From: an uncultured virus (IMG/VR IMGVR_UViG_3300028380_000008)
Taxonomy: Duplodnaviria > Heunggongvirae > Uroviricota > Caudoviricetes
Direction: 5' to 3' (one strand)
IMG/VR virus record: IMGVR_UViG_3300028380_000008
Length of the DNA stretch: 64,000 nucleotides
Below the pieces are notes generated by a model. The model searched no databases, had not been told where the DNA came from, and saw only the letters and a program-made list of their open reading frames with translations. Below are positions 1 to 64,000 of the stretch, piece after piece (position 1 is the first letter of the stretch; each line of letters opens with the position of its first letter). Both the position numbers and the translations under genes were made by a program.

Positions 1-283
1 GCACCCACCGCCCGCCCTCCGCTCCCGGGCCGGGGGCCCGCCTCCGCGTGTCCCTCCCACCGCCCCCTCGCGCACCCGGCCCGGCTCCGGGGGCAAGCGG
101 CCTCACCCTCGCCAGGGGGCCCGGCCGCACCGCGCCCCGCCCGCGCGCGGCGCTCCGGGGGCTGCCGGCCCGGCCGCGCTCGCCGCGGGCCCCCGGGCGG
201 GCGTGGACCGGGCTCGGATACGTTCCGGGGGTGCCGTGGGGCGAGATAGGCGGTCCCGACGAGCGCGGCCGTCCGCGCGCGAA

Positions 284-503
284 GGGTATTTTCTGTAGAG
301 CTCTCGGCTGGTCGCCGGAGGGGTATCTTCTGCGAGCTCGGTCGGCTCGCGGCCCGCCCTCGAGCCCGCCTCCGGGAGGTCGTGGGGGACCTCGTCGATT
401 TTTTTTGTCGCTCGCTCCCGCGCGGCGACCCCTCCAAACCACCCCAGCCAGCTCGGGGCGCGGCCCGGTCGCGGCGGTGCGAGGGCCGTAGAGTATACCC
501 CCA
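284..503. repeat. Cluster of GGGTAT(T/C/A)(T/C)TCT motifs (284-294 +, 321-331 +, 490-500 -)
   Basis: GGGTATTTTCT, GGGTATCTTCT and AGAGTATACCC (reverse complement GGGTATACTCT) in non-coding DNA; the motif recurs at 10071 and 10090. Confidence 0.7.
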
Positions 504-510
504 GGTTCTT

Positions 511-540
511 GTTGACGATGTCACCAGCGAGCGGTACGCT
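511..540 (+). promoter_or_regulatory. Sigma70-type leaderless promoter with palindromic operator
   Basis: TTGACG-17nt-TACGCT, 7 nt before ATG 548; GTTGAC-gat-GTCACC overlaps the -35. Confidence 0.8.
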
Positions 541-547
541 CCGGGTC

Positions 548-1036
548 ATGACCACAGACGCAGACCCGACCCGCCGGCGGCTCGCTGAGATCCGCCGGGC
601 CCGCCGCGAGGTCGACCACCCGGCCAGCAGCGTCGCCCTGGACGACCTCGAGTTCCTCCTCAGCCTCGCGATGGACGACTACGACATGTCCGCGGACGGC
701 GTCGCGGCGAACGTCCGCCTGCTGGTCGAGGGCGAGCCGGCCGACCACGGACACCTCCTCCCGGGACCGTCGGCGGCGCTGCGCGCGGGGCGGACCCGCC
801 CCGCCCCGGTCGGCCCGGCCGCGCTGGTCGACGCCTACGAGTGCGCGGCGTGCCGGCTGCGCGCGGAGTCGGGGCGGGAGCCCGGGGAGACGGGCGACGA
901 GGCGCGCGCCGCGCAGCCCGACTGCCTGGACTGCGGGACCCCGATGGTCTGGGTCGGGTGCGCGGTCCGGCGGGTCGACCCGGACAAGGTCGCCGTCGCG
1001 CCGGTCCCGGCGGCTCCGGGTGGGACCGGCCGGTGA
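548..1036 (+). CDS. Hypothetical protein with C-terminal zinc ribbon
   Basis: ATG directly after promoter; CAAC...CLDC motif. Confidence 0.7.
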   Translation: MTTDADPTRRRLAEIRRARREVDHPASSVALDDLEFLLSLAMDDYDMSADGVAANVRLLVEGEPADHGHLLPGPSAALRAGRTRPAPVGPAALVDAYECAACRLRAESGREPGETGDEARAAQPDCLDCGTPMVWVGCAVRRVDPDKVAVAPVPAAPGGTGR

Positions 1037-1091
1037 GGCGCCCCGCGCGCGCGACCCGCGGCCGGAGGGGCCGGCGCCGGTCCGGTTAACT

Positions 1092-1121
1092 GTTGACGAC
1101 GTCACCAGCAAGGGGTACGCT
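1092..1121 (+). promoter_or_regulatory. Leaderless promoter with operator, near-duplicate of 511-550
   Basis: TTGACG-17nt-TACGCT-ccgggtc-ATG; GTTGAC-gac-GTCACC. Confidence 0.8.
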
Positions 1122-1128
1122 CCGGGTC

Positions 1129-1341
1129 ATGACGAACAACATCTACCCGAACCAGGTCAACGGGCCGCTGCCGGTGCGCGCCCAGTACGGAGGTTGGTCG
1201 ACGTCCGTCGGGCTGCACGACCAGCGGACGTCGATGACCGAAGCCGAAGCGTTCAAGCTGCTCGGCGAGGCCATCGAGCACCACGAGATGATGGGCAAAG
1301 CGATCGAGACGCTGCGCGGGGCGCTCGGAGTGAAGCGGTGA
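1129..1341 (+). CDS. Small hypothetical protein
   Basis: MTNNIYPNQ...; follows promoter. Confidence 0.7.
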   Translation: MTNNIYPNQVNGPLPVRAQYGGWSTSVGLHDQRTSMTEAEAFKLLGEAIEHHEMMGKAIETLRGALGVKR

Positions 1342-1343
1342 CT

Positions 1344-1988
1344 ATGAGCAAGAGCGAGCGAGACAGGATCACGGACGAGCGGCTGGCGGAGCTGGTCGCC
1401 GCCGGGGCCGCGGCGGCCGACGGCAACGTGTTCACCGTCGCCGACGTGACCACGCGGGACCTCGGCGAGATGGCCGGCGAGGTCCTCGCGGCCCGCAGGT
1501 GGAGGCCGCCGGCGCGCCCCGACCACCAGACCCCGGAGCACGCCGGGCACGACGGCGGCTGGCGCAGCGGGCCGCTGCGCGCGACCGTCCAGATCAGCAG
1601 CCGCAGCCTCCGCGTCCGCCTGGGCGGGGACCCCGCCGAGAGCCAGTCGGGGACCGCCGGCCACTTCACGCTGTGCATGTACTGGCGAGCCAGGGGCGGC
1701 CCGGACGGCGACCAGGTCCTGTGGGTGGACTTCGAGCTGTTCGAGGTCGTCCGGCCCGGGACCTACCGCAGCCGCGACCGGAGCCGCGGCGAGACGACCC
1801 GGCTGGGCGAGGCGGAGCTCGCCGCGAGCGGGTTCGTGAAGTGGGACGGCTGCACGCAGTTCGAGCTCGGCCCGGTCCACGTCGACGGCGCCGCCGAGCT
1901 CGACCGGCTGCTCTGGGCGGTCGCGGAGGCCCGGAGGCGCTGCGCGCTCGCCATGCCGGGCACGGACGCCGCGGCGGAGTACGAGTAG
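1344..1988 (+). CDS. Hypothetical protein
   Basis: MSKSERDR...; abuts previous gene; GC3-biased frame. Confidence 0.65.
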   Translation: MSKSERDRITDERLAELVAAGAAAADGNVFTVADVTTRDLGEMAGEVLAARRWRPPARPDHQTPEHAGHDGGWRSGPLRATVQISSRSLRVRLGGDPAESQSGTAGHFTLCMYWRARGGPDGDQVLWVDFELFEVVRPGTYRSRDRSRGETTRLGEAELAASGFVKWDGCTQFELGPVHVDGAAELDRLLWAVAEARRRCALAMPGTDAAAEYE

Positions 1989-2156
1989 GTGGCGTGGGAC
2001 GGCGCTCACCGCGGCAAGACCCACTACGCGGTGAAGGCGGCCGGCGCGCACGTCGCGGTAGCCGCATGCGGGCGGCGCCTGGTGAGCAAGAAGACCGACA
2101 AGCGCGACGGCGTCAACTGCTTCGCGTGCCTGAAGAAGATAGGAGTCCTGAAATGA
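1989..2156 (+). CDS. Small zinc-finger-like protein (55 aa, not in ORF track)
   Basis: Hand translation ...KTHYAV...ACGRRL...VNCFACLKKIGVLK; ATGA overlap with next gene. Confidence 0.6.
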   Translation: MAWDGAHRGKTHYAVKAAGAHVAVAACGRRLVSKKTDKRDGVNCFACLKKIGVLK

Positions 2157-2401
2157 CGAAGACGAAGGAAGCTGCGACCGAGTTCCTGCGCAGCGTCGCC
2201 GACGACGTGCAGCACCAGAGGTACGGCGGGCTGTCGCTGTTCGATCGGGCTCGCTGCGAGCTCGACCCGAGCCAGCGCGGCGCCGCCTGGAGCCTGGTGG
2301 TCCGGGCGACGAAGGCGGCGAGGACGTCGACCGGGATGGCGGAGTTCGAGGTCCTGCTCGAGGCTGCGCAGCTGATCGAGGACGGGGAGGTTGCGCCGTG
2401 A
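2153..2401 (+). CDS. Hypothetical protein
   Basis: AGGAG RBS, MTKTKEAATE...; overlaps both neighbours by 4 nt. Confidence 0.65.
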   Translation: MTKTKEAATEFLRSVADDVQHQRYGGLSLFDRARCELDPSQRGAAWSLVVRATKAARTSTGMAEFEVLLEAAQLIEDGEVAP

Positions 2402-2994
2402 GCGACGAGCTCGCCGCCGCGGTGGCGCAGAAGGACGCAGCCTACAGGGAGCGGGACTGCTGCGTGGCGGCGATCGCGGCGATGGCCCAGCAGCTCGGGT
2501 GGCCGTGCGGGCTCGGCCGCCACGAGGAGGGCGACCCCGGGTGGGACCCCGAGTGGATGAACGTCGTCTTCGTCGAGTTCCCGACGGGCCAGTGCTCATG
2601 GCACGTCCACGACAGCGAGCTCGGCTGGTTCTCGTTCCTGCCCCGGTACGAGCGCCCGTGGGACGGCCACACCTCGGCGACGAAGTACGCGCGCATCGGA
2701 GCGTGGGCGCAGGGAGAGCGCAAGCCGGTCGAGCAACCCGAGGCCGAGCGCGTCCTCGTCGAGCTGAGGACGGACCTCGGCGGAGACCTGCGCGCGGTGC
2801 GCGCGACGATGAGCCGCGTGCCGTGCGCGGGCGAGGTGGTCCGGATCCTCTGGATGGTCAACGGCTGCTGCGAGGCGTTCCGGTTCCTGGTCCGCGGCGT
2901 CGATCACGTCGCGGACACCGACGCGTACCCGAGGCGCCACGGCGCGCTCGACGCGTGGGTGGAGTGCGAGTCGCTCACCAGCGGCCCCTATTAG
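2398..2994 (+). CDS. WDGH-motif phage protein
   Basis: AYRER...PTGQCSWH...PWDGHT motif. Confidence 0.7.
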   Translation: MSDELAAAVAQKDAAYRERDCCVAAIAAMAQQLGWPCGLGRHEEGDPGWDPEWMNVVFVEFPTGQCSWHVHDSELGWFSFLPRYERPWDGHTSATKYARIGAWAQGERKPVEQPEAERVLVELRTDLGGDLRAVRATMSRVPCAGEVVRILWMVNGCCEAFRFLVRGVDHVADTDAYPRRHGALDAWVECESLTSGPY

Positions 2995-2995
2995 C

Positions 2996-3025
2996 GTTGA
3001 CACCGTCACCAGAGCGGCGTACGCT
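2996..3025 (+). promoter_or_regulatory. Leaderless promoter with operator
   Basis: TTGACA-17nt-TACGCT-6nt-ATG 3032; GTTGAC-acc-GTCACC. Confidence 0.8.
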
Positions 3026-3031
3026 CCGCGG

Positions 3032-3592
3032 ATGGTGATCGGCATCGGTGAGATCGAGTACGATCGCTGGCTCGCGGCGGACGAGGCGTCCCAGGTCGAG
3101 GCGCTGGCGGCGTCGTACTGCGTGCCGCGTCCGGACGGGAGCGGGTTCTACCTCGACTTCGGGTACGATAACTTCGAGGCGATGGAAGGAGCGAGGGTTT
3201 GCGCCGCGGGGCTGTCACCCGATCCGGCTCGGCTCCGAGGGCGGACGCGGTACATGGCAGGGTGGCTCGCGGGTCAGATCTACGATCACCACGCGGCGAG
3301 CCCGAGTGCTGGACCCGAACCCAAACGCGCTCGCGGGCCGCGCCGGCAGCCGGATAAGCGCGCCCGCTTCGTCGACCTGTGGGAGTCGTCCGAGTCGCTG
3401 GGCGGCGTCGCAGCGGCGCTCGGCCTCAAGACTGCCACGGTGCGGGCGTACGCGAGCCGATTCAGGGCCGCCGGGGTCCGCCTGAAGAAGTTCAAGACCG
3501 GGCCTCGGCGCGGGCAGCGTATGGACGATCTGGACGCCGAGGCGGTCGCGGAGCTCAACCGCAGGATCGCCAGGACGAGGAGGCGCCGCTAG
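3032..3592 (+). CDS. Helix-turn-helix DNA-binding protein
   Basis: WESSESLGGVAAALGLKTATVRAYASRFRAAGVRLKKF; paralogous to 6807-7151. Confidence 0.65.
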   Translation: MVIGIGEIEYDRWLAADEASQVEALAASYCVPRPDGSGFYLDFGYDNFEAMEGARVCAAGLSPDPARLRGRTRYMAGWLAGQIYDHHAASPSAGPEPKRARGPRRQPDKRARFVDLWESSESLGGVAAALGLKTATVRAYASRFRAAGVRLKKFKTGPRRGQRMDDLDAEAVAELNRRIARTRRRR

Positions 3593-4098
3593 CGGCGCTC
3601 ATCTCGCGGCTCGACCAGGACGACGCCGGCGAGCTGTTCTTTCTCCTCACGCTCGCGCGCCTCCATCTCCATGGCGATCGCCTCGAACCGGGACTTCGGC
3701 TCTGGGACTGACGGCTCGACCTTGACGAAAGGTATGTACTGGTACGGGATCTCGATAGGGCTGCGTCGGCTGTAGACGACTTTCAGCTGACTCTGGACCA
3801 TGCGAGGGAGGTCGAGGTAGCTGAGGTCGACGAGCGGGGCGTCGTAAGGGCGGACGATGATGCGCGGGTCGAGGTCGACCACCAGCAGCATCTCGATAAC
3901 TCCAGTGCCGATCAATCTAGCGCTGACCGCCGCGTGCGTCACGACGACGTCGGGCGTACTCATTCCCCATCCTGACATCTGTGGATAGAACAGCGTCGGC
4001 TTGAAGAATTCGAGCGGTTGTGGTCCTCGCACGCGCCCGCGAAGTGGGGCGTCTCCCGGGTGTTCGGTGTGGAGCGTCAGGTAGAACATCGAGGACAT
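3589..4098 (-). CDS. Hypothetical protein
   Basis: MSSMFYLTLH...; coupled to 4098-4316. Confidence 0.6.
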   Translation of the reverse strand: MSSMFYLTLHTEHPGDAPLRGRVRGPQPLEFFKPTLFYPQMSGWGMSTPDVVVTHAAVSARLIGTGVIEMLLVVDLDPRIIVRPYDAPLVDLSYLDLPRMVQSQLKVVYSRRSPIEIPYQYIPFVKVEPSVPEPKSRFEAIAMEMEAREREEKEQLAGVVLVEPRDERR

Positions 4099-4316
4099 CA
4101 GTTGTTGACCTTGCGGTGTGCCTCGACCGCGCCCACGGCGAAGCCCATGGCCTCTCCTCTGCACCACGCCTCCCACTCCTTGACCCGAGCGTCCCGGCGC
4201 GCGTGGAAGTCCTCGACGCGCCACTCCTCCGGGTACCCCGCGTGAGTGAGCATGTGCAGGCGCAGCGCGAACGCCGCGGAGTAGATCCCGCGCTCGATTT
4301 CGGATTCCAGCTTCAT
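4098..4316 (-). CDS. Small hypothetical protein
   Basis: MKLESEIERG...; ATG 7 nt after a minus-strand -10 (TACGGT). Confidence 0.6.
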   Translation of the reverse strand: MKLESEIERGIYSAAFALRLHMLTHAGYPEEWRVEDFHARRDARVKEWEAWCRGEAMGFAVGAVEAHRKVNN

Positions 4317-4323
4317 GCCGGTC

Positions 4324-4393
4324 ACCGTAGCACGTGTCAGGTGACAACGTCACCACCAAACGCTTGACGCTCGCCTGGCCGCGGTGCGACGCT
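4324..4393. promoter_or_regulatory. Divergent promoters with perfect operator GGTGAC-aac-GTCACC (4340-4354)
   Basis: Minus: GTGACG-18-TACGGT-7-ATG; plus: TTGACG-18-GACGCT-6-GTG 4400. Confidence 0.65.
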
Positions 4394-4399
4394 GGCGGC

Positions 4400-4630
4400 G
4401 TGAGGAAGAATCCGCCGCACGACATCCACCACTGGAGCCCGGTACCCATGCAAGCCGGAATCTACGCTTGCGCGGACCCCGAGTGCCGGATCCGCGGCCG
4501 GCGGTGCCGAGACGGCGTAGTCCGCGCCTACAAGGACCGGCGGCGGCACGATCCGGACCCGACGGTGATGGACGGCGCCAGCCTGGCCCGCATTGAGCGG
4601 GCGTCGCGTCGCGAGCGCGACGACGAGTAG
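4400..4630 (+). CDS. Small Cys/His-containing hypothetical protein
   Basis: HHW...CADPEC; start fits the leaderless promoter. Confidence 0.55.
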   Translation: MRKNPPHDIHHWSPVPMQAGIYACADPECRIRGRRCRDGVVRAYKDRRRHDPDPTVMDGASLARIERASRRERDDE

Positions 4631-4662
4631 CGGCGGGTGCCGGTCGTTGCCGCGGATCCGGT

Positions 4663-4692
4663 TTGACGGCGCTCGGTCGCCGCGGATACGTT
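4663..4692 (+). promoter_or_regulatory. Leaderless promoter
   Basis: TTGACG-18-TACGTT-8-ATG 4701. Confidence 0.65.
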
Positions 4693-4700
4693 CCGAAGTC

Positions 4701-4880
4701 ATGGGCACGGTGACGTCGCTGAGCATCCGCCGCGATCGGATTCGGATGGAACGCGTCGCCGCCGAGCTGCGGAGCGGCGACCCGGTCTACGGAGACTGGT
4801 GGGCGCTGCTCTACCTGCTCGCGCACGTCCGAGACGCGGCTCGCCGAGTATCGGGAGACCCGGGCCGCGCGGCGACCTAG
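4701..4880 (+). CDS. Small hypothetical protein
   Basis: MGTVTSLSIRR...; follows promoter. Confidence 0.55.
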   Translation: MGTVTSLSIRRDRIRMERVAAELRSGDPVYGDWWALLYLLAHVRDAARRVSGDPGRAAT

Positions 4881-5041
4881 TTCGTGTGCGTGCAGGTCTT
4901 GCTCTGCGTGCAGCACATCCCGGTCGGTGCCGCCGTGCTGCACATGCCGCCACCGACCACGTCACCCATGTCGGTCGAGCTCAGGACCTTCACCGTCTCG
5001 CTGTTCAACTTGGTCTTCGAGTTACGCTTGTTCTTGTTCAC
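4877..5041 (-). CDS. Lanthipeptide/RiPP precursor-like peptide (54 aa, not in ORF track)
   Basis: MNKNKRNSKTKLNSETVKVLSSTDMGDVVGG-GMCSTAAPTGMCCTQSKTCTHTN; GGAG RBS before GTG; double-Gly leader and Cys/Ser/Thr-rich core. Confidence 0.7.
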   Translation of the reverse strand: MNKNKRNSKTKLNSETVKVLSSTDMGDVVGGGMCSTAAPTGMCCTQSKTCTHTN

Positions 5042-5083
5042 TTGGTGCTCCGTTCGTTAGCCGTCTTGATTGCCGGCTTGGTG

Positions 5084-5112
5084 AAGCTACTCGAGCAGTG
5101 CATGGTCGTCAC
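5084..5112 (-). promoter_or_regulatory. Putative promoter of the peptide gene
   Basis: Minus-strand GTGACG-17-TAGCTT, about 40 nt upstream of GTG 5041. Confidence 0.45.
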
Positions 5113-5166
5113 CGACAATCGATCGCCTGCGCGGTGAGCGCGTCCTACCTGCGCGGACTGCGATTG

Positions 5167-5219
5167 GGTGACATCGTCACCACGAATAGTTGACGACCGT
5201 CGGGTGGCGCAGGTACACT
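5167..5219 (+). promoter_or_regulatory. Perfect operator GGTGAC-atc-GTCACC (5167-5181) plus leaderless promoter
   Basis: TTGACG(5190)-18-TACACT-8-ATG 5228. Confidence 0.7.
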
Positions 5220-5227
5220 GCGCGCTG

Positions 5228-5542
5228 ATGACGAACACCAGTTTGGCTAAGTTATTGATGTACACGTTGGGTCCTGGGATTATCATGGTGGTGAGCGTCG
5301 CCGTCGCTGCCATGGTCAGTTGCAAGGCGCGGGACGCGCGGCTGTGGATCGGCATGGACAGGTCAGCGGTCAGCTGCTCGTACGACGGGCCTCGGCGCGA
5401 CCAGATGACGTGCGTCGGAGGCGGTGTTGTGTACAGGTGCGTGACCGAGGAGGGGTCCACGTGGCGCTGCGCGGCGCTCGTGCTCGGCGCGGGTCGGCCC
5501 GACGGGCCCTTAGAGAGTCCAGACGGGGTGGGTCCGAAGTGA
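5228..5542 (+). CDS. Putative small Cys-rich lipoprotein or membrane protein
   Basis: Hydrophobic N-terminus ending AMVSC, then four further Cys. Confidence 0.55.
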   Translation: MTNTSLAKLLMYTLGPGIIMVVSVAVAAMVSCKARDARLWIGMDRSAVSCSYDGPRRDQMTCVGGGVVYRCVTEEGSTWRCAALVLGAGRPDGPLESPDGVGPK

Positions 5543-5838
5543 GCGCCTCGACCGCCGCGGGCATCTCGTACGATGACCAGCTCACCAGGTGGGCCGCCGG
5601 GGAGTCGATCCATAGCGACAGCGGGTGCTGCCCGGACTTCAGCTGCTGCTGCCCCGAGCTGAGCGCGCCCATCGAGGTACGCCGCGCGTTCGTCGCCGGC
5701 AACGAAGAGAACCGGATGGGTCTGCTCGGGGTGTTCCTGCATGAAGCGATGGTGCGCGCGAACTCCGAGCGGGTTGATCGCGGCGACGACCCCGTGCGCA
5801 TCATCGCGCTCGGGCCTCGCGAAGACGAGCCGTCGTGA
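5539..5838 (+). CDS. Hypothetical protein with CCPDFSCC motif
   Basis: GTGA overlaps at both ends; DQLTRWAAG...GCCPDFSCCCPEL. Confidence 0.65.
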   Translation: MSASTAAGISYDDQLTRWAAGESIHSDSGCCPDFSCCCPELSAPIEVRRAFVAGNEENRMGLLGVFLHEAMVRANSERVDRGDDPVRIIALGPREDEPS

Positions 5839-6023
5839 AGCGCGACCACCGCGGGGCGAACAACCCGAACTCCGTGCTGACGCCGCTCCTGGTGAGCGAG
5901 GCGCGTCGGCTTCACGCGGCGGGGTTCGGGTACGGGTTCGTCGCGCGGTGGCTCGGGGTCACCAAGAGCTGCGTCCAGGCGCTGGTCACCGAGCGCACGT
6001 GGCGGCGGCGCGGCCGGAAGTGA
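5835..6023 (+). CDS. Stand-alone HTH resembling the DNA-binding tail of HNH homing endonucleases
   Basis: RGANNPNSVLT...VARWLGVTKSCVQALVTERTW. Confidence 0.6.
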   Translation: MKRDHRGANNPNSVLTPLLVSEARRLHAAGFGYGFVARWLGVTKSCVQALVTERTWRRRGRK

Positions 6024-6075
6024 GGCGGGTCGTCTTCTTCCTGAGCTGGGTTCCTTGTCATGCTAGACTGCCAGC

Positions 6076-6531
6076 ATGACAACATTCCAAGAATGCGTGA
6101 CCGGGGTGGCTCCCGCCCTGGACGTCCACGTGGTCGACCTGTCCGCGAAGGTCATCCCCCACATGTCAGCCGCGGCGGTGAACGCGCTGCGGTCTGGCCG
6201 GTCCCAGCCCGGTTGGGCGAACGACGTGGTTGTGGTTGCCAGGATGTGGGACCACGTGCCGAGCGACGCTGACATCCGGCAGCTCGGCACCGACATCTCC
6301 GCCATGGTGGACCACGTGGCAGTCGACGGCCTCCTGTCACCCCCGATGCTGATACCGCTGCCGCAGGAATGCGACCACCACCACCACCTGGCAGTCGTGT
6401 TCACGCGGGTGTCAGGAGCCGGGGCGGCAGGCGTCATGGCGACCCTGCGCGAGACGCTGCCGCTGTTCTGCGGGCTCCACGTTATGGACTCGGGCGAGCT
6501 GCCTCCGGTCCACCACGTCAGTTCGTCTTGA
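6076..6531 (+). CDS. Hypothetical protein
   Basis: Extended -10 TGcTAGACT 6 nt before ATG. Confidence 0.55.
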   Translation: MTTFQECVTGVAPALDVHVVDLSAKVIPHMSAAAVNALRSGRSQPGWANDVVVVARMWDHVPSDADIRQLGTDISAMVDHVAVDGLLSPPMLIPLPQECDHHHHLAVVFTRVSGAGAAGVMATLRETLPLFCGLHVMDSGELPPVHHVSSS

Positions 6532-6814
6532 CGCCGCCGCCGGCGGCGAAGAAGACCTTGATCCTCATGTCCGCGCCGAGCTCGACTCGGTCCAACACGA
6601 GGCCGTCCGGGAGGACGTACTTCCCGGCGCGGACGGCCTCGTCGAGCTCGCTGCGCAGCACGCCCTCGGCTTCCGCTACCAGGGTCGGGGTCATGGTCCG
6701 ACCGACGAAGCTACCGAGGGCGCGGTGGCAGACGTCGTCCAGCGCGCGCTGACGGTCGTCCGCGTCGACCAGCGCGCGCTGTAAGAGATCGGGCGGACGC
6801 GGCGCGTCAGCCAC
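6518..6814 (-). CDS. Hypothetical protein
   Basis: MADAPRPP...; coupled to upstream HTH gene. Confidence 0.6.
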   Translation of the reverse strand: MADAPRPPDLLQRALVDADDRQRALDDVCHRALGSFVGRTMTPTLVAEAEGVLRSELDEAVRAGKYVLPDGLVLDRVELGADMRIKVFFAAGGGVKTN

Positions 6815-7151
6815 CCTTCGCGATCTTGTTGAGGGCCTTCACGTCGACCGGCTGCGCGCTCCGCCGCGCGAACCGCTTCAGCTCGACGCCTTGCTTGCGG
6901 AGGCGGCTGGCGATCGCGGTCGCCGACACCGCCTTGATGTCGAGCGCCTCGGCAACCTCGGTCACCGAGTCGGACGATGTCCACGTCCGGGTGAACTCCT
7001 CGTAGTCGATCGCGGCCCGCCGCTTCTTGGTCTGACCGTCGGTGTCGCCGTCAACCAACGCATCGTCGTCGCCGCTGGAAACCTCGTTGTTGTCCCGGTC
7101 GACGGTTGCTACCTTCTTGCTCATCTTCTTCGATTTCGTCTTCTTCTTCAT
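6807..7151 (-). CDS. HTH DNA-binding protein with basic then acidic N-terminus
   Basis: MKKKTKSKK...WTSSDSVTEVAEALDIKAVSATAIASRLRKQGVELKRF; GAGGG RBS. Confidence 0.7.
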   Translation of the reverse strand: MKKKTKSKKMSKKVATVDRDNNEVSSGDDDALVDGDTDGQTKKRRAAIDYEEFTRTWTSSDSVTEVAEALDIKAVSATAIASRLRKQGVELKRFARRSAQPVDVKALNKIAKGG

Positions 7152-7246
7152 TCGGCCCTCTTGTTGCTGAAAGAATTCGTTTACATTAGTACCTGAATCG
7201 TGCCTACGAGTCCAGCGTGCAGAAAGATCAAAACGAGGTGAAGAAC

Positions 7247-8128
7247 ATGGCCCACGTCCCGCCCGTCCACAGTACCGACAACGGAACACCGTATCTGAAA
7301 GACCCAGGCGTAGCGCTCGTCGCGATGCCTCAGTTCTTCCCGATGGAAGTTACACAATTCGTCAATAGTTTCGACGACGTGTTCGACGCCGCCGACTATG
7401 AGAATGACTGGTACGAGAACTTGGCCGATCTCAACCTCAAGCTTGACGACGGCGCGGCGCTGTGCAAGTTCGCCGGTCAGACCTGCTACCTCAGCTTCGG
7501 CGAGAAGCGCACGCGCAACGACCCGGATAGCGCGAAGAGGTACTTCGACAACATCAAGTCGAGCGGTCACGGGAGCGTCTTGGAGCACGCATACTACTCG
7601 ATGGTCGTGTGGGGGGTCGACCGCGCGTTCTCGCACGAGATGGTCCGCCACCGCGCCGGGTGGGCGTACTCGCAGCTCAGCCAGCGTTACGTCGACGGTA
7701 AGACGCTCCGATTCGTTGAACGCCCCGAGTACCAGGACGACGCCGCGCTGCACGCGTCGTTCGAGCGCTGGATCGACGTCGCGAAGGAGGAGTACGACGC
7801 CCGAGCACGGCTCCTGTCGCAGAAGATGACCGACCAGCTCAAGAAGATGCCGGCGACCGAGCGTCGCAAAGCCGTCAACCAGGCGGCGCGGAACTGTCTC
7901 CCGAACGAGACCGAGACCGCTGTCGTGCTCACCGGCAACGCCCGCGCGTGGAGACATTTCTTAGAGATGCGCGGCAGCATGCACGCAGATTTACCGATCG
8001 CGAAAGTCGCGATGCATGCGTACGAGATTTTGAAAACGGCGTCACCGATATTGTTCGACGACTATAAGCGCGAAAAGAACGATGACGGAACCAGAGAGTA
8101 TCTGAGTACGCCGTACAAGAAGGTGTGA
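7247..8128 (+). CDS. thyX: FAD-dependent thymidylate synthase
   Basis: GHGSVLEH, SHEMVRHRAGWAYSQLSQRY (RHRx7S), NARAWRHFLEMR; GAGGTG RBS. Confidence 0.95.
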   Translation: MAHVPPVHSTDNGTPYLKDPGVALVAMPQFFPMEVTQFVNSFDDVFDAADYENDWYENLADLNLKLDDGAALCKFAGQTCYLSFGEKRTRNDPDSAKRYFDNIKSSGHGSVLEHAYYSMVVWGVDRAFSHEMVRHRAGWAYSQLSQRYVDGKTLRFVERPEYQDDAALHASFERWIDVAKEEYDARARLLSQKMTDQLKKMPATERRKAVNQAARNCLPNETETAVVLTGNARAWRHFLEMRGSMHADLPIAKVAMHAYEILKTASPILFDDYKREKNDDGTREYLSTPYKKV

Positions 8129-8177
8129 CCTTGCCTTACTGTACGCGAGCATGCTAAGTCGAGCTTGAGAGGCGAAG

Positions 8178-8411
8178 ATGTCGAAGCATGAGACGACGCG
8201 AAACGTATGCCCCAACTGTCAGGAGATGAGTGTCCGAGTCACTCGGTGTGAGAACTCGCCGTGCGAGTTCTCGGTCGCGTCGTGCGCGACGTGTGACCGC
8301 GAGCAAGCCGTCAGGCAGTTCGTAGCTGACCATCAGAAGGACTGCGCTCACGGACCGGCCGCGATCCCGGAGATCCGCTCAACGTTCGTCGCCCCGCGCA
8401 GGGCGGCCTGA
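8178..8411 (+). CDS. Small zinc-binding protein
   Basis: CPNC, CENSPC, CATC, HQKDCAH. Confidence 0.6.
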   Translation: MSKHETTRNVCPNCQEMSVRVTRCENSPCEFSVASCATCDREQAVRQFVADHQKDCAHGPAAIPEIRSTFVAPRRAA

Positions 8412-8417
8412 ACTAGG

Positions 8418-9038
8418 CTACCTGCGAGACTTGCGCGCTGCGATGACCTCGCGAGCGCGCTGCGATAGTGTGTCGACCGGGACCATGGTCTGCCGCATGC
8501 GCGTCTCCGCAGCGGGCGACGGCTCGGACGAAGCCACAGCCTGCAGGGCGCAGTCGAGCAGGTCCGGCGCGGCGCGCAGGGCGATGTCCTCGACCCGCTT
8601 GACGTAGTCCGGCTGAGAGAGCGCCGTCGCGACGTCGCCCAGCACACCGCTGTCCAGGATGCACTGGCCGGCGCGCAGCGTGACCTGACCGACGCGCGCG
8701 CAGGACGCCGCCGCGACGAGCAGGCCGATGACCGCCACGGTGGCCATCGCGCCGACCCGCGCGAACCCGGACTCAGAATTCCTCTCAGGAGCGGGAGCGA
8801 CGCGCGCCACCATCTTGGCGTGGACCATCATGGCGGTGGTCTGCTCGATCCTCGCCTTCTCCTTCCCGTTGTCCGCCCACCCCTGGGCCCCGATGTAGAC
8901 CAGGAGCGGGGCGATGACGGTGAGGATCGTCTCCGTGTTGACCGACCACCCGAAGTGGGCGGCGACCGATCCAGCGCAGGCGAGCAGCGCGACGATGAAC
9001 TTCTTGCTCAGCAGCAGGTCTTTGACGACGTTAGGCAT
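8418..9038 (-). CDS. Holin-like membrane protein with internal lipobox segment
   Basis: SKKFIVALL...YIGAQGWAD two-TM unit; later third hydrophobic stretch ending AAASC; near endolysin. Confidence 0.55.
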   Translation of the reverse strand: MPNVVKDLLLSKKFIVALLACAGSVAAHFGWSVNTETILTVIAPLLVYIGAQGWADNGKEKARIEQTTAMMVHAKMVARVAPAPERNSESGFARVGAMATVAVIGLLVAAASCARVGQVTLRAGQCILDSGVLGDVATALSQPDYVKRVEDIALRAAPDLLDCALQAVASSEPSPAAETRMRQTMVPVDTLSQRAREVIAARKSRR

Positions 9039-9045
9039 GCCGACG

Positions 9046-9086
9046 ACGATGCGCTGATTGTGATCGGTCCGTCAAGTAGGTAACTT
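9046..9086. promoter_or_regulatory. Overlapping divergent leaderless promoters
   Basis: Minus TTGACG-18-CATCGT-7-ATG 9038; plus TTGTGA-17-TAACTT-7-ATG 9094. Confidence 0.55.
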
Positions 9087-9093
9087 GTACCTG

Positions 9094-9405
9094 ATGAGTG
9101 ACGGAACACATAACAAGCGGGAAGTGGTCAGAGGTTACTTCGGCTACGCGTACAGGAGCAACAACGGCAACGTAGTGATAGACCGACATCGATCTGATCA
9201 AGAACACCTGCTGTCACCTCAGACGAACGACACACAACCGCTTTACAACTGCAGAACGTACTTGAACGACGTGCTGCCTAATGACTGGATGGACAAGTTC
9301 GGATTGTTCATCGTCAGCCACGTGATCAACTCGGAAGGTGATGTGACCGCCGTCCAGATCATGTTCACGCCGCACGAACCGTCCGTGGTAGTGCAGTCAC
9401 CGTAG
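9094..9405 (+). CDS. Hypothetical protein, lower GC
   Basis: MSDGTHNKREVV...; own promoter. Confidence 0.6.
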   Translation: MSDGTHNKREVVRGYFGYAYRSNNGNVVIDRHRSDQEHLLSPQTNDTQPLYNCRTYLNDVLPNDWMDKFGLFIVSHVINSEGDVTAVQIMFTPHEPSVVVQSP

Positions 9406-10059
9406 CAGGTACGGGACGGGGTCCACCGGAGCGTAGCGGTCGACCGGGGAGACCTCGAAGTGCAGGTGCCGGCCGTCGTTGTCGGCCGGGTTGTCGCCGA
9501 CCAGGCCGAGGGGCGCGCCCGCGTCCACGCGGTCTCCCGTGCTCACGCGGAGATCGAGCAGGTGGAAGTACCCGCTCCTCCACCCGTTGCCATGGTCGAC
9601 CCAGACGCGGTGCCCAGTCGGGCTGTCGCTGGCGAGCTGGACCCGCCCCGGCGCGGCGGCGATCGCGAGCACGCCGAACGGGACCACCCACTTCGGGAGA
9701 CCCGCCGACGTCTTCCCGGCGGCGCCGTGGTCGCCCACGAAGTCGGGCAGGTCCCCCGGAGCCCACGGGTAGAACCAGTCGCACCCGTCGTGGTTCTGCC
9801 GGTCCGGGGGCCGGAACGAGCTCGTGATGACCGGCATGCGCCCGTCCGCCAGCACAGGTAGCGGGGGCCGCATGAACGGCGTCGGGTGCATGGCCTCCGC
9901 GATGGTCGCGACGGTCCGGGGGCCCGCCATCCCGTCCGGCTCGAGGGGCGGGGTCGTCGCGTGGTGGGTCTGCCAGAACCGCACGAGCTCGGTGACGTGG
10001 CCGATCGTGAGCTTCCCGCTGGTCAACTGAGCCGCGTTGTAGTCGTCTTCTCTCGTCAT
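9397..10059 (-). CDS. Endolysin: peptidoglycan-binding motif plus M23 peptidase
   Basis: VRFWQ...LEPDGMAGPRT; HDGCD and HLHFEV zinc motifs; AGGAG RBS. Confidence 0.85.
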   Translation of the reverse strand: MTREDDYNAAQLTSGKLTIGHVTELVRFWQTHHATTPPLEPDGMAGPRTVATIAEAMHPTPFMRPPLPVLADGRMPVITSSFRPPDRQNHDGCDWFYPWAPGDLPDFVGDHGAAGKTSAGLPKWVVPFGVLAIAAAPGRVQLASDSPTGHRVWVDHGNGWRSGYFHLLDLRVSTGDRVDAGAPLGLVGDNPADNDGRHLHFEVSPVDRYAPVDPVPYLLR

Positions 10060-10068
10060 CTCATCTCC

Positions 10069-10101
10069 TGGGGTATTTTCTATGGTTGGGGGTATACTCT
10101 A
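10069..10101. repeat. Second cluster of GGGTAT..TCT motifs; 10087-10101 is a perfect inverted copy of 489-503
   Basis: TGGGGGTATACTCTA versus TAGAGTATACCCCCA. Confidence 0.7.
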
Positions 10102-10383
10102 TGAGAGCCGGACTGCTCGTCGGCTTGCCTGCTGTCAAGCTACACGATCTCGTCGATTTCTAGAGCGCTGTTCTCCGTCGGTGAGCGTATGGTGTACCGT
10201 GTACACTATCGGATCCGATCGTTGACGAACCGCCTACGATCCGTGTACGAAGCGTAAGCGGGCCGGATCGAACCGCACCTGGTTGGTCGGTCGCGGCGGT
10301 GGCGTCGTCGAGGTCTCGGGTCTGTCGGGGCGGCCCGGTCCCGGCGGGCTCCCCTGGGGTCGACTCCGTTAACCCTGGTGGTC

Positions 10384-10590
10384 ATGGTGTGGAGAGCTCC
10401 GCCCGGAGGTCGGCGACCGCTCGGTCCTCGGTCGGTCAGCGCCGTCGGGGCGACCTTCGCCTGCCCCGCCTGCGGGTGCCTCGCCCGCGAGGGTCGGGGC
10501 CACGTCCGGTTCGCCGTCGCCCGCCTGCCCGTCGGTTCCGGGTCGGTCGACGTGTTCTGGCGCCCGGCGTGCCCCTGGTCGGCGTGGTAG
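10384..10590 (+). CDS. Possible small zinc-ribbon protein
   Basis: FACPACG...ACPW. Confidence 0.4.
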   Translation: MVWRAPPGGRRPLGPRSVSAVGATFACPACGCLAREGRGHVRFAVARLPVGSGSVDVFWRPACPWSAW

Positions 10591-10616
10591 AGCTCGCGCA
10601 GGAGGCTGCGAAGGAC

Positions 10617-10928
10617 ATGAGCGATGCGAAGACGAGCGAGACGGCGGTGCTGGGCGCGGCGGACCCCGAGAAGGTCTTGACCGAGGCGGACGACCTGACC
10701 GAGGAGGAGGTCGCGGAGGAGCCGTTGCTGCAGCTGTTCCGGTACCGGCACCTGCCGCCCGGGTCGCTGCGGGAGACCTCGCGGATGTTCTGCCAGCTGG
10801 CGCGGCGGGTCGCGCGGCTGCCGCGGAACCCCGAGCGCGCGGCCAGCCTGCGCAAGCTGCGCGAGGCCAAGGACTGCGCGGTGACGTCCCTGCTGTGGGC
10901 GGCTCCGCCGGCGCGCGGCGGGGCTTGA
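10617..10928 (+). CDS. Acb2/Tad1-like helical hairpin protein (candidate nucleotide-signal sponge)
   Basis: FRYRHLPP...PRNPERAASLRKLREAKDCAV pattern; AGGAGG upstream. Confidence 0.5.
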   Translation: MSDAKTSETAVLGAADPEKVLTEADDLTEEEVAEEPLLQLFRYRHLPPGSLRETSRMFCQLARRVARLPRNPERAASLRKLREAKDCAVTSLLWAAPPARGGA

Positions 10929-10962
10929 CACCTGCCAGCAGGGCGTGGTGGACTGCTGGCAG
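10925..10962 (+). promoter_or_regulatory. Leaderless promoter within a 10-bp inverted repeat
   Basis: TTGACA-18-TGGACT-8-ATG; CTGCCAGCAG-N11-CTGCTGGCAG. Confidence 0.5.
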
Positions 10963-12993
10963 ATGAGAGACGACGAGGACACGGTCAGGGACGAGGACGC
11001 GCTGGCGCTCTGCGGGGACGACGCGGCGGCCTGGGCCAGGGAGTTTGCGAGGGTCGCCGGCCGGCTGCCGGCGGGCGCGGTCGACGAGGACTTCGTCCGC
11101 GGCTGGTTCGCGAACGCGATCGAGCGCGCCTGCGACGCCCGGGCGCTCCGAGACGCCGCTCGGCAGGAGGCGGTCTCGGAGCGCGACCCCGGGCGGTGGG
11201 TCAAGTTCCCCGCCGGGTGGCTGGAGCAGCCGGGTAACAGCAGGCGGGTCGACCTCCTCGTGCTGGAGGCGCGCGGCGAGGTCCCGCTGCGGCGGTCAGC
11301 GGCGACTGCGTTCCCAGACCTCGCCGCCGCGGCGGAGGTCGCCGACCAGGCGGTCGCCGAGGCGCTCTGGCCTGGGGCGGGCTCGCCGGCGGGCGGCAGG
11401 TTCACCCGGCGCGGCGACGGCGCGGTCGTCGCCGCGGTCCAGTGGACGGACGACAACTGGCGCGAGGTCAAGTCCTGGATGGAGGCGCGCGGCCTCCGAG
11501 GAGCGCTCCAGCGGAGCGGCGACGACGGCCGCGAGGTGCGGTTCACCAGCAGGGACGGCAAGCTCAGCCTGGGGTGCATGCCCGGCGGCTGGTTCGTCGA
11601 GGGGTCCACGGTCGCCGCGCTGTCGCGCGAGCGGTTCGAGCAGCTGTACGAGCCGGCGCGGGGCGCGGCGGAGGCCGAGGCGACGAGCGTCGCGGACCTC
11701 CGCCGCGCCATCGGCGGCGTCCCGCCCGGCGGCGCGAGCGGCGGCGCTCCGGGGTGGCTGGTTCGGCTGCACCGGGCCGCCTGCGCGGTGGCCGGGGTCG
11801 AGGTCCGCGACTCGGTCGAGCCGACCGCGGCTCCAGCTGGGCAGCTGTTCGTCGAGAAGAAGCCGAGGCCAACCGTCAGCGCGGTGCGCTGGACGGGTGA
11901 CAACAAGGACGAGGTCAAGTCGTGGCTGAGCGCTCGGGCAACCGAGGTTCGGATTGACCGGGACCGCAAGGGGTGCGGTCTGGTGATCTTCGCCGACGAG
12001 GACGGCTCCGTCATCCGGCACTCCGCGCCGGGGTGGCTCGTCGAGGACAAGCTCGGCCTCGTCCACTCGATGACCGACAAGAAGTTCAACCTCCTGTACG
12101 AGCCCGCGCCGGCGCCCGTCGACGTCGACGCGCCGCTGTCGGGGTTGAGAGCTAGCCTGCGCGACGATCTCCGCCGCGCCTCGGAGCTCGCCCAGTGGCG
12201 AGCGTGGGCGCGCGTCGTGCTCACCCGCACCCCAGCGTCGCCTCAGCCGGGCGTCTCGCTGGACGGCGTCTCGGACCGCGACCTGCGGTGGAAGATCGCG
12301 CAGGCCATCACGGCGTCGTGGGCGCCGAGCGCGCCGCCGAAGATGACGAGCGAGCAGTTCGACCAGGCGTACGAGAGCGCCGAGCGCGCCGCGGGGCCTG
12401 CGGTGACCGGCGCGTGGTGCGTGCACCGCTGCGCCGAGGCTCCGGCCGACCGCGCGTGCGGGATCGTCGAGGTTGTTGGAGATGAGCTCTGGATCGTCTC
12501 GGACACCAACCGCGACGAGTGCCAGCACGGCATGCGCCTCTCCGACGCGGAGCACATCGCCGCGCTCCACAACGCGAGCCTCACCCCGCGGCAGGCGAGG
12601 GTGCTCGACGCCAGCGACTTCGTGGTCGAGGCGTGCGCCAGGGTCGCTACCGACGTCTACGCCGCGGGGATCGGCGACGTCCGGACGCCGTCGTGGGACG
12701 CGGCGACCCACCCGGTCAGGGAGACCGCGCGCGCGTCGGTGCGGGCCGTGTTCGACGGGACCACCCCGGAGCAGTGGCACGCGAGGTGGAAGGCGGAGAA
12801 GGAGGCCGACGGGTGGACCTACGGTCCGGAGAGGGACGACGAGGGGAAACAGCACCCGAACCTCCGGCCGTACGGTGAGCTGCCGGAGGCGCAGCGCGCG
12901 CTCGACCACCTGTTCGCCGTCGCCGTCCGCGCGACCCGCCGAGTCGTCGAGGAGGCCACCTACCCTCTGCTCGTCGTCCGAGGTCGGTCGTGA
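10963..12993 (+). CDS. Multidomain protein with two AVxWTxDN...GWxV...FxxLYEP repeats and a C-terminal RyR domain
   Basis: Internal duplication visible; PEQWHARW...GWTYGPERDDEGKQHPNLRPYGELPE is RyR-repeat-like. Confidence 0.7.
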   Translation: MRDDEDTVRDEDALALCGDDAAAWAREFARVAGRLPAGAVDEDFVRGWFANAIERACDARALRDAARQEAVSERDPGRWVKFPAGWLEQPGNSRRVDLLVLEARGEVPLRRSAATAFPDLAAAAEVADQAVAEALWPGAGSPAGGRFTRRGDGAVVAAVQWTDDNWREVKSWMEARGLRGALQRSGDDGREVRFTSRDGKLSLGCMPGGWFVEGSTVAALSRERFEQLYEPARGAAEAEATSVADLRRAIGGVPPGGASGGAPGWLVRLHRAACAVAGVEVRDSVEPTAAPAGQLFVEKKPRPTVSAVRWTGDNKDEVKSWLSARATEVRIDRDRKGCGLVIFADEDGSVIRHSAPGWLVEDKLGLVHSMTDKKFNLLYEPAPAPVDVDAPLSGLRASLRDDLRRASELAQWRAWARVVLTRTPASPQPGVSLDGVSDRDLRWKIAQAITASWAPSAPPKMTSEQFDQAYESAERAAGPAVTGAWCVHRCAEAPADRACGIVEVVGDELWIVSDTNRDECQHGMRLSDAEHIAALHNASLTPRQARVLDASDFVVEACARVATDVYAAGIGDVRTPSWDAATHPVRETARASVRAVFDGTTPEQWHARWKAEKEADGWTYGPERDDEGKQHPNLRPYGELPEAQRALDHLFAVAVRATRRVVEEATYPLLVVRGRS

Positions 12994-14063
12994 CCGCGAT
13001 CCCGGAGCTCGACGCCGCCCTGCTGCGCGGCGACCAGTTGTGGTACGTCGCGCACCCGGTGCACCCTACAGAGGAGAAGCTGTTCGAGGCGCGCCAGATT
13101 GGGTACGAGATCGGCTACGAGCAGACGGAAGAAGAGTACCGCCGGATGATCGTACGCGACAACGTCGCCGGCGGGAAGGCGTGGCTCCGGTGGCTCTCCG
13201 ACAGGTACCCGGCGCTGACGTTCGTCGCCCCGTGGATCGCGTCGCTGGACGGCGGGGGCGGGGACGACCTCGACCCGGAGCGCCGCGCGCGAGGGCTGCG
13301 CGACTGCCGGGTCACAATCCGCGCGTGCGCCGGGATGGTGCTCGTCGGTGGTCGGGTGTCGGCTGGGATGCGCGACGAGATGAGCTGCGCCGCGAGCGTC
13401 GTGGACCTGACGCATCTCGGGGAGAACCCTCCGGATACCGACTCGCAGGCCGCTCTGCGGCGCTCGCCGGACAGCCCGCGCGGGAGGTTGGTGGTCGTGA
13501 CCGACGACTCGGTCGAGGTCGACGGCCACCTCCTGAAGCGGGTCACCCGCGCGCGGGTGAACGTCGCCGCCGGGAAGGTGACGACGGTGGACGTCACGCT
13601 GGCGGTCCCGCGCGGCGCGGTCGTCTTCAGCGGGATGGCCGAGGTCTCCTGCGGCGCCGAGCCGCCCGCCGCGCCGGTCCCGGACCAGCCTCCGCCCGTG
13701 GATCGTCCAGATCTCGTCCCTGTGTGGGACATGGTGGTCACCGACATGGTGGTGATGCGGGACGGGGACCCGCCGAGGTACGCGACCATGCGCGCCGACC
13801 GGGCGCGCATCAACCTGGTGATCGCCGACATGCTCGTGCGGGACCGCGTCGGTCGCGAGCGCTACGGGACCCCGCTGACGGCTTACAACGGGCGTGACCA
13901 CATCGTCGACCTGTACCAGGAGCTGCTCGACGCCGCCGCGTACTGCAGGGCCGCGATCGTCGAGTCTGATCGACCTCCATTGACTAAGGTCTATCAGGAC
14001 ACACTCGAGCATCTCGTGGTCTTGAGAGGCTTGATCGGAGCGGTGGGAGACGTCGAGAGATGA
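12990..14063 (+). CDS. Nucleoside deoxyribosyltransferase-like (DUF4406-like) domain fused to an all-alpha NTP-pyrophosphatase-like domain
   Basis: WYVAHP...FVAPW...GGRVSAGMRDE; GRERYGTPL...NGRD...YQELLDAAAY. Confidence 0.55.
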   Translation: MTAIPELDAALLRGDQLWYVAHPVHPTEEKLFEARQIGYEIGYEQTEEEYRRMIVRDNVAGGKAWLRWLSDRYPALTFVAPWIASLDGGGGDDLDPERRARGLRDCRVTIRACAGMVLVGGRVSAGMRDEMSCAASVVDLTHLGENPPDTDSQAALRRSPDSPRGRLVVVTDDSVEVDGHLLKRVTRARVNVAAGKVTTVDVTLAVPRGAVVFSGMAEVSCGAEPPAAPVPDQPPPVDRPDLVPVWDMVVTDMVVMRDGDPPRYATMRADRARINLVIADMLVRDRVGRERYGTPLTAYNGRDHIVDLYQELLDAAAYCRAAIVESDRPPLTKVYQDTLEHLVVLRGLIGAVGDVER

Positions 14064-14815
14064 GCGTCCTCGTCGACAGGGGGATCCTGGACGCGATGGT
14101 CAGCGGCGCGATCGTCATCAGGCCGTTCGACCGCGCGTGCCTCGGGACCAACAGCTACGACGTGCACCTCGCGCCGACGCTGCGCGTGTACAAGAGCGGG
14201 GTAGAGCGCGTCGACGTCGTCGGTGGCGGTTCTGAGATGATCGACCTCCTCGGTCCGCTCGACGTGCGCGCGCCGCGGGAGACGGTCGACGTCACGATCC
14301 CGGAAGAGGGGTTCGTCCTCGAGCCGGGAGAGCTCTACCTCGCGTCGACGGTCGAGCACACCGAGTCCCGTGAGCACGTCCCTGTGCTCAACGGACGGTC
14401 CAGCATCGGGCGCCTCGGGCTCAGCATCCACGTGACCGCGGGCACCGGGGACGTCGGGTTCCGAGGGTGCTGGACGATGGAGCTGTTCGTCATCCGCCGG
14501 CTGCGCGTGTACGCAGGGATCCCCATCGGGCAGCTCCTGTGGTTCACGACGGACAGCGCGCCGCTCGTCCCGTACGGAGACAAGGCGTCGGCGAAGTACG
14601 CCGACGCCGGGCCGCTCCCGATGGCGAGCATGCTGCACGCGGAGCTGAAGCCGGCGTGCAAGCACGTCCGGATCAAGACGGGCGGCCTTGTAACGACGAT
14701 CAACCGGGCATGGTTGGTGGAGACCTGCCTAGATTGCGGAGCGACCCGGACCACGAACAGCCGGGGCTCCGACCCGAGCGCCTGGGCGACCGCCGGCGAT
14801 GGAGAAGACGACTGA
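14060..14815 (+). CDS. dcd: dCTP deaminase
   Basis: NSYDVHL, GRSSIGRLGL, TAGTGDVGFRGCWTMEL, IGQL. Confidence 0.93.
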   Translation: MSVLVDRGILDAMVSGAIVIRPFDRACLGTNSYDVHLAPTLRVYKSGVERVDVVGGGSEMIDLLGPLDVRAPRETVDVTIPEEGFVLEPGELYLASTVEHTESREHVPVLNGRSSIGRLGLSIHVTAGTGDVGFRGCWTMELFVIRRLRVYAGIPIGQLLWFTTDSAPLVPYGDKASAKYADAGPLPMASMLHAELKPACKHVRIKTGGLVTTINRAWLVETCLDCGATRTTNSRGSDPSAWATAGDGEDD

Positions 14816-15054
14816 TGGGTAAGCTCGACGGGTTCAGGCAGGTCACGCTGTACGTCAACCCCGAGCTGTACGAGCGCGTGCGGTGCTCGTCGTACAGCCT
14901 CGGCGAGGACATCTACGAGTTCGTGGACGAGGCCCTCGCGTCCGCCATCGAGCGGCGGATCCCGAAGGCGGAGCAGCCCGCCATCAATTTGATGAGCCGC
15001 CAGAACATCAAGAACGGGAAGACTCGGCGACCTCGACGAGGACCACCTCGGTAG
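14815..15054 (+). CDS. Ribbon-helix-helix-like small DNA-binding protein
   Basis: QVTLYVNPELYERVR...EFVDEALASAI. Confidence 0.55.
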   Translation: MGKLDGFRQVTLYVNPELYERVRCSSYSLGEDIYEFVDEALASAIERRIPKAEQPAINLMSRQNIKNGKTRRPRRGPPR

Positions 15055-15346
15055 CGTCTTCCGGCACGATGTGCAGCAGATGACTCGACCGATGTCGTCG
15101 ACGATGGATCTCTTGCGTGGCGCGGCGATGAGGTGCATACTTTCGAGCGGAAGGTGTGCCTCGCCGGTGGTTCCAGCACCGGATATCAAAAACGTAAAGC
15201 CCTACAGCGTTCCGATCGCGGAACACCTCCCATGTACAACGACGCCCTCGCCCTCCGGTCCGCAAGATCTCTTTGAGGGCGAGGGCGTCCATCGGCATTT
15301 TGAAGCGCCCTAGGCGCGGGTGCTCTCATGCGTCGCAGGAGAACAC

Positions 15347-15487
15347 GTGGCGATAAAGGTAGCTGGAGCGAAAAAGAAGAAGAAGCGCGGCCTGATCCAG
15401 AGAGCGGGGAAGGCCGTGAAGAAGCTCGTCAAGCGGGCTCGCGGCAAGGCCGCGAAGAAGAAGGCCGGGACCAGCACGAGCGGCTGA
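15347..15487 (+). CDS. Highly basic 46-aa peptide (not in ORF track)
   Basis: AGGAGA RBS; MAIKVAGAKKKKKRGLIQRAGKAVKKLVKRARGKAAKKKAGTSTSG. Confidence 0.65.
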   Translation: MAIKVAGAKKKKKRGLIQRAGKAVKKLVKRARGKAAKKKAGTSTSG

Positions 15488-16227
15488 CTCCGCTGGCGGA
15501 GAGCTTGAATCTGCTCCGGGAGGTCCGGGCGAGCTCGCCCGGCGTGATCATCGGGCTGAGCGGAGGCAAGGACTCGCTGGCGACGCTCGACCTGTGCGTG
15601 CGCGAGTTCGGCGCGGCCCGCGTGAGGGCGTTCCACATGTACCTCGTGAAGGGTCTCCGCTGCGTCGAGCGGACCCTGCGGTGGTGCGAGAGCCGGTACG
15701 GGGTCGCGGTCGAGGCGGTGCCGCACTGGACGCTCGCGAACGCGTACAAGTACGCCTCCTACATGCCGCACCGATCTCGGACCGACGGGTGGAGGGACAC
15801 GCGCATGAGGGACATCGAGCAGGCGGTGCGCGCCAGGCTCGGCCCGTGGTGGATCGCGTACGGCCACCGCATGTGCGACAGCATCGAGCGGGTCGGCATG
15901 CTCTCCAGGAACGGAGGGCTGGACGCCGCCGGCCGCCGCGTCTACCCGCTGCGGGTGTGGAACGAGGCATCCGTGATGGCGTACCTGCGCGCGCGGAAGA
16001 TCCCGCCGCCGCCCCGGCTGACGATCCTCAAGAGGTCGATGACGGGCGTCTCGTTCCAGGAGGACGTGCTGATCGCGATCCGCGACAGCTACCCGGACGA
16101 CTTCGAGAAGATCGTCGAGAAGTTCCCGTACCTGCCGGCGAAGCTGGTCAGGTACGAGCTGAAGAGGAAGACATGGAAGCAGAGCACGTACGTCGACAAG
16201 TGGCGGACGTCTCTCAAGGACAGATGA
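15484..16227 (+). CDS. PAPS-reductase-family PP-loop protein (IbrA/DndC-like); start uncertain
   Basis: IGLSGGKDS, GHRMCDSIER, YPLRVWNEASVMAYL. Confidence 0.8.
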   Translation: MTPLAESLNLLREVRASSPGVIIGLSGGKDSLATLDLCVREFGAARVRAFHMYLVKGLRCVERTLRWCESRYGVAVEAVPHWTLANAYKYASYMPHRSRTDGWRDTRMRDIEQAVRARLGPWWIAYGHRMCDSIERVGMLSRNGGLDAAGRRVYPLRVWNEASVMAYLRARKIPPPPRLTILKRSMTGVSFQEDVLIAIRDSYPDDFEKIVEKFPYLPAKLVRYELKRKTWKQSTYVDKWRTSLKDR

Positions 16228-17192
16228 TGAAGAAGCAGGCGACAGGAGGCGGCAGCCTCCACCCAGCGCAGAAGTTCGTCGTCGCGCGCGTCCACCGCGA
16301 GAAGATCAAGAATGCGCCGTACAACCCGCGACAGATCGACGACCACGCGAGGAAGAAGCTCAGCAACAACATCAAGAAGAAGGGGTTGCTGGACGCGCTC
16401 GTCTGGAACAAGCGGACAGGTAACCTCGTGTCGGGGCACCAGCGGTTGAGCATCCTGGACGACCTCAGCAAGACGGGAGTCAGCTACGCGATAGACGTCG
16501 CGGTGGTCGACCTGTCGGAGCGCGAGGAGAAGGAGCAGAACCTGTTCTTCAACAACCCGAGCGCTCAAGGTGACTACGACGTCGATAAGCTCGGGAAGAT
16601 GATAGTAAACGACGAAGTCGACTACAAGTTGTCGGGGTTCGACGACATGGACCTGCAGATGCGGTTCGAGGGCACCGACTACGCGGTGACGATGTTCGAC
16701 GACGACAAGGCGCCGCAGTCGGTGCAGGACGACCTGGAGCAGCTGGAGGAGATCCAGCGCATGAAGCGCGAGCGGAAGGCGCACCGCGACCGCGACCAGG
16801 ACGCCAACGACCCGGAGTTCTACGCGGTGGTCGTGTTTCCGGACCGCGACGCGCAGGGGCAGTTCATGGAGCGCGTCGGCATGGACAGGAACGCCCGCTA
16901 CGTGGACGGGGCTCGCCTCCACACGTCGCTGGAGGCGGCGAAGCCGCGGACCAAGACGTACGACGGCGAGCCGTTCGAGGAGATGACGTTCTGGGTCGCC
17001 AGGGACCAGAAGCAGGTGATCGAGGACGAGCTGACGCGCATCGCGGCGCTGATGCGAGGGAAGAACCTGCGGGGCCGCGCGCTGGAGGCGATGGCGGTGA
17101 TATCGTCGCAGACGTCGACGGACAACATCATGGGTGAGGAGCCGGAAGCTCGACCCGAACCCAAGCCGAGGAAGAGGAGATCAGATGCCTGA
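16224..17192 (+). CDS. ParB/Srx N-terminal-domain protein (IbrB-like)
   Basis: APYNPRQI...LVWNKRTGNLVSGHQRL; ATGA overlap. Confidence 0.85.
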   Translation: MMKKQATGGGSLHPAQKFVVARVHREKIKNAPYNPRQIDDHARKKLSNNIKKKGLLDALVWNKRTGNLVSGHQRLSILDDLSKTGVSYAIDVAVVDLSEREEKEQNLFFNNPSAQGDYDVDKLGKMIVNDEVDYKLSGFDDMDLQMRFEGTDYAVTMFDDDKAPQSVQDDLEQLEEIQRMKRERKAHRDRDQDANDPEFYAVVVFPDRDAQGQFMERVGMDRNARYVDGARLHTSLEAAKPRTKTYDGEPFEEMTFWVARDQKQVIEDELTRIAALMRGKNLRGRALEAMAVISSQTSTDNIMGEEPEARPEPKPRKRRSDA

Positions 17193-17511
17193 AGACGTCG
17201 AGGATCACGTGGCGATGATGTTCCACGGGCTCGTGTCCGACCTCCAGCATAACGACGTCGCGGCGTTCGAGCGGGAGCAGGCGCGCCAGGCCGCCGCGCG
17301 CGCCGAGCTGCGCAAGCGGACCCCGAATCAGGGCCTCAACGCGGGCGAGCTGCTGAAGCAGCTCGACGGTGACCCCGCGGCGGCGGACCGCCGGGTCCAG
17401 AGCGAACTGGACCGCATCGACCGCGAGTCCAAGGCAGCCGCGGAGAAGAACAAGAGCAAGGTCGCGCCGTTGCCAGAAGGGCACTTCCCACCCCCGCCCG
17501 AGAGCGAGTAG
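17185..17511 (+). CDS. Hypothetical helical protein
   Basis: GAGGAG RBS, MPEDVEDH... Confidence 0.65.
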   Translation: MPEDVEDHVAMMFHGLVSDLQHNDVAAFEREQARQAAARAELRKRTPNQGLNAGELLKQLDGDPAAADRRVQSELDRIDRESKAAAEKNKSKVAPLPEGHFPPPPESE

Positions 17512-17520
17512 GCTGTCGCG

Positions 17521-17688
17521 ATGAAGCCGCAGCGCTACACGTGCTCTCAGTGCGGGTGCTCTTGGCTCGCTGCCGCCGGCCAGGGCGCTCGGTGCCCCAA
17601 CGGGTGCGACGTCGTCGCGAAATCGGAGGGCGAGTTCACGATGAAGACGTTCCAGGGCGGCGACGACCTGAAGAAGGGGCTCCGCTGA
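17521..17688 (+). CDS. Small zinc-ribbon protein (55 aa, not in ORF track)
   Basis: YTCSQCG...RCPNGC; TAGGCT -10 six nt before ATG. Confidence 0.6.
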   Translation: MKPQRYTCSQCGCSWLAAAGQGARCPNGCDVVAKSEGEFTMKTFQGGDDLKKGLR

Positions 17689-17692
17689 AGCC

Positions 17693-18124
17693 GTGCGGGT
17701 GTTCGGGACCACGCGGATGATCTGCACGCTGGACGCCGACCAGCTGCAGAAGGCGTTCGACCAGGAGGTGACGTTCGACGACACCGACCCGGCCACGGCG
17801 GCGCACACCCAGTCGGGTTTCGTCACGCTCGCCGCCTCCGCGTCGAGCCAGCCGTTCTCGTTCGGCAGCGTCACCGCGGCGTCGACGGTCCTGGTGATCG
17901 CGTACGACCCGGTCCAGGTGCAGCTCAACGGCAACGCCGCGCCGCTCGTCGACGTTACTCCGGTGCCGGCGAGCGCCGCGACCGCGGTCACCTCGGTCTA
18001 CCAGCGGCAGGACCAGCCGGGGCACCTGAGCCTGCGCGGCAAGGTCACGAGCCTCCACCTGACCAACCCGAGCAGCACGGAGACGGCTCGCGTGTTCGTC
18101 GCCGTCGTGGGCGACGCGGCGTAG
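17693..18124 (+). CDS. Putative virion beta-sandwich protein
   Basis: Thr/Ala/Val-rich; resembles 62243-62695. Confidence 0.6.
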   Translation: MRVFGTTRMICTLDADQLQKAFDQEVTFDDTDPATAAHTQSGFVTLAASASSQPFSFGSVTAASTVLVIAYDPVQVQLNGNAAPLVDVTPVPASAATAVTSVYQRQDQPGHLSLRGKVTSLHLTNPSSTETARVFVAVVGDAA

Positions 18125-18127
18125 CGC

Positions 18128-18157
18128 TGGACGCCCGCGCGAGGTGACTGGTATGCT
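18128..18157 (+). promoter_or_regulatory. Leaderless promoter
   Basis: TGGACG-18-TATGCT (extended TG)-6-ATG 18164. Confidence 0.6.
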
Positions 18158-18163
18158 GGCTGC

Positions 18164-18919
18164 ATGTCAGCGGGAACCGTAATCTCCGGGGGTTTCCCCG
18201 GGCGTGTCGCGCAGGAAGTCCAGCCCAACCAAAAGTGCGAGGGCTGTCTCCACTACGACGGCCAGGCGGGGAGGACCGGGGCATGCACGATCGGGTCTCG
18301 CCCATGGTTGTGTGGGGACGGCGGTGCCCAGGACGTCGGCTACGCGCCGATCGCTGCCGGCGCGGGCAGCTACCTGCCGGACATGAGCAACCACGGCGCG
18401 CACGCGCCGGAGGTCGACGGGCAGCACTCGTCGGACCTGCACGGGGTCGGGTCGACGAGGCCGGTCGTGTTCCGGCAGGTGTCGCTCGGCGAGGAGCACG
18501 TCCACCTCGTCAAGAGCATGGTCGAGCAGCACGGCAGGATCCAGAAGTCGCAGTGCAGGTTGTGCTCGCTGGCGGGCGCGCGCGGCGCGTCGTCGGCGAA
18601 CCACGAGTTCCAGACGTGCACCTGTGCCGCTCTCGACGCCGGCGTGGTCGCCAAGGCGATCGTCCAGCGGATGAGCAACGCGCAGCGCGTCGGTGTTCGG
18701 TTGGACGACGTCGCGCAGTGGGTGCGTGACGTGGCGAAAGCTGGGTTCCGGTTGCCTGTCCCGGACAAGGCACGCAGCTTGGGGTCTCACGTCGTCGACG
18801 ACCAGACCGATCGCGGGCCGAAGAAGGGACCGAAGAGGTCGATCTCCGACCAGGTCCGGATCGACGACAGCGGGGGCCACCTCCGCCCGTCGTCGAAGTC
18901 GCCCGCGAAAGCACGGTGA
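18164..18919 (+). CDS. Cys-rich hypothetical protein preceding portal
   Basis: CEGCLHY...C...C; CRLC...CTC. Confidence 0.65.
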   Translation: MSAGTVISGGFPGRVAQEVQPNQKCEGCLHYDGQAGRTGACTIGSRPWLCGDGGAQDVGYAPIAAGAGSYLPDMSNHGAHAPEVDGQHSSDLHGVGSTRPVVFRQVSLGEEHVHLVKSMVEQHGRIQKSQCRLCSLAGARGASSANHEFQTCTCAALDAGVVAKAIVQRMSNAQRVGVRLDDVAQWVRDVAKAGFRLPVPDKARSLGSHVVDDQTDRGPKKGPKRSISDQVRIDDSGGHLRPSSKSPAKAR

Positions 18920-18922
18920 TCT

Positions 18923-20659
18923 ATGGTCGACGAGCAGGTGGTCGCCTCGCAGCAGGCTGCGCTGCCGGCTGACATCCAGAAGGCGGTCGCGGCGGCGTTC
19001 GAGGAACTCCGCGAGCGGGCGTGGTCGAACGAGTCTGCGGTGGCGAAGGCCAGCGCCGCGCCGAACGACAACCAGCCGAAGTCGTGGTTCGCCGACCCGT
19101 TCGCGCTGCTGGACTCGGTCGGCATGGGGTACCGCAACGCGCCGACGTACCTGACGTACGACACCCTGCGCCAGGTGGCCGAGCGCGACACCTACGTCGC
19201 GCCGATCATATTGACGCGGATCGACCAGATCAACACGTTCGCTAGGCTGCAGCCGAACAAGTATTCCGTCGGGTTCTTGATTCGCCCGCGATTCGGCGAC
19301 AAGAAGCGCATGTTGTCGCGCAGCGAGAAGGAGCGGACCGAGCACCTGGCGATGATGGTGCTCAACACGGGGATCGAGTACAACCTCGGCCGCGACGGGC
19401 TCAGGCAGTTCATATCGAAGTTCGTGCGCGACTCGCTGACCTATGACCAGGGGTGCTTCGAGAGCATCCGAACGCGGTCCGGAGGTGTCCACTCGTTCCA
19501 CGCGGTGGACAGCGCGACGATCCGGACGACGACCCCGAAGCAGATGAAGGGGACACCTCCCCGGATCAACGACCTCAAGAAGGACATCCGCTACGTCCAG
19601 GTCATCAACTCGTCGATCACGGCGGAGTTCACCATCGACGAGATGGCGTTCTGCGTCCGCAACCCGAGGTCGAACGTCAAGACGTACGGGTACGGGCTGC
19701 CCGAGATCGAGACGCTGATAACGACGATCACCAGCCACCTGTGGGCCGAGGAGTGGAACCGCCGGATGTTCTCGCAGGGGAGCACCGTGAAGGGTTTGCT
19801 CAACGTCAAGGGCAACTTGCCTCCCGTCCAGTTCGAGGCGTTCAAGCGGATGTGGCACTCGCAGGTCGCGGGGGTCCAGAACGCGTGGAAGACACCGATG
19901 CTCAACTCGGAGGAGGTGCAGTGGGTCCCGCTGCAGCTCAGCAACACCGAGATGGGCTACCAGATGTGGATGGACTACCTCTGCAAGATCACCTGCGCGT
20001 TGTTCCGGATCGACCCGGCTGAGATTAACTTCGACCTTCGGGGCGGCGTGGGCGCGGCGCCGGTGTTCATGTCCACGAACGAGGCGCAGCAGAAGGCGAG
20101 CAAGGATCGCGGACTGCAGCCGCTGCTCGACTTCGTCGCGGACGCCATCAATCGTCACATCGTCTGGAAGATCGACCCGCGATTCGAGTTCGCGTTCATC
20201 GGCCTCGACGCGAAGACCGAGGAGCAGGCCATGCAGCTCCGCCAGCAGCAGGCCCAGTCGCACCTCAAGTTGAACGAGGTGCGCGCGATGGACGACCTGC
20301 CGCCTGTCGAGTACGGCGACGTCGTGCTCAACCCGGTCTACATCGGGTATCGGACCCAGATGATGATGGCACAGCAGCAAGCGCAGCAGCCGGGGCAGCC
20401 AGGTCAGCCCGGCCAAGACGGGCCGCCGCCCCGGTTCACGCAGCCGCCGGGGGACGAGGAGGAGCACGGCGCTGACCAGATCCGGCAGTTCGCCGAGGAC
20501 AAGCCGGGCCGGGCGGCGTCTTCCGACGAGGGGTCCGGTCCGTCTCCGCGCGTGCTGTCGCGCCTGCACATCGACGACTGGGACTCCGTGGTCAGCCACT
20601 CGATCAGGAGCGACGACCTCGCGAAGGCCGAGGTGTACGACGTCATCGACATCGACTAG
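18923..20659 (+). CDS. Portal protein, SPO1/Twort-like
   Basis: RDSLTYDQ, YGYGLPEIE, NAWKTP, DPAEINF, SKDRGLQPLL. Confidence 0.9.
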   Translation: MVDEQVVASQQAALPADIQKAVAAAFEELRERAWSNESAVAKASAAPNDNQPKSWFADPFALLDSVGMGYRNAPTYLTYDTLRQVAERDTYVAPIILTRIDQINTFARLQPNKYSVGFLIRPRFGDKKRMLSRSEKERTEHLAMMVLNTGIEYNLGRDGLRQFISKFVRDSLTYDQGCFESIRTRSGGVHSFHAVDSATIRTTTPKQMKGTPPRINDLKKDIRYVQVINSSITAEFTIDEMAFCVRNPRSNVKTYGYGLPEIETLITTITSHLWAEEWNRRMFSQGSTVKGLLNVKGNLPPVQFEAFKRMWHSQVAGVQNAWKTPMLNSEEVQWVPLQLSNTEMGYQMWMDYLCKITCALFRIDPAEINFDLRGGVGAAPVFMSTNEAQQKASKDRGLQPLLDFVADAINRHIVWKIDPRFEFAFIGLDAKTEEQAMQLRQQQAQSHLKLNEVRAMDDLPPVEYGDVVLNPVYIGYRTQMMMAQQQAQQPGQPGQPGQDGPPPRFTQPPGDEEEHGADQIRQFAEDKPGRAASSDEGSGPSPRVLSRLHIDDWDSVVSHSIRSDDLAKAEVYDVIDID

Positions 20660-20669
20660 GATCGCCGGG

Positions 20670-22592
20670 GTGAGCGTTTCGACCCCCTACCAGTTCGCGA
20701 AGCGCGGCAACTTGTTCATCATTCCGGTCGGGCCGTCGATCGACGAGGTCCCGTACCCGGCGCAGTCGTTCACCAAGCCGCCGCCGGCGAACTCGCTGTG
20801 GGTGAATGGTCGGATCCAGGAGACCGGGCTCCACCACGACCACGCGCGCATGTCGACGCACCTCTACCGCGAGGTCAGGGACGACCTCACGCGCTACTCG
20901 CCCGTCGAGGTCACGAGATCGGCTTTCTGCCGCTCCCACCACGCGTACGTCGGGGTCATCGACTCCCGAGGGGTTCCCTACTACTTCGCGCTCGACTCGC
21001 GCGGCGTGTCGGTGCGCGCGGCTGACTCGGAAGAGGCGGCGTGGAAGGCGTTCGACCGGATGTCGGACGGGGAGCACGCGGAAGCCGTGCGCCAGCGCCG
21101 CGCGGAGTCCGCCGAAGAGGTGAGGCGAAGCGGCGGAACAAGCCTCGTGATAACCAAAGGACTTAAGTACGGCAAGAAGACTGAGTGGAAGCACAACGTG
21201 CCGCACTCCACATGGTGGAGGAAGCTACCTAAGACCGAAGCGAGAGATGACCAAGGTGGTGATGACGATCACGACTTGGCCGACGCGCATACAGCGAACC
21301 CCAAGAAGGCAAAAACTTCCCAAACGAGCAGGTGGCGAGCTAAGTATCCGGGAGGGAAAGTAGACAAGATGACGACGAACAAATCAGAGATTCCACTCGT
21401 CGTCATCTCGGCCGTAGCGGCGGATGCGGGTGATCGCTCTGCTGGAGTCGATCCCGCGACGTACGCTGGCCTGAAGTACGCCGCTCTGATGCGACGGCTT
21501 GGAGCTGACCTCTGCGAAGACGAGGATCTGGATCCGCCCGTACCTGCCGATGAGCGCTTCTTGGACGTAGCCGTCGTCAAGGCGCTCCCGAAGAAGCCGA
21601 AGGTCGACGAGGTCAAGAAGACGCCGGCTCGGTCAGCGTCGAAGAAGCAAGCAGGCGCCGGCGGCAAGACGCGGTACACGTACCTGAGCGAGAAGAAGTC
21701 AGGAGCAGGTAACCAGGTGCCGCTCGTCATCGCGCACGATGACCACAAGCACGCCGATCCGTTCGAGCTCGCCAACCAGCTCGGGGTGTCAGTGCGGACG
21801 CTGCAGGCCGCGGCGCGCCGGTTGGGGCGTTCCGGGTTCGCCACGTTCATGCGGTCGCGCCTCAAGCGGTTCGCCGCGAAGCATCGTTTGGATCCTGACT
21901 ACTGGAACACGCTGTACGTGTCGTTGGAGTCGGGAGATGTCGACGTCAAGAAGAGTGAGAACGTCGACCTGAAGAAGTTCGGAGATGATGCAAAGAAGGT
22001 CGCGTCATCCGTACCAGAAAGCCACGTCGGGAGGTTTCACGGGAGCGACAAGGTGTTCATCCATCACGTGCATCACGAGATGAAGCGCCGTGGGATGTAT
22101 TCTGGTGGGTTGGACGAGTTCAAGAACCATCTAGTAGAAGCGCAACATAAGAGACATGTTAACTTGTCTCGAGCTGACCTAGTCGGCGCGATGGATCCGA
22201 AGCACGTGTCGCAATCTGAGACTCATGCTAACGGAGCTAGCTTCCACTTCGTTAATGCTGGGCACAACCCGCACGCAGCTAAAGAACTAGATCACGCGCA
22301 CGCGCCGCAGAGTGCTGGACACGCTGCGACAGATAAAATGAAGACGACGCGAGCGAAGCCGCATAAGAGCATCCATCATGAAGTGGCAGGTGTGTTGTCG
22401 CAAGAAGCACGCGATGCAACTAAGCACGCGACTAAAATAAATACTAAAGAAGCACATCTCGCGGCAATGACTGCACACCACCAGGCCGGAGCACAGCACC
22501 AGAAGGCATCCGGTGACGTGAACAACAAGACAGCGCTTAAGCACTTCGACCAATCGGTGTCTCACCTCAAGGCGTCGAAAGCGGCGAACTGA
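20670..22592 (+). CDS. Mosaic head-associated protein
   Basis: Follows portal; K-[A/S/G] motifs; lower-GC His-rich C-terminal modules. Confidence 0.7.
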   Translation: MSVSTPYQFAKRGNLFIIPVGPSIDEVPYPAQSFTKPPPANSLWVNGRIQETGLHHDHARMSTHLYREVRDDLTRYSPVEVTRSAFCRSHHAYVGVIDSRGVPYYFALDSRGVSVRAADSEEAAWKAFDRMSDGEHAEAVRQRRAESAEEVRRSGGTSLVITKGLKYGKKTEWKHNVPHSTWWRKLPKTEARDDQGGDDDHDLADAHTANPKKAKTSQTSRWRAKYPGGKVDKMTTNKSEIPLVVISAVAADAGDRSAGVDPATYAGLKYAALMRRLGADLCEDEDLDPPVPADERFLDVAVVKALPKKPKVDEVKKTPARSASKKQAGAGGKTRYTYLSEKKSGAGNQVPLVIAHDDHKHADPFELANQLGVSVRTLQAAARRLGRSGFATFMRSRLKRFAAKHRLDPDYWNTLYVSLESGDVDVKKSENVDLKKFGDDAKKVASSVPESHVGRFHGSDKVFIHHVHHEMKRRGMYSGGLDEFKNHLVEAQHKRHVNLSRADLVGAMDPKHVSQSETHANGASFHFVNAGHNPHAAKELDHAHAPQSAGHAATDKMKTTRAKPHKSIHHEVAGVLSQEARDATKHATKINTKEAHLAAMTAHHQAGAQHQKASGDVNNKTALKHFDQSVSHLKASKAAN

Positions 22593-22650
22593 CGCCAGCC
22601 TGGCTGATGTCCTGTACGAAGCAGCCGCGGTGCTGGTAGGCTATGCGTCG

Positions 22651-24360
22651 ATGCCGCGACAAGTCACGAAGGGCTTCCAGCTGGTCACGCTCGACGAGTG
22701 CTACCGCGACGTCGTGAAGGCGGACGGCGGAGCGGGTTCTCCGCGCCAGGTCAGCACTCCCGCTTCGCCGCCGCCGAGCACGTCGGACGTGGCGAGCCGC
22801 CCGAAGAAGTTCCCGCGTCGGCTGAAGCCGACCGTGCGGATGAAGCCGATCAGCGACGCGGAGGCCATGGCTCACATCGCGAGCGGCACCTACAACCCGA
22901 ACAAGCAGAAGTCGCTGCGCTGGCTCGTCGCGCTCAAGGCCCTCGCGACCGGGTACTCGAAGACGTCCGGGGGCGGGGCGCTCAAGGCGGCGAACCGTCG
23001 GAGCCGGGATCGGCCGAGCCGCCGGAGCTGGCGCACGGCTCCGTACCTCGGCCCCGACGGTCGGTACGGGAAGATGAGCGGCAAGGACCGCCGGCGGTCC
23101 CTGCGCCGAGCGATGGAGGCGATGTCGTCCCCCATCGGGTCGGCGAAGCCGCCGAGCGTGTACCTGCCGGGAGTCCACAACCCGAAGTCTCCGGTGCGTT
23201 CCGCGTCGGGGATCAAGAAGCCGAAGAAGCTGGCGGTCGCGAAGCCAGGCAGCTCAGGTAACAGCATGGGGAAGGCCGGCGAGACCGCCGCGGTGGGTCG
23301 CGGGAGTCGAGGCGGCGCTGTTGGGGCGATCACCGGCGCCGCCGTGGGTCGGACCCTCAACGACGCGCGCCATGGCAACTCTCCTGGACGCGACGTGACG
23401 CGGTTCGGGATAACAACCGTGGCGTCTAAGCCATCGAACATCTCAGCGAGCGAGCGCGAACGGATAAGCGCCAAACGTGCGGCGCGGATGGCAAAACAGA
23501 CAGCCGAGAAGTCCAGCAATCTGGAGAGCAGCATGGCGAAAGCGGAGCACAGCTTCGGTAGAGGGGACCTCGTCGTCCACAACGCGAGCGCGGACCCGAA
23601 GGCTCACGGGACCATCGGCGCCGTCGGTCCTCGCTCCACGGGCACACACATCCATCTCCGGACCGCGGGGTCTCCGCCTCGGATGGTCCACCACAGCGAG
23701 GTCCGCGCCGCGACCGCGGACGACATCAAGCATCACCAGAGCACGGTGCACAAGCTCCACGGCCTCGGCTTCACCGACCAGGCGACCGCGAAAGGAATTT
23801 CCATGTCGACGACGAATTTCAACGACCTGTTCAAGTCGGAACTCGGTACGCCGGAAGACGAGGTCCTGACCGACTGCCCGCACTGCGAGGCGCCGATCAC
23901 CAAGGGTGACCTCGAGAAGGCGCACAAAGGCAAGGGCAAGACGACGCACCAGACCGGACCGAAGCACGGGAAGTCCAGCGCGCACGTCCGGGACCACAAT
24001 CCGGAGGGCGGGACGATGCGGGGCGGCGACGGGCGTGGCGTCCACACGTCGAGCCGAGGCGTCCCCGGCGCGAAGAAGACCGACGAGGTCCGCATGGTCG
24101 GCCAGGGGCGGCGCGTGTTGAAGGCGGACGACGTGTCCGGAGAAGATGACCTGGATGACCGGACGAGCAAGGCCGAGGTCCCGCCGACCAAGGATGTCAA
24201 CAAGTCCGTCATCACGATCCGAGGCACCGAGTACGTGCAGTACGTCGACGACGGGTCGGATGGTCGGATCGCCAAGGCTATCGCCGAGGGAGCCATCGGC
24301 GGGACCTCCCCGACTCAACCGCTCGACCTGAACAACGACCTCTCGCGGCTCCTGATCTGA
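22651..24360 (+). CDS. Basic low-complexity head-associated protein
   Basis: TGgTAGGCT -10 eight nt before ATG; many K-[A/S] motifs; CPHC. Confidence 0.7.
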   Translation: MPRQVTKGFQLVTLDECYRDVVKADGGAGSPRQVSTPASPPPSTSDVASRPKKFPRRLKPTVRMKPISDAEAMAHIASGTYNPNKQKSLRWLVALKALATGYSKTSGGGALKAANRRSRDRPSRRSWRTAPYLGPDGRYGKMSGKDRRRSLRRAMEAMSSPIGSAKPPSVYLPGVHNPKSPVRSASGIKKPKKLAVAKPGSSGNSMGKAGETAAVGRGSRGGAVGAITGAAVGRTLNDARHGNSPGRDVTRFGITTVASKPSNISASERERISAKRAARMAKQTAEKSSNLESSMAKAEHSFGRGDLVVHNASADPKAHGTIGAVGPRSTGTHIHLRTAGSPPRMVHHSEVRAATADDIKHHQSTVHKLHGLGFTDQATAKGISMSTTNFNDLFKSELGTPEDEVLTDCPHCEAPITKGDLEKAHKGKGKTTHQTGPKHGKSSAHVRDHNPEGGTMRGGDGRGVHTSSRGVPGAKKTDEVRMVGQGRRVLKADDVSGEDDLDDRTSKAEVPPTKDVNKSVITIRGTEYVQYVDDGSDGRIAKAIAEGAIGGTSPTQPLDLNNDLSRLLI

Positions 24361-24363
24361 CGC

Positions 24364-25812
24364 GTGCCGTCCGTCAGCCTCGACGCGATGTTCGGTGACG
24401 GAGGGGCGGACCTGGGCGGCGACGTCGTCGCCAAAGCCCAGGTCCGGTTCCGCGTCCGGCCGCCGGCGCACCCGGCGGCGCAGGACGTCGTCGACCGCGT
24501 CGTGTCGGCGTACGACGAGCGGCTCGACATGATCCTCGACGAGATCGTCGCGGTGATCCGATGTGCGAACTCGGAGCGTCCACCCACACCCGTCCTCGTG
24601 GTCGAGGGTGACCGCTCCACCCCGCGGGATCTCGTGGCGAAGGCCACGCCGCGCGCGCCGTTTCGTCCGGGGTCGCGAGGAGGCAAGTGGTACCGCGACA
24701 GCAAGGGCAACGTGCGCTACGGGGAGCCTCCCGAGGGGCGTTTCATGGGGAACGCCGGGACGGATGCCCCGATGCCGCACCTCGACCACTTCCGGCCTCG
24801 TCAGTTCATGGGCACCTTCGGCAGCGACCGGGAGCTGACCGGGTTCTTGGTCGAGCACGGGAGCAAGCACGGGTTCTCCGACAGCGAGCTCCGGTTCCTC
24901 AGCGCGTGGTACGGCACCAGCGACGGGGACGGCGGCGCCCTCTACGACGCGTTCCTCGAGTGCGCCGGCTTGACGCGAGAGGAGGCGGCGAACGACGTCA
25001 CTAACCTCCGCTTCGGCAGCAAGCAGCTCACGTACGAGGAGGCGGTGTTCGAGTTCTTCGCGGCGCAGGGTGCGCTGTTCATGGGCGAGGAGCCAACCTC
25101 CCCGGACCAGGTGAAGGAGTGGCACGCCGTGTTGAACGACGAGATCAAGCCGCTGCTCGACGACGTGTTCGTCAAGTACGAAGGGATGAAGGATGACGAG
25201 TCCCTGCAGGAGCACTTCGCGGGCGAGTCCGGCCGGCAGCGTCGCCGGTTCTTCGACCACGCGCGTCGCTGCGCAGGTGACGTCGACGGGGTCTCCGACT
25301 CCGTCGTTGGTGACTGGGATCCGACCCGGGTGACGGACACGGTCTTGATGGGTATGCAGGCTCTCGGCCTGATCGCCCGCCGCGCCAGGGCGGAGCACCA
25401 CGCGTACGTCCACGGGCGCCCTCACCTCCGCGACGCGGTGGTCGTCGACGGCAGGTTGATCGCCAACGGGTCTGACAGCCCGCTTCTCGAGGGCGGCGGC
25501 AAGCTGGCCGAGCTGTCGTCCTCGCAGCTCATGCTGCTCTACGTGGCAGCCGAGCTGCACCGCAGGTGGGACGCGCACGCGCGGTCGTTCTCGCCGGAGA
25601 AGCAGGCGGACGTCGGCGCCGGCGAGCTCGGCGAGGCGGTGTTATCCGCGCTCGCGGGGAAGACTCCGCGGTGGGCCGAGGTGTCGAGCGTGATCCGCGG
25701 GCGCCTCGCGGAGCTGGTCGACCTCGTGGTGTCGCGGCTCAACGCCGTCAACTCCCGCGAGGGTCTGCCCACCAAGCACGGGCCGGCGAAGCGGCGGCGA
25801 GGGTCGCGGTGA
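24364..25812 (+). CDS. Head-region hypothetical protein
   Basis: VAKA motifs; PGSRGGKWYRDSKGNVRYG. Confidence 0.7.
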   Translation: MPSVSLDAMFGDGGADLGGDVVAKAQVRFRVRPPAHPAAQDVVDRVVSAYDERLDMILDEIVAVIRCANSERPPTPVLVVEGDRSTPRDLVAKATPRAPFRPGSRGGKWYRDSKGNVRYGEPPEGRFMGNAGTDAPMPHLDHFRPRQFMGTFGSDRELTGFLVEHGSKHGFSDSELRFLSAWYGTSDGDGGALYDAFLECAGLTREEAANDVTNLRFGSKQLTYEEAVFEFFAAQGALFMGEEPTSPDQVKEWHAVLNDEIKPLLDDVFVKYEGMKDDESLQEHFAGESGRQRRRFFDHARRCAGDVDGVSDSVVGDWDPTRVTDTVLMGMQALGLIARRARAEHHAYVHGRPHLRDAVVVDGRLIANGSDSPLLEGGGKLAELSSSQLMLLYVAAELHRRWDAHARSFSPEKQADVGAGELGEAVLSALAGKTPRWAEVSSVIRGRLAELVDLVVSRLNAVNSREGLPTKHGPAKRRRGSR

Positions 25813-26219
25813 CCGCCGGCCCATTCATCCTCGAGATCGACCCCGGCGTCGAAGGCGACGTCCCGTCGCTCCACGCGCTGACGCCGGCGTCCGTGCTCGT
25901 GGTCCTGGGTCGAGAGGACCTCGAGCAGAAGCTCGCGGCCTTCGCCGACCCGGTCAGGAACAAGGTCGTGCGCAACGCGCCGAAGGACCGGCGATGGTAC
26001 GTCGAGAAGATCCTCCCAGCGCTGCGGTTCTACTGCGACAAGTACGACGTCGAGCAACCGAGCTGGCTGGTGGGCAACAACCACTGGGAAGGGATGCCGC
26101 GGGACGAGCAGGAGCGGCTGTTCGGGCCAGGGGACCTGCGGTTCCGAGAATTCCGACCCGTGAGCTGCCCGGACATCGCCGTCGTCCGCGACGGCGACGA
26201 CGAGCAGGAGCCCGCGTAG
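25809..26219 (+). CDS. Hypothetical protein
   Basis: GTGA overlap; VTAGPFILEIDPG... Confidence 0.6.
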   Translation: MTAGPFILEIDPGVEGDVPSLHALTPASVLVVLGREDLEQKLAAFADPVRNKVVRNAPKDRRWYVEKILPALRFYCDKYDVEQPSWLVGNNHWEGMPRDEQERLFGPGDLRFREFRPVSCPDIAVVRDGDDEQEPA

Positions 26220-27166
26220 TGGCTCCCCGCATTCTGTCGCCGCTGCAGCGCCGGCGCATCCAGCAGGCGATCCGCGACGGCCACCTCGCGTTCCTGGCGG
26301 AGGTGTTCGGACCCACCGCGATCGACGCGGACGACTACGACCGGCTGCGCGCCGCCGGCAAGATCCGAGGCGAGAGGCTGATGCCGCAGGACGCCGCGCT
26401 GGCCGCCCACGCGATCGGGGCGATCGCCGGGCACGAGCAGGCGGATGGTCCGTCAGGTGACGGCAGCTTGCTGTCCGCGCCGGACGAGTTCTGGCAACAC
26501 GTCCGCGACGACCCGCAGGTCATCACGGAGGCCGAGCGCGAGGCCGTGACGGTGATCCGCGACCGGGTCGCGCAGTACGTGCGCGGGCTCGGCGACGGCC
26601 TCGACGCCGCGGTCGGCCACATACTGATCGACGTCGACGACGAGGCCCGGAAGGTGCGGTTGGTCCGAGGGGCCGCAGACGAGCGGGCGTCCAAGCAGGT
26701 GGTGATCGAGCGGGTCCGGGTGGCGATCAACAACCTCCGGCGGGACTGGCTCCGCGTCGCCCACACCGAGCTGCACAACGCGGCCGAGTCGGCGAAGGCG
26801 GTCGTGCTGGCGGGTCGCGACCCGGCGGTGTTCAAGCGCCCGCACCCGGACGCCTGCGCGTTCTGCAAGCTGCTGTACTTGAAGCCCGACGGTTTGACGC
26901 CGCGCGTGTTCAGGTTGTCCGCGCTCATCGCGAACGGCACGAACGTAGGTCGGCGAGCTCGCCGGCCGACGAGGTCGGGCAGGTCCCGCACGGAGTGGAA
27001 GCCCGTCCTCGGGGCGGTGCACCCGTTCTGCCGGTGCTCCATGAGCGTCCTGCCTGGTGGCATGGGCTTCGACGCCCACGGCCAGATGGTGTACGTTGGC
27101 GTCAAGAAGTCGGTGTCGGTCGAAGCGATCGACAAGGATCTCGTCAACCACACCTGCGAGGAGTGA
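26219..27166 (+). CDS. MuF/SPP1 gp7-like head morphogenesis protein
   Basis: RVAHTELHNA, DACAFC, GAVHPFCRC. Confidence 0.75.
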   Translation: MAPRILSPLQRRRIQQAIRDGHLAFLAEVFGPTAIDADDYDRLRAAGKIRGERLMPQDAALAAHAIGAIAGHEQADGPSGDGSLLSAPDEFWQHVRDDPQVITEAEREAVTVIRDRVAQYVRGLGDGLDAAVGHILIDVDDEARKVRLVRGAADERASKQVVIERVRVAINNLRRDWLRVAHTELHNAAESAKAVVLAGRDPAVFKRPHPDACAFCKLLYLKPDGLTPRVFRLSALIANGTNVGRRARRPTRSGRSRTEWKPVLGAVHPFCRCSMSVLPGGMGFDAHGQMVYVGVKKSVSVEAIDKDLVNHTCEE

Positions 27167-27171
27167 CACAG

Positions 27172-27750
27172 ATGGCGCGCATCACAGGAACCGTATCGCG
27201 CAGCGTACCGCTCGACCCCGTCATCGGCCGCCCGCTGACCCTGTCCGGCACGTTCGACCTCTTCGTGTCGGGGGCCGAGCTGGCGCGCATCACGCCGACG
27301 CTCGAGTCGCTCATCGCCTCGGGCATCATGACGAGCCACAACAGGTACCAGGAGAGCGACAGCCTCGTGGCCAACGTCACGGCCCCGATCGTCGACGTCG
27401 CGGCGAGCGGCACCGCGACGCCGGCCCCGCTCCAGACCATCTCGATCGCGGTCCCGGACGCCGCCGGCGACAACACGTACACGTACACGTCGGCGAAGAA
27501 GATCGAGGTCGTCGACGTCGTCGTCCACAAGAACGGGGCCGGCGCCGGCAACACGATCCAGCTACAGGACAACGCCGCCGCCGCGATCTCCGACGCGATC
27601 GTCGCCGCCGTCGACAAGGCCGTCACCCGAGCAGGGACGCTGGACCAGACCAAGAAGGTCATCAACGCGGGCTCAACGTTCAAGCTCCTCGCCCACCGCG
27701 CGGCCGGGACGATGGCGTCCGAGGTGTACCTGGTCGTCATCCTCCGGTGA
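27172..27750 (+). CDS. Putative head decoration or structural protein
   Basis: GAGGAG RBS; Ala/Thr/Val-rich beta composition. Confidence 0.6.
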   Translation: MARITGTVSRSVPLDPVIGRPLTLSGTFDLFVSGAELARITPTLESLIASGIMTSHNRYQESDSLVANVTAPIVDVAASGTATPAPLQTISIAVPDAAGDNTYTYTSAKKIEVVDVVVHKNGAGAGNTIQLQDNAAAAISDAIVAAVDKAVTRAGTLDQTKKVINAGSTFKLLAHRAAGTMASEVYLVVILR

Positions 27751-27766
27751 GACGGGCGTCCGCCGC

Positions 27767-28627
27767 ATGAGCGAGTTCTCAGACCTCGTAATGCGCGAGA
27801 AGCCGCGGAAGCTCGGCAAGGCTCCGGGCGGCAAGAGCGGGGCTTTGCTCGCGTCGTACGAGGGAGGAGTCAAGGCGATCGTCAAGGTCACCAAGGACAA
27901 GCTGCCGAGCGGCCACCGCAAGCAGCGCGGCATCCCGGCCGAGGCTCACCCGACGCGGGAGGTCGCGTTCTACAGCGCCGCGCTGATGCTCGGGTACGGA
28001 GAGCTCGTGCCGGAGACGGTGCTGACGAGCAAGGCTGTGCCAGGCGCGACGGCGTCGGCGCAGCTGTTCGTCCCCGCGCACCAGCTCCACGAGGTCGTGC
28101 CGGAGCTGAAGGACCTCGACGCGCCCGACTGGGGGCAGCACCTCGTCGAGGCGTGCGCCAGGGTACCGAAGGTGTTCTGGAAGCGGCTCCTCATCCTCGA
28201 CATCCTCGGCGGGGTCCGCGACCGTCACGCGAACAACATCGGCCTGCGCCTGCGCGTAGTCGACGACCAGCCGGTGTACAGGAACGTCGCTTGGGACAAC
28301 GCGGTGTCGTTCGGCAAGACGTTTGATCGTTACCACAACGTGTTCCACAAGCACTTGTTCCGGAGAGCTGTGGACCTCGGAGAAGAATGGCAATCTGTAG
28401 ACAAGTTGACCCGCGCTGACCTGCGAGGAGCAGTCGGCATGTACTTGCAACCAGACGAGCTCGAGCATGCCTACCTGCGCGTGCGGTTCTTCCGCGACTA
28501 CCCCTACCGATTGCCGTGGCGCGTCTGCAGCAAGGGCAACGACGACCCGCACGGTTTCCCCGACTACGAGACGTATTTCCGGTCGTGTGTCGGGGGCCCC
28601 CGACACACGGCACACGTCGCGGCATGA
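27767..28627 (+). CDS. PI3/PI4-kinase-fold (HipA/CtkA-like) kinase
   Basis: GGKSG loop, KAIVK, REVAFY, VPETV, SAQLFV, DRHANN, WDNAVSF. Confidence 0.8.
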   Translation: MSEFSDLVMREKPRKLGKAPGGKSGALLASYEGGVKAIVKVTKDKLPSGHRKQRGIPAEAHPTREVAFYSAALMLGYGELVPETVLTSKAVPGATASAQLFVPAHQLHEVVPELKDLDAPDWGQHLVEACARVPKVFWKRLLILDILGGVRDRHANNIGLRLRVVDDQPVYRNVAWDNAVSFGKTFDRYHNVFHKHLFRRAVDLGEEWQSVDKLTRADLRGAVGMYLQPDELEHAYLRVRFFRDYPYRLPWRVCSKGNDDPHGFPDYETYFRSCVGGPRHTAHVAA

Positions 28628-28660
28628 ACTTCGTGTATATTCAACCCGTGGTGACCCGAG

Positions 28661-29407
28661 ATGCGTGAGCGCGACCATGTCGACCGCCTCCTGGAGAGCG
28701 ACGACTTCTGCGTGTGGACTCCCATCGACACCACGCTGATAGAGAAGTCAGCCAAGGCGGGCGTCGACGTCGAAGCGACGCGCCCGATCGGCGGGTGGTG
28801 CTCGACGGAGAACATCGACAGGCAAGAGGAAGTGGTCGTTGCCAAGGGGCTCGACTTCTCCGAGTTCGTGCAGTTCGGGTACTTCAACGACAACCACCGG
28901 CAAGACACCGCGTCGGTGCTCGGGTACCCGAGGCTCGCCAAGCTCCACAAGGCGGGGTGGTGGACCGAAGGTAACCTGCTGCCTGGTTACCCGCCGGCGG
29001 ACCGCGTGTGGGAGCTGGCCAAGGCGCTCGCGAAGTCGCGGGCCCCCCGCAGCCTCGGGTTCTCCATCGAGGGCAAGGTGCTGGAGAGGGACGGAGGATC
29101 GCGCATCGTGAGGGCGAAGGTGCGCAACGTCGCCATCACCAACGCTCCGGTCAACACCGACTGTACGTGGTCCATCTTGTCAAAAGCGTTCTCCTCGGCG
29201 GGCCGGGTGGAGACCGCGGCTCGCAAGGCTATGGCAGAAAACCGGACGATGGGGCAGAGTCAGGGGGGCCACAGCGTGAGCAGCATCATCCACCAGCGCA
29301 ACGTGGTCCTCAGCTTCGACGAGGCGGTCGACCGCGTGCGGAGGATCCACCCGCACCTCAGCAAAAGCGCGTGCGCGCGCGTTGTCCGCTTCGCGGCGCG
29401 TCGCTAG
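28661..29407 (+). CDS. Prohead protease
   Basis: GWCSTENIDRQEE, GYFNDNH, LGFSIEG, NVAITNAPVN. Confidence 0.88.
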   Translation: MRERDHVDRLLESDDFCVWTPIDTTLIEKSAKAGVDVEATRPIGGWCSTENIDRQEEVVVAKGLDFSEFVQFGYFNDNHRQDTASVLGYPRLAKLHKAGWWTEGNLLPGYPPADRVWELAKALAKSRAPRSLGFSIEGKVLERDGGSRIVRAKVRNVAITNAPVNTDCTWSILSKAFSSAGRVETAARKAMAENRTMGQSQGGHSVSSIIHQRNVVLSFDEAVDRVRRIHPHLSKSACARVVRFAARR

Positions 29408-29419
29408 GAGATCCGAACC

Positions 29420-29752
29420 ATGCCTGCCACCAAGAACACGTTCTCGCCGCGCCCCTGGCAGAGCCAGCAGGACGGCAACGTCCACACGGGCGTCGTGTCC
29501 GTCACGGGGTCCGCCGTGGTTGACCTCGGGATCGGTCACGGCAACTTCGTCCCCTGCGTCAGCTTGCAGGGTTCGACGGCGGCGATCGCAAACGCGGCGG
29601 CCAACGTGACGTGGTCGTACGGGCCGCAGCCGGGTCAGTTCACGATCTCCACGTGGAAGGCGACCGCCGCCGGCACCACCACGTTGATCGCCGCCACCGC
29701 GGCGGTCAGCGTGTCGTTCATCGCGTTCGCCGATAGTTCGGCGGGAATTTAG
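29420..29752 (+). CDS. Small structural or decoration protein
   Basis: AGGAG RBS; position; composition. Confidence 0.6.
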   Translation: MPATKNTFSPRPWQSQQDGNVHTGVVSVTGSAVVDLGIGHGNFVPCVSLQGSTAAIANAAANVTWSYGPQPGQFTISTWKATAAGTTTLIAATAAVSVSFIAFADSSAGI

Positions 29753-29766
29753 AGAAGGAGACGGAT

Positions 29767-30120
29767 ATGGGTAAGAACAACGTCATCCCGAACTTCGCCG
29801 ACGTGCAATTGGCGAAGGTGAACAGGAACGAGTCCCTCACCGTGCCAGACACCATCCAGGCGGCGTCTCCCAGCGGGATCTCGTCGGGGTTGTCGCCGGC
29901 GACGCTGTTCGACAGCAAGCGCGCCACTGTCGGCGGCGCCATCTACGCTGCCTACAGCGACGCAGCGGGGCCCGCGAGCGACGACTTCCAGTACAACCTC
30001 AACCCCGGCGACGTGGTCGCGGTGAGCAACGCCGCCTCGGCGCTCGTGACGGTTAACGGGAACCTCGTCTACACGATCGCGAACACCAACGTCGCCGGCG
30101 TCCTCCTCTACTACGTGTAG
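29767..30120 (+). CDS. Small structural protein
   Basis: AAGGAG RBS; position. Confidence 0.6.
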   Translation: MGKNNVIPNFADVQLAKVNRNESLTVPDTIQAASPSGISSGLSPATLFDSKRATVGGAIYAAYSDAAGPASDDFQYNLNPGDVVAVSNAASALVTVNGNLVYTIANTNVAGVLLYYV

Positions 30121-30168
30121 AGGACCCGTCCGACCGCCGCCTCCTCCATCGCGCGTTAAGGAACTGAC

Positions 30169-31179
30169 ATGGCAAAGACCAAGATCGCTGAGGGCAAGCT
30201 CCTCAAGGCCATCGCCGAGCTCGAGGCGGTCACGAAGGGTGACCCGCTGGAGGAGGCGGACCCCGAAGGCGGGTTGTCCACCGAGGGTGAGCCGCTCTCC
30301 GACGGGGCTCCTCGCGGGCGCGGCGACGCGACCAAGAAGTCGCGCCGGGCGAGCGCGAGTTCCCCGTTCGGGTCCAGGTCGTCGAGCTCGGCGTCTTCGG
30401 ACGCGAGCTCGGACGATGGCGACGACGCCGACGCGATGTCGCCCCAGAAGCCCATCCCGAAGAAGGGAAAGAAGGTCAGCAAGGCCGCCCCGCCGCCGGC
30501 CGAGAGCAGCGAGTCGGACAGCGACGACGACTCCAGCGCCGGGTCCAGCGACTCCGACGATTCCGACGATGCGGACAAGTCGTTTCGCGACGCGGCCGAG
30601 GGCGACGAGGTGATGTCCAAGGGGCTCGTCGTCAACGAGTTCCTGGAGGCGATGGTCGACCAGATCAGCCTGGCGCTGTTCAACGTCCAGAAGTCGATGG
30701 CGAAGTCGCTCAAGGCGATGGAGCAGCGTCTCCAGTCCCACATCGACGACCGCGTCGCCAAGAGCGCGGCGGGTCAGGGCGACTTCAATGCCCGCCTCGC
30801 GAAGGCGGTCGCGGCGATCGGCAACACCGTGCAGGGCGAGCTGCTCGGCATGGCGGACATGGTCAAGTCGATGGCCAACCAGCCGGTGTCCGGCCCGCGT
30901 GGCAAGGCGGTGCTGAGCAAGGGAGAGGTCAACGCGCCGCCGTGGAGCGGGCCGTCGGCAGTCAACGCCGACCAGCGGATGGCGAGCGGGTCGGGCGGGG
31001 ACTACGTCGCGGAGCTGAGCGAGCTGTCCCCCGAGGCGATCGGGGACTGGCTGTTCAAGAAGTCGGCGAGCCAGGCCGTGGACCCGCGGGTCATCATGGC
31101 CTGGGAAGCGGATCGCTACAACGTCGAGGTGTTGCCTGTGCAGATCCGCAAGGCCATCGCCAACGACCTCATCAAGTAA
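30169..31179 (+). CDS. Capsid scaffold protein
   Basis: Acidic/Ser-rich plus coiled coil, many KS/KA motifs, directly before MCP. Confidence 0.7.
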   Translation: MAKTKIAEGKLLKAIAELEAVTKGDPLEEADPEGGLSTEGEPLSDGAPRGRGDATKKSRRASASSPFGSRSSSSASSDASSDDGDDADAMSPQKPIPKKGKKVSKAAPPPAESSESDSDDDSSAGSSDSDDSDDADKSFRDAAEGDEVMSKGLVVNEFLEAMVDQISLALFNVQKSMAKSLKAMEQRLQSHIDDRVAKSAAGQGDFNARLAKAVAAIGNTVQGELLGMADMVKSMANQPVSGPRGKAVLSKGEVNAPPWSGPSAVNADQRMASGSGGDYVAELSELSPEAIGDWLFKKSASQAVDPRVIMAWEADRYNVEVLPVQIRKAIANDLIK

Positions 31180-31199
31180 GTAGAAGGGAGGCGCCCGAA

Positions 31200-32600
31200 A
31201 TGATCTCGATGAAGGACTACGAGGGTTACCACGGCTTCGGGCAGCTCGCCCAAGTCGAGGTTGACGAGCTGAGCAAGGCGCTCAGCTCTGGTTACCAGAA
31301 TCCGCCCGTCTCCGGCTCCAACGCGCTGCGCGTCGAGTCGCTGGAGCAGACGCTGCGGATCCTGACGTTCACGCAGGCGCACGTCCAGTTCTGGCGGGAC
31401 ATCCCGAAGCTGCCCGCCTTCTCGACGGTCGAGGAGTACAACGTCCAGACGTCGTACGGCTCGGAGGGTGGCATGTTCACCCGCGCCGGCGAGCTGCCGC
31501 AGGTCCAGGACGCGTCGTACGAGCGCCGCACGGCGCTCGTGAAGTACGTGACCACGCAGCGCGAGGTCGACCACCCGACGACGCTCGTCCGGCCCGCCCA
31601 CGGCAACGTGGTCGCGCAGGAGACCCAGAACGGCGGCGTCTGGATCCTGGAGCGCGTCGAGCGCGCCCTGTACACGGGCCGCAGCGACGTCATCACCGAG
31701 GCGTGGGACGGTCTCGACCAGCAGATCCGCAGCGACCCGAGCGCGGCGAACGTGGCGATCATCGACCTCCGCGGCGGCATCTTGACGGAGGACAACGTCG
31801 AGGACGCCACCAACCGCGTCATCGAGAACTACGGCGTGCCGACCGACCTCTACGCCGCGCCGAAGGCGCTGTCGTCGATGGTCAAGCAGTTCTACCCGCG
31901 CGAGCGGTTCAACATGCCCGCGCCGGTCGACGGCGTCGTCGGCATGTCGGTCAACCGGATCCGCACGCAGGCGGGCCTGATCAACCTGAAGGGCAACATC
32001 TTCCTCCGCTCGGGGAAGAACAACTCGGTGAAGAACGCGCCCGCCGCGGCCAACTCGGTGCGGGCCCCGGTGGTGCCGAGCGCCTCGGCCGCGAACACCG
32101 CCGGCCCGATCGCCGCGTCGCTGTTCGGGGCCGGAGACGTCGGCACGTGGCGCTACCGCGTCACCGCGGTCAACCGCTTCGGCGAGTCCGCCGCCAGCAC
32201 CGTGACGACCGCGGCGATCGCCGCCGCGCTCGACGAGATCACGGTGACGATCACCAACAACGCCGACAGCAGCGACCCGACGACCGGGTACAACATCTAC
32301 CGCTGCCCGACGGTGGGCGGCGGGGTGGGCACCGAGCAGTACCTGACCCAGGTGCCGCGCGTCGCCGGCGCGGCGACGACGGCGTTCGTCGACGCGAACC
32401 GCTTCCTGCCGAACACGAGCCGCGCCTACCTCAAGCAGATGAACCTGCAGGCGATCTCGTTCCGCCAGCTGGCGCCGATGATGAAGATCCCGCTGGCGAC
32501 CATCGCGCTCAGCATCCGGTGGGCGATGCTCCTGTACGGGATGCCGATCGTCTACGCGACGCGCAAGTTTACGATCTTCGACAACGTCGGCGACGAGTAG
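31200..32600 (+). CDS. Major capsid protein, SPO1/Twort-like
   Basis: ELSKALSSGY, ALRVESLEQTL, STVEEY, IIDLRG, YRVTAVNRFGES, GYNIYR, QLAPMMKIPLA. Confidence 0.92.
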   Translation: MISMKDYEGYHGFGQLAQVEVDELSKALSSGYQNPPVSGSNALRVESLEQTLRILTFTQAHVQFWRDIPKLPAFSTVEEYNVQTSYGSEGGMFTRAGELPQVQDASYERRTALVKYVTTQREVDHPTTLVRPAHGNVVAQETQNGGVWILERVERALYTGRSDVITEAWDGLDQQIRSDPSAANVAIIDLRGGILTEDNVEDATNRVIENYGVPTDLYAAPKALSSMVKQFYPRERFNMPAPVDGVVGMSVNRIRTQAGLINLKGNIFLRSGKNNSVKNAPAAANSVRAPVVPSASAANTAGPIAASLFGAGDVGTWRYRVTAVNRFGESAASTVTTAAIAAALDEITVTITNNADSSDPTTGYNIYRCPTVGGGVGTEQYLTQVPRVAGAATTAFVDANRFLPNTSRAYLKQMNLQAISFRQLAPMMKIPLATIALSIRWAMLLYGMPIVYATRKFTIFDNVGDE

Positions 32601-32614
32601 TATCATCGTCTGCG

Positions 32615-33130
32615 ATGGTGATCGCAGACGATGATAAAGATGATAAGCCGGTGACGTTGTTGGTCCGTCAGTTGACCGACCGGATCCGCCGGCGCGGGTC
32701 CGACCAGCTGGTCAACTTGCCGATCGTGGACGGGATCGACATCGGCGACGTGTACCCCGTCTGCGACGTCCTCCCGCAGGACCCGACCGACGAGCAGTTC
32801 GACGACCTCGCCGTCCGGGCGTCCTCCTTCATGGAGGACGTCCACCGGCTGCACGTCGAGCAGCGGGCGGCGCGCGGCGACTCGATCGCGGCGGCGTGCG
32901 TGCCTCTCAGCATACCCATCTTCCACCGAGGACGTCTCCGGGAGGCCAAGGCGGCGGACGCGGCGCCGCAGCAGATGGCGAGCATCAAGGAGCGGGAGAC
33001 GCTCTGCATATTCCACTTGCGCGTCCCGCTGTGGCGCGGGTACACGTGGGCCGGGCAGGCCGCGGCGATCGACGTCGTCGCTCGCCGGCACGGTCTCCGC
33101 TGCGTTGACCAGGGCCGCATCCCCGAGTAG
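32615..33130 (+). CDS. Hypothetical protein
   Basis: TCGACA-17-TATCAT-8-ATG. Confidence 0.55.
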   Translation: MVIADDDKDDKPVTLLVRQLTDRIRRRGSDQLVNLPIVDGIDIGDVYPVCDVLPQDPTDEQFDDLAVRASSFMEDVHRLHVEQRAARGDSIAAACVPLSIPIFHRGRLREAKAADAAPQQMASIKERETLCIFHLRVPLWRGYTWAGQAAAIDVVARRHGLRCVDQGRIPE

Positions 33131-33153
33131 CCGGGCGCGCCCGCATTCGGCAG

Positions 33154-33183
33154 TTGACCGGGCCCCCGGGACCGGCCGATCAT
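33154..33183 (+). promoter_or_regulatory. Leaderless promoter
   Basis: TTGACC-18-GATCAT-7-ATG 33191. Confidence 0.5.
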
Positions 33184-33190
33184 CGCGGGC

Positions 33191-33631
33191 ATGCCGCTCG
33201 CCAACGCCGCGATGGTCGACATCCTCAAGCTGCTGCTCAACAACACGACGTGGGCCGGGATCGGCGACACCACCGGGATCGTCGGGTCCGGCGCGGCGGG
33301 GTCGCTGTTCCTGAGCCTGCACACGTCGACGCCCGGCGCGGCCGGGGACCAGACCACGAACGAGATCAGTTACACCGGGTACGCGCGCGTCGCGGTGGCG
33401 CGGACGTCCGGCGGCTGGGTCGCCACGTCCAACCCGGCGACGCTGGCGGCGACCGTGAGCTGGCCGCAGATGACCGCCGGCACCGGCGGCACGGCGACGT
33501 TCGTCGGGCTCGGCAAGTCGTCGAGCGGGGCCGGCGAGCTGATAGCGTTCGGGGCGATCTCCCCGACCATCCCGGTGAGCAACGGCGTCACGCCGCAGCT
33601 CACCACGGCGACCACGTTCACCCTGTCCTGA
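33191..33631 (+). CDS. Virion structural (fibre-associated) protein
   Basis: LSLHTSTPG...NEISYTGYARVAV motif. Confidence 0.75.
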   Translation: MPLANAAMVDILKLLLNNTTWAGIGDTTGIVGSGAAGSLFLSLHTSTPGAAGDQTTNEISYTGYARVAVARTSGGWVATSNPATLAATVSWPQMTAGTGGTATFVGLGKSSSGAGELIAFGAISPTIPVSNGVTPQLTTATTFTLS

Positions 33632-33643
33632 AGGAGGATTTTC

Positions 33644-33976
33644 GTGGCGATATTCATCGACCAGATGGTGGTCCACGTCGTCGGGTCCGGCGACGACACC
33701 CGCCCGCCGGGGATCACCGGGGACTCGTGGTGTCACGCGGTGTCCACCACGGACCTCCTCGAGCTGGAGCTGTTCTTGACCACCAACGCGGCCACGATCC
33801 TGTGCCCGCCGACCAACATCAGGACCCCGCTGCTCGGCAGCCGGCAGACCTACGTCGGCCTCAACCAGGTGCAGCTCGCCGCGGCGATCGCCGCCGGTGC
33901 GTCGCCGCGGCGCCAGATCACGACCGCGACCTCCGGGTTCGACTCCCCGGGGACCACCCCGTACTACGAGCCGTGA
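33644..33976 (+). CDS. Hypothetical protein
   Basis: AGGAGG RBS. Confidence 0.6.
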   Translation: MAIFIDQMVVHVVGSGDDTRPPGITGDSWCHAVSTTDLLELELFLTTNAATILCPPTNIRTPLLGSRQTYVGLNQVQLAAAIAAGASPRRQITTATSGFDSPGTTPYYEP

Positions 33977-33979
33977 GCG

Positions 33980-34606
33980 GTGGCGTCCGCGTCGTCGACG
34001 TTCACCGGCACGGAGAACCCGCTCAGCGAGGGCGGGGCCTGGGCCACGCCGTCCGCCTTCTGGGGCTCCCTGCGCAAGGCCAACGGGGCCGGCGTCGCGG
34101 CGGTGAACACCGAGAGCGGGATGCGGTACGTCGCGGCGACGTTCACCGCTAACCAGTTCTCGCAGATCGTGCTCGCGTCGGTGCCGGCCGGCGCGCAGCT
34201 CTACTTCCAGTACGTCAACGTCCGGATGAACGCGACGGCCGGTCTGTACCAGGTCGCGACGTCGTCCGAGACCGGGCCGAACATCCTGCAGCTGTACGTC
34301 GTGTCGGACGCCGGCGCGTTCACGCAGATCGGGGCGGACATCACGACGCCGTCGAACCTGGCCGCCGGCAACGTGGTCCGGCTCGAGGTGGTCGGCACGA
34401 CGCTGACGGTCAAGGTCGACCAGGGGAGCGGGTTGACCACGCTGCGCACCGCGACGGACTCGACGTTCTCGACCGGGCAGCCTGGGCTCGGAGGGTGGGC
34501 GCAGTCCGGATCCGACGTCCTGTTCACCACGAGCTGGTCGGCCGGCGACGTCGGCGGGCCTCCGCCGTTCACGGGCCGGACGCCGAGCTACATGTTCTCC
34601 ATCTGA
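33980..34606 (+). CDS. Lectin-like beta-sandwich virion protein
   Basis: FTGTENPLSEGGAW, RLEVVGTTLTV, DSTFSTGQPG. Confidence 0.6.
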   Translation: MASASSTFTGTENPLSEGGAWATPSAFWGSLRKANGAGVAAVNTESGMRYVAATFTANQFSQIVLASVPAGAQLYFQYVNVRMNATAGLYQVATSSETGPNILQLYVVSDAGAFTQIGADITTPSNLAAGNVVRLEVVGTTLTVKVDQGSGLTTLRTATDSTFSTGQPGLGGWAQSGSDVLFTTSWSAGDVGGPPPFTGRTPSYMFSI

Positions 34607-34619
34607 AGGAGGGTGCGCG

Positions 34620-35090
34620 ATGCCTCGCTGCTACACCGTTAACCTGACGCCGACCTCGATCTCAGCCGCGACGGTCGACCTGATCGCGGTGCGCGCCGGG
34701 ACCGACGTCCCGATCAAGGTCCGCGCGCTCCGCGTCTGGCAGACCAGCGACTTCGGGGACGCGCAGGACGAGGTCGTCACCCTCCAGCTCGTCCGCGGCA
34801 ACACGACCGCCGGGTCCGGCGGCGCGACCCCGACGCCGGTGCCGAAGGACAAGAAGGACGCGGCGGCGAGCTTCACCGCGCGCACCGCTGACTCGACCGC
34901 GGCGAGCGCCGGCACGACGGACGTCCCGTACACCACCGGGTGGAACGTGCGCGCGCCGTTCGAGATGATATTCCCCGACGAGATGATGGCGCGCGGCGAC
35001 CAGGCCGGCGGGTTCATCGTGCTCCGGCTCGGGGCGGCGCCGACCGACGCGCTGGTGATCGGCGCGTCGATGGACGTCATCGAGGGCTGA
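34620..35090 (+). CDS. Virion structural protein
   Basis: AAGGAG RBS; composition and position. Confidence 0.6.
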   Translation: MPRCYTVNLTPTSISAATVDLIAVRAGTDVPIKVRALRVWQTSDFGDAQDEVVTLQLVRGNTTAGSGGATPTPVPKDKKDAAASFTARTADSTAASAGTTDVPYTTGWNVRAPFEMIFPDEMMARGDQAGGFIVLRLGAAPTDALVIGASMDVIEG

Positions 35091-35097
35091 CCCTGTC

Positions 35098-38000
35098 GTG
35101 TCCTTTTTCTCCCCGCCGCCTCTGCCGCCGCGACGCCGGCCTGGTCCGCCGCTCGGTGTCCAGAGCTCGGTGGACGGGGTCGGCGCGATCACCGGGTCTG
35201 GCGACCTGGCCGGCGCGTCGGCGCCGCCCGGCGCTGGCGCGCTGACCGGCTCCGGGACCCTGGCCGGCGCCGGCGCGGCGCTGGCCGCCGGGGCGGGCGC
35301 CCTGACCGGGTCCGGCACGCTGGCGGGAGCTGCCGCCACGTTCCCGCTGTCGGTGTCCGCCAACGGGCGCTACCTTGTGCAGGCCAACGGGACGCCGTTC
35401 CTGATCTGCGCCGACGCGACGTGGTCGATCTTCGTCGACATCCCGCTCGCCGGGCTCAGTTCGTTCCTCGGGACGATCGCCGCCCAGGGGTTCAACGCGG
35501 TCTCCGGCAACGCGATCGAGCACCACTTCTCCGTCGTCAAGCCACCCAAGGAGCGCGGCGGCCTCCTGCCGTTCACGCAGCGGATGGACGGGACGTCGTA
35601 CACGGGGTCCCCGAACGGGACGACCGGGGCGTCCGGCACCCAGGGCCAGTTCGCTAGCGACAACTATAGCAACATAAGCAACCAGGCTCCGGACTGCACG
35701 TTCGTCAACAACAGCTACTGGGTGGTGCTGGAGACGATCCTCGACGCATGCCTCGCGAACGGGTTGCTCGTGTTCGTGTGGCCCGGGTACCTCGGGTTCA
35801 ACGCCGGCGACGAGGGCTGGGCCGGCGAGATGGTGGCGTGGGACGCGGTCACCGGGGCTGGCGGCTTCACCGGGCAGCCGTTCGCCGACCCGACCAAGAC
35901 GAAGATGTGGAACTACGGCGCGTGGCTCGCCGCGCGCTGGAAGAACTACGGCAACATCATCTGGGTGATGGGCGGGGACTACGGGTCCGGGACGCACCCG
36001 CTCACGGGCCCGCAGTCGGCGGCGGCGAGCAACCTGATGGCGGGGATGAAGTCGGTGGCGGGGCAGCAGTCGCTGCTGTTCACGGGTCACTGGGACCGTT
36101 CGTCGCTGTCGACGGACACGGCGTTGGCCGCCGGGTCGTTCGACGTCAACGGGTGCTACTCCGACGACGCGACCGCCGAGCTCGCGCGGCGTGGGTACGC
36201 CGCGTCGCCGACCAAGCCCGTCGTCGGGCTCGAGGCGTACTACGAGGACAGCGCGGTCGGCGGCAGCGCGCCGTGGAGGAAGTACCTCTACTGGCAGTTC
36301 GTCGGCGGGATCGCGGGCGGCTTCTTCGGTAACGAGCAGCTGTGGAGGTTCGACGACGGAACCCCGGGCACCGACTACACCACGCTGCTCTCGACCCAGT
36401 CGACGAACGACGCCGTGCGGCAGTTCTCGCTGTGGCGGACGCTGCCGTGGCACCGGCTGAAGCCGTCCGGGCTCGGAGGCATGGGCACGCTGATCACCGC
36501 GGGTGGAGGCACGGCGAGTCCGCAGTCGACCGACTACGTCGCGGCGGCGGCGACGTCGGAGGGTGACCTGCTGGTCGCCTACGTCCCGCCAGCGCACACG
36601 GGGACGATCACGGTGAGCATGACCGTGATGGCAGCGTCCGCGCGGGCTCGCTGGTTCGACCCGACCAACGGGACCTTCACGCAGATCGGCGTGGTCGCCA
36701 ACACGGGGACCCACGTCTTCACCCTCCCAGGGACCAACAGCGCCGGCGACGCCGACTTCCTGCTCGTGCTCGACACGCCGGCCGGCGCGCTGACCGGCTC
36801 CGGGACCCTGGCCGGCGCCGGCGCGGCGCTGGCCGCCGGGGCGGGCGCCCTGACCGGGTCCGGCACGCTCGCCGGGGTTGGCGCCGCCTCGGCTGCTGGG
36901 TCTGGGACCCTAGCCGGGTCCGGCACGATCGCCGGGGTCGGGGCTGCCTCGGCCGCCGGCGTCGGCAGTGTCACCGGGTCCGGAGACCTCGCGGGGACCG
37001 GAGCCACCGTGATCCCGGGGTCCTCCGCGCTCGCCGGCTCCGGCACGATTGCTGGAGTCGGCGCCGAGCTCGCGGCCGGCGCTGGCGCGCTGACCGGATC
37101 GGGCACGATCGCCGGGGCCGGCGCGTTCGTGCTGCCGGGAGCCGGGGCCGGCAACCTGACCGGCTCCGGGACCCTGGCCGGCGCCGGCGCGGCGCTGGCC
37201 GCCGGGGCGGGCGCCCTGACCGGGTCCGGCACGCTCGCCGGGGTCGGGGCGGCGCTCGTCGCCGGCGCGGGCGCGCTGACCGGATCGGGGACGCTCGCCG
37301 GGGTCGCGGCCACGACCGCGCCCGGAGCGGGCGTGATCACCGGGTCCGGAGACCTGGCCGGCGCCGCCGTCGTGCCCGCGGCGGGGTCCATCGTCGGCTC
37401 CGGCACGATCGCGGGCGTTAGCACCAGCACCCCTGCTCCCGAGGTACAAACGAACATGCCGCCAGCTCCGGTGACCCCGTCGAACCAGCCGGCTGCGTCG
37501 GCGGTCATCAGGCAGACGTCGTCGCGGTTCAGCTCGGTGTTGTCCCTCGACGACCTGACGCCGAGGTACCTGCAGGACAACTACCTCACCGGGTTCACCA
37601 TCACCGGGTCCGACGGCCAGCCGCTCCCGCCGAAGTTCTATGAGGACAAGATAGCCGACGCCATAGCGAAGCTGGAGAGCGTGACGCACATCGACGTCTT
37701 GGAACGAGACGTCACCGGAGAGAAGCACGACTACCACACGAACGACTACCTCAACTACGCGTACCTGCAGCTGTTCCGCACCCCCTGCCAGTCCATCAGC
37801 CAGGTCCGCGCGGTGTACCCGACGGGGCAGGTGATCCAGGTGTTCCCGTCCGAGTGGGTGCGCGTCTACGTCGAGCACAGCCAGATCCACCTCGTCCCGA
37901 CCTCCGGCTCCCTCGCCCAGGTGATGCTCGGCGGCGGCAACGGGTACCTGCCGTTCATCTTCGCCGGCCTGTCGTACCTGCCGAACCTGTGGGAGGTCGA

Positions 38001-38316
38001 CTACGTCTCCGGGTTCCGTGTGGACGGGGTCCCGCGGGAGGTCGTGAGCGCCGTCTGCAAGCTCGCCGCGATCGAGGTGCTGACCATCGCGAGCGACCTC
38101 GTCGGGCCGCTCGGCATCGCGTCTACCAGCCTCGGCATCGACGGCATGTCGCAGTCGATCGCCCGGCAGCTGCCGGCCTTCAAGGCGCGGATCGACCAGT
38201 ACCGGGTCGACCTCGGCATCCCGGGCCCGGCGCTCGGGGTCGACCCGAAGTACACCACCGGAGAGATCGGGCAGCTCCGCCGCACCTACCTCGGCATGGT
38301 AGCGGTGAGCGTCTAG
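35098..38316 (+). CDS. Fusion of a DUF4038/GH140-like glycosidase, Gly/Ala repeats and a C-terminal head-tail adaptor
   Basis: SANGRYLVQANGTPF...NIIWVMGGDY...EAYYE...ARWFDPTNG; GAGALTGSGTLAG repeats; LTPRYLQDNYLTG...EKHDY...GIASTSLGIDGMSQSI. Confidence 0.8.
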   Translation: MSFFSPPPLPPRRRPGPPLGVQSSVDGVGAITGSGDLAGASAPPGAGALTGSGTLAGAGAALAAGAGALTGSGTLAGAAATFPLSVSANGRYLVQANGTPFLICADATWSIFVDIPLAGLSSFLGTIAAQGFNAVSGNAIEHHFSVVKPPKERGGLLPFTQRMDGTSYTGSPNGTTGASGTQGQFASDNYSNISNQAPDCTFVNNSYWVVLETILDACLANGLLVFVWPGYLGFNAGDEGWAGEMVAWDAVTGAGGFTGQPFADPTKTKMWNYGAWLAARWKNYGNIIWVMGGDYGSGTHPLTGPQSAAASNLMAGMKSVAGQQSLLFTGHWDRSSLSTDTALAAGSFDVNGCYSDDATAELARRGYAASPTKPVVGLEAYYEDSAVGGSAPWRKYLYWQFVGGIAGGFFGNEQLWRFDDGTPGTDYTTLLSTQSTNDAVRQFSLWRTLPWHRLKPSGLGGMGTLITAGGGTASPQSTDYVAAAATSEGDLLVAYVPPAHTGTITVSMTVMAASARARWFDPTNGTFTQIGVVANTGTHVFTLPGTNSAGDADFLLVLDTPAGALTGSGTLAGAGAALAAGAGALTGSGTLAGVGAASAAGSGTLAGSGTIAGVGAASAAGVGSVTGSGDLAGTGATVIPGSSALAGSGTIAGVGAELAAGAGALTGSGTIAGAGAFVLPGAGAGNLTGSGTLAGAGAALAAGAGALTGSGTLAGVGAALVAGAGALTGSGTLAGVAATTAPGAGVITGSGDLAGAAVVPAAGSIVGSGTIAGVSTSTPAPEVQTNMPPAPVTPSNQPAASAVIRQTSSRFSSVLSLDDLTPRYLQDNYLTGFTITGSDGQPLPPKFYEDKIADAIAKLESVTHIDVLERDVTGEKHDYHTNDYLNYAYLQLFRTPCQSISQVRAVYPTGQVIQVFPSEWVRVYVEHSQIHLVPTSGSLAQVMLGGGNGYLPFIFAGLSYLPNLWEVDYVSGFRVDGVPREVVSAVCKLAAIEVLTIASDLVGPLGIASTSLGIDGMSQSIARQLPAFKARIDQYRVDLGIPGPALGVDPKYTTGEIGQLRRTYLGMVAVSV
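35236..37235 (+). repeat. Exact direct repeats: 86 bp at 35236-35321 and 36784-36869, ~80 bp at 37156-37235
   Basis: ggcgcgctgaccggctccgggaccctggcc...gggtccggcacgct compared base by base. Confidence 0.85.
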
Positions 38317-38318
38317 CG

Positions 38319-39131
38319 ATGGGCGGCGTGACCAAGGGCGGGGGCGTCGCTCGAGGGGGAGGGATTCGGATCTCCGTCCCGTCGCCGACAGGCGAGTGGA
38401 ACCCGCAGTGGCAGGACAACGTCGTCGACTTCGACCGCGACCAGTTCACCCGGTTCATCGCGGACAAGGGGTACGACGTGGTCTGGGAGAAGGCCGTGCT
38501 GTGCCCGAACGTGCCAGGCACCGGGTTGTCGCCGCGCGACCACGTGATCGGGTGCCCGGTCTGCGGCGGTGGCGGGTTCATCTACGTCGACCCGCAGCCG
38601 ACGAAGATGCTGATGCAGGGGATCCGGCTCAACCAGAGCTTCTTCGCGTACGGCCGCTGGGACGTCGGGAACATGCTCGTGACGGCAGAGCCGGAGTTCA
38701 CCATGGACTACTTCGACAGGCTGACCCTGCAGAACGGCGTCGGGCGGTTCACGCAGCGCCTGGTCCGCCAGCCCGGGGTCGCGGCGGACAAGCTCAAGTA
38801 CGCGCCGCTGTGCTTCCACCACGTCGCGTGGGTCGACCGATCCGGGACGCTCGTCTCGTTCGCGGACGGTGTCGACTTCCGGACCTCGGCGGACGACTCG
38901 TCGGTCGAGTGGCTCGGTCCGGTTCAGCCCGACGCCGGCAGCTTCTACACCGTGTGCTACGACTACCGACCGCGGTACGTCGTCCTCGACCTCGTCCACC
39001 ACCATCGCGACTCCACCATCGAGGGTCAGCACTACCAGTTCCCGGTGCAGGCGGTGGCGAAGCTCGACTACCTCACGCGGAACGAAGGTGCAGATGCGCG
39101 TCAAATTGTCGATAAGAATCCCTTCGAGTAG
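38319..39131 (+). CDS. Neck/head-closure protein
   Basis: GYDVVWEKAVLCP...CPVCGGGGFIY; synteny. Confidence 0.7.
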   Translation: MGGVTKGGGVARGGGIRISVPSPTGEWNPQWQDNVVDFDRDQFTRFIADKGYDVVWEKAVLCPNVPGTGLSPRDHVIGCPVCGGGGFIYVDPQPTKMLMQGIRLNQSFFAYGRWDVGNMLVTAEPEFTMDYFDRLTLQNGVGRFTQRLVRQPGVAADKLKYAPLCFHHVAWVDRSGTLVSFADGVDFRTSADDSSVEWLGPVQPDAGSFYTVCYDYRPRYVVLDLVHHHRDSTIEGQHYQFPVQAVAKLDYLTRNEGADARQIVDKNPFE

Positions 39132-39867
39132 CAGAGGGTTCCTCGCGGACAAGGTGTCGCGCGCGTACGCGCGCGCCGTAGTCGACGTGGCCGGACCGCG
39201 GATCGCGTCCCTCGTCCGCGACCGGGCGTCCGCGGCGGCGGACAAGCTGGCTATGGGCTTCGCGCCGCAGTACAAGGCGGCGCTCGCCGGCGCCGACGCC
39301 GTGGTCGTCACGGAGAAGGCGGTGACGATCACGGTCACTGACCCGATCGTGGTCGCGGCCGAGCGCGGCGCCCCGGCGTTCGACATGAAGGCGAAGCTGC
39401 TCTCGCGCGGGAAGCCGAGCAAAAGCGGCGGCGTCTACGTGGACGTCCCGATTCGCCACAAGCCCGGATCGGTCCCGCAGGCGATCCGCACGGCGGGCCG
39501 CCGGGCGGCCAGGAGCTCCGGTGGCGTCGGCCAGGTCAGGCTACCGGCGAGGACCGAAGGTAGGGTATTCACGCGCGCGCTCCACCGCGGTCCGGTCGCC
39601 CAGGCGATCGGGGTCGCGCCGAAGAAGCAGGAGGTCAAGCACAAGCGCGGTGTCCACGACGACCTCGTGCGCAGCGCGACCCGGAAGCGGGGAGGTGGGT
39701 TGGTGGTGCGGTATACGACCATACGCAGGATATCGTCGCGCAGCGCGGCGTCGTCGTGGTGGCACCCGGGGTTCAAGGCGCGCCACGTCCTCGACGAGGT
39801 GCTGCCGCGATCGCGCCGGGAGATCGCGGCGATCATCCGCGACGCGATCGCGGCGAGGAGCGCGTGA
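39094..39867 (+). CDS. Basic neck or tail-completion protein
   Basis: FDMKAKLL, YVDVPIRH, YTTIRRIS...SWWHPG. Confidence 0.65.
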   Translation: MRVKLSIRIPSSSRGFLADKVSRAYARAVVDVAGPRIASLVRDRASAAADKLAMGFAPQYKAALAGADAVVVTEKAVTITVTDPIVVAAERGAPAFDMKAKLLSRGKPSKSGGVYVDVPIRHKPGSVPQAIRTAGRRAARSSGGVGQVRLPARTEGRVFTRALHRGPVAQAIGVAPKKQEVKHKRGVHDDLVRSATRKRGGGLVVRYTTIRRISSRSAASSWWHPGFKARHVLDEVLPRSRREIAAIIRDAIAARSA

Positions 39868-40607
39868 TGTCGGACACGGTGTCGAGCCCGAGCAGCAACT
39901 TCACGGTCCCGCAGACGCAGCCGGCCGGGCTGCGCATCCCGGAGTTCGCCATCCGCCAGCTCATCGGGTGGGCGATCGGGCGGGTGAGGGAGAAGATCGG
40001 GACGCCCGACGACGTCGTCGACCAGCTGTTCGCGTTCGTGCCTCACGACACGCGCGAGCAGTTCAAGCAGTGGCTGCTGCAGAACCAGAACATATATCTG
40101 GACGTAAGTTGGCCGAGGGACCCGGTAAGTCTGGCGATGATCGTTGTGGAGCCGCAGTCAGAAGCGGAAGACACCACCAGCACGTTTCTTGGCGACTCTG
40201 TCGGCACAACGATCCGCGGGCAGTTCAGCGGACAGACAGTTACAGAATCGCTCGCGTACGGAATTCCAGAGATACATAACACCAACATATACATCGCGTC
40301 GGACGACGATAGATTGACGCTGTTCTTGTACACGCTCGTGAAGTTCATCGTGCTTCACAACAAAGCGTCGCTCGATCGGTTCTACGACGTCCACAACCTT
40401 AGCTTGTCGGGCGGCGTGCTGGAGCACGACACCGACAGGATGCCGCAGTTCGTGTACTACAGGGTGCTGCAGGCCCGCTACATGACCATCTTCGACTTCA
40501 ACGGCGACGCGAGCAGCGCGATCGCGTCCGTCAGCTTGGGGCTCAGCGTCGCTGAGTTCATCGACGGCGAGGAGGTCGATACCGTCGTCGAGCCGTCGGT
40601 GACCTGA
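39867..40607 (+). CDS. Putative tail terminator
   Basis: Position before sheath. Confidence 0.55.
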   Translation: MSDTVSSPSSNFTVPQTQPAGLRIPEFAIRQLIGWAIGRVREKIGTPDDVVDQLFAFVPHDTREQFKQWLLQNQNIYLDVSWPRDPVSLAMIVVEPQSEAEDTTSTFLGDSVGTTIRGQFSGQTVTESLAYGIPEIHNTNIYIASDDDRLTLFLYTLVKFIVLHNKASLDRFYDVHNLSLSGGVLEHDTDRMPQFVYYRVLQARYMTIFDFNGDASSAIASVSLGLSVAEFIDGEEVDTVVEPSVT

Positions 40608-40680
40608 TGTAGGCGCCGCGGCCGTGGTAAATGTGCCGAGGGCCCCGCGGTTTTTTGATGTAGGATAGGAGCTGAACTCC

Positions 40681-40968
40681 ATGCCGCAAGACAGCCAGGA
40701 CGACAAGGAGAAACCCGCCGCGGTCGGTCGCACGTACCGCGACGAGGTGGCTTCGCCGATCACGACGCCCGAGGCCGTCGCCGCGCGCCAGGTGCGCCAG
40801 GCGAGGTACCTGGGCCCTGACGCGGTGACCATCCAGGTCTACTTCGTGGTCAAGCAGATCAACAACGTGATCCTCCAGGCGAGCATGCTCGCCTATACAG
40901 ACGTGCGCACCGCCAGCGTCAGTGAGTTCGATGAGATTTTCGCCAACCACCACGAGGTGAAGTCTTAA
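40681..40968 (+). CDS. Small hypothetical protein before sheath
   Basis: AGGAG RBS; TAATG overlap. Confidence 0.65.
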   Translation: MPQDSQDDKEKPAAVGRTYRDEVASPITTPEAVAARQVRQARYLGPDAVTIQVYFVVKQINNVILQASMLAYTDVRTASVSEFDEIFANHHEVKS

Positions 40969-42788
40969 TGACCACGCAAGTCATGTTCAATGGTCAGGTC
41001 ATCGTTCGTCCTGGCGCGTACACGCAGATCGACGCGTCGCAGTTCCAGAGCACGGTGCTGCAGGGGCTCGGCATCGTCGGCCTGATCGGGGAGGCGGACC
41101 AGGGCCAACCTCGGGTCCCGCTGTCGTTCCTGGCACCGGCCGACGTCAGGAAGGCGTACGTGTCCGGGGACCTCGTCGAGGCCGCCGCGATGGTAGCTGA
41201 CCCGAGCGGCGACCCTCGCGTCCCGACCGGGGCGCAGCAGATCGTCTGCTACAAGGTCAACGGCGGGACGCGGTCGACCGTGACCAGCGCGCCGTTCACG
41301 TTCACGTCTCTGCAATGGGGCATCCTGCAGAACAACATCACCGTGGCGGTGGCGGTGAGCTCCCCGGGGTTCGTCGTCACGGTCACGAACCTCGACGCGT
41401 TCGGCGCCCTCATCTCCGAGGTCAGCACGGTCGTCGGCGGTACGGGCAAGTTCACGGTCCAGTATACCGGCGCCGGCTCGGCCGCGACGATGACGATCAA
41501 CGCCACGACGCTGACCACGACCGTCACGGGAGCCGCCGCCGACAACCTCAGCCTCAGCTTCGCTGATTACCCGACGCTGTCGCTGTTGCTGCAAGCCATC
41601 TCGGCGACCGGCAAGTACGCGGTGACCGCGTTGGTCACCAACAGCAACAGCTTCGCGAGCGGCCAGCTCGACGGGGTGACGGCGGTCGACATCAAGACGG
41701 CGCTGACCACCGTGTTCGCGAAGAACGCGGACATCGTCAACTGGGTCAACGCGAACAGCCAGCAGATCAGCGCCACGTCCACGGCGGGGGCGGTGGCGTT
41801 CACCGGGCCGCTCGCCGCGACCCAGCTGACCGGAGGGACGCGCGGCACGTCGACGAACACCAACTGGGCCGACGGGTTCACCGCGCTGTCGAACGTCCGG
41901 ATCAACCAGACGATCCCGCTCGCGTCCGCCGACGCCGTCACCGCCCAGGGCACCTTCACGATCGCGTCGATCGCGAGCGCCGCCGTGGCGTACGCGAAGC
42001 TCGCGAGCTCCACGGCGGGCCAGAACGAGGTCCAGGCGTGGATCGGCGTGAGCCAGAACAAGACGACCCTCATCGCGACGGCCAACGCGCAGAACAGCGA
42101 GCACCTCGAACTGTTTGGGCAGCGGGTGCAGCGCACCGCCAGCGTCGGTGGTCAGACGTACATCGGCGGGTCACTCCTCAACTACACCGCCGGCCAGAGC
42201 ATCTTTTTCCCGGAGTGGGCGACGGCGTGCGTCGCCGCCGGCATGCGCGCCGGCGCGCCGCTGGGCGAGCCGCTCACCTGGAAGTTCGCCAACGTCACCG
42301 GCGTCAGCAGCGACGCCACGTGGTCCGAGCAGAACAACACCGACGTCGTGGCGATGGAGCTGAACGGCGTCTGCGTGGTCAACCAGGTGCGTGGTCGCGG
42401 GTTCCGGTTCGACAAGATGATCACCACGTACACGCGGTCGAACAACGACGCGTACACCGAGGAGATCATCGTCCAGGGGTGGAAGCTCGTGGCGTTCAAC
42501 CTGCGCCAGGCGCTGCAGGACGCGTTCGTCGGCCGCGGCGGGTCGCTGCAGCGGGTGTCAACCGTCCCGGCGGTCGTCGCCACCGTGATGCAGCCGTTCA
42601 AGGACGCCGGCCTGATCACCGACAGCACCGCGAACGGTCAGCGCGTCAACGCGTGGCGCAAGGTCAACTGGTCCCTCAGCGGTGACCAGCTGAGGGTCGA
42701 CGTCACGGTCACCATCACCCCGGGCATCAACTACGTGCTCACCACGATCGTCCTCGTCCCCGCCCAGATCAGCGGCGCGGCGGCGTAG
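40968..42788 (+). CDS. Contractile tail sheath protein
   Basis: IVRPGAYTQID, GLIGEADQGQP, LTGGTRG, GEPLTWK, PGINYVL. Confidence 0.92.
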   Translation: MTTQVMFNGQVIVRPGAYTQIDASQFQSTVLQGLGIVGLIGEADQGQPRVPLSFLAPADVRKAYVSGDLVEAAAMVADPSGDPRVPTGAQQIVCYKVNGGTRSTVTSAPFTFTSLQWGILQNNITVAVAVSSPGFVVTVTNLDAFGALISEVSTVVGGTGKFTVQYTGAGSAATMTINATTLTTTVTGAAADNLSLSFADYPTLSLLLQAISATGKYAVTALVTNSNSFASGQLDGVTAVDIKTALTTVFAKNADIVNWVNANSQQISATSTAGAVAFTGPLAATQLTGGTRGTSTNTNWADGFTALSNVRINQTIPLASADAVTAQGTFTIASIASAAVAYAKLASSTAGQNEVQAWIGVSQNKTTLIATANAQNSEHLELFGQRVQRTASVGGQTYIGGSLLNYTAGQSIFFPEWATACVAAGMRAGAPLGEPLTWKFANVTGVSSDATWSEQNNTDVVAMELNGVCVVNQVRGRGFRFDKMITTYTRSNNDAYTEEIIVQGWKLVAFNLRQALQDAFVGRGGSLQRVSTVPAVVATVMQPFKDAGLITDSTANGQRVNAWRKVNWSLSGDQLRVDVTVTITPGINYVLTTIVLVPAQISGAAA

Positions 42789-42803
42789 GAGAGGAGCTGA
42801 CAG

Positions 42804-43286
42804 ATGGCACGCACCGCGCTCCCGCTAGGCCAAGGCACCCGCGTCATATCCGGCGCTCGGTGCGTGTTCCTGTTCAACGGCGAGATCGTCGGATTCGCGT
42901 CCGGCGTGTCGGGGTCCGAGGAGATCCAGTACGAGCCGGTCGACACGCTCGACCACCTGGAGGTGCGCGAGCACGTCCCGGTCGGGTACCGGGTCACGCT
43001 CGGCGCGCAGCTGTTCCGCACCGTGTCTCAGGGCGCGAGCGACGATGTCAACGCCCCCGGGTCGCTGAAGCAGCAGCAGATCTTCCCGAAGTTCGACCAG
43101 ATCTTCCGCATCCAGGGCGTCGACGCGGTCATCCAGGACCACCAGGTTACGGGGAAGATCCTCCACCAGTTCCAGACGGTGAAGACGTCGAGCTACAACT
43201 TCAACATCACCCCGCGCGGCATCGTCGGCCAGAACGTCAACTTCGTCGCGATCCGGGCGCTCGACGAGTCCGAGGTCCAGCCGTGA
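42804..43286 (+). CDS. Tail tube protein
   Basis: Follows sheath; VISGAR...EHVPVGY...NVNFVAI. Confidence 0.85.
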   Translation: MARTALPLGQGTRVISGARCVFLFNGEIVGFASGVSGSEEIQYEPVDTLDHLEVREHVPVGYRVTLGAQLFRTVSQGASDDVNAPGSLKQQQIFPKFDQIFRIQGVDAVIQDHQVTGKILHQFQTVKTSSYNFNITPRGIVGQNVNFVAIRALDESEVQP

Positions 43287-43660
43287 GCGATGACGGCAAT
43301 AAGGACGTAGTCAAGATCGTCGACACCAAAGACGACAAAGCCGTCTCGTTCACGAAGTCGTTCACCGTGACGTGGACGAACGCCGAGACCGGGATCGTCA
43401 ACGTCGGGACGTTCACGGCGACGCGTCCCGGCCTCGGCGCCATGGGTCAGATCGCCGTCTACAAGGCGAAGCTGAATGGCGGCGAGAAGGTCGACCCTAT
43501 GACCGACATCATGCATCAGATGATGGCGGACCTGCACTACATCCTGACGGATGTCCCGGCTTGGTGGAAACCGAGCGAGTTCTTCACCGCTAGCCCACTG
43601 CGTGACGTGTGGGACCACGTGGTGGCGTGGTCGAGCACCTTTCGAGCACGCGTGGGGTGA
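43283..43660 (+). CDS. Tail assembly chaperone
   Basis: Between tube and tape measure; GTFTATRP...PAWW...WSSTFR. Confidence 0.75.
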   Translation: MSDDGNKDVVKIVDTKDDKAVSFTKSFTVTWTNAETGIVNVGTFTATRPGLGAMGQIAVYKAKLNGGEKVDPMTDIMHQMMADLHYILTDVPAWWKPSEFFTASPLRDVWDHVVAWSSTFRARVG

Positions 43661-44048
43661 CGACCGCCGACTGCTGCGCGCCGTAGCAGCTGCCCGGGTC
43701 CGCAACGAGTCGCTGCAGCGGTGGTGGTGTAAGAAGTACAACCGGCCACGGAAGGACCCGCTGCTAGCCGAGTACACGCTGGAGGAGCTGATGATCGAGT
43801 ACCTGGAGGACGTCATCGAGAGCGACCCAGCGGAGGAGTTCCCGCAGAGCGTCCAAGAGTCCGGGCTCTACGTGCACAAGACCGGGGACGCGCTGGTCGA
43901 CAGGTGGCAGGCGGACGCCGCGCTCGGCAAGGAGATCGACTTCGACGAGGCGTTCAAGGACCCGGAGGCGAGGGAGCAGTGGGAGGCGGTCAAGGCCGCG
44001 TCCCGCGCGCGCCACCAGGCCAAGCACGGCGGCGAGGGCGGGCGCTGA
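43641..44048 (+). CDS. Frameshift extension of tail chaperone (+1 frame)
   Basis: Coding-like frame (WWCKKYNRP...YTLEEL) with no plausible start; TTT-CGA at 43640-43645. Confidence 0.6.
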   Translation, partial: FEHAWGDDRRLLRAVAAARVRNESLQRWWCKKYNRPRKDPLLAEYTLEELMIEYLEDVIESDPAEEFPQSVQESGLYVHKTGDALVDRWQADAALGKEIDFDEAFKDPEAREQWEAVKAASRARHQAKHGGEGGR

Positions 44049-46426
44049 TGGCCGACGACATCAAGCTCCAGCTCGGGATCGACGTCGAGGCGCTGCAGCG
44101 CGCCGCGTCGCAGGCCACCAACGTCCTCGCGCAGACGTTCGAGAAGGGCATCAGCGCCAACCTGCTCGGCAACGGGCTGCTGCCGACGCAGCCGCCGCCG
44201 GCGCAGCAGGGCTCGCAGAACACCATCGCCGGGGTGGTCAGCGCGATCCAACAGGTTAACCGCACGCTCATCACCGGGTTCAACGCGCTCGCCGGAGGCG
44301 TCTACCTCGGTGGCGGCGGTGGGGGCGTCGGGACTGGAGGCGGCGGCCCCGGCGGCGGGCCGGGCGGTGTCGGACCCGCCGCCGGCCTGGCGCAGCCGGG
44401 ACCCGGGGCTCGCGTCGGCGGGGGCGGGTTCGGAGGGGCCGCGCAGATCATCTCCCGAGCCGGCGACCTCGCCGCCGCGCTCATGCCGTCGACCATGAAG
44501 ATGTTCATGGGCGGGTTCTACGGCACCGACGTCATGGGGTTCGTGCACAACCTCGTCAGCCAGATCCCGATCGCAGGCAGCCTGCTCGGCGCGGTCACCG
44601 GGCCGTTCCACCAGGTGATGCAGAAGAACGACGAGTTCAAGAACATGCAGTACGAGCTGTTCCGCGACGCCGGCGAGGACGCGATGAACTCGTTCACCAA
44701 CATGTGGGAGGACGACGACTACAGGGAGCAGTTCGTCAAGCGCTACGGGTTCAGCAGGTCGGAGACGCAGCAGCTCCTCCACTCCGGCTTCCGCCGCGGG
44801 CTGAACCAGGGCTCGGGGATGGAGGCGGTCATGAACATGCAGGGCACGCTCGGCCTCGGCCAGGAGACCGCCGAGACGGCGGGTGGTCTCCGCAGGGCTG
44901 GCCTGAAGCCGGGCCAGGAGAGCGAGGTCCTGGCGAACGCGATCGGCGTCGCCGTCGCGACCGGGCTGGAGCGCGGTCGCTGGGGCGAGATGCTGACCAT
45001 GTGGCAGCGGGCGGCCCAGTCGAGCGTCGACACCGACATCGCCTGGAAGGAGGTGGCGTCGCAGCAGCAGTTCGTCGGCAGCCTCGGGGCCCGCTACCAG
45101 GGAGACACGCCCGCGTCCCAGTCGATGCACGCCGCGCTCCGGGCGATGGCGAGCAACACGAGCTCGCCGCTGGCGCTCCGCGGCGCGCTGCAGCTGACCG
45201 GCGGGGACTACTTCGGCGCGACCGCGCGCATGGCGCGGGCCGGTGAGCAGCCGGACACCGAGCTCGAGGAGCGGATCATCGACCAGATGATGGGCGTCTC
45301 GGGCGTGCGCGAGTGGATGTCGATGCCGGACGGCCCGGACGCTGACCGCGCGCTCGACCGCATCGCCGGCGTCGCCGCGACGCTCGGGACGGGGTTGTCG
45401 CAGCTCAAGATCGCGACCCTGCTCAAGGCGAGGAAGCGGACCCAGGGTCCGCTGTTCAAGCCGCCGTCGTCCGAGGCCGTCGCGATCGGGATCCAGCAGG
45501 TCACCGGCACGGCGCCGCTGCCCGACACCGCGCTCGGCCCGCGGCGGAGCGAGTCCGAGGCGCAGCGCCCGTCCGGGATCTCCGGCATCCAGGAGAACAA
45601 GCCGCTCGTGCCGGGCGGTCCGCAGGAGCAGCTCAAGCGGAACCAGGCTGACCGCATGCGCCGGATCCAGGCCAGGGACCCGTCCGCCGGCATGACCGCG
45701 GACGAGCTGCGCTCCGGGCAGTTCATGTTCGACTCCGGGTCGCCGGCGCCCGCCGGGAGCGCCGCGCCGTCGCCGGGCACCTCCGGCGCGTCGGGGTCCG
45801 GGTACCAGCAGTTCGCGACGCAGGGGTTCGGATCCCCGATCCCGGGCCGGGCGCCGCACCCAGGCGTCGACCTCGCGTTCCCGCCAGGCACCGCCGTCAC
45901 GTGCCCGGTCGACGGCGTGATCGAGCACATCAACCGGAACGGCGTCGGGCTCGAGGTCGGCGCGGCGGTCCACATCCGCGCCGCGGATGGTGTGCTGTGG
46001 AAGCTCTACCACATCGACCCCAAGACCTTCCCGGCGAGCCTGAGCGTCGGGCGCCGCATCTCGCGGGGCACGCCGCTCGGCCGGACGTTCAGCAACCAGT
46101 TCTGGCAGGGCCCGGGAGGCCAGCGCGTGCGCACCCACCTCCACGTCGGCCAGACCAGCGCCGGCGGGGTCGGGCTCGACCCGATGCGCCCCGGCGGGAT
46201 CGCGCCGGGGTCGCTGACCGGCGGCGTCACGGGGTCCGTGGTAGGCGCCGGCGCGGCGCCGTCATCGTCGTCGTCGTCGAGCTCGGCAGGCAACGCGGTC
46301 CACGTGACGACCGACGTCAACGTGTACGTGCACCAGGACCCGTCGGGGCGCCCCGTGATCCGCGCGCGCGCCGCGACGCCGTCCGTCGTGAGCTCGCCCG
46401 GCCAGATCGTCGGAGGCACGCGGTGA
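44048..46426 (+). CDS. Tape measure protein with C-terminal M23 peptidase
   Basis: Helical Ala/Gly/Gln-rich body; HPGVD...YHID...HLH. Confidence 0.8.
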   Translation: MADDIKLQLGIDVEALQRAASQATNVLAQTFEKGISANLLGNGLLPTQPPPAQQGSQNTIAGVVSAIQQVNRTLITGFNALAGGVYLGGGGGGVGTGGGGPGGGPGGVGPAAGLAQPGPGARVGGGGFGGAAQIISRAGDLAAALMPSTMKMFMGGFYGTDVMGFVHNLVSQIPIAGSLLGAVTGPFHQVMQKNDEFKNMQYELFRDAGEDAMNSFTNMWEDDDYREQFVKRYGFSRSETQQLLHSGFRRGLNQGSGMEAVMNMQGTLGLGQETAETAGGLRRAGLKPGQESEVLANAIGVAVATGLERGRWGEMLTMWQRAAQSSVDTDIAWKEVASQQQFVGSLGARYQGDTPASQSMHAALRAMASNTSSPLALRGALQLTGGDYFGATARMARAGEQPDTELEERIIDQMMGVSGVREWMSMPDGPDADRALDRIAGVAATLGTGLSQLKIATLLKARKRTQGPLFKPPSSEAVAIGIQQVTGTAPLPDTALGPRRSESEAQRPSGISGIQENKPLVPGGPQEQLKRNQADRMRRIQARDPSAGMTADELRSGQFMFDSGSPAPAGSAAPSPGTSGASGSGYQQFATQGFGSPIPGRAPHPGVDLAFPPGTAVTCPVDGVIEHINRNGVGLEVGAAVHIRAADGVLWKLYHIDPKTFPASLSVGRRISRGTPLGRTFSNQFWQGPGGQRVRTHLHVGQTSAGGVGLDPMRPGGIAPGSLTGGVTGSVVGAGAAPSSSSSSSSAGNAVHVTTDVNVYVHQDPSGRPVIRARAATPSVVSSPGQIVGGTR

Positions 46427-48129
46427 GGGTCGTCCCGTCAGCGGGTGACGTTCGCGACGTCAACAACACGTGTGACGTGCTCCACGTCGCGCGCTCGGCG
46501 CAGTTCGACGCCAGCGACGTCCTCAAGCAGATCGTCGCCGCGCAAGGTCTCCTCGCGACCGACGCCGCGCTGCCGGCGGACGTGAACAAGGCGTACGGAG
46601 GGCAGACCGGCACGGCGTGGCTCGGCGAGGAGTCGAGCGACGTCATGGCGTGCTCGTGGGCGAAGGACGTCGACGGCGTCGTCGGGGCGCTGTCGGTCCA
46701 GCTCAAGCCGCGCGCCCGGTACCTGGAGACGATCCTGCCTGGCGACGTCCTGATCGTGTTCATGAACGACGCTGGGGACTACGAGCCGCGGAACCGCTTC
46801 GTCGGCACGCTCGTCGCCGTCGTGGTGGTCGACCGCGTCGCGGAGTCCACCACCGTCCAGCAGCAGGCGACCGTCGACGTCGTCAGCGTCTCCGCCCGGG
46901 ACCTCGCCGTCGTCCTCTCCGAGTCGTCCACGGTGTTCGACCAGACCTTCGCGCAGGTCGAGAACGCCGCGTACACGGGCGACTTCATCGCCCGGCTGTT
47001 CGGGGAGAAGAAGCAGCTCGCGCTGAGCCCGCTGGAGAACGTGCTCATCCTGCTGCTGCTGCTCTACGACGCCGACCAGACGGGGAGCGAGCTCGCGCGC
47101 TTGCAGTGGAAGCTGACCGCGTCAGATGGTTCGTCGAGCCCGGCGCAGCTGATCAGCTTACTCGACGTCACGTCCTACGTGCAGAATCCGCTGCCGTTCT
47201 ACGCGGTCGCCGAGCCTCCGGGCATCATCCAGGCTGGGAACGTGTGGTCGCTGCTGGAGAGCTACGCCAACCCGGTGGTGAACGAGTTCTTCATCGACGT
47301 GCGCGACGTGTCAGCGCAAGAGAGGAAGTTCAGAGACCTGGTCGCGAAGGCATCCAGGGATAACTTCTATGCAGACAATCCTGACGATTTGGTGAGCCAG
47401 GACACCACCGTGAAGACCGTCCTCAACAGCAACCTGTTCCGGTCGAGCTCGACGCGGACCGCCGGCGGCGCCACCGCGTCGAGCTTGGCGGACGGGACCT
47501 CGGTCGTCGCGCTCGTGTTCCGGCAGCGCCCGTACGACGCCGACGCCTTCAACGCGTTGCCGGTCACCGAGGTCGACTCCACCGAGGTGGAGTCGAGCGA
47601 GCTCGCGCGCTCATCGCACGACGTCTTCAACTGGTTCCGCGTCCGGTTCCCGGGGCTGGACGTGAAGCTCCAGGAGGTGGTCGCCGGGATCCGCACGGTG
47701 CCGCAGTCGGTCGCCAAGTTCGGGTTCCGCCGCATGGAGGCCGAGACGCGCTACATGTTCGCCTCGAGCGCCGCCTCGGTGACGTTCAGCAAGGGCAGCA
47801 CGAAGACCGACTTCGGCGACGTGTTCCGGCAGTACGTCAACTTGCTGTCGACCTGGTACGCTCAGAACGAGTCCTGGTACGCCGGGACGCTGACGATGCG
47901 ATTCTGCCCGAGCATCCGCGTCGGTACGCGCCTCCGGTTGTTCCGCCGCGGGTTGACCTACGACTTCTACGTCCAGGGCGTGCACCACTCGTTCAGCAAG
48001 GAGCCCGGGAACAGCCACAGCTCGCTCACGCTCACGCGCGGGCGCGTCGTCAGCAGCGCGACCGTGCCGCTCGTCCCGGTCGGCGACTTCCAGCACGACG
48101 GCTTCGCGATCACCGGAGGGTCCCAGTGA
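46423..48129 (+). CDS. Baseplate hub protein
   Basis: Synteny; NEFFID, KFGFRRME, IRVGTRL, FYVQGVHHSF. Confidence 0.7.
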   Translation: MRVVPSAGDVRDVNNTCDVLHVARSAQFDASDVLKQIVAAQGLLATDAALPADVNKAYGGQTGTAWLGEESSDVMACSWAKDVDGVVGALSVQLKPRARYLETILPGDVLIVFMNDAGDYEPRNRFVGTLVAVVVVDRVAESTTVQQQATVDVVSVSARDLAVVLSESSTVFDQTFAQVENAAYTGDFIARLFGEKKQLALSPLENVLILLLLLYDADQTGSELARLQWKLTASDGSSSPAQLISLLDVTSYVQNPLPFYAVAEPPGIIQAGNVWSLLESYANPVVNEFFIDVRDVSAQERKFRDLVAKASRDNFYADNPDDLVSQDTTVKTVLNSNLFRSSSTRTAGGATASSLADGTSVVALVFRQRPYDADAFNALPVTEVDSTEVESSELARSSHDVFNWFRVRFPGLDVKLQEVVAGIRTVPQSVAKFGFRRMEAETRYMFASSAASVTFSKGSTKTDFGDVFRQYVNLLSTWYAQNESWYAGTLTMRFCPSIRVGTRLRLFRRGLTYDFYVQGVHHSFSKEPGNSHSSLTLTRGRVVSSATVPLVPVGDFQHDGFAITGGSQ

Positions 48130-48953
48130 CGACGGAGTGGACCCACGACGGCCACCCCATCCAGGCGGGAGCTACGCGTGGCGAGTACGCGCTGGCGGGC
48201 GTGCGGGCGCACTTCTCGATCATGGACATGCGCGAGATGGTCGTCACCGCGAGGTACTACGTCGACGACCCGCGCAACCGATCGAAGCGGTTCGTCGAGT
48301 ACACGTGCCGCGACCTCCACACGGGGGAGCCCTACCCGGGGTGCCGGCAGCTGTCGCAGATGAGCGGGGTCGAGGACGGGGACGACAGCGTGCTCCGGCC
48401 GACGACGTCGTTCCTCTCGGGGACCACCGGAGCCACGGGCGCCCTCGCCAACGAGCACACGCCGGCGAACGACGTCGACGGGGACCAGGTCCTCGTCGGG
48501 TTCATCTCCGGGTCCCGGTCGCGCCCGGTGATCGTCGGCGTGTTCCGGCACTCCGGGTCGCAGTACGGAGCCACCGCCGCGCAGGGTGAGCGCAGGCTGA
48601 CCCAGCACAAGGGCACGAGCATCGAGATCGCGTCCAGCGGCGAGTACCGCATCAAGCACAAGAGCGGGTCGATGGTCGCTATGCTGGACAGCGGCGACGT
48701 CCAGGTGCGCCCGGCGCCGGGCAAGAAGCTGTACCACGGCGACGTCGGCGCCGCCGAGAACCACGTGCTCGGCCAGCAGCTCAAGGCGCTCATGTCGGAC
48801 CTCATCGACGCGCTGCTCGCCGCGACGTACCCGACCGGCGTCGGGCCGTCGGGTCCGATGCTGCCGCCGTCGTCCGCGACGCTGACCAACCTCAAGGCGA
48901 ACCTCGACTCCATCCTGAGCAACATGGCCTTCACGCAGAAGGACCAGGGCTGA
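48126..48953 (+). CDS. Baseplate central spike (gp5/gpV-like)
   Basis: GDQVLVGFISG..RPVIVG OB-fold; PTGVGPSGP. Confidence 0.75.
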   Translation: MTTEWTHDGHPIQAGATRGEYALAGVRAHFSIMDMREMVVTARYYVDDPRNRSKRFVEYTCRDLHTGEPYPGCRQLSQMSGVEDGDDSVLRPTTSFLSGTTGATGALANEHTPANDVDGDQVLVGFISGSRSRPVIVGVFRHSGSQYGATAAQGERRLTQHKGTSIEIASSGEYRIKHKSGSMVAMLDSGDVQVRPAPGKKLYHGDVGAAENHVLGQQLKALMSDLIDALLAATYPTGVGPSGPMLPPSSATLTNLKANLDSILSNMAFTQKDQG

Positions 48954-49429
48954 TGGCGATGTCCCAAGGAGCCCTCGCGGCCCAGCTGGTCAACCTCGCG
49001 CCGGCGGCGACCGAGGCCGCCGCGATCGCGACGCTGGCGGACGCGTACGCCGTCTTCGCCGGCGACGCCGTCGCCGGAGCGGTGCCGATCACCCCGGCCG
49101 GGGTCGGGCTCGGGAAGGCCGCGATGCAGCTCGCCCTCGTCGGGATCAGCACCCCCGGAGCTGGGTCGGCGGTGTTGACCGGCGCGGTCCAGGCGTTCTG
49201 GGCCGCGGTGGCTGGGGGTCTGGCGACGTCGTTCGCCGGCGCGACGGCGATCGTCCCTCCGCCGCACGCGGGGCTGCAGGTGCTGCTCGACGCGACGTTC
49301 GCCGCGAACACCGCGTCGCAGGCGAGCCAGGCCGCGGCCACGGACGCGGTCGCGACCGTGCTCTACAACCAAGCTATAATCGGCGGCACCGCCACGTTCC
49401 CGGGACCCGTGGTGTCGCCGATATCGTAG
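48953..49429 (+). CDS. Baseplate-region protein
   Basis: TGATG overlap; Ala-rich. Confidence 0.6.
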   Translation: MAMSQGALAAQLVNLAPAATEAAAIATLADAYAVFAGDAVAGAVPITPAGVGLGKAAMQLALVGISTPGAGSAVLTGAVQAFWAAVAGGLATSFAGATAIVPPPHAGLQVLLDATFAANTASQASQAAATDAVATVLYNQAIIGGTATFPGPVVSPIS

Positions 49430-49435
49430 CGAACA

Positions 49436-51598
49436 ATGCCGCCGTTCATACCTTCACAGCAGCCAGACGACGCCCGGGGCCGGCGCTACGCGAAGGCGTA
49501 CAAGTACGTCTTCGCGATGCTGAAGGCAGGCGAGGACCTCACGACGCTCGACCAGAACAGCGGCGCGTTCAGCGCGACCTCCATCATCGACGAGGGCCGG
49601 TTCGTGTCTCTCTCCCTGCCGCAGCAGCTGCAGCTGCGCGGCCCGTTCGCGACCTCGGTCACGGTGATGCAGGACGGAGGTAAGACGATCGAGTCCAGAG
49701 GGCAGGTGCTCAGGCCGGGGTCGATCTCCGGGACTTCAGGGTTCTTGCCTCCGAACTCGGCGGTGTCGCTGCAGCCGTCGTTCGGCCGCCTCACGCCGAA
49801 CGTCGCAGACCTCGACGGCCAGCTCGGAGCGATATCTGGATACATGCAGTTTCAGAAGCTTCGCTATTTGTTCGACCTGTACGGCGACGAGCGGAGGCGC
49901 GGTAACTTGGACGTGACGTTCTACTTCTTCGACTACAAAAACGATGATTTCTGGCGCATCGAGCCGCAGTCGTTCGACATGACGCGTTCCAGCCACCGCC
50001 CTATGTCGTACGAGTACAGCATCCAGTTTCAGTGCATCGAGCGCGCCGACACGACGGGCAAGAACGAGGAGGTCAATCCGGTGTCCGGAGCGTCGCCGGT
50101 CATCGCGGGCAACGCGCGGCTGAACACGAACAACGTCGGCGGCGCCTTGGCCAAGATCGCGGGCGGGCTGAGCGCGGCGTCGAAGACGTCGATCCTGGTC
50201 ACGGTCGCTCGGTTCGGCGACATGGTGACGAGCGGTCTCGACTTCTTGAAGCTCACGGACGCGGTCGTGCAGCGCTCGTTCCAAGCGACGCTGAACAAGC
50301 TCGACGCGGTGATCGGGTTCTTCGCGAACGTACACGACACGTTCTTCGCGCTGCTCGAGACGGTGCCGACGCTGATGGCCCAGCTGAGCAGCTCGCTCGA
50401 CGGGTTGTTCAACACCGTCCACAAGTTCGCGCCCGACAACATCGCTCAGGAGATCAACGCGTGGGCTCTGGAGGTGACGCGACTGTCGGACCGCATGATG
50501 GTCCAGGTCAGCACGCTCGTGGCCTCGCAGCCGCAGCGCGACGTGCGGGACACCGACCAGCGGTTCTCGCAAGGCCGGATGAAGCAGGGGTCGACGACCG
50601 ACCTCATGCGCGAGCCCGCCGGCAGCGCCGGCTCGCTGGACGCGAACCCGTTCATCGGGTCGTCCGGGTTGGCGCTGGTGACCGACGTCGAGAAGCTCGC
50701 TGACGCCTCGCAGCACGTAACGGTCACCATCAACGATGGCGAAGACGTGTACGCACTGGCTCGTCGCGTGTTCGGCAGGGTCGAGCGCTTCTCCGACATC
50801 GTGCTGCTGAACAAGCTGGAGTTCCCGTTCATCGTCGCCGACGCCGGGTCGAAGCCGTCGAACACGCTCGCGTGGGGCGAGCGCGTCCTCGTGCCGGCCC
50901 CCGCGAAGTCGATCGCGACCGCGTTCGCTGGGGTCGGTGCGTCCGACGCCCCGTCGACGTCCGGCGTGGTCGACACGTCCGCCTCGTTCGACAAGTTGAT
51001 CGACAGCACCGCCGAGTGGATCACGGACCAGTGGGTCGGCTACTCGGTGACGGCGACCACCGGGTCGTCTCAGCAGACGCTGGTCTGCGCCGCGAACACG
51101 GTGAACCAGCTCACGCTCAACAGCAGCTGGGTCATCACGATCACGCCGGGAGTCACGACGTACACCGTCGCATACGTCCAGTTCGACCCGCGGCGCCCGG
51201 TGACCGCGGAGACGCGGGCGTACGGCGTCGACCTGCTCGCCGTGTTCGGTGCGGACGGTCGCTGCGACCTCGCGCTCGGTGCCACGTCGGACTTCGCTAC
51301 CGCGAGGGGCCTCGACAACCTGTTCCAGGCGATAACGCTGCGCTCGCGGTGCCCGCTCGGCGAGCATCCGTTCCACAGGTCGTACGGGATGATTGCCCCG
51401 ATCGGCCGCCCGTTCACCGACGACGTCGGCGTCCTCTACTCGTTCTTCATCCGCCGGTCGCTGCTGTCTGACCGCCGCGTCGACAAGGTCCGCAACGTGC
51501 AGCTCAGCGTCGCCAACGACGTGGTCACGGTGAGCCTCGAGTTGCAGCCAGTCGACGCCCGCGTGGCGCAGCCGATCACCATCCAGGTCGGAGCATAG
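49436..51598 (+). CDS. Baseplate protein (tube-initiator-like, LysM-like and gp25-like parts)
   Basis: GEDVYALARRVFG...IVLLNKL; GLDNLFQAI...HRSYG...LLSDRRV. Confidence 0.65.
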   Translation: MPPFIPSQQPDDARGRRYAKAYKYVFAMLKAGEDLTTLDQNSGAFSATSIIDEGRFVSLSLPQQLQLRGPFATSVTVMQDGGKTIESRGQVLRPGSISGTSGFLPPNSAVSLQPSFGRLTPNVADLDGQLGAISGYMQFQKLRYLFDLYGDERRRGNLDVTFYFFDYKNDDFWRIEPQSFDMTRSSHRPMSYEYSIQFQCIERADTTGKNEEVNPVSGASPVIAGNARLNTNNVGGALAKIAGGLSAASKTSILVTVARFGDMVTSGLDFLKLTDAVVQRSFQATLNKLDAVIGFFANVHDTFFALLETVPTLMAQLSSSLDGLFNTVHKFAPDNIAQEINAWALEVTRLSDRMMVQVSTLVASQPQRDVRDTDQRFSQGRMKQGSTTDLMREPAGSAGSLDANPFIGSSGLALVTDVEKLADASQHVTVTINDGEDVYALARRVFGRVERFSDIVLLNKLEFPFIVADAGSKPSNTLAWGERVLVPAPAKSIATAFAGVGASDAPSTSGVVDTSASFDKLIDSTAEWITDQWVGYSVTATTGSSQQTLVCAANTVNQLTLNSSWVITITPGVTTYTVAYVQFDPRRPVTAETRAYGVDLLAVFGADGRCDLALGATSDFATARGLDNLFQAITLRSRCPLGEHPFHRSYGMIAPIGRPFTDDVGVLYSFFIRRSLLSDRRVDKVRNVQLSVANDVVTVSLELQPVDARVAQPITIQVGA

Positions 51599-51600
51599 CA

Positions 51601-53724
51601 GTGCCAACATCCATAAGATTCCTGACCTACCCGGAGATACTGGCGGACATGTTCGCGCACGCGCAGGCGTCGCCGGTGGCCGGCGGTCTCGGGCCGAACA
51701 TCGACCTCACGCCGGGGTCTCTGGTCCGCACGATCCTCGAGTGCTCGGCGCTCTCCGACGCCGACCAGTACGTGCAGATGAGCCGGTTGCCGAACCTGTT
51801 CTCCCTCGACAAGTGCCGCGGCGACGACCTCGACGAGCGCGCGGTCGAGATCGGGTCCGATCTCATCATCGATCTGCGGCGCCGACAGGCCAACACGAGC
51901 GTCGCCTCGATCGTGGTCGGCAACGGGACCTTCCTCAGGACGACCACGCTCGCGTCCGACGTCAACTACAACAGTGCCACGTTCGACGTGGTCGACGGGT
52001 CTGCCTTCCCGACCTCCGGGGCGATCACCATCAACGCGGGGGCCCCCAACGAGGAGGACCTGATCTACACGCGCTCCGTGAACACGTTCACGGTGGTGCT
52101 ATCTGGGACGTCGCCCGTGCTGCAGCGGAGCCACGCGAGTGGCGAGGTGGTGACGAGTGTGTCGATCCGGTCGACGCTCGCCTCGACCGTCAGCGTCGGC
52201 GCCCTCACCGCCACCCTGCTCGCTGGCACCGGGTCTGCGTGGAGCACGTCGGGGACGGTGATATTCGACCGATCCACGACGTCGCAGGAGAAGGTGTCGT
52301 TCACGCGGTCGGGCGACGTGCTGACGCTGGGGTCGCCGGCGACGTTCATCCACGCTGCAGGGTCCGTTGTGATCCAGGGGACGGACGGGACCGACCACGT
52401 CATACCCGTCGGAGCCCAACCGCGCGTGCCTCCGACGCCGTCATCTGCGCAGGTCAACTTCGTGGTGCAGTCGCCGGGCGGCACGCTGTTCGACGGCGAC
52501 TTCGTGTCCGGCCTCATCCCGGTGAGGTCGGTGCTCGTCGGCGCGTCGACGCGCGTCGGCGCGAACCAGATCACGCAGTGGACGACCCCGCCGTTCGCCG
52601 GCGCCACCGTGACCAACCCTGCGTCCGCCACGCGCGGCGCGGACCGCGAGTCCGACGACAACTACAGGCAGAGGATCAAGGACACGATCCAGAGCTTCTC
52701 CGGCGGAGGCACGCCGCTGTCGATCACCACGAAGGTGAAGGACCTGGTCGATCCGGAGACCGGCGCCTCCGTCGCGTTCGTCCAGCTCGTCGACCCGGTA
52801 TCGGCGTCCGGCCGGGGCCTCCTCTACATCACCGACGGCACTCCGGGGTTCTCGCTGGGGCAGCAGCCGTTCCTCGGCCGCGACGTCATCATCTCGGACG
52901 CTGTCACGGGGGACGCTCGAGGTAAGCTCGGCACGTACGGGCCGCCGTACAACTACTCCACGGTCGACCCCGTCGCGCCCCGCCTGTTCTCGAGCGCGAC
53001 TACGGTCCGAGGGACCTCCACCTCCGTCGGCGTGAACTTCCTGGAGGACACGACGCAGAGCATGGTGACGAACGCGTTCGCGGGCATGTGGCTGAAGACC
53101 GGCGACAACGTGTTCCGCAGCGTGCTGTCCAACACGTCCGTCCGGTTCATCTTCACGAACGGCGACGTGCCGAGCCCCGGCGTCTACTCGGTCTACGACC
53201 TCTCCGGCAGCCCGCTCACGCCGGGCACCGACTTCGAGTTCAACCCGTCGACAGGTGACCTGGAGCTCGCCGCGTCGCTCAGCACGCACGACGGGCTCGT
53301 GGCGGCGAACGACGGCGCGTCGTCGTCGCTCGGGGCGTACCTGTACTCGAGTGGCCTCGCGGCCTACGTGCAGCGGGCGGTCAACGGCGACCCCGCTGAC
53401 TTCAGCACCTTCCCCGGCCTCCGCGCGGCCGGGTCCCAGATACTCGTCGCGGTGCCGACCACGATCACGCAGGCGTTCGTCATCTCGGTCGTGCCGACCG
53501 TCGGCTTCACGGTCACGCAGCTCGTGACTCCCGTCCAGGTGGCGGTGCAGACCATCGTCAACTCGAGCGGCATGGGGGCCCGGGTGACGCTATCGGACCT
53601 GATCGTCGCCATCAAGGCCGTCCCCGGCGTCGGCGACGTCACGATCATCATGCCGCTGGCGAACATCTCGGTGCCCAGCGGAACGCTCATGCGAATCACG
53701 CCAGCTGACGTGACGCTGGTCTAA
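51601..53724 (+). CDS. Baseplate J-like wedge protein
   Basis: DLTPGSLVRTILE, GDDLD, GADRESDDNYRQRI. Confidence 0.85.
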   Translation: MPTSIRFLTYPEILADMFAHAQASPVAGGLGPNIDLTPGSLVRTILECSALSDADQYVQMSRLPNLFSLDKCRGDDLDERAVEIGSDLIIDLRRRQANTSVASIVVGNGTFLRTTTLASDVNYNSATFDVVDGSAFPTSGAITINAGAPNEEDLIYTRSVNTFTVVLSGTSPVLQRSHASGEVVTSVSIRSTLASTVSVGALTATLLAGTGSAWSTSGTVIFDRSTTSQEKVSFTRSGDVLTLGSPATFIHAAGSVVIQGTDGTDHVIPVGAQPRVPPTPSSAQVNFVVQSPGGTLFDGDFVSGLIPVRSVLVGASTRVGANQITQWTTPPFAGATVTNPASATRGADRESDDNYRQRIKDTIQSFSGGGTPLSITTKVKDLVDPETGASVAFVQLVDPVSASGRGLLYITDGTPGFSLGQQPFLGRDVIISDAVTGDARGKLGTYGPPYNYSTVDPVAPRLFSSATTVRGTSTSVGVNFLEDTTQSMVTNAFAGMWLKTGDNVFRSVLSNTSVRFIFTNGDVPSPGVYSVYDLSGSPLTPGTDFEFNPSTGDLELAASLSTHDGLVAANDGASSSLGAYLYSSGLAAYVQRAVNGDPADFSTFPGLRAAGSQILVAVPTTITQAFVISVVPTVGFTVTQLVTPVQVAVQTIVNSSGMGARVTLSDLIVAIKAVPGVGDVTIIMPLANISVPSGTLMRITPADVTLV

Positions 53725-53741
53725 GAAGAGGAACGCTCACC

Positions 53742-54722
53742 ATGGCTCTCCCGACGCCGTCCACCACGTACAGCTTCCAGATCAACCAGCGGATCACGTT
53801 CGTGTCGTTGAACGACACGTCGGCCCGTCTCATGTTCGGCGTCAAGGCCAAGCTCAAGACCAACGGCTACACCGTCAAGGGCAGCTGCGACGGGACCACG
53901 GGCGCCATGGACGGCGTAGATCGCTGGTCGACCAGCGCCAACGCGGCGACTCGCGGCGCCGCCGCCGGCAACGCGCAGAGCTGGGTCGTGCTGACGGACG
54001 CTAACGGCGTCAACGTCCTCGTCGCGTACCAGGGCGCGTCCGACGACGTCTTCCGGGTCAGCTTCAGCCCCGGCGGCTTGTTCGTCGCGGCGGGCTCGCC
54101 GAACCAGCAGCCGACCGCCACCGACGAGCAGGTCATCTGCTCGGCGACCAGCATGGTCAACAACACGGCGTCGGCCGACCGCGTCTGGAACTGCATCGTC
54201 CGGTCCGACAACCGAGGGTTCCGGGTCAACGTCGCTCGGCAGGGGTCGTGGGTCGGCCTGGTGTGGGGGGTCGAGCAGGTGACGTCGACCGTCGTGACGG
54301 CGACGTTCAACCCGCCGGTCTGGGGCTTCGCGTTCACCCCGGCCAACCTGGCCGGGACGAGTTTCAACGCGGCGTTCTCGGTGAACGCCCGCGGCGGGCT
54401 CGCGAGGACCGTGGTCGCCAGCACGCCGTTCTCCTGCCAGTGCGTCGCCGGCTACGAGGTCTGGGCCGCGTCGGTGGCGCTGTTCGGGAACACGCAGCCC
54501 GAGCTCCAGGGGTCGGTCGGGTACCTCATCCAGCCGGTGTCGATCGCGACCACCACGAGCGGTGCGCAGGGGAAGGTCGGCAACCTCGTCGACTGGTGGG
54601 TCGGTCGCTTGAGCGGCGCCGCGGACGGCGACGTGTACGGCTCCAACCAGTTCGTCGTGGTCGGCTCCGCCGGCGGCGCCGTTTGGGCGTGGGACGGGCT
54701 GACCACCCCGGTGCTCACCTGA
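53742..54722 (+). CDS. Tail-associated structural protein
   Basis: GAGGA RBS; composition and position. Confidence 0.65.
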   Translation: MALPTPSTTYSFQINQRITFVSLNDTSARLMFGVKAKLKTNGYTVKGSCDGTTGAMDGVDRWSTSANAATRGAAAGNAQSWVVLTDANGVNVLVAYQGASDDVFRVSFSPGGLFVAAGSPNQQPTATDEQVICSATSMVNNTASADRVWNCIVRSDNRGFRVNVARQGSWVGLVWGVEQVTSTVVTATFNPPVWGFAFTPANLAGTSFNAAFSVNARGGLARTVVASTPFSCQCVAGYEVWAASVALFGNTQPELQGSVGYLIQPVSIATTTSGAQGKVGNLVDWWVGRLSGAADGDVYGSNQFVVVGSAGGAVWAWDGLTTPVLT

Positions 54723-55177
54723 TGGCGACCCAGCCTGGCACCCTGCTGCCGCTCATCAACCTCTCGGCGGGAGGTGTGGCGAGGACGAGCGTCCGCGGGA
54801 CGGCGTTCCTGGTCGTCGGGGGCGTCTCGGCGACCGTGCTCCCGGTCGTATCCGTCAGCACGCCGCTGCCGCCGGCGACCACGACGACGCCGATCATCGT
54901 GACGGTCGTCGGCGGCAACATCAACGTCCCGATCCGTCGCGCGTGGATCGACGTGGCGTTCCCGGGGATCCTCGCTAGCGAGGTCGTGCACAACGGGTCG
55001 CGCTTCGGCGCGTTCTACTCGAACGGCATGAACTCCCGGGTCGCGTACGCCGACACCCTCGGGCGCGTCGGTTACAGGTACACGCTCCTCCGCGACGGGG
55101 GCTGGCCGGCGGGGTCCCTGCCGCTGACCGCGTCGTTCACGATCAACGCGGTGGACACTCTCGGCAACGGCACCTGA
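54722..55177 (+). CDS. Tail-associated protein
   Basis: TGATG overlap; LLRDGGWP. Confidence 0.6.
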   Translation: MATQPGTLLPLINLSAGGVARTSVRGTAFLVVGGVSATVLPVVSVSTPLPPATTTTPIIVTVVGGNINVPIRRAWIDVAFPGILASEVVHNGSRFGAFYSNGMNSRVAYADTLGRVGYRYTLLRDGGWPAGSLPLTASFTINAVDTLGNGT

Positions 55178-55199
55178 AAGCAACAAGCGAGGTATCGCC

Positions 55200-57314
55200 A
55201 TGAAACGCTTCAGCAAGTATAGGATATCAACGCTCGCGATCGCCTTGGTGCTCGTAGCTGCCGGGGTCGGGCGCGCGGTCGCGAACTTCGTCGACGACAA
55301 CACTGCCCTGCCGGGACCGAAGACGGACAGGATACCCGTAACCAACCCGACGCAGCAGTGGAGCGCCGCCGACGCCAACGCCGTGTTCAACGCGTTGAAC
55401 GACCTGAGGACGGTCGCGAAGCGCGGCACCGTGAACATCAAGGCGTACGGCGCGGTCGGCAACGGTTCCACCAATGACCGTGCCGCCATCCAAGCAGCGA
55501 TCAACGCCAACCCCGGCAAGACGATATACTTCCCGAAGGGGAACTACCTCGTAGACGCCACGATCACCATCAGCGCGAGGTTCACGCACCTCGTCGGTGA
55601 CTTTGGCGGGAGAGCTTCGGACGGCGGGTCCGAGATCCAGTGCGTCGGGACGGGCAACTGCATACAGATCGGCACGGACAACGGGCACGCGTGGGACGTC
55701 GGGGACTACGACGGGCCGCAGGACCACCTGATCGAGAACCTGTGGATCCGCCACGGGGCACCCGACACGCAGCTCGCCAGCATCGGTCTGCCGTGCGGGG
55801 TCGGGCTCCACTACAAGGCGGGGGCCTACGGGGTGTGGGACTGGCGCGGCGGCGGGATCGTCATGCGCAACGTCGGCCTCGAGCACTTCGAGGCCAACTT
55901 CGTCGGCATACAGTCCGACCTGAACGCGTTCTGGTACGTCCAGAGCAACTACTCGAAGTACGGCCTCTACTTCGGTCCGCGCTCTGACCAGAACCGCGTC
56001 TACTTCGCGACGTCGATCTTCTGCGACCGCGCGATAACGATCGACCGCGCGGGGCAGACCGAGATCATGAACGGGTCGTTCGTCTTCTGCGGCACGGACA
56101 CGTCCAGCCACATCGAGGTGAGGCGCGGATCCCACGGGGTGCTGCTGAGCGGCAACTGGCACGAGAACTCGGCGGCGACGGCGTGCTTCGGGTTCCAGGG
56201 CGGGATGCAGTCGTTCGTGTCCGTCGGTGAGGTTGACGGCTACGGCGCCGGCGGCTCCATCCAGTCGCCCGGGGCCGGGACGTCGACCGCGGTGGCCGGG
56301 ACGACGCTCGACTACCCGCACCTGTATAACTTGCCACCCGGCAGCGGGCACACGCTGTACCTCGCGTCCGTCGGCAAGGTGAACCAGTTCACGTTGCGCC
56401 GCCCGTCCGAGTACATCAACAGCGGGCTGTCGAGCTTCGACGCGCTCGTCGCGATCCAGTCGGGGCAGGTTCCGACGACGACCGACACCCAGGTCGCCGT
56501 CTACGACATGCCCGACACGATGACGCGGACGCAGATCTTCCAGAACCTGGGCGGAGGGGCAGTCACCGCCGCTATCCAGAGCGGCAAGGTGCACGACAGC
56601 GTCACGCTCGGCCTGGACACGACGGCGACGCACACGTTCCGAGGCACCATCGTCCAGGACGCCCCGGCGAACGGCACGGCGTTCACGACGAACAACACGA
56701 AGACGGGCCAGACGGTCGGCTCCGTCGTGTGGAAGCTCAACACGACGGGTTCGTCGTTCGACACGACGGCCGGAGCTTTGTTCCCGGTCGCGCTCTCCAT
56801 CACCGACGCCGCGACGCGCTCGGCCGGCGCCAACTCGGTGGGCAAGACCGGCTTCTCCGTCGACGTGCTCAACGGCCAGAGCAACACCGCGATAACGACG
56901 GTCCGGGGAGACAATCGCTTCAACACCACGAGCGGCATCACCGAGTTCGCCAACGCCGTCTACTACTCCAACGAGATCGCGCCCACCTCGCTCAGCGCCG
57001 ACCAGACCGACTACAGCCCGACCGGGCTCGCCAGCGCGTCGCTGATCCTCGTGACGTCGTCGGTCGCTGTGAACATCAACAGCCTCGCGCTCAACGCCAA
57101 CTCCGCGGGCGGCCGAGACCTCGTGATCCGCAACGACAACGCGAGCGGCGGCAGCAACGTGACGCTCAAGGACGAGGCCGCGGCGCTCGGCACGGCGTCG
57201 ATGCGCTTCGCCGGGCGTGCGCACGCCGACACCGTCCTCACGCCAGGCACCTCGGCCAGGCTGAGGTACTCGATCCTGAAGACGCGGATCCTCGTCATAG
57301 GAGACACGCTGTGA
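55200..57314 (+). CDS. Pectate-lyase-3-like beta-helix tailspike with signal-peptide-like N-terminus
   Basis: VNIKAYGAVGNGSTNDRAAIQAAI...IYFPKGNY. Confidence 0.8.
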   Translation: MKRFSKYRISTLAIALVLVAAGVGRAVANFVDDNTALPGPKTDRIPVTNPTQQWSAADANAVFNALNDLRTVAKRGTVNIKAYGAVGNGSTNDRAAIQAAINANPGKTIYFPKGNYLVDATITISARFTHLVGDFGGRASDGGSEIQCVGTGNCIQIGTDNGHAWDVGDYDGPQDHLIENLWIRHGAPDTQLASIGLPCGVGLHYKAGAYGVWDWRGGGIVMRNVGLEHFEANFVGIQSDLNAFWYVQSNYSKYGLYFGPRSDQNRVYFATSIFCDRAITIDRAGQTEIMNGSFVFCGTDTSSHIEVRRGSHGVLLSGNWHENSAATACFGFQGGMQSFVSVGEVDGYGAGGSIQSPGAGTSTAVAGTTLDYPHLYNLPPGSGHTLYLASVGKVNQFTLRRPSEYINSGLSSFDALVAIQSGQVPTTTDTQVAVYDMPDTMTRTQIFQNLGGGAVTAAIQSGKVHDSVTLGLDTTATHTFRGTIVQDAPANGTAFTTNNTKTGQTVGSVVWKLNTTGSSFDTTAGALFPVALSITDAATRSAGANSVGKTGFSVDVLNGQSNTAITTVRGDNRFNTTSGITEFANAVYYSNEIAPTSLSADQTDYSPTGLASASLILVTSSVAVNINSLALNANSAGGRDLVIRNDNASGGSNVTLKDEAAALGTASMRFAGRAHADTVLTPGTSARLRYSILKTRILVIGDTL

Positions 57315-57329
57315 CCCGGGAGGACTCTC

Positions 57330-57539
57330 GTGGGTAACCTCGCCGGCGACCTCGCGTTCGACCTCGGAGGTTCGACGGGGGACAGCTACAAGGCGAAGCT
57401 GATGCGCCGCATGCTGCCGCCTCCGTACAACAGGGACTACAGCTCGGTCATCGGCGCCCTGATAACGGTGATCGGGCAGAGCGACAACCTGATCGGCGGT
57501 CTCTTCGGGACCGCCGACTTCCTGCCGGACGAGGTGTGA
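57330..57539 (+). CDS. Small baseplate-wedge-like protein
   Basis: GGAGG RBS; MLPPPY...VIGALITVIGQSD. Confidence 0.55.
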   Translation: MGNLAGDLAFDLGGSTGDSYKAKLMRRMLPPPYNRDYSSVIGALITVIGQSDNLIGGLFGTADFLPDEV

Positions 57540-57561
57540 CGTGGGGTCAACCGAAGCGGCC

Positions 57562-58563
57562 ATGAGCGTGATCCAGCAGGTCCGGCGGACCATGCTGGTC
57601 AGCACCGCCGGAGGCGTCTACCTGGACGCGGTCGGCAACAACCGCGGCGTACCTCGTCCGGAGAACACGAGCGACGACGAGCTGTACCGCCGCCTGGTCA
57701 AGGTGCTCGCGTGGCTCCCCAAGTCGATCCTGCTCTCCTACTACGCGCTGCTCGCGGCGGTGTTCGGGTCGCAGGCGCAGGTCGCGTCTCAGATCGGCAG
57801 GCCGTGGAGGGTGTACGAGGTCGCCGCCAACGAGGTCATCATCGAGTTGCCGGCGGCGCTCATAGCCGGGACGATCGAGACCGCGTCCTACGTGCACGGC
57901 GCCAGCGGGTACGCGCGCGTGCCGTCTGGTTCGTCGAACGTGTTCACGACCGACTTCGACCTGAGCGCGTCCTCCGCGGTCTCGGTGGTTGGCCTGGCCG
58001 TCTACGTCGAGACGGCGCCGGGTACCTGGACGAGCTACGTCGTGGTGAACTACTCGTTCGCCGCGGGCGCGGCGACGGTCCAGGTGAACGCCTCGACGCT
58101 GCCGACGGGTGGCGGGCGGTTCTACCTGGAGGTCCCGGGAGACGAGGTCGCCAGCTACCGCGGAGACTACGTCGCGACGAGCGGGGTCGGGTCGCTGTAC
58201 TCGACCGCGGCCGGCCCGGCGACGAACACGCTCTCGGTGGTCGGCGACGTCACCGGCTCGACGCGGCCGGGGATGTCGGTCCAGATAAGCGTCAACGGGG
58301 TGTTCCAGGCGCGCGTCGTCGGCGGTTTGTCGTACAGCAGCGCCACCAACGTCAGCACGGTGACGGTCACGACGACCGACGTGCCCGGCGGTCAAGTCAA
58401 CCAGGCGTTCGTCGTGCCGCAGGAGATAGCCGACACCGCGACGACTCCGCCGCACAGCGACCGCATATACTTGACCGGGACAGGTCTCTACCAGATCGTC
58501 CAGTTCTACCTGGACCTGCTGGTGCGCGCCGCCGGGGTAACCGTCCGCCTCATGATCGTCTAG
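57562..58563 (+). CDS. Baseplate wedge (P2 gpI-like) protein
   Basis: TAGGVYLDAVGNNRGVPR...SDDELYRR; VRAAGV. Confidence 0.7.
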   Translation: MSVIQQVRRTMLVSTAGGVYLDAVGNNRGVPRPENTSDDELYRRLVKVLAWLPKSILLSYYALLAAVFGSQAQVASQIGRPWRVYEVAANEVIIELPAALIAGTIETASYVHGASGYARVPSGSSNVFTTDFDLSASSAVSVVGLAVYVETAPGTWTSYVVVNYSFAAGAATVQVNASTLPTGGGRFYLEVPGDEVASYRGDYVATSGVGSLYSTAAGPATNTLSVVGDVTGSTRPGMSVQISVNGVFQARVVGGLSYSSATNVSTVTVTTTDVPGGQVNQAFVVPQEIADTATTPPHSDRIYLTGTGLYQIVQFYLDLLVRAAGVTVRLMIV

Positions 58564-58572
58564 GAGGTAAGC

Positions 58573-60660
58573 ATGTCGACTGGAGACGTCATCAACCCGA
58601 AGCGCGTGCGCATGCAGGCCAACGAGCGGTTGGACCAGGTCGACGTCGACGCGCTGTCCATCGCCCCGAGGGAGCACCTCGACGCGTACGCCCGCGCCGT
58701 CGAGGCGGCGCCCCGCAACGTCGGGGCGACGACCCCGACCGGGCTCATCTATCAAGGGTTCGGGATGACGCTCAACCCGACCGCGCCGACCGACGGCAAG
58801 ATCCGCGTCCAGTCCGCGCTCGGGGTCGCGTTCGACTCCAACGGGCGGCTCCTCGTGAAGGAGGCCGGTACCCAGGTCGACCTGACGCTGTCGGTCGGGA
58901 ACTCTCAGATCTACGCGTACTACATCGAGAACAGCGACGACACCACCGTCCGCCGCAGCATCCCGGTGTCGTCTCCTTACCTGGAAGGTCCGTCGTCCAT
59001 CGCGACCAAGCTGAAGGGCGGCGTCGCCTTCTTCGTGCGCGCCGGAGACCAGACGTCGATCGTGGCCAGCGACGTGATCAACGGGGCGACGACGGCCCTC
59101 TGCTTCCTCGGCGTCGCCAACAACTCGGGCGGCACGGTGACGATGACCGGGTACAACGGGACCACCGCCCCGAACGGCGTGTTCGCGACCAACAGGGTCA
59201 CTTCGGTCGCGCTCCCGTCCACGCTGCCGACCGTGAACACGATGAACGGCCCGGTTGGCACGATGCAGGACCTCGCCAACGTCGCGCTCTACATGATCGG
59301 GCAGGCGATGTGGAGAGGCTCGAGGAACCTCACGCCGAGCGCGTCGAACAACTTCGGGGCGTTCTCCCTGCCGACGGCGGGGCTCGACGGGATGTTCAAC
59401 GCACAGACGGAAGCTACCGTGACTCCGGTGACGAGGTGGCGCGACTGGCAGGGATTCACCCGCTCCGTCGTCGACCACAGCGGCTACCGGATGGGGCAGG
59501 TCACGGAATACGATCAGAACTGGGCGTCCGGAGGGGCGAAGGTGGTCTCGTGCTCGATGATGTCGGCGGGCACGGCCATATCGAGCACTGGCACGAACGG
59601 CCCGCAGGTCGCGTCCGGCGCCAACGGGGGCGGGGTCCTGCTGAGCGGCACGGGGGTATCCGCGTGGGGCATCTCGCTGCACGGCCTCAACCCGGGGATG
59701 ACGGTGACGCAGTTCCAAGCCGCGTACATCAGCGTCAGCGCCAGCAATCAGTTCTCGTTCCGGGTCTACACGGAAGACGCAGGGGACGCGTTCACCGCGT
59801 CGGGGATTAGGATCGCCGAGGTGGTCAACCCAGGAACCCCGGCTCCGGGTGTGAAGACGCTCGCGGTGATCACCGGAGGCTCCGGAGCCTCCGGGTCGAT
59901 GCTGCCGTGGACTGTCCCGCCGCAGGGGTCGCTGTCCGCGCACTGCGCCGTGTCGGCAGCTCCGGCTACGATCCTCTGGACGAACGTCGTCGCGACGGTG
60001 ATCGCCGACCCGGAGGGTTGGCGCTGGACGTCGATCAACGCGAACACGAACGCCGGGTTCGGACGGCGCACGTACTCGAACCCGAGCGCGAGCATCAACC
60101 AGCGGTCGGTGACGCTGTCCGGGCAGGGCGGCAACTCGTCGTCGGGTAGCGCAACGCTCACCGCCGAAGCGTACGAGTGCTTCCTCAACGCGGACGTCGC
60201 GTACGTCCAAGAGTGGATGCTCGCCACGGGAACGATATCCGACGCGACGAACAACCGCCTGTTCGCGATCGGCATACAGAACAACAACGGTGGGTCAGAG
60301 AACAGGTTCGTCTACTTCTACAACCAGAACACGACAGCGAATTGGCAACTCCGCGTCGTCGGTTCTTCTACAACGGACACGGACACGGGTGTCGCGATCG
60401 CGGCGAACACGACGTACCGTATGCGACTCGAGATCCTCGGCGCGAACGTGTCCACCGCGGGGTCCACCAACTTCAGGGTCCGAGCGTTCATCAACGGCAA
60501 CAAGGTGGTCGACATCGTCGTGTCGACGCTGCCCGTGGCTGACATGATCCGTCCCTACATGCTCGTCGGGACCACCAGCGCTTCCGGGGGCCCCTACAGC
60601 TACAGCGTCGGGCGTCTGCGCCGCGCCTGGAACCACCTGCTCAACGGTGACAACCTGTAG
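58573..60660 (+). CDS. Tail fibre protein
   Basis: AGGAGG RBS; NERLDQVD N-terminus; DTGVAIAANTTYRMRLE lectin-like C-terminus. Confidence 0.7.
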   Translation: MSTGDVINPKRVRMQANERLDQVDVDALSIAPREHLDAYARAVEAAPRNVGATTPTGLIYQGFGMTLNPTAPTDGKIRVQSALGVAFDSNGRLLVKEAGTQVDLTLSVGNSQIYAYYIENSDDTTVRRSIPVSSPYLEGPSSIATKLKGGVAFFVRAGDQTSIVASDVINGATTALCFLGVANNSGGTVTMTGYNGTTAPNGVFATNRVTSVALPSTLPTVNTMNGPVGTMQDLANVALYMIGQAMWRGSRNLTPSASNNFGAFSLPTAGLDGMFNAQTEATVTPVTRWRDWQGFTRSVVDHSGYRMGQVTEYDQNWASGGAKVVSCSMMSAGTAISSTGTNGPQVASGANGGGVLLSGTGVSAWGISLHGLNPGMTVTQFQAAYISVSASNQFSFRVYTEDAGDAFTASGIRIAEVVNPGTPAPGVKTLAVITGGSGASGSMLPWTVPPQGSLSAHCAVSAAPATILWTNVVATVIADPEGWRWTSINANTNAGFGRRTYSNPSASINQRSVTLSGQGGNSSSGSATLTAEAYECFLNADVAYVQEWMLATGTISDATNNRLFAIGIQNNNGGSENRFVYFYNQNTTANWQLRVVGSSTTDTDTGVAIAANTTYRMRLEILGANVSTAGSTNFRVRAFINGNKVVDIVVSTLPVADMIRPYMLVGTTSASGGPYSYSVGRLRRAWNHLLNGDNL

Positions 60661-60692
60661 GTCGTGGTAGATCTTAAGCAGGAGGTGCACAC

Positions 60693-61040
60693 ATGTACGT
60701 TGTACGCGGCACGCCAGTGAACATCAATGGTCGAACCGGGGGATCACCGGGTCCCGCGACGACGACCGCGGTGCGCGTTCCGATGCCGGTCCCGGCCGGT
60801 CGCGCGAAGCTATCCAACCCAGCGGGGCCCCAGCTGATCGCGCCGTCGACGACGTTCGCCCGCTATATCCGAATCCGTAACCTCGACGCGACGAACAACC
60901 TCCTCGTGAACTTCCTCGACGGGTCGCAGATCACCGTCTTGAAGTCATCCGAGGAGGAGTTCAGCGGGACGATCTCGTGGATCGTGGTCCAGGCGTCGGC
61001 TGCCACGGTGCAGTGGGAAGCGCACGCGATCGTCGCGTAA
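60693..61040 (+). CDS. Small structural protein
   Basis: AGGAGG RBS. Confidence 0.6.
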   Translation: MYVVRGTPVNINGRTGGSPGPATTTAVRVPMPVPAGRAKLSNPAGPQLIAPSTTFARYIRIRNLDATNNLLVNFLDGSQITVLKSSEEEFSGTISWIVVQASAATVQWEAHAIVA

Positions 61041-61189
61041 TTTCCCGCACTGATTTCGTGTGCAGCGTAATGTAGCACGGCTCGGCGCCGACTCCGCTGG
61101 TGAAACTGGAGGTTAAGCGGTACTGATCATGAAGGTGGTCCACGCAGTATGTGACCACCAGGGTGCTCACATTCAGCCGAGGGAGTCAG

Positions 61190-61669
61190 ATGCCCAAGCG
61201 ACCAACGAGGCCGTCGATGGTGGTTCCGACTCTCAACGACGGGACCGATCCCGGCAGCCGCGCCTGCGTCCCCGGCCGCACAGCCCTCGCCAGGATAGAG
61301 CAGCTGTCGCAGCGGCTGGAGGAACATGCAGAAGAAGACGACGAGAAGCTGATCGCTGTCCGTGACGAGATCCACGAAGTGCGCGGTGACGTCAGGGAGA
61401 TCAACGTCAAGCTCGGAGATATGCGCGTCGACATGGCTAAGACTCTTGCAACCGTTAACAACATGAGTTCGGCGATGACCGAGCAGCAAGAGATCAAGCG
61501 CGTCAGGATGATCTCTGCCATCGAGACAAACAAGGCTGAGAAGATCGCGGAGATCGACGACGAGCGAGACCGTAAGAAGGCGAAGCGGGCCCTCTGGCTG
61601 AAGATCGGCTTGGTGCTGCTCGGTCTGGTCAGCACCGGCGCCGGCATGCTCATCGAGCACTATCGCTGA
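61190..61669 (+). CDS. Coiled-coil protein with C-terminal TM helix (XhlA/holin-like architecture)
   Basis: GGGAG RBS; LWLKIGLVLLGLVSTGAGMLI. Confidence 0.6.
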   Translation: MPKRPTRPSMVVPTLNDGTDPGSRACVPGRTALARIEQLSQRLEEHAEEDDEKLIAVRDEIHEVRGDVREINVKLGDMRVDMAKTLATVNNMSSAMTEQQEIKRVRMISAIETNKAEKIAEIDDERDRKKAKRALWLKIGLVLLGLVSTGAGMLIEHYR

Positions 61670-61686
61670 CGTGGTACCATCCGCCC

Positions 61687-61821
61687 ATGAGCGGTGAAGT
61701 GCTGTGCTCCTCGGTGCTCGACGCCGCGATCGCGGTCGCGGACGTGTCGAGTTTCGGTGACCTGACCGCGACGGTCGTCGCGGCGGACCCCGCGATGGTC
61801 GCCGACGTGGAGGGCGCGTGA
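61687..61821 (+). CDS. Small acidic peptide (44 aa, not in ORF track)
   Basis: TGgTACCAT -10 six nt before ATG; GTGA overlap with next gene. Confidence 0.5.
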   Translation: MSGEVLCSSVLDAAIAVADVSSFGDLTATVVAADPAMVADVEGA

Positions 61822-62234
61822 GCTGCTCCCACCCGCAGGCGCCTGCGGTGGCGCTCCACGTCACGCGTGGCGCGAGCAAGGTGTTCCTGTTCACCGTGCG
61901 GCTCGCCGCGGGCAACCTGATCGACCTGACCTCGGCCAAGGTGTGGTTCACGGTCAAGAACCGCGTCGAGGACGTGGTCGTCCTGATCGCGAAGAAGAAC
62001 ACCGCGGCCGGTGGCGTCGACAACCAGATCCTCGTCACCACTCCGCAGACCGGCGCCGCGCTGGGGCAGTTCCGGGTGTTCATCGATCCCGCGGACACCG
62101 CGCTGCTCGATCCGCGCGAGACGTACTGGTGCGACGCGTGGGTGCAGCTGCCCGGCGGCCCTCCGATCAACCGTCAGCAGGTGATGACCAACCGGCAACT
62201 CATCATCGAACCGACCGTGACAACGTCGTTCTAG
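61818..62234 (+). CDS. BppU-N-like structural protein
   Basis: RGASKVFLF...IDLTSAKVWFTVK...PADT...YWCDAWV. Confidence 0.65.
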   Translation: MSCSHPQAPAVALHVTRGASKVFLFTVRLAAGNLIDLTSAKVWFTVKNRVEDVVVLIAKKNTAAGGVDNQILVTTPQTGAALGQFRVFIDPADTALLDPRETYWCDAWVQLPGGPPINRQQVMTNRQLIIEPTVTTSF

Positions 62235-62242
62235 GAGGCACC

Positions 62243-62695
62243 GTGACGATATCGGGGACCGCTCAGCTCATCGGCCGCTTCAGGTACATGTCGCTCGTCC
62301 CGAGCACCGACACGTCGTCGAACCCGACGTGGCTATCCGACGTGCTGGAGACCATGGCGTGCTCCGGCCGCAAGGAGGAGGAGTACACGCTCGTCGCCGA
62401 CGGCGACACCGCGGTCAGCTTCGGGTCGATCGCCACCGCCGGCGCCTCGCTCGTCGTCGTCAAGGTCATGCCGTTCGTCGGCGTCCCGCCGTCGCCGGGG
62501 TTCCCGAACGGTGTGCCGGCGGCGCCGAACCCCGTCGTCGTCAAGCTGACGAGCGGAGCGGGGTCCGCGACGATCCCGGTCGATCCGTTCGCCGTCTTGT
62601 TCGCTGTCGGCGTGCCCTACACGGCGATGACCGTCGCGAGGGCGGCAGGCGTGCAGACGACGGTCAGGATCCAGCTTTTCTCCGCCGGATCGTGA
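62243..62695 (+). CDS. Putative virion beta-sandwich protein
   Basis: AGGAGG RBS; resembles 17693-18124. Confidence 0.65.
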   Translation: MTISGTAQLIGRFRYMSLVPSTDTSSNPTWLSDVLETMACSGRKEEEYTLVADGDTAVSFGSIATAGASLVVVKVMPFVGVPPSPGFPNGVPAAPNPVVVKLTSGAGSATIPVDPFAVLFAVGVPYTAMTVARAAGVQTTVRIQLFSAGS

Positions 62696-62739
62696 ACGTC
62701 GACGTTCACGTTGACGATGTCAACTCGAAATTGTAGTCT
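62691..62739 (+). promoter_or_regulatory. 20-bp palindrome, perfect operator GTTGAC-gat-GTCAAC and leaderless promoter
   Basis: CGTGAACGTCGACGTTCACG; TTGACG-17-TAGTCT-6-ATG 62746. Confidence 0.75.
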
Positions 62740-62745
62740 TCTCTC

Positions 62746-62970
62746 ATGGATTCCAACAGGGTCGCGAGGCGAGCCCGAAATCGTGCCAAACGTTCCAGGC
62801 AGCGTGCCGCAGCGGCTGAGACTCGCCTCATGGCCGCTCGTGTCCGTATCGGTCCGGATCCCTCAACTCGTGTCGTCGACGAGTCGTCGTTGACGCGGCG
62901 CCCTTTCGAGAAGATGGTGGCTGACTACCGGGAGACACCTGTGTCGTGGCGTGACGTGTGGGGCGAGTAG
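62746..62970 (+). CDS. Small basic hypothetical protein
   Basis: ATG directly after promoter. Confidence 0.6.
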   Translation: MDSNRVARRARNRAKRSRQRAAAAETRLMAARVRIGPDPSTRVVDESSLTRRPFEKMVADYRETPVSWRDVWGE

Positions 62971-64000
62971 TCGGTGAGCGGCGCGCCACGGTCACGCGAC
63001 TGAGCAACGTGCGTTGCCGCGTATCGTTCAGCTACCCGGACCTAGTCGACGCTGACGCTGGCAAAGCGCGCAAGAAGATCCTCGGGTTGCTGGACGACGC
63101 GCTCGCCATCGAGCAGAAGGGCGCGCACTTCAACCCGACCGTGCAGAGCGGGCTGTGGGACGGGCGCAGGCACGTCTTCCACAAGAACGACGACGACGGG
63201 ACCTTCCCGGCCGGGGTCGCCAGGCGCGTGAAGGCGCTGCTGCGCGAAGCTGGGTACCGGGTGATGAGGACGCGGGACGACCGCGCGAGGACGCACGGGC
63301 CGATCCCGACGGAGATATCCGACGACATGCTCGCCGGAGTCACCCTGCGCCCGGACCAGCTCAGGGTCATCGCGGCGGCCCTCGAGAACGGTTGCGGGCT
63401 CCTCCACGTGGCGACCGGAGGCGGGAAGACGGAGATCGCGGCGGCGATCATCAAGACCCTCAACCAGGCGGCCTCGCGGCGGTGCCTGTTCCTGGTCCAC
63501 ACGAAGCAGCTGCTCGGCCAGGCTCGCGAGCGCATCGCGCTCCGCCTCGGCACGATCGAGGAGCACATCGGCGTGATCGGCGACGGGAGATTCGACCCGA
63601 AGCACATCACGATCGCCACCGTGCAGAGCTTGACCCGGGTGCGGAACGACACGCAGAAGAAGGTGATCGCGAAGTACCTCAAGACGATCGACCTGCTCAT
63701 CCTCGACGAGACGCACCACGCGTCGGCGAAGACGTTCTACCGGCTGGTGTCGCGCATCGACGCGCCGTGGCGGTTCGGCATGTCGGGGACGCCGTTCGGC
63801 CTCGCGGACGGCAAGGGGCTTCTGGTGGAGGCGGCGTTCGGCCCGGTGGTCGAGCGCGTGACGAACGCCGAGCTCATCGAGCTCGGCGTGAACGCGAAGC
63901 CCACCATCCGCATGCTCGAGGTCTCCGGTCCGAAGCTCGATGCGAACCTCGACTGGCAGGGTGTGTACAAGGAGGGCATCGTGCTCAACGACGAGCGGAA
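62958..64000 (+). CDS. UvsW-like SF2 DExH helicase, truncated by window end; start uncertain
   Basis: SGLWDGR, LRPDQ, VATGGGKT, LDETHH, GMSGTP; absent from track because no stop lies in the window. Confidence 0.9.
   Translation, partial: MGRVVGERRATVTRLSNVRCRVSFSYPDLVDADAGKARKKILGLLDDALAIEQKGAHFNPTVQSGLWDGRRHVFHKNDDDGTFPAGVARRVKALLREAGYRVMRTRDDRARTHGPIPTEISDDMLAGVTLRPDQLRVIAAALENGCGLLHVATGGGKTEIAAAIIKTLNQAASRRCLFLVHTKQLLGQARERIALRLGTIEEHIGVIGDGRFDPKHITIATVQSLTRVRNDTQKKVIAKYLKTIDLLILDETHHASAKTFYRLVSRIDAPWRFGMSGTPFGLADGKGLLVEAAFGPVVERVTNAELIELGVNAKPTIRMLEVSGPKLDANLDWQGVYKEGIVLNDER

Follow-up and report, generated by a model that had tools for sequence, protein, structure and literature searches.

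An orphan RiPP-type precursor gene in a predicted SPO1-like myovirus couples a drifting leader to a conserved core

What use would a phage have for the precursor of a modified peptide when the enzymes that finish such peptides are not recognisable in its own genome? The question is raised by a gene of 165 bases on the minus strand of the window, by which we mean the whole stretch of 64,000 nucleotides that was analysed. With no finishing enzymes found in the phage, the peptide probably borrows the peptide-making machinery of the bacterial host. The first-pass annotation of this DNA had described a 54-residue minus-strand open reading frame (ORF) with a GGAG ribosome-binding site, a leader and a core, and both the translation and the sequence agree with that description. 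The features of the locus are as follows.

4877..5041, minus strand: precursor gene, 54 amino acids, GTG start and TAG stop, with homologues and purifying selection
4949..5041, minus strand: leader, 31 amino acids, with a basic N-terminus
4949..4954, minus strand: Gly-Gly cleavage site, G30-G31, with a predicted cut before G32
4880..4948, minus strand: core, 23 amino acids, GMCSTAAPTGMCCTQSKTCTHTN
4913..4924, minus strand: first conserved pair, core T9-G-M-C12, a predicted thioether ring
4892..4903, minus strand: second conserved pair, core S16-K-T-C19, a predicted thioether ring
5048..5051, minus strand: ribosome-binding site GGAG, 6 nt upstream of the GTG start, read from the sequence
5084..5112, minus strand: candidate promoter GTGACG-17-TAGCTT, of the phage's own sigma-70-like type
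5169..5179, no strand: palindromic TGAC-N3-GTCA box, a possible operator, with the precursor on one side and the divergent gene at 5228 on the other

The 54-codon ORF is a real gene, under selection at the level of its protein, accessory and orphan. Trained on the contig, a codon model counts the ORF among 94 genes (score 19.4), its GC3 is 0.93, and it has homologues at E values of 2e-10 to 2e-14. Contigs from three of four other soil runs (X5, X6 and X7, not X8) span the ORF, and among the matches listed from these runs there is one change within it, at 4928, which is synonymous. The core, noted at the outset as rich in Cys, Ser and Thr, indeed holds 4 Cys and 8 Ser/Thr, and its calculated monoisotopic mass without modification is 2332.90 Da. 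The promoter proposed for the gene depends on the model used: a generic sigma-70 scan returned no minus-strand site and only two plus-strand sites, whereas GTGACG-17-TAGCTT ranks 20th of 159,508 sites scored with a matrix built from 11 other promoters of the same phage, a training set that left out the precursor region.

The phage itself could be followed beyond the window. Overlapping records close it as a circle of 116,869 bp: record G000 (79,784 bp, 68% complete) is overlapped at its end by G020 (37,103 bp) over 126 identical bases, a third record crosses this junction at 100% identity over 10 kb on either side, and G001 bridges the last 120 bases. The size is close to that of two contigs, of 116,986 and 117,000 bp, that carry the same precursor protein. 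The window has 67% GC and the portal, capsid, sheath and baseplate genes of a myovirus, and the capsid protein shares 35-39% identity with capsid proteins of SP-10/SPO1-like phages among the best 20 rows; judged by these predicted genes, the phage is an SPO1-like myovirus. Neither an integrase nor a resolvase was found in the phage with models whose controls matched in 14 and 12 of 14 genomes. The runs that cover it best are rhizosphere and soil metagenomes; the nine listed include no RNA run, which speaks neither for nor against expression. Its RecA gave no clue to the host, and the phyla met most often in the nearest Atlas clusters of its Cache-HAMP protein (phylum assigned for 24 of 84) are Myxococcota and Thermodesulfobacteriota, a weak lead towards a Myxococcota-like host from a cluster comparison not designed for taxonomy.

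The TGAC-N3-GTCA box upstream of the precursor occurs 10 times in G000, 8 of them intergenic, against 1.8 expected (at most 3 in 20 simulations), and is possibly a phage-wide operator. Copies lie in the window at 513, 1094, 2998, 4342, 5169 and 62712, with more in G000 outside the window and in L045 and L048-L051. The box overlaps the -35 element of sigma-70-like promoters, many of which have a start codon 6-9 nt downstream of the -10, a leaderless-type arrangement. It is conserved in the relatives G007 and G008 and nearly missing in G002.

Are the enzymes that would modify such a peptide encoded elsewhere in the phage? Six-frame searches of five records (G000, G020, G002, G013, plus G021 or G001) with models that include PF04738, PF05147, PF03412, PF14028, PF00005 and PF04055 found LanB N- and C-terminal domains, LanC-like proteins, C39, radical SAM, YcaO and ABC transporters in none of the five. 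Controls exceeded the cut-off for C39, radical SAM (PF04055 in 14 of 14 genomes), YcaO and ABC; the LanC control matched below the cut-off only, and the LanB models PF04738 and PF14028 ran without a positive control, a Streptomyces genome having given no control match. Pfam scans of 62, 99 and 30 proteins revealed no RiPP enzyme, and no Lan family among the 11 genes of at least 600 amino acids; a search of the complete phage G002 found none either. A leader HMM finds one precursor in G000 and none in G020. The reported lack of RiPP enzymes in the 64 kb thus holds for the window and for the remaining phage genome, and the closed circle contains no recognised cognate enzyme that would end the orphan status, with the LanB models run uncontrolled. 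These searches bear out the initial view of a phage-encoded, orphan, double-glycine precursor of lanthipeptide type, as well as its proposed dependence on host RiPP machinery, given that no recognisable enzyme or transporter is present in the phage.

Which machinery that might be is suggested by the leader. The query has Glu at -17 and V, L, M and V at the hydrophobic positions -15/-12/-7/-4, and family leaders retain this Glu, these hydrophobic positions and a GG, GA or AG end. Hydrophobic residues at -4/-7/-12 form the recognition motif of C39 peptidase transporters, according to the accessible text of PMC10885120. This export motif is V/M/L in the query and is intact in 18 of 19 rows, Ala at -4 counted, the sole other row having a one-residue insertion. 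Since these residues fix the register, the cut is placed after G31 despite a triple Gly; GA variants in L005 and P0096 also support the Gly-Gly register, and we infer cleavage at this site. The KLxxETVxxL box first read in the leader fared less well, agreeing with the published LxLxKx5L motif at just two of four positions (the query has T-x-L-x-S-x5-L). In the family, L/V/I at -20 and L/I at -12 are found in 17 of 17 rows, and K at -18 in 1 of 17.

Leader models had been proposed as a check, and the protein falls under both of the nearest NCBIfam cut-offs: it scores 13.9 bits against NF038153, the class I lanthipeptide leader (cut-off 22), and 23.7 bits against TIGR04149, a radical-SAM target (cut-off 25, E 3.3e-5, residues 5-35), which is its best HMM, above the lanthipeptide model. 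No phage copy passes either curated cut-off; the closest copies score 13.8-21.9 bits against NF038153 or do not match, and the related P0013 exceeds the cut-off at 27.4 bits. NF038153 matches 11 of 15 rows of A2 (E<=1) and TIGR04149 4 of 15. The nearest Atlas clusters of the precursor are class I lanthipeptide leader clusters (0.89), to be taken as a lead only. The precursor thus appears to resemble class I LanA in design and falls outside curated family membership.

The pattern of conservation is the reverse of the conserved leader and variable core that had been anticipated: in the six closest rows core identity, which is inflated because rows were chosen by core resemblance, is 0.92, against 0.39 for the leader, and 62 weaker matches show leader identity of 0.39 and core identity of 0.16 to the query. 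The row set comprises 19 rows with a recognisable core. It excludes near-copies (P0001, P0002, P0092 and the cluster members P0103-P0106), the incomplete L008 and L009, and looser relatives (P0013-P0017, P0039, P0057, P0101 and P0102); two rows with one-residue indels are omitted from the column counts (P0011) and the leader counts (P0006).

Two further results are less affected by the bias of core selection. Among five copies (10 pairs), the first 19 core codons show synonymous differences of 0.35-0.99 versus non-synonymous differences of 0-0.14, and the last 11 leader codons, in an ungapped comparison, non-synonymous differences of 0.39-0.54. Ser16 is encoded by AGC in three copies and TCG or TCC in two, so that Ser is kept across the AGY and TCN sets, and the GC3 of the copies is adapted to each genome (0.57-0.93). 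The other result is a subclade in which the N-terminus of the core is altered to GIHG and which retains both of two conserved Ser/Thr-x-x-Cys pairs, at 9-12 and 16-19. Position 9 is Thr or Ser, position 10 Gly and position 12 Cys in 18 of 18 rows; position 16 is Ser or Thr in 18 of 18, Cys19 is present in all 17 rows that reach that column, and position 17 takes nine residue types over 18 rows. We infer that T9-C12 and S16-C19 are thioether rings, and lanthionine rings fit best the strict Ser/Thr exchange in the two pairs. The number of Cys is 4, 3, 2 and 1 in 8, 7, 3 and 1 of the 19 rows, and P0099, with its single Cys, retains T9-G-L-C12. A fixed core behind a drifting leader favours a mature product with a fixed target.

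The same core recurs in another complete phage and in three contigs that are phage-like, over a range of 43-68% GC. A first search gave five of five candidates with a near-identical core and leaders of varied sequence, and profile searches for relatives gave 74 and 26 matches. The second complete phage, G002 (117,394 bp, 43% GC), has the same order of structural genes and carries the precursor two genes past recA; L009, which also has the precursor, is a relative of G002. Three contigs, L004, L005 and L006, look phage-like by their predicted gene content: numerous small genes occur in L005, together with a serpin and a Cache-HAMP protein in common with the query phage, L006 has a thymidylate synthase, a dCMP deaminase and a ParB-like gene, and in L004, as in L008, the precursor lies antisense within a tRNA array. 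Other family members sit on contigs of up to 111,391 and 119,400 bp; the contigs with P0008, P0098 and P0099 measure 46,654, 111,391 and 119,400 bp. Every context seen for the core is phage or phage-like, and the ORFs scanned at the relatives' loci include no RiPP enzyme. On present gene content this is an orphan, putative RiPP precursor whose small family has so far turned up solely in DNA that is phage or phage-like.

In L004 and L008 the homologue (L004:1784-2088, L008:1151-1417) directly adjoins tRNA-Glu(TTC). Glutamyl-tRNA is the co-substrate of LanB, and the adjacency may be chance among 12 tRNAs.

In 20 records searched, the real matches were G000 and G001, which are the same phage, and G002. 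The complete relative G013 has no precursor, and in G007 different genes take up the corresponding place; with presence in G000/G001 and G002, this makes the gene accessory. It occupies different genomic positions in different phages, and a tree of 38 precursors is largely unresolved and gives no support for one origin. The precursor matches nothing at E<=10 among cultured phages or plasmids and nothing in Pfam or PHROGs, and its best match in the PDB has an E value of 0.52. When 185,579 bacterial and archaeal genomes were scanned for the exact pattern, a search that diverged cores would escape, the one match returned was false. Other candidates were dropped as false matches (L003, the Streptomyces locus L010, L071 and L072/G025), for a stop codon inside (a G013 match, E 0.078) or for having no leader (10 of 10 loci of one relatives search); an A5 scan over viral contigs gave 590 candidates, none of which was confirmed.

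With confidence slightly above even, we favour an explanation in which class I lanthipeptide enzymes and a C39 transporter of the host would turn the precursor into a bicyclic peptide that has a conserved target, and export it. A non-integrating soil myovirus would express a LanA-type precursor from its own promoter and pass it to the RiPP pathway of the host, where the leader would dock on a class I LanB/LanC pair able to take LxLxKx5L-type leaders. After dehydration of Thr9 and Ser16, Cys12 and Cys19 would close on them to give two rings of four residues each, with Cys3 and Cys13 perhaps giving extra rings in the subgroup of the query, and a host C39 peptidase-ABC transporter would cut at the Gly-Gly site and export the 23-mer. 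Both pairs, T9-C12 and S16-C19, are spaced like the TP(G/S)C ring of the nisin motif, and class I precursors with an LxLxKx5L-type leader are often clustered with a C39 protease, in what is accessible of PMC7268733; a C39 domain cuts a class I precursor with a GG leader, in the part of PMC12328550 available. Against this explanation stand the best HMM of the query, which is the radical-SAM TIGR04149 rather than NF038153, with neither cut-off reached, and the fact that no Lan cluster of a host and no copy of the core in bacteria came to light.

So fixed a core implies a single conserved target, and its constancy across phages of 43-68% GC points to a bacterial one. The likeliest role, held tentatively and at less than even confidence, is that of an extracellular ligand altering the state of neighbouring hosts or of a co-infecting phage. 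An antimicrobial role ranks behind it and seems unlikely: with no integrase and no recognisable immunity gene, the antibiotic of a lysogen is less likely, which favours a signal or envelope ligand around infection. In a broader and doubtful form of the proposal, several non-integrating soil phage lineages would feed one core into the lanthipeptide lines of their hosts, the product being an exported bicyclic signal that steers neighbours or other phages and is possibly read or sequestered by the output-less Cache-HAMP membrane protein.

Among the alternatives, the precursor might act within the cell as a decoy or substrate mimic and block a host RiPP pathway, such as an anti-phage lanthipeptide system, as the first-pass annotation had offered beside a modified exported product. 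Anti-phage class I lanthipeptide clusters do exist and are apparently intracellular, as the available part of 10.1101/2024.06.26.600839 has it, and a decoy would suit a phage with no integrase or resolvase whose gene has its own candidate promoter. We nonetheless consider it improbable. The leader, the part that binds the enzyme, has drifted as far as in relatives with an unrelated core (0.39 vs 0.39) under a core that is fixed, and it retains an export motif; moreover, such lanthiphages are reported in Actinobacteria only and their TxDxCxxxCxxxC motif is missing here (10.1101/2024.06.26.600839, as far as its accessible text goes). Of the two options in the annotation it is thus the leader decoy that is weakened by the conservation pattern.

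Two further alternatives keep the export step and change the chemistry. A host radical-SAM enzyme could form the thioethers, as for a TIGR04149-type RiPP, followed by export through a host C39 transporter; TIGR04149 is the best model for the query (23.7 bits, E 3.3e-5, cut-off 25), yet we give this little weight, since it matches 4 of 15 rows of A2 versus 11 of 15 for NF038153, and the strict Ser/Thr exchange at core positions 9 and 16 fits dehydration chemistry. There is likewise a small chance that the peptide is unmodified or closed by a C12-C19 disulfide and leaves through a double-glycine transporter of the host, much like a pheromone or class II bacteriocin. Since neither C12 nor C19 ever varies, one disulfide would also suit the 17 of 18 rows in which they occur together, and the export motif is intact; on the other side, Cys number varies from 1 to 4 over 19 rows, P0099 keeps T9-G-L-C12 with one Cys, and a disulfide gives no reason for the strict Ser/Thr-only columns. 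That the gene was acquired from a host by chance and without benefit, or is an ORF artefact, is hardly credible and already largely refuted by the codon comparison: its distribution is patchy, being missing in the complete G013 and in the matching region of G007, but synonymous sites are near saturation with almost no core change, GC3 is adapted per genome (0.57-0.93) and genomic positions differ between phages.

Compared with known systems, the precursor shares with class I lanthipeptide precursors (NF038153, PF28317; PMC7268733, in the text available) a short basic leader with a Gly-Gly end, Leu at -20 and -12 and a Cys/Ser/Thr-rich core. It differs in scoring below the cut-off with two of four motif positions, in lying in a phage replicon with no LanB, LanC or C39 gene, and in a core that is conserved rather than variable. 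The nisin-type lipid II motif SxxxCTP(G/S)C (PMC7268733, same text) is missing, the query core reading CSTAAPTGMC. Its leader likewise resembles TIGR04149 radical-SAM RiPP precursors at 23.7 bits, but stays below the cut-off of 25 in a phage with no radical-SAM gene and with relatives that match weakly. In bacteria, a single distant enzyme can serve scattered precursors, as with the prochlorosins.

Bacteriocin clusters carried by phages, that of sublancin in SPbeta among them, also place a RiPP precursor on a phage, but in the accessible account (10.1101/2020.10.01.322628) they bring enzymes, a transporter and an immunity gene and belong mostly to temperate phages; the query precursor is alone, in a phage in which no integrase was found. 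Arbitrium (PMC12360287) and agrD/B/C of phiCDHM1 (PMC3901668), as described in the available portions of those papers, are likewise phage-encoded precursors that are secreted and processed. Arbitrium, however, works with a linear hexapeptide whose receptor the phage encodes and which enters through a host permease (PMC12360287, as available), whereas the query product is predicted to be cyclised; phiCDHM1 encodes its own processing enzyme and kinase (PMC3901668, in the part available), and for the query no cognate enzyme or receptor is established. Lanthiphages put lanthipeptides at the phage-host interface as well, although in the accessible text these are whole host-encoded clusters of Actinobacteria only, with another core motif and apparently intracellular (10.1101/2024.06.26.600839). 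The query core has no Asp and another Cys spacing than TxDxCxxxCxxxC, and among the LphB/C/D/E genes of lanthiphage clusters a PF14028 search, run without a positive control, found no match in the phage.

The annotation knew of no described phage system of this kind, and we too found no lone lanthipeptide precursor of a phage in the open literature; subscription papers or supplements may hold one. Phage-borne biosynthetic clusters appear rare, at 69 of 10,063 phage genomes with a cluster-based tool (10.1101/2020.10.01.322628, in the portion available), and a precursor-level survey filtered out viral contigs (PMC11118758, likewise in its available portion). A gene of this size that borrows host enzymes escapes cluster-based mining. 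If the favoured explanation is right, phages can produce modified natural products while spending next to nothing of their genomes on them, and an exported bicyclic product would amount to a RiPP-based system of phage communication or host manipulation.

Candidate partners were sought among other phage genes. No receptor family was found by Pfam among the neighbours of the precursor, and no receptor strictly co-occurs with it. The Cache-HAMP membrane protein, which has no cytoplasmic output domain and is possibly a decoy sensor, is encoded by the same phage outside the window (L019:6251-7222) and by relatives (L005:7532-8515, L075 and L045:4181-5110), with 61-69% identity among seven relatives; one such relative and the precursor P0099 are both on 119,400-bp contigs, possibly the same one. 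It was rejected as an obligate partner: the complete G023 has the protein without the precursor, and G002 the precursor without the protein. A 286-aa gene in the window (27767-28627), kinase-like by eye and with no Pfam match, is conserved in the head module of G002, G013, G007 and G015; it was rejected as a dedicated enzyme, being present in G013 and G007, where the precursor was not found.

Several other genes deserve mention. A pectate-lyase-like tail protein (window 55200-57314 and L012:10109-12154) is 59% identical between the query phage and G002; like the precursor, it was not found in G013, G008 or G007, and it may mark a shared host group. At 15505-17192 of the window a PAPS-reductase-domain gene adjoins a conserved 321-aa gene with no Pfam match, and the two may be a DNA-modification module. 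The serpin of the phage-like contig L005 (5193-6308) is full-length (E 3e-104), and the query phage has a weak serpin match at L018:10353-11228. In G002, a 1,655-aa head-module protein (L013:8662-13629) fuses an SNF2 helicase with an ADP-ribosyltransferase domain, inserted in a gene whose counterpart in the window is 482 aa long. A 1,048-aa virion-module protein of the window (35170-38316) has an apiosidase-like catalytic domain, and its C-terminal part matches a 271-aa protein of G002. Finally, DNA polymerase A (L011:10461-13934) is interrupted by a LAGLIDADG-containing stretch, missing in G002 and G008, that is probably an intein.
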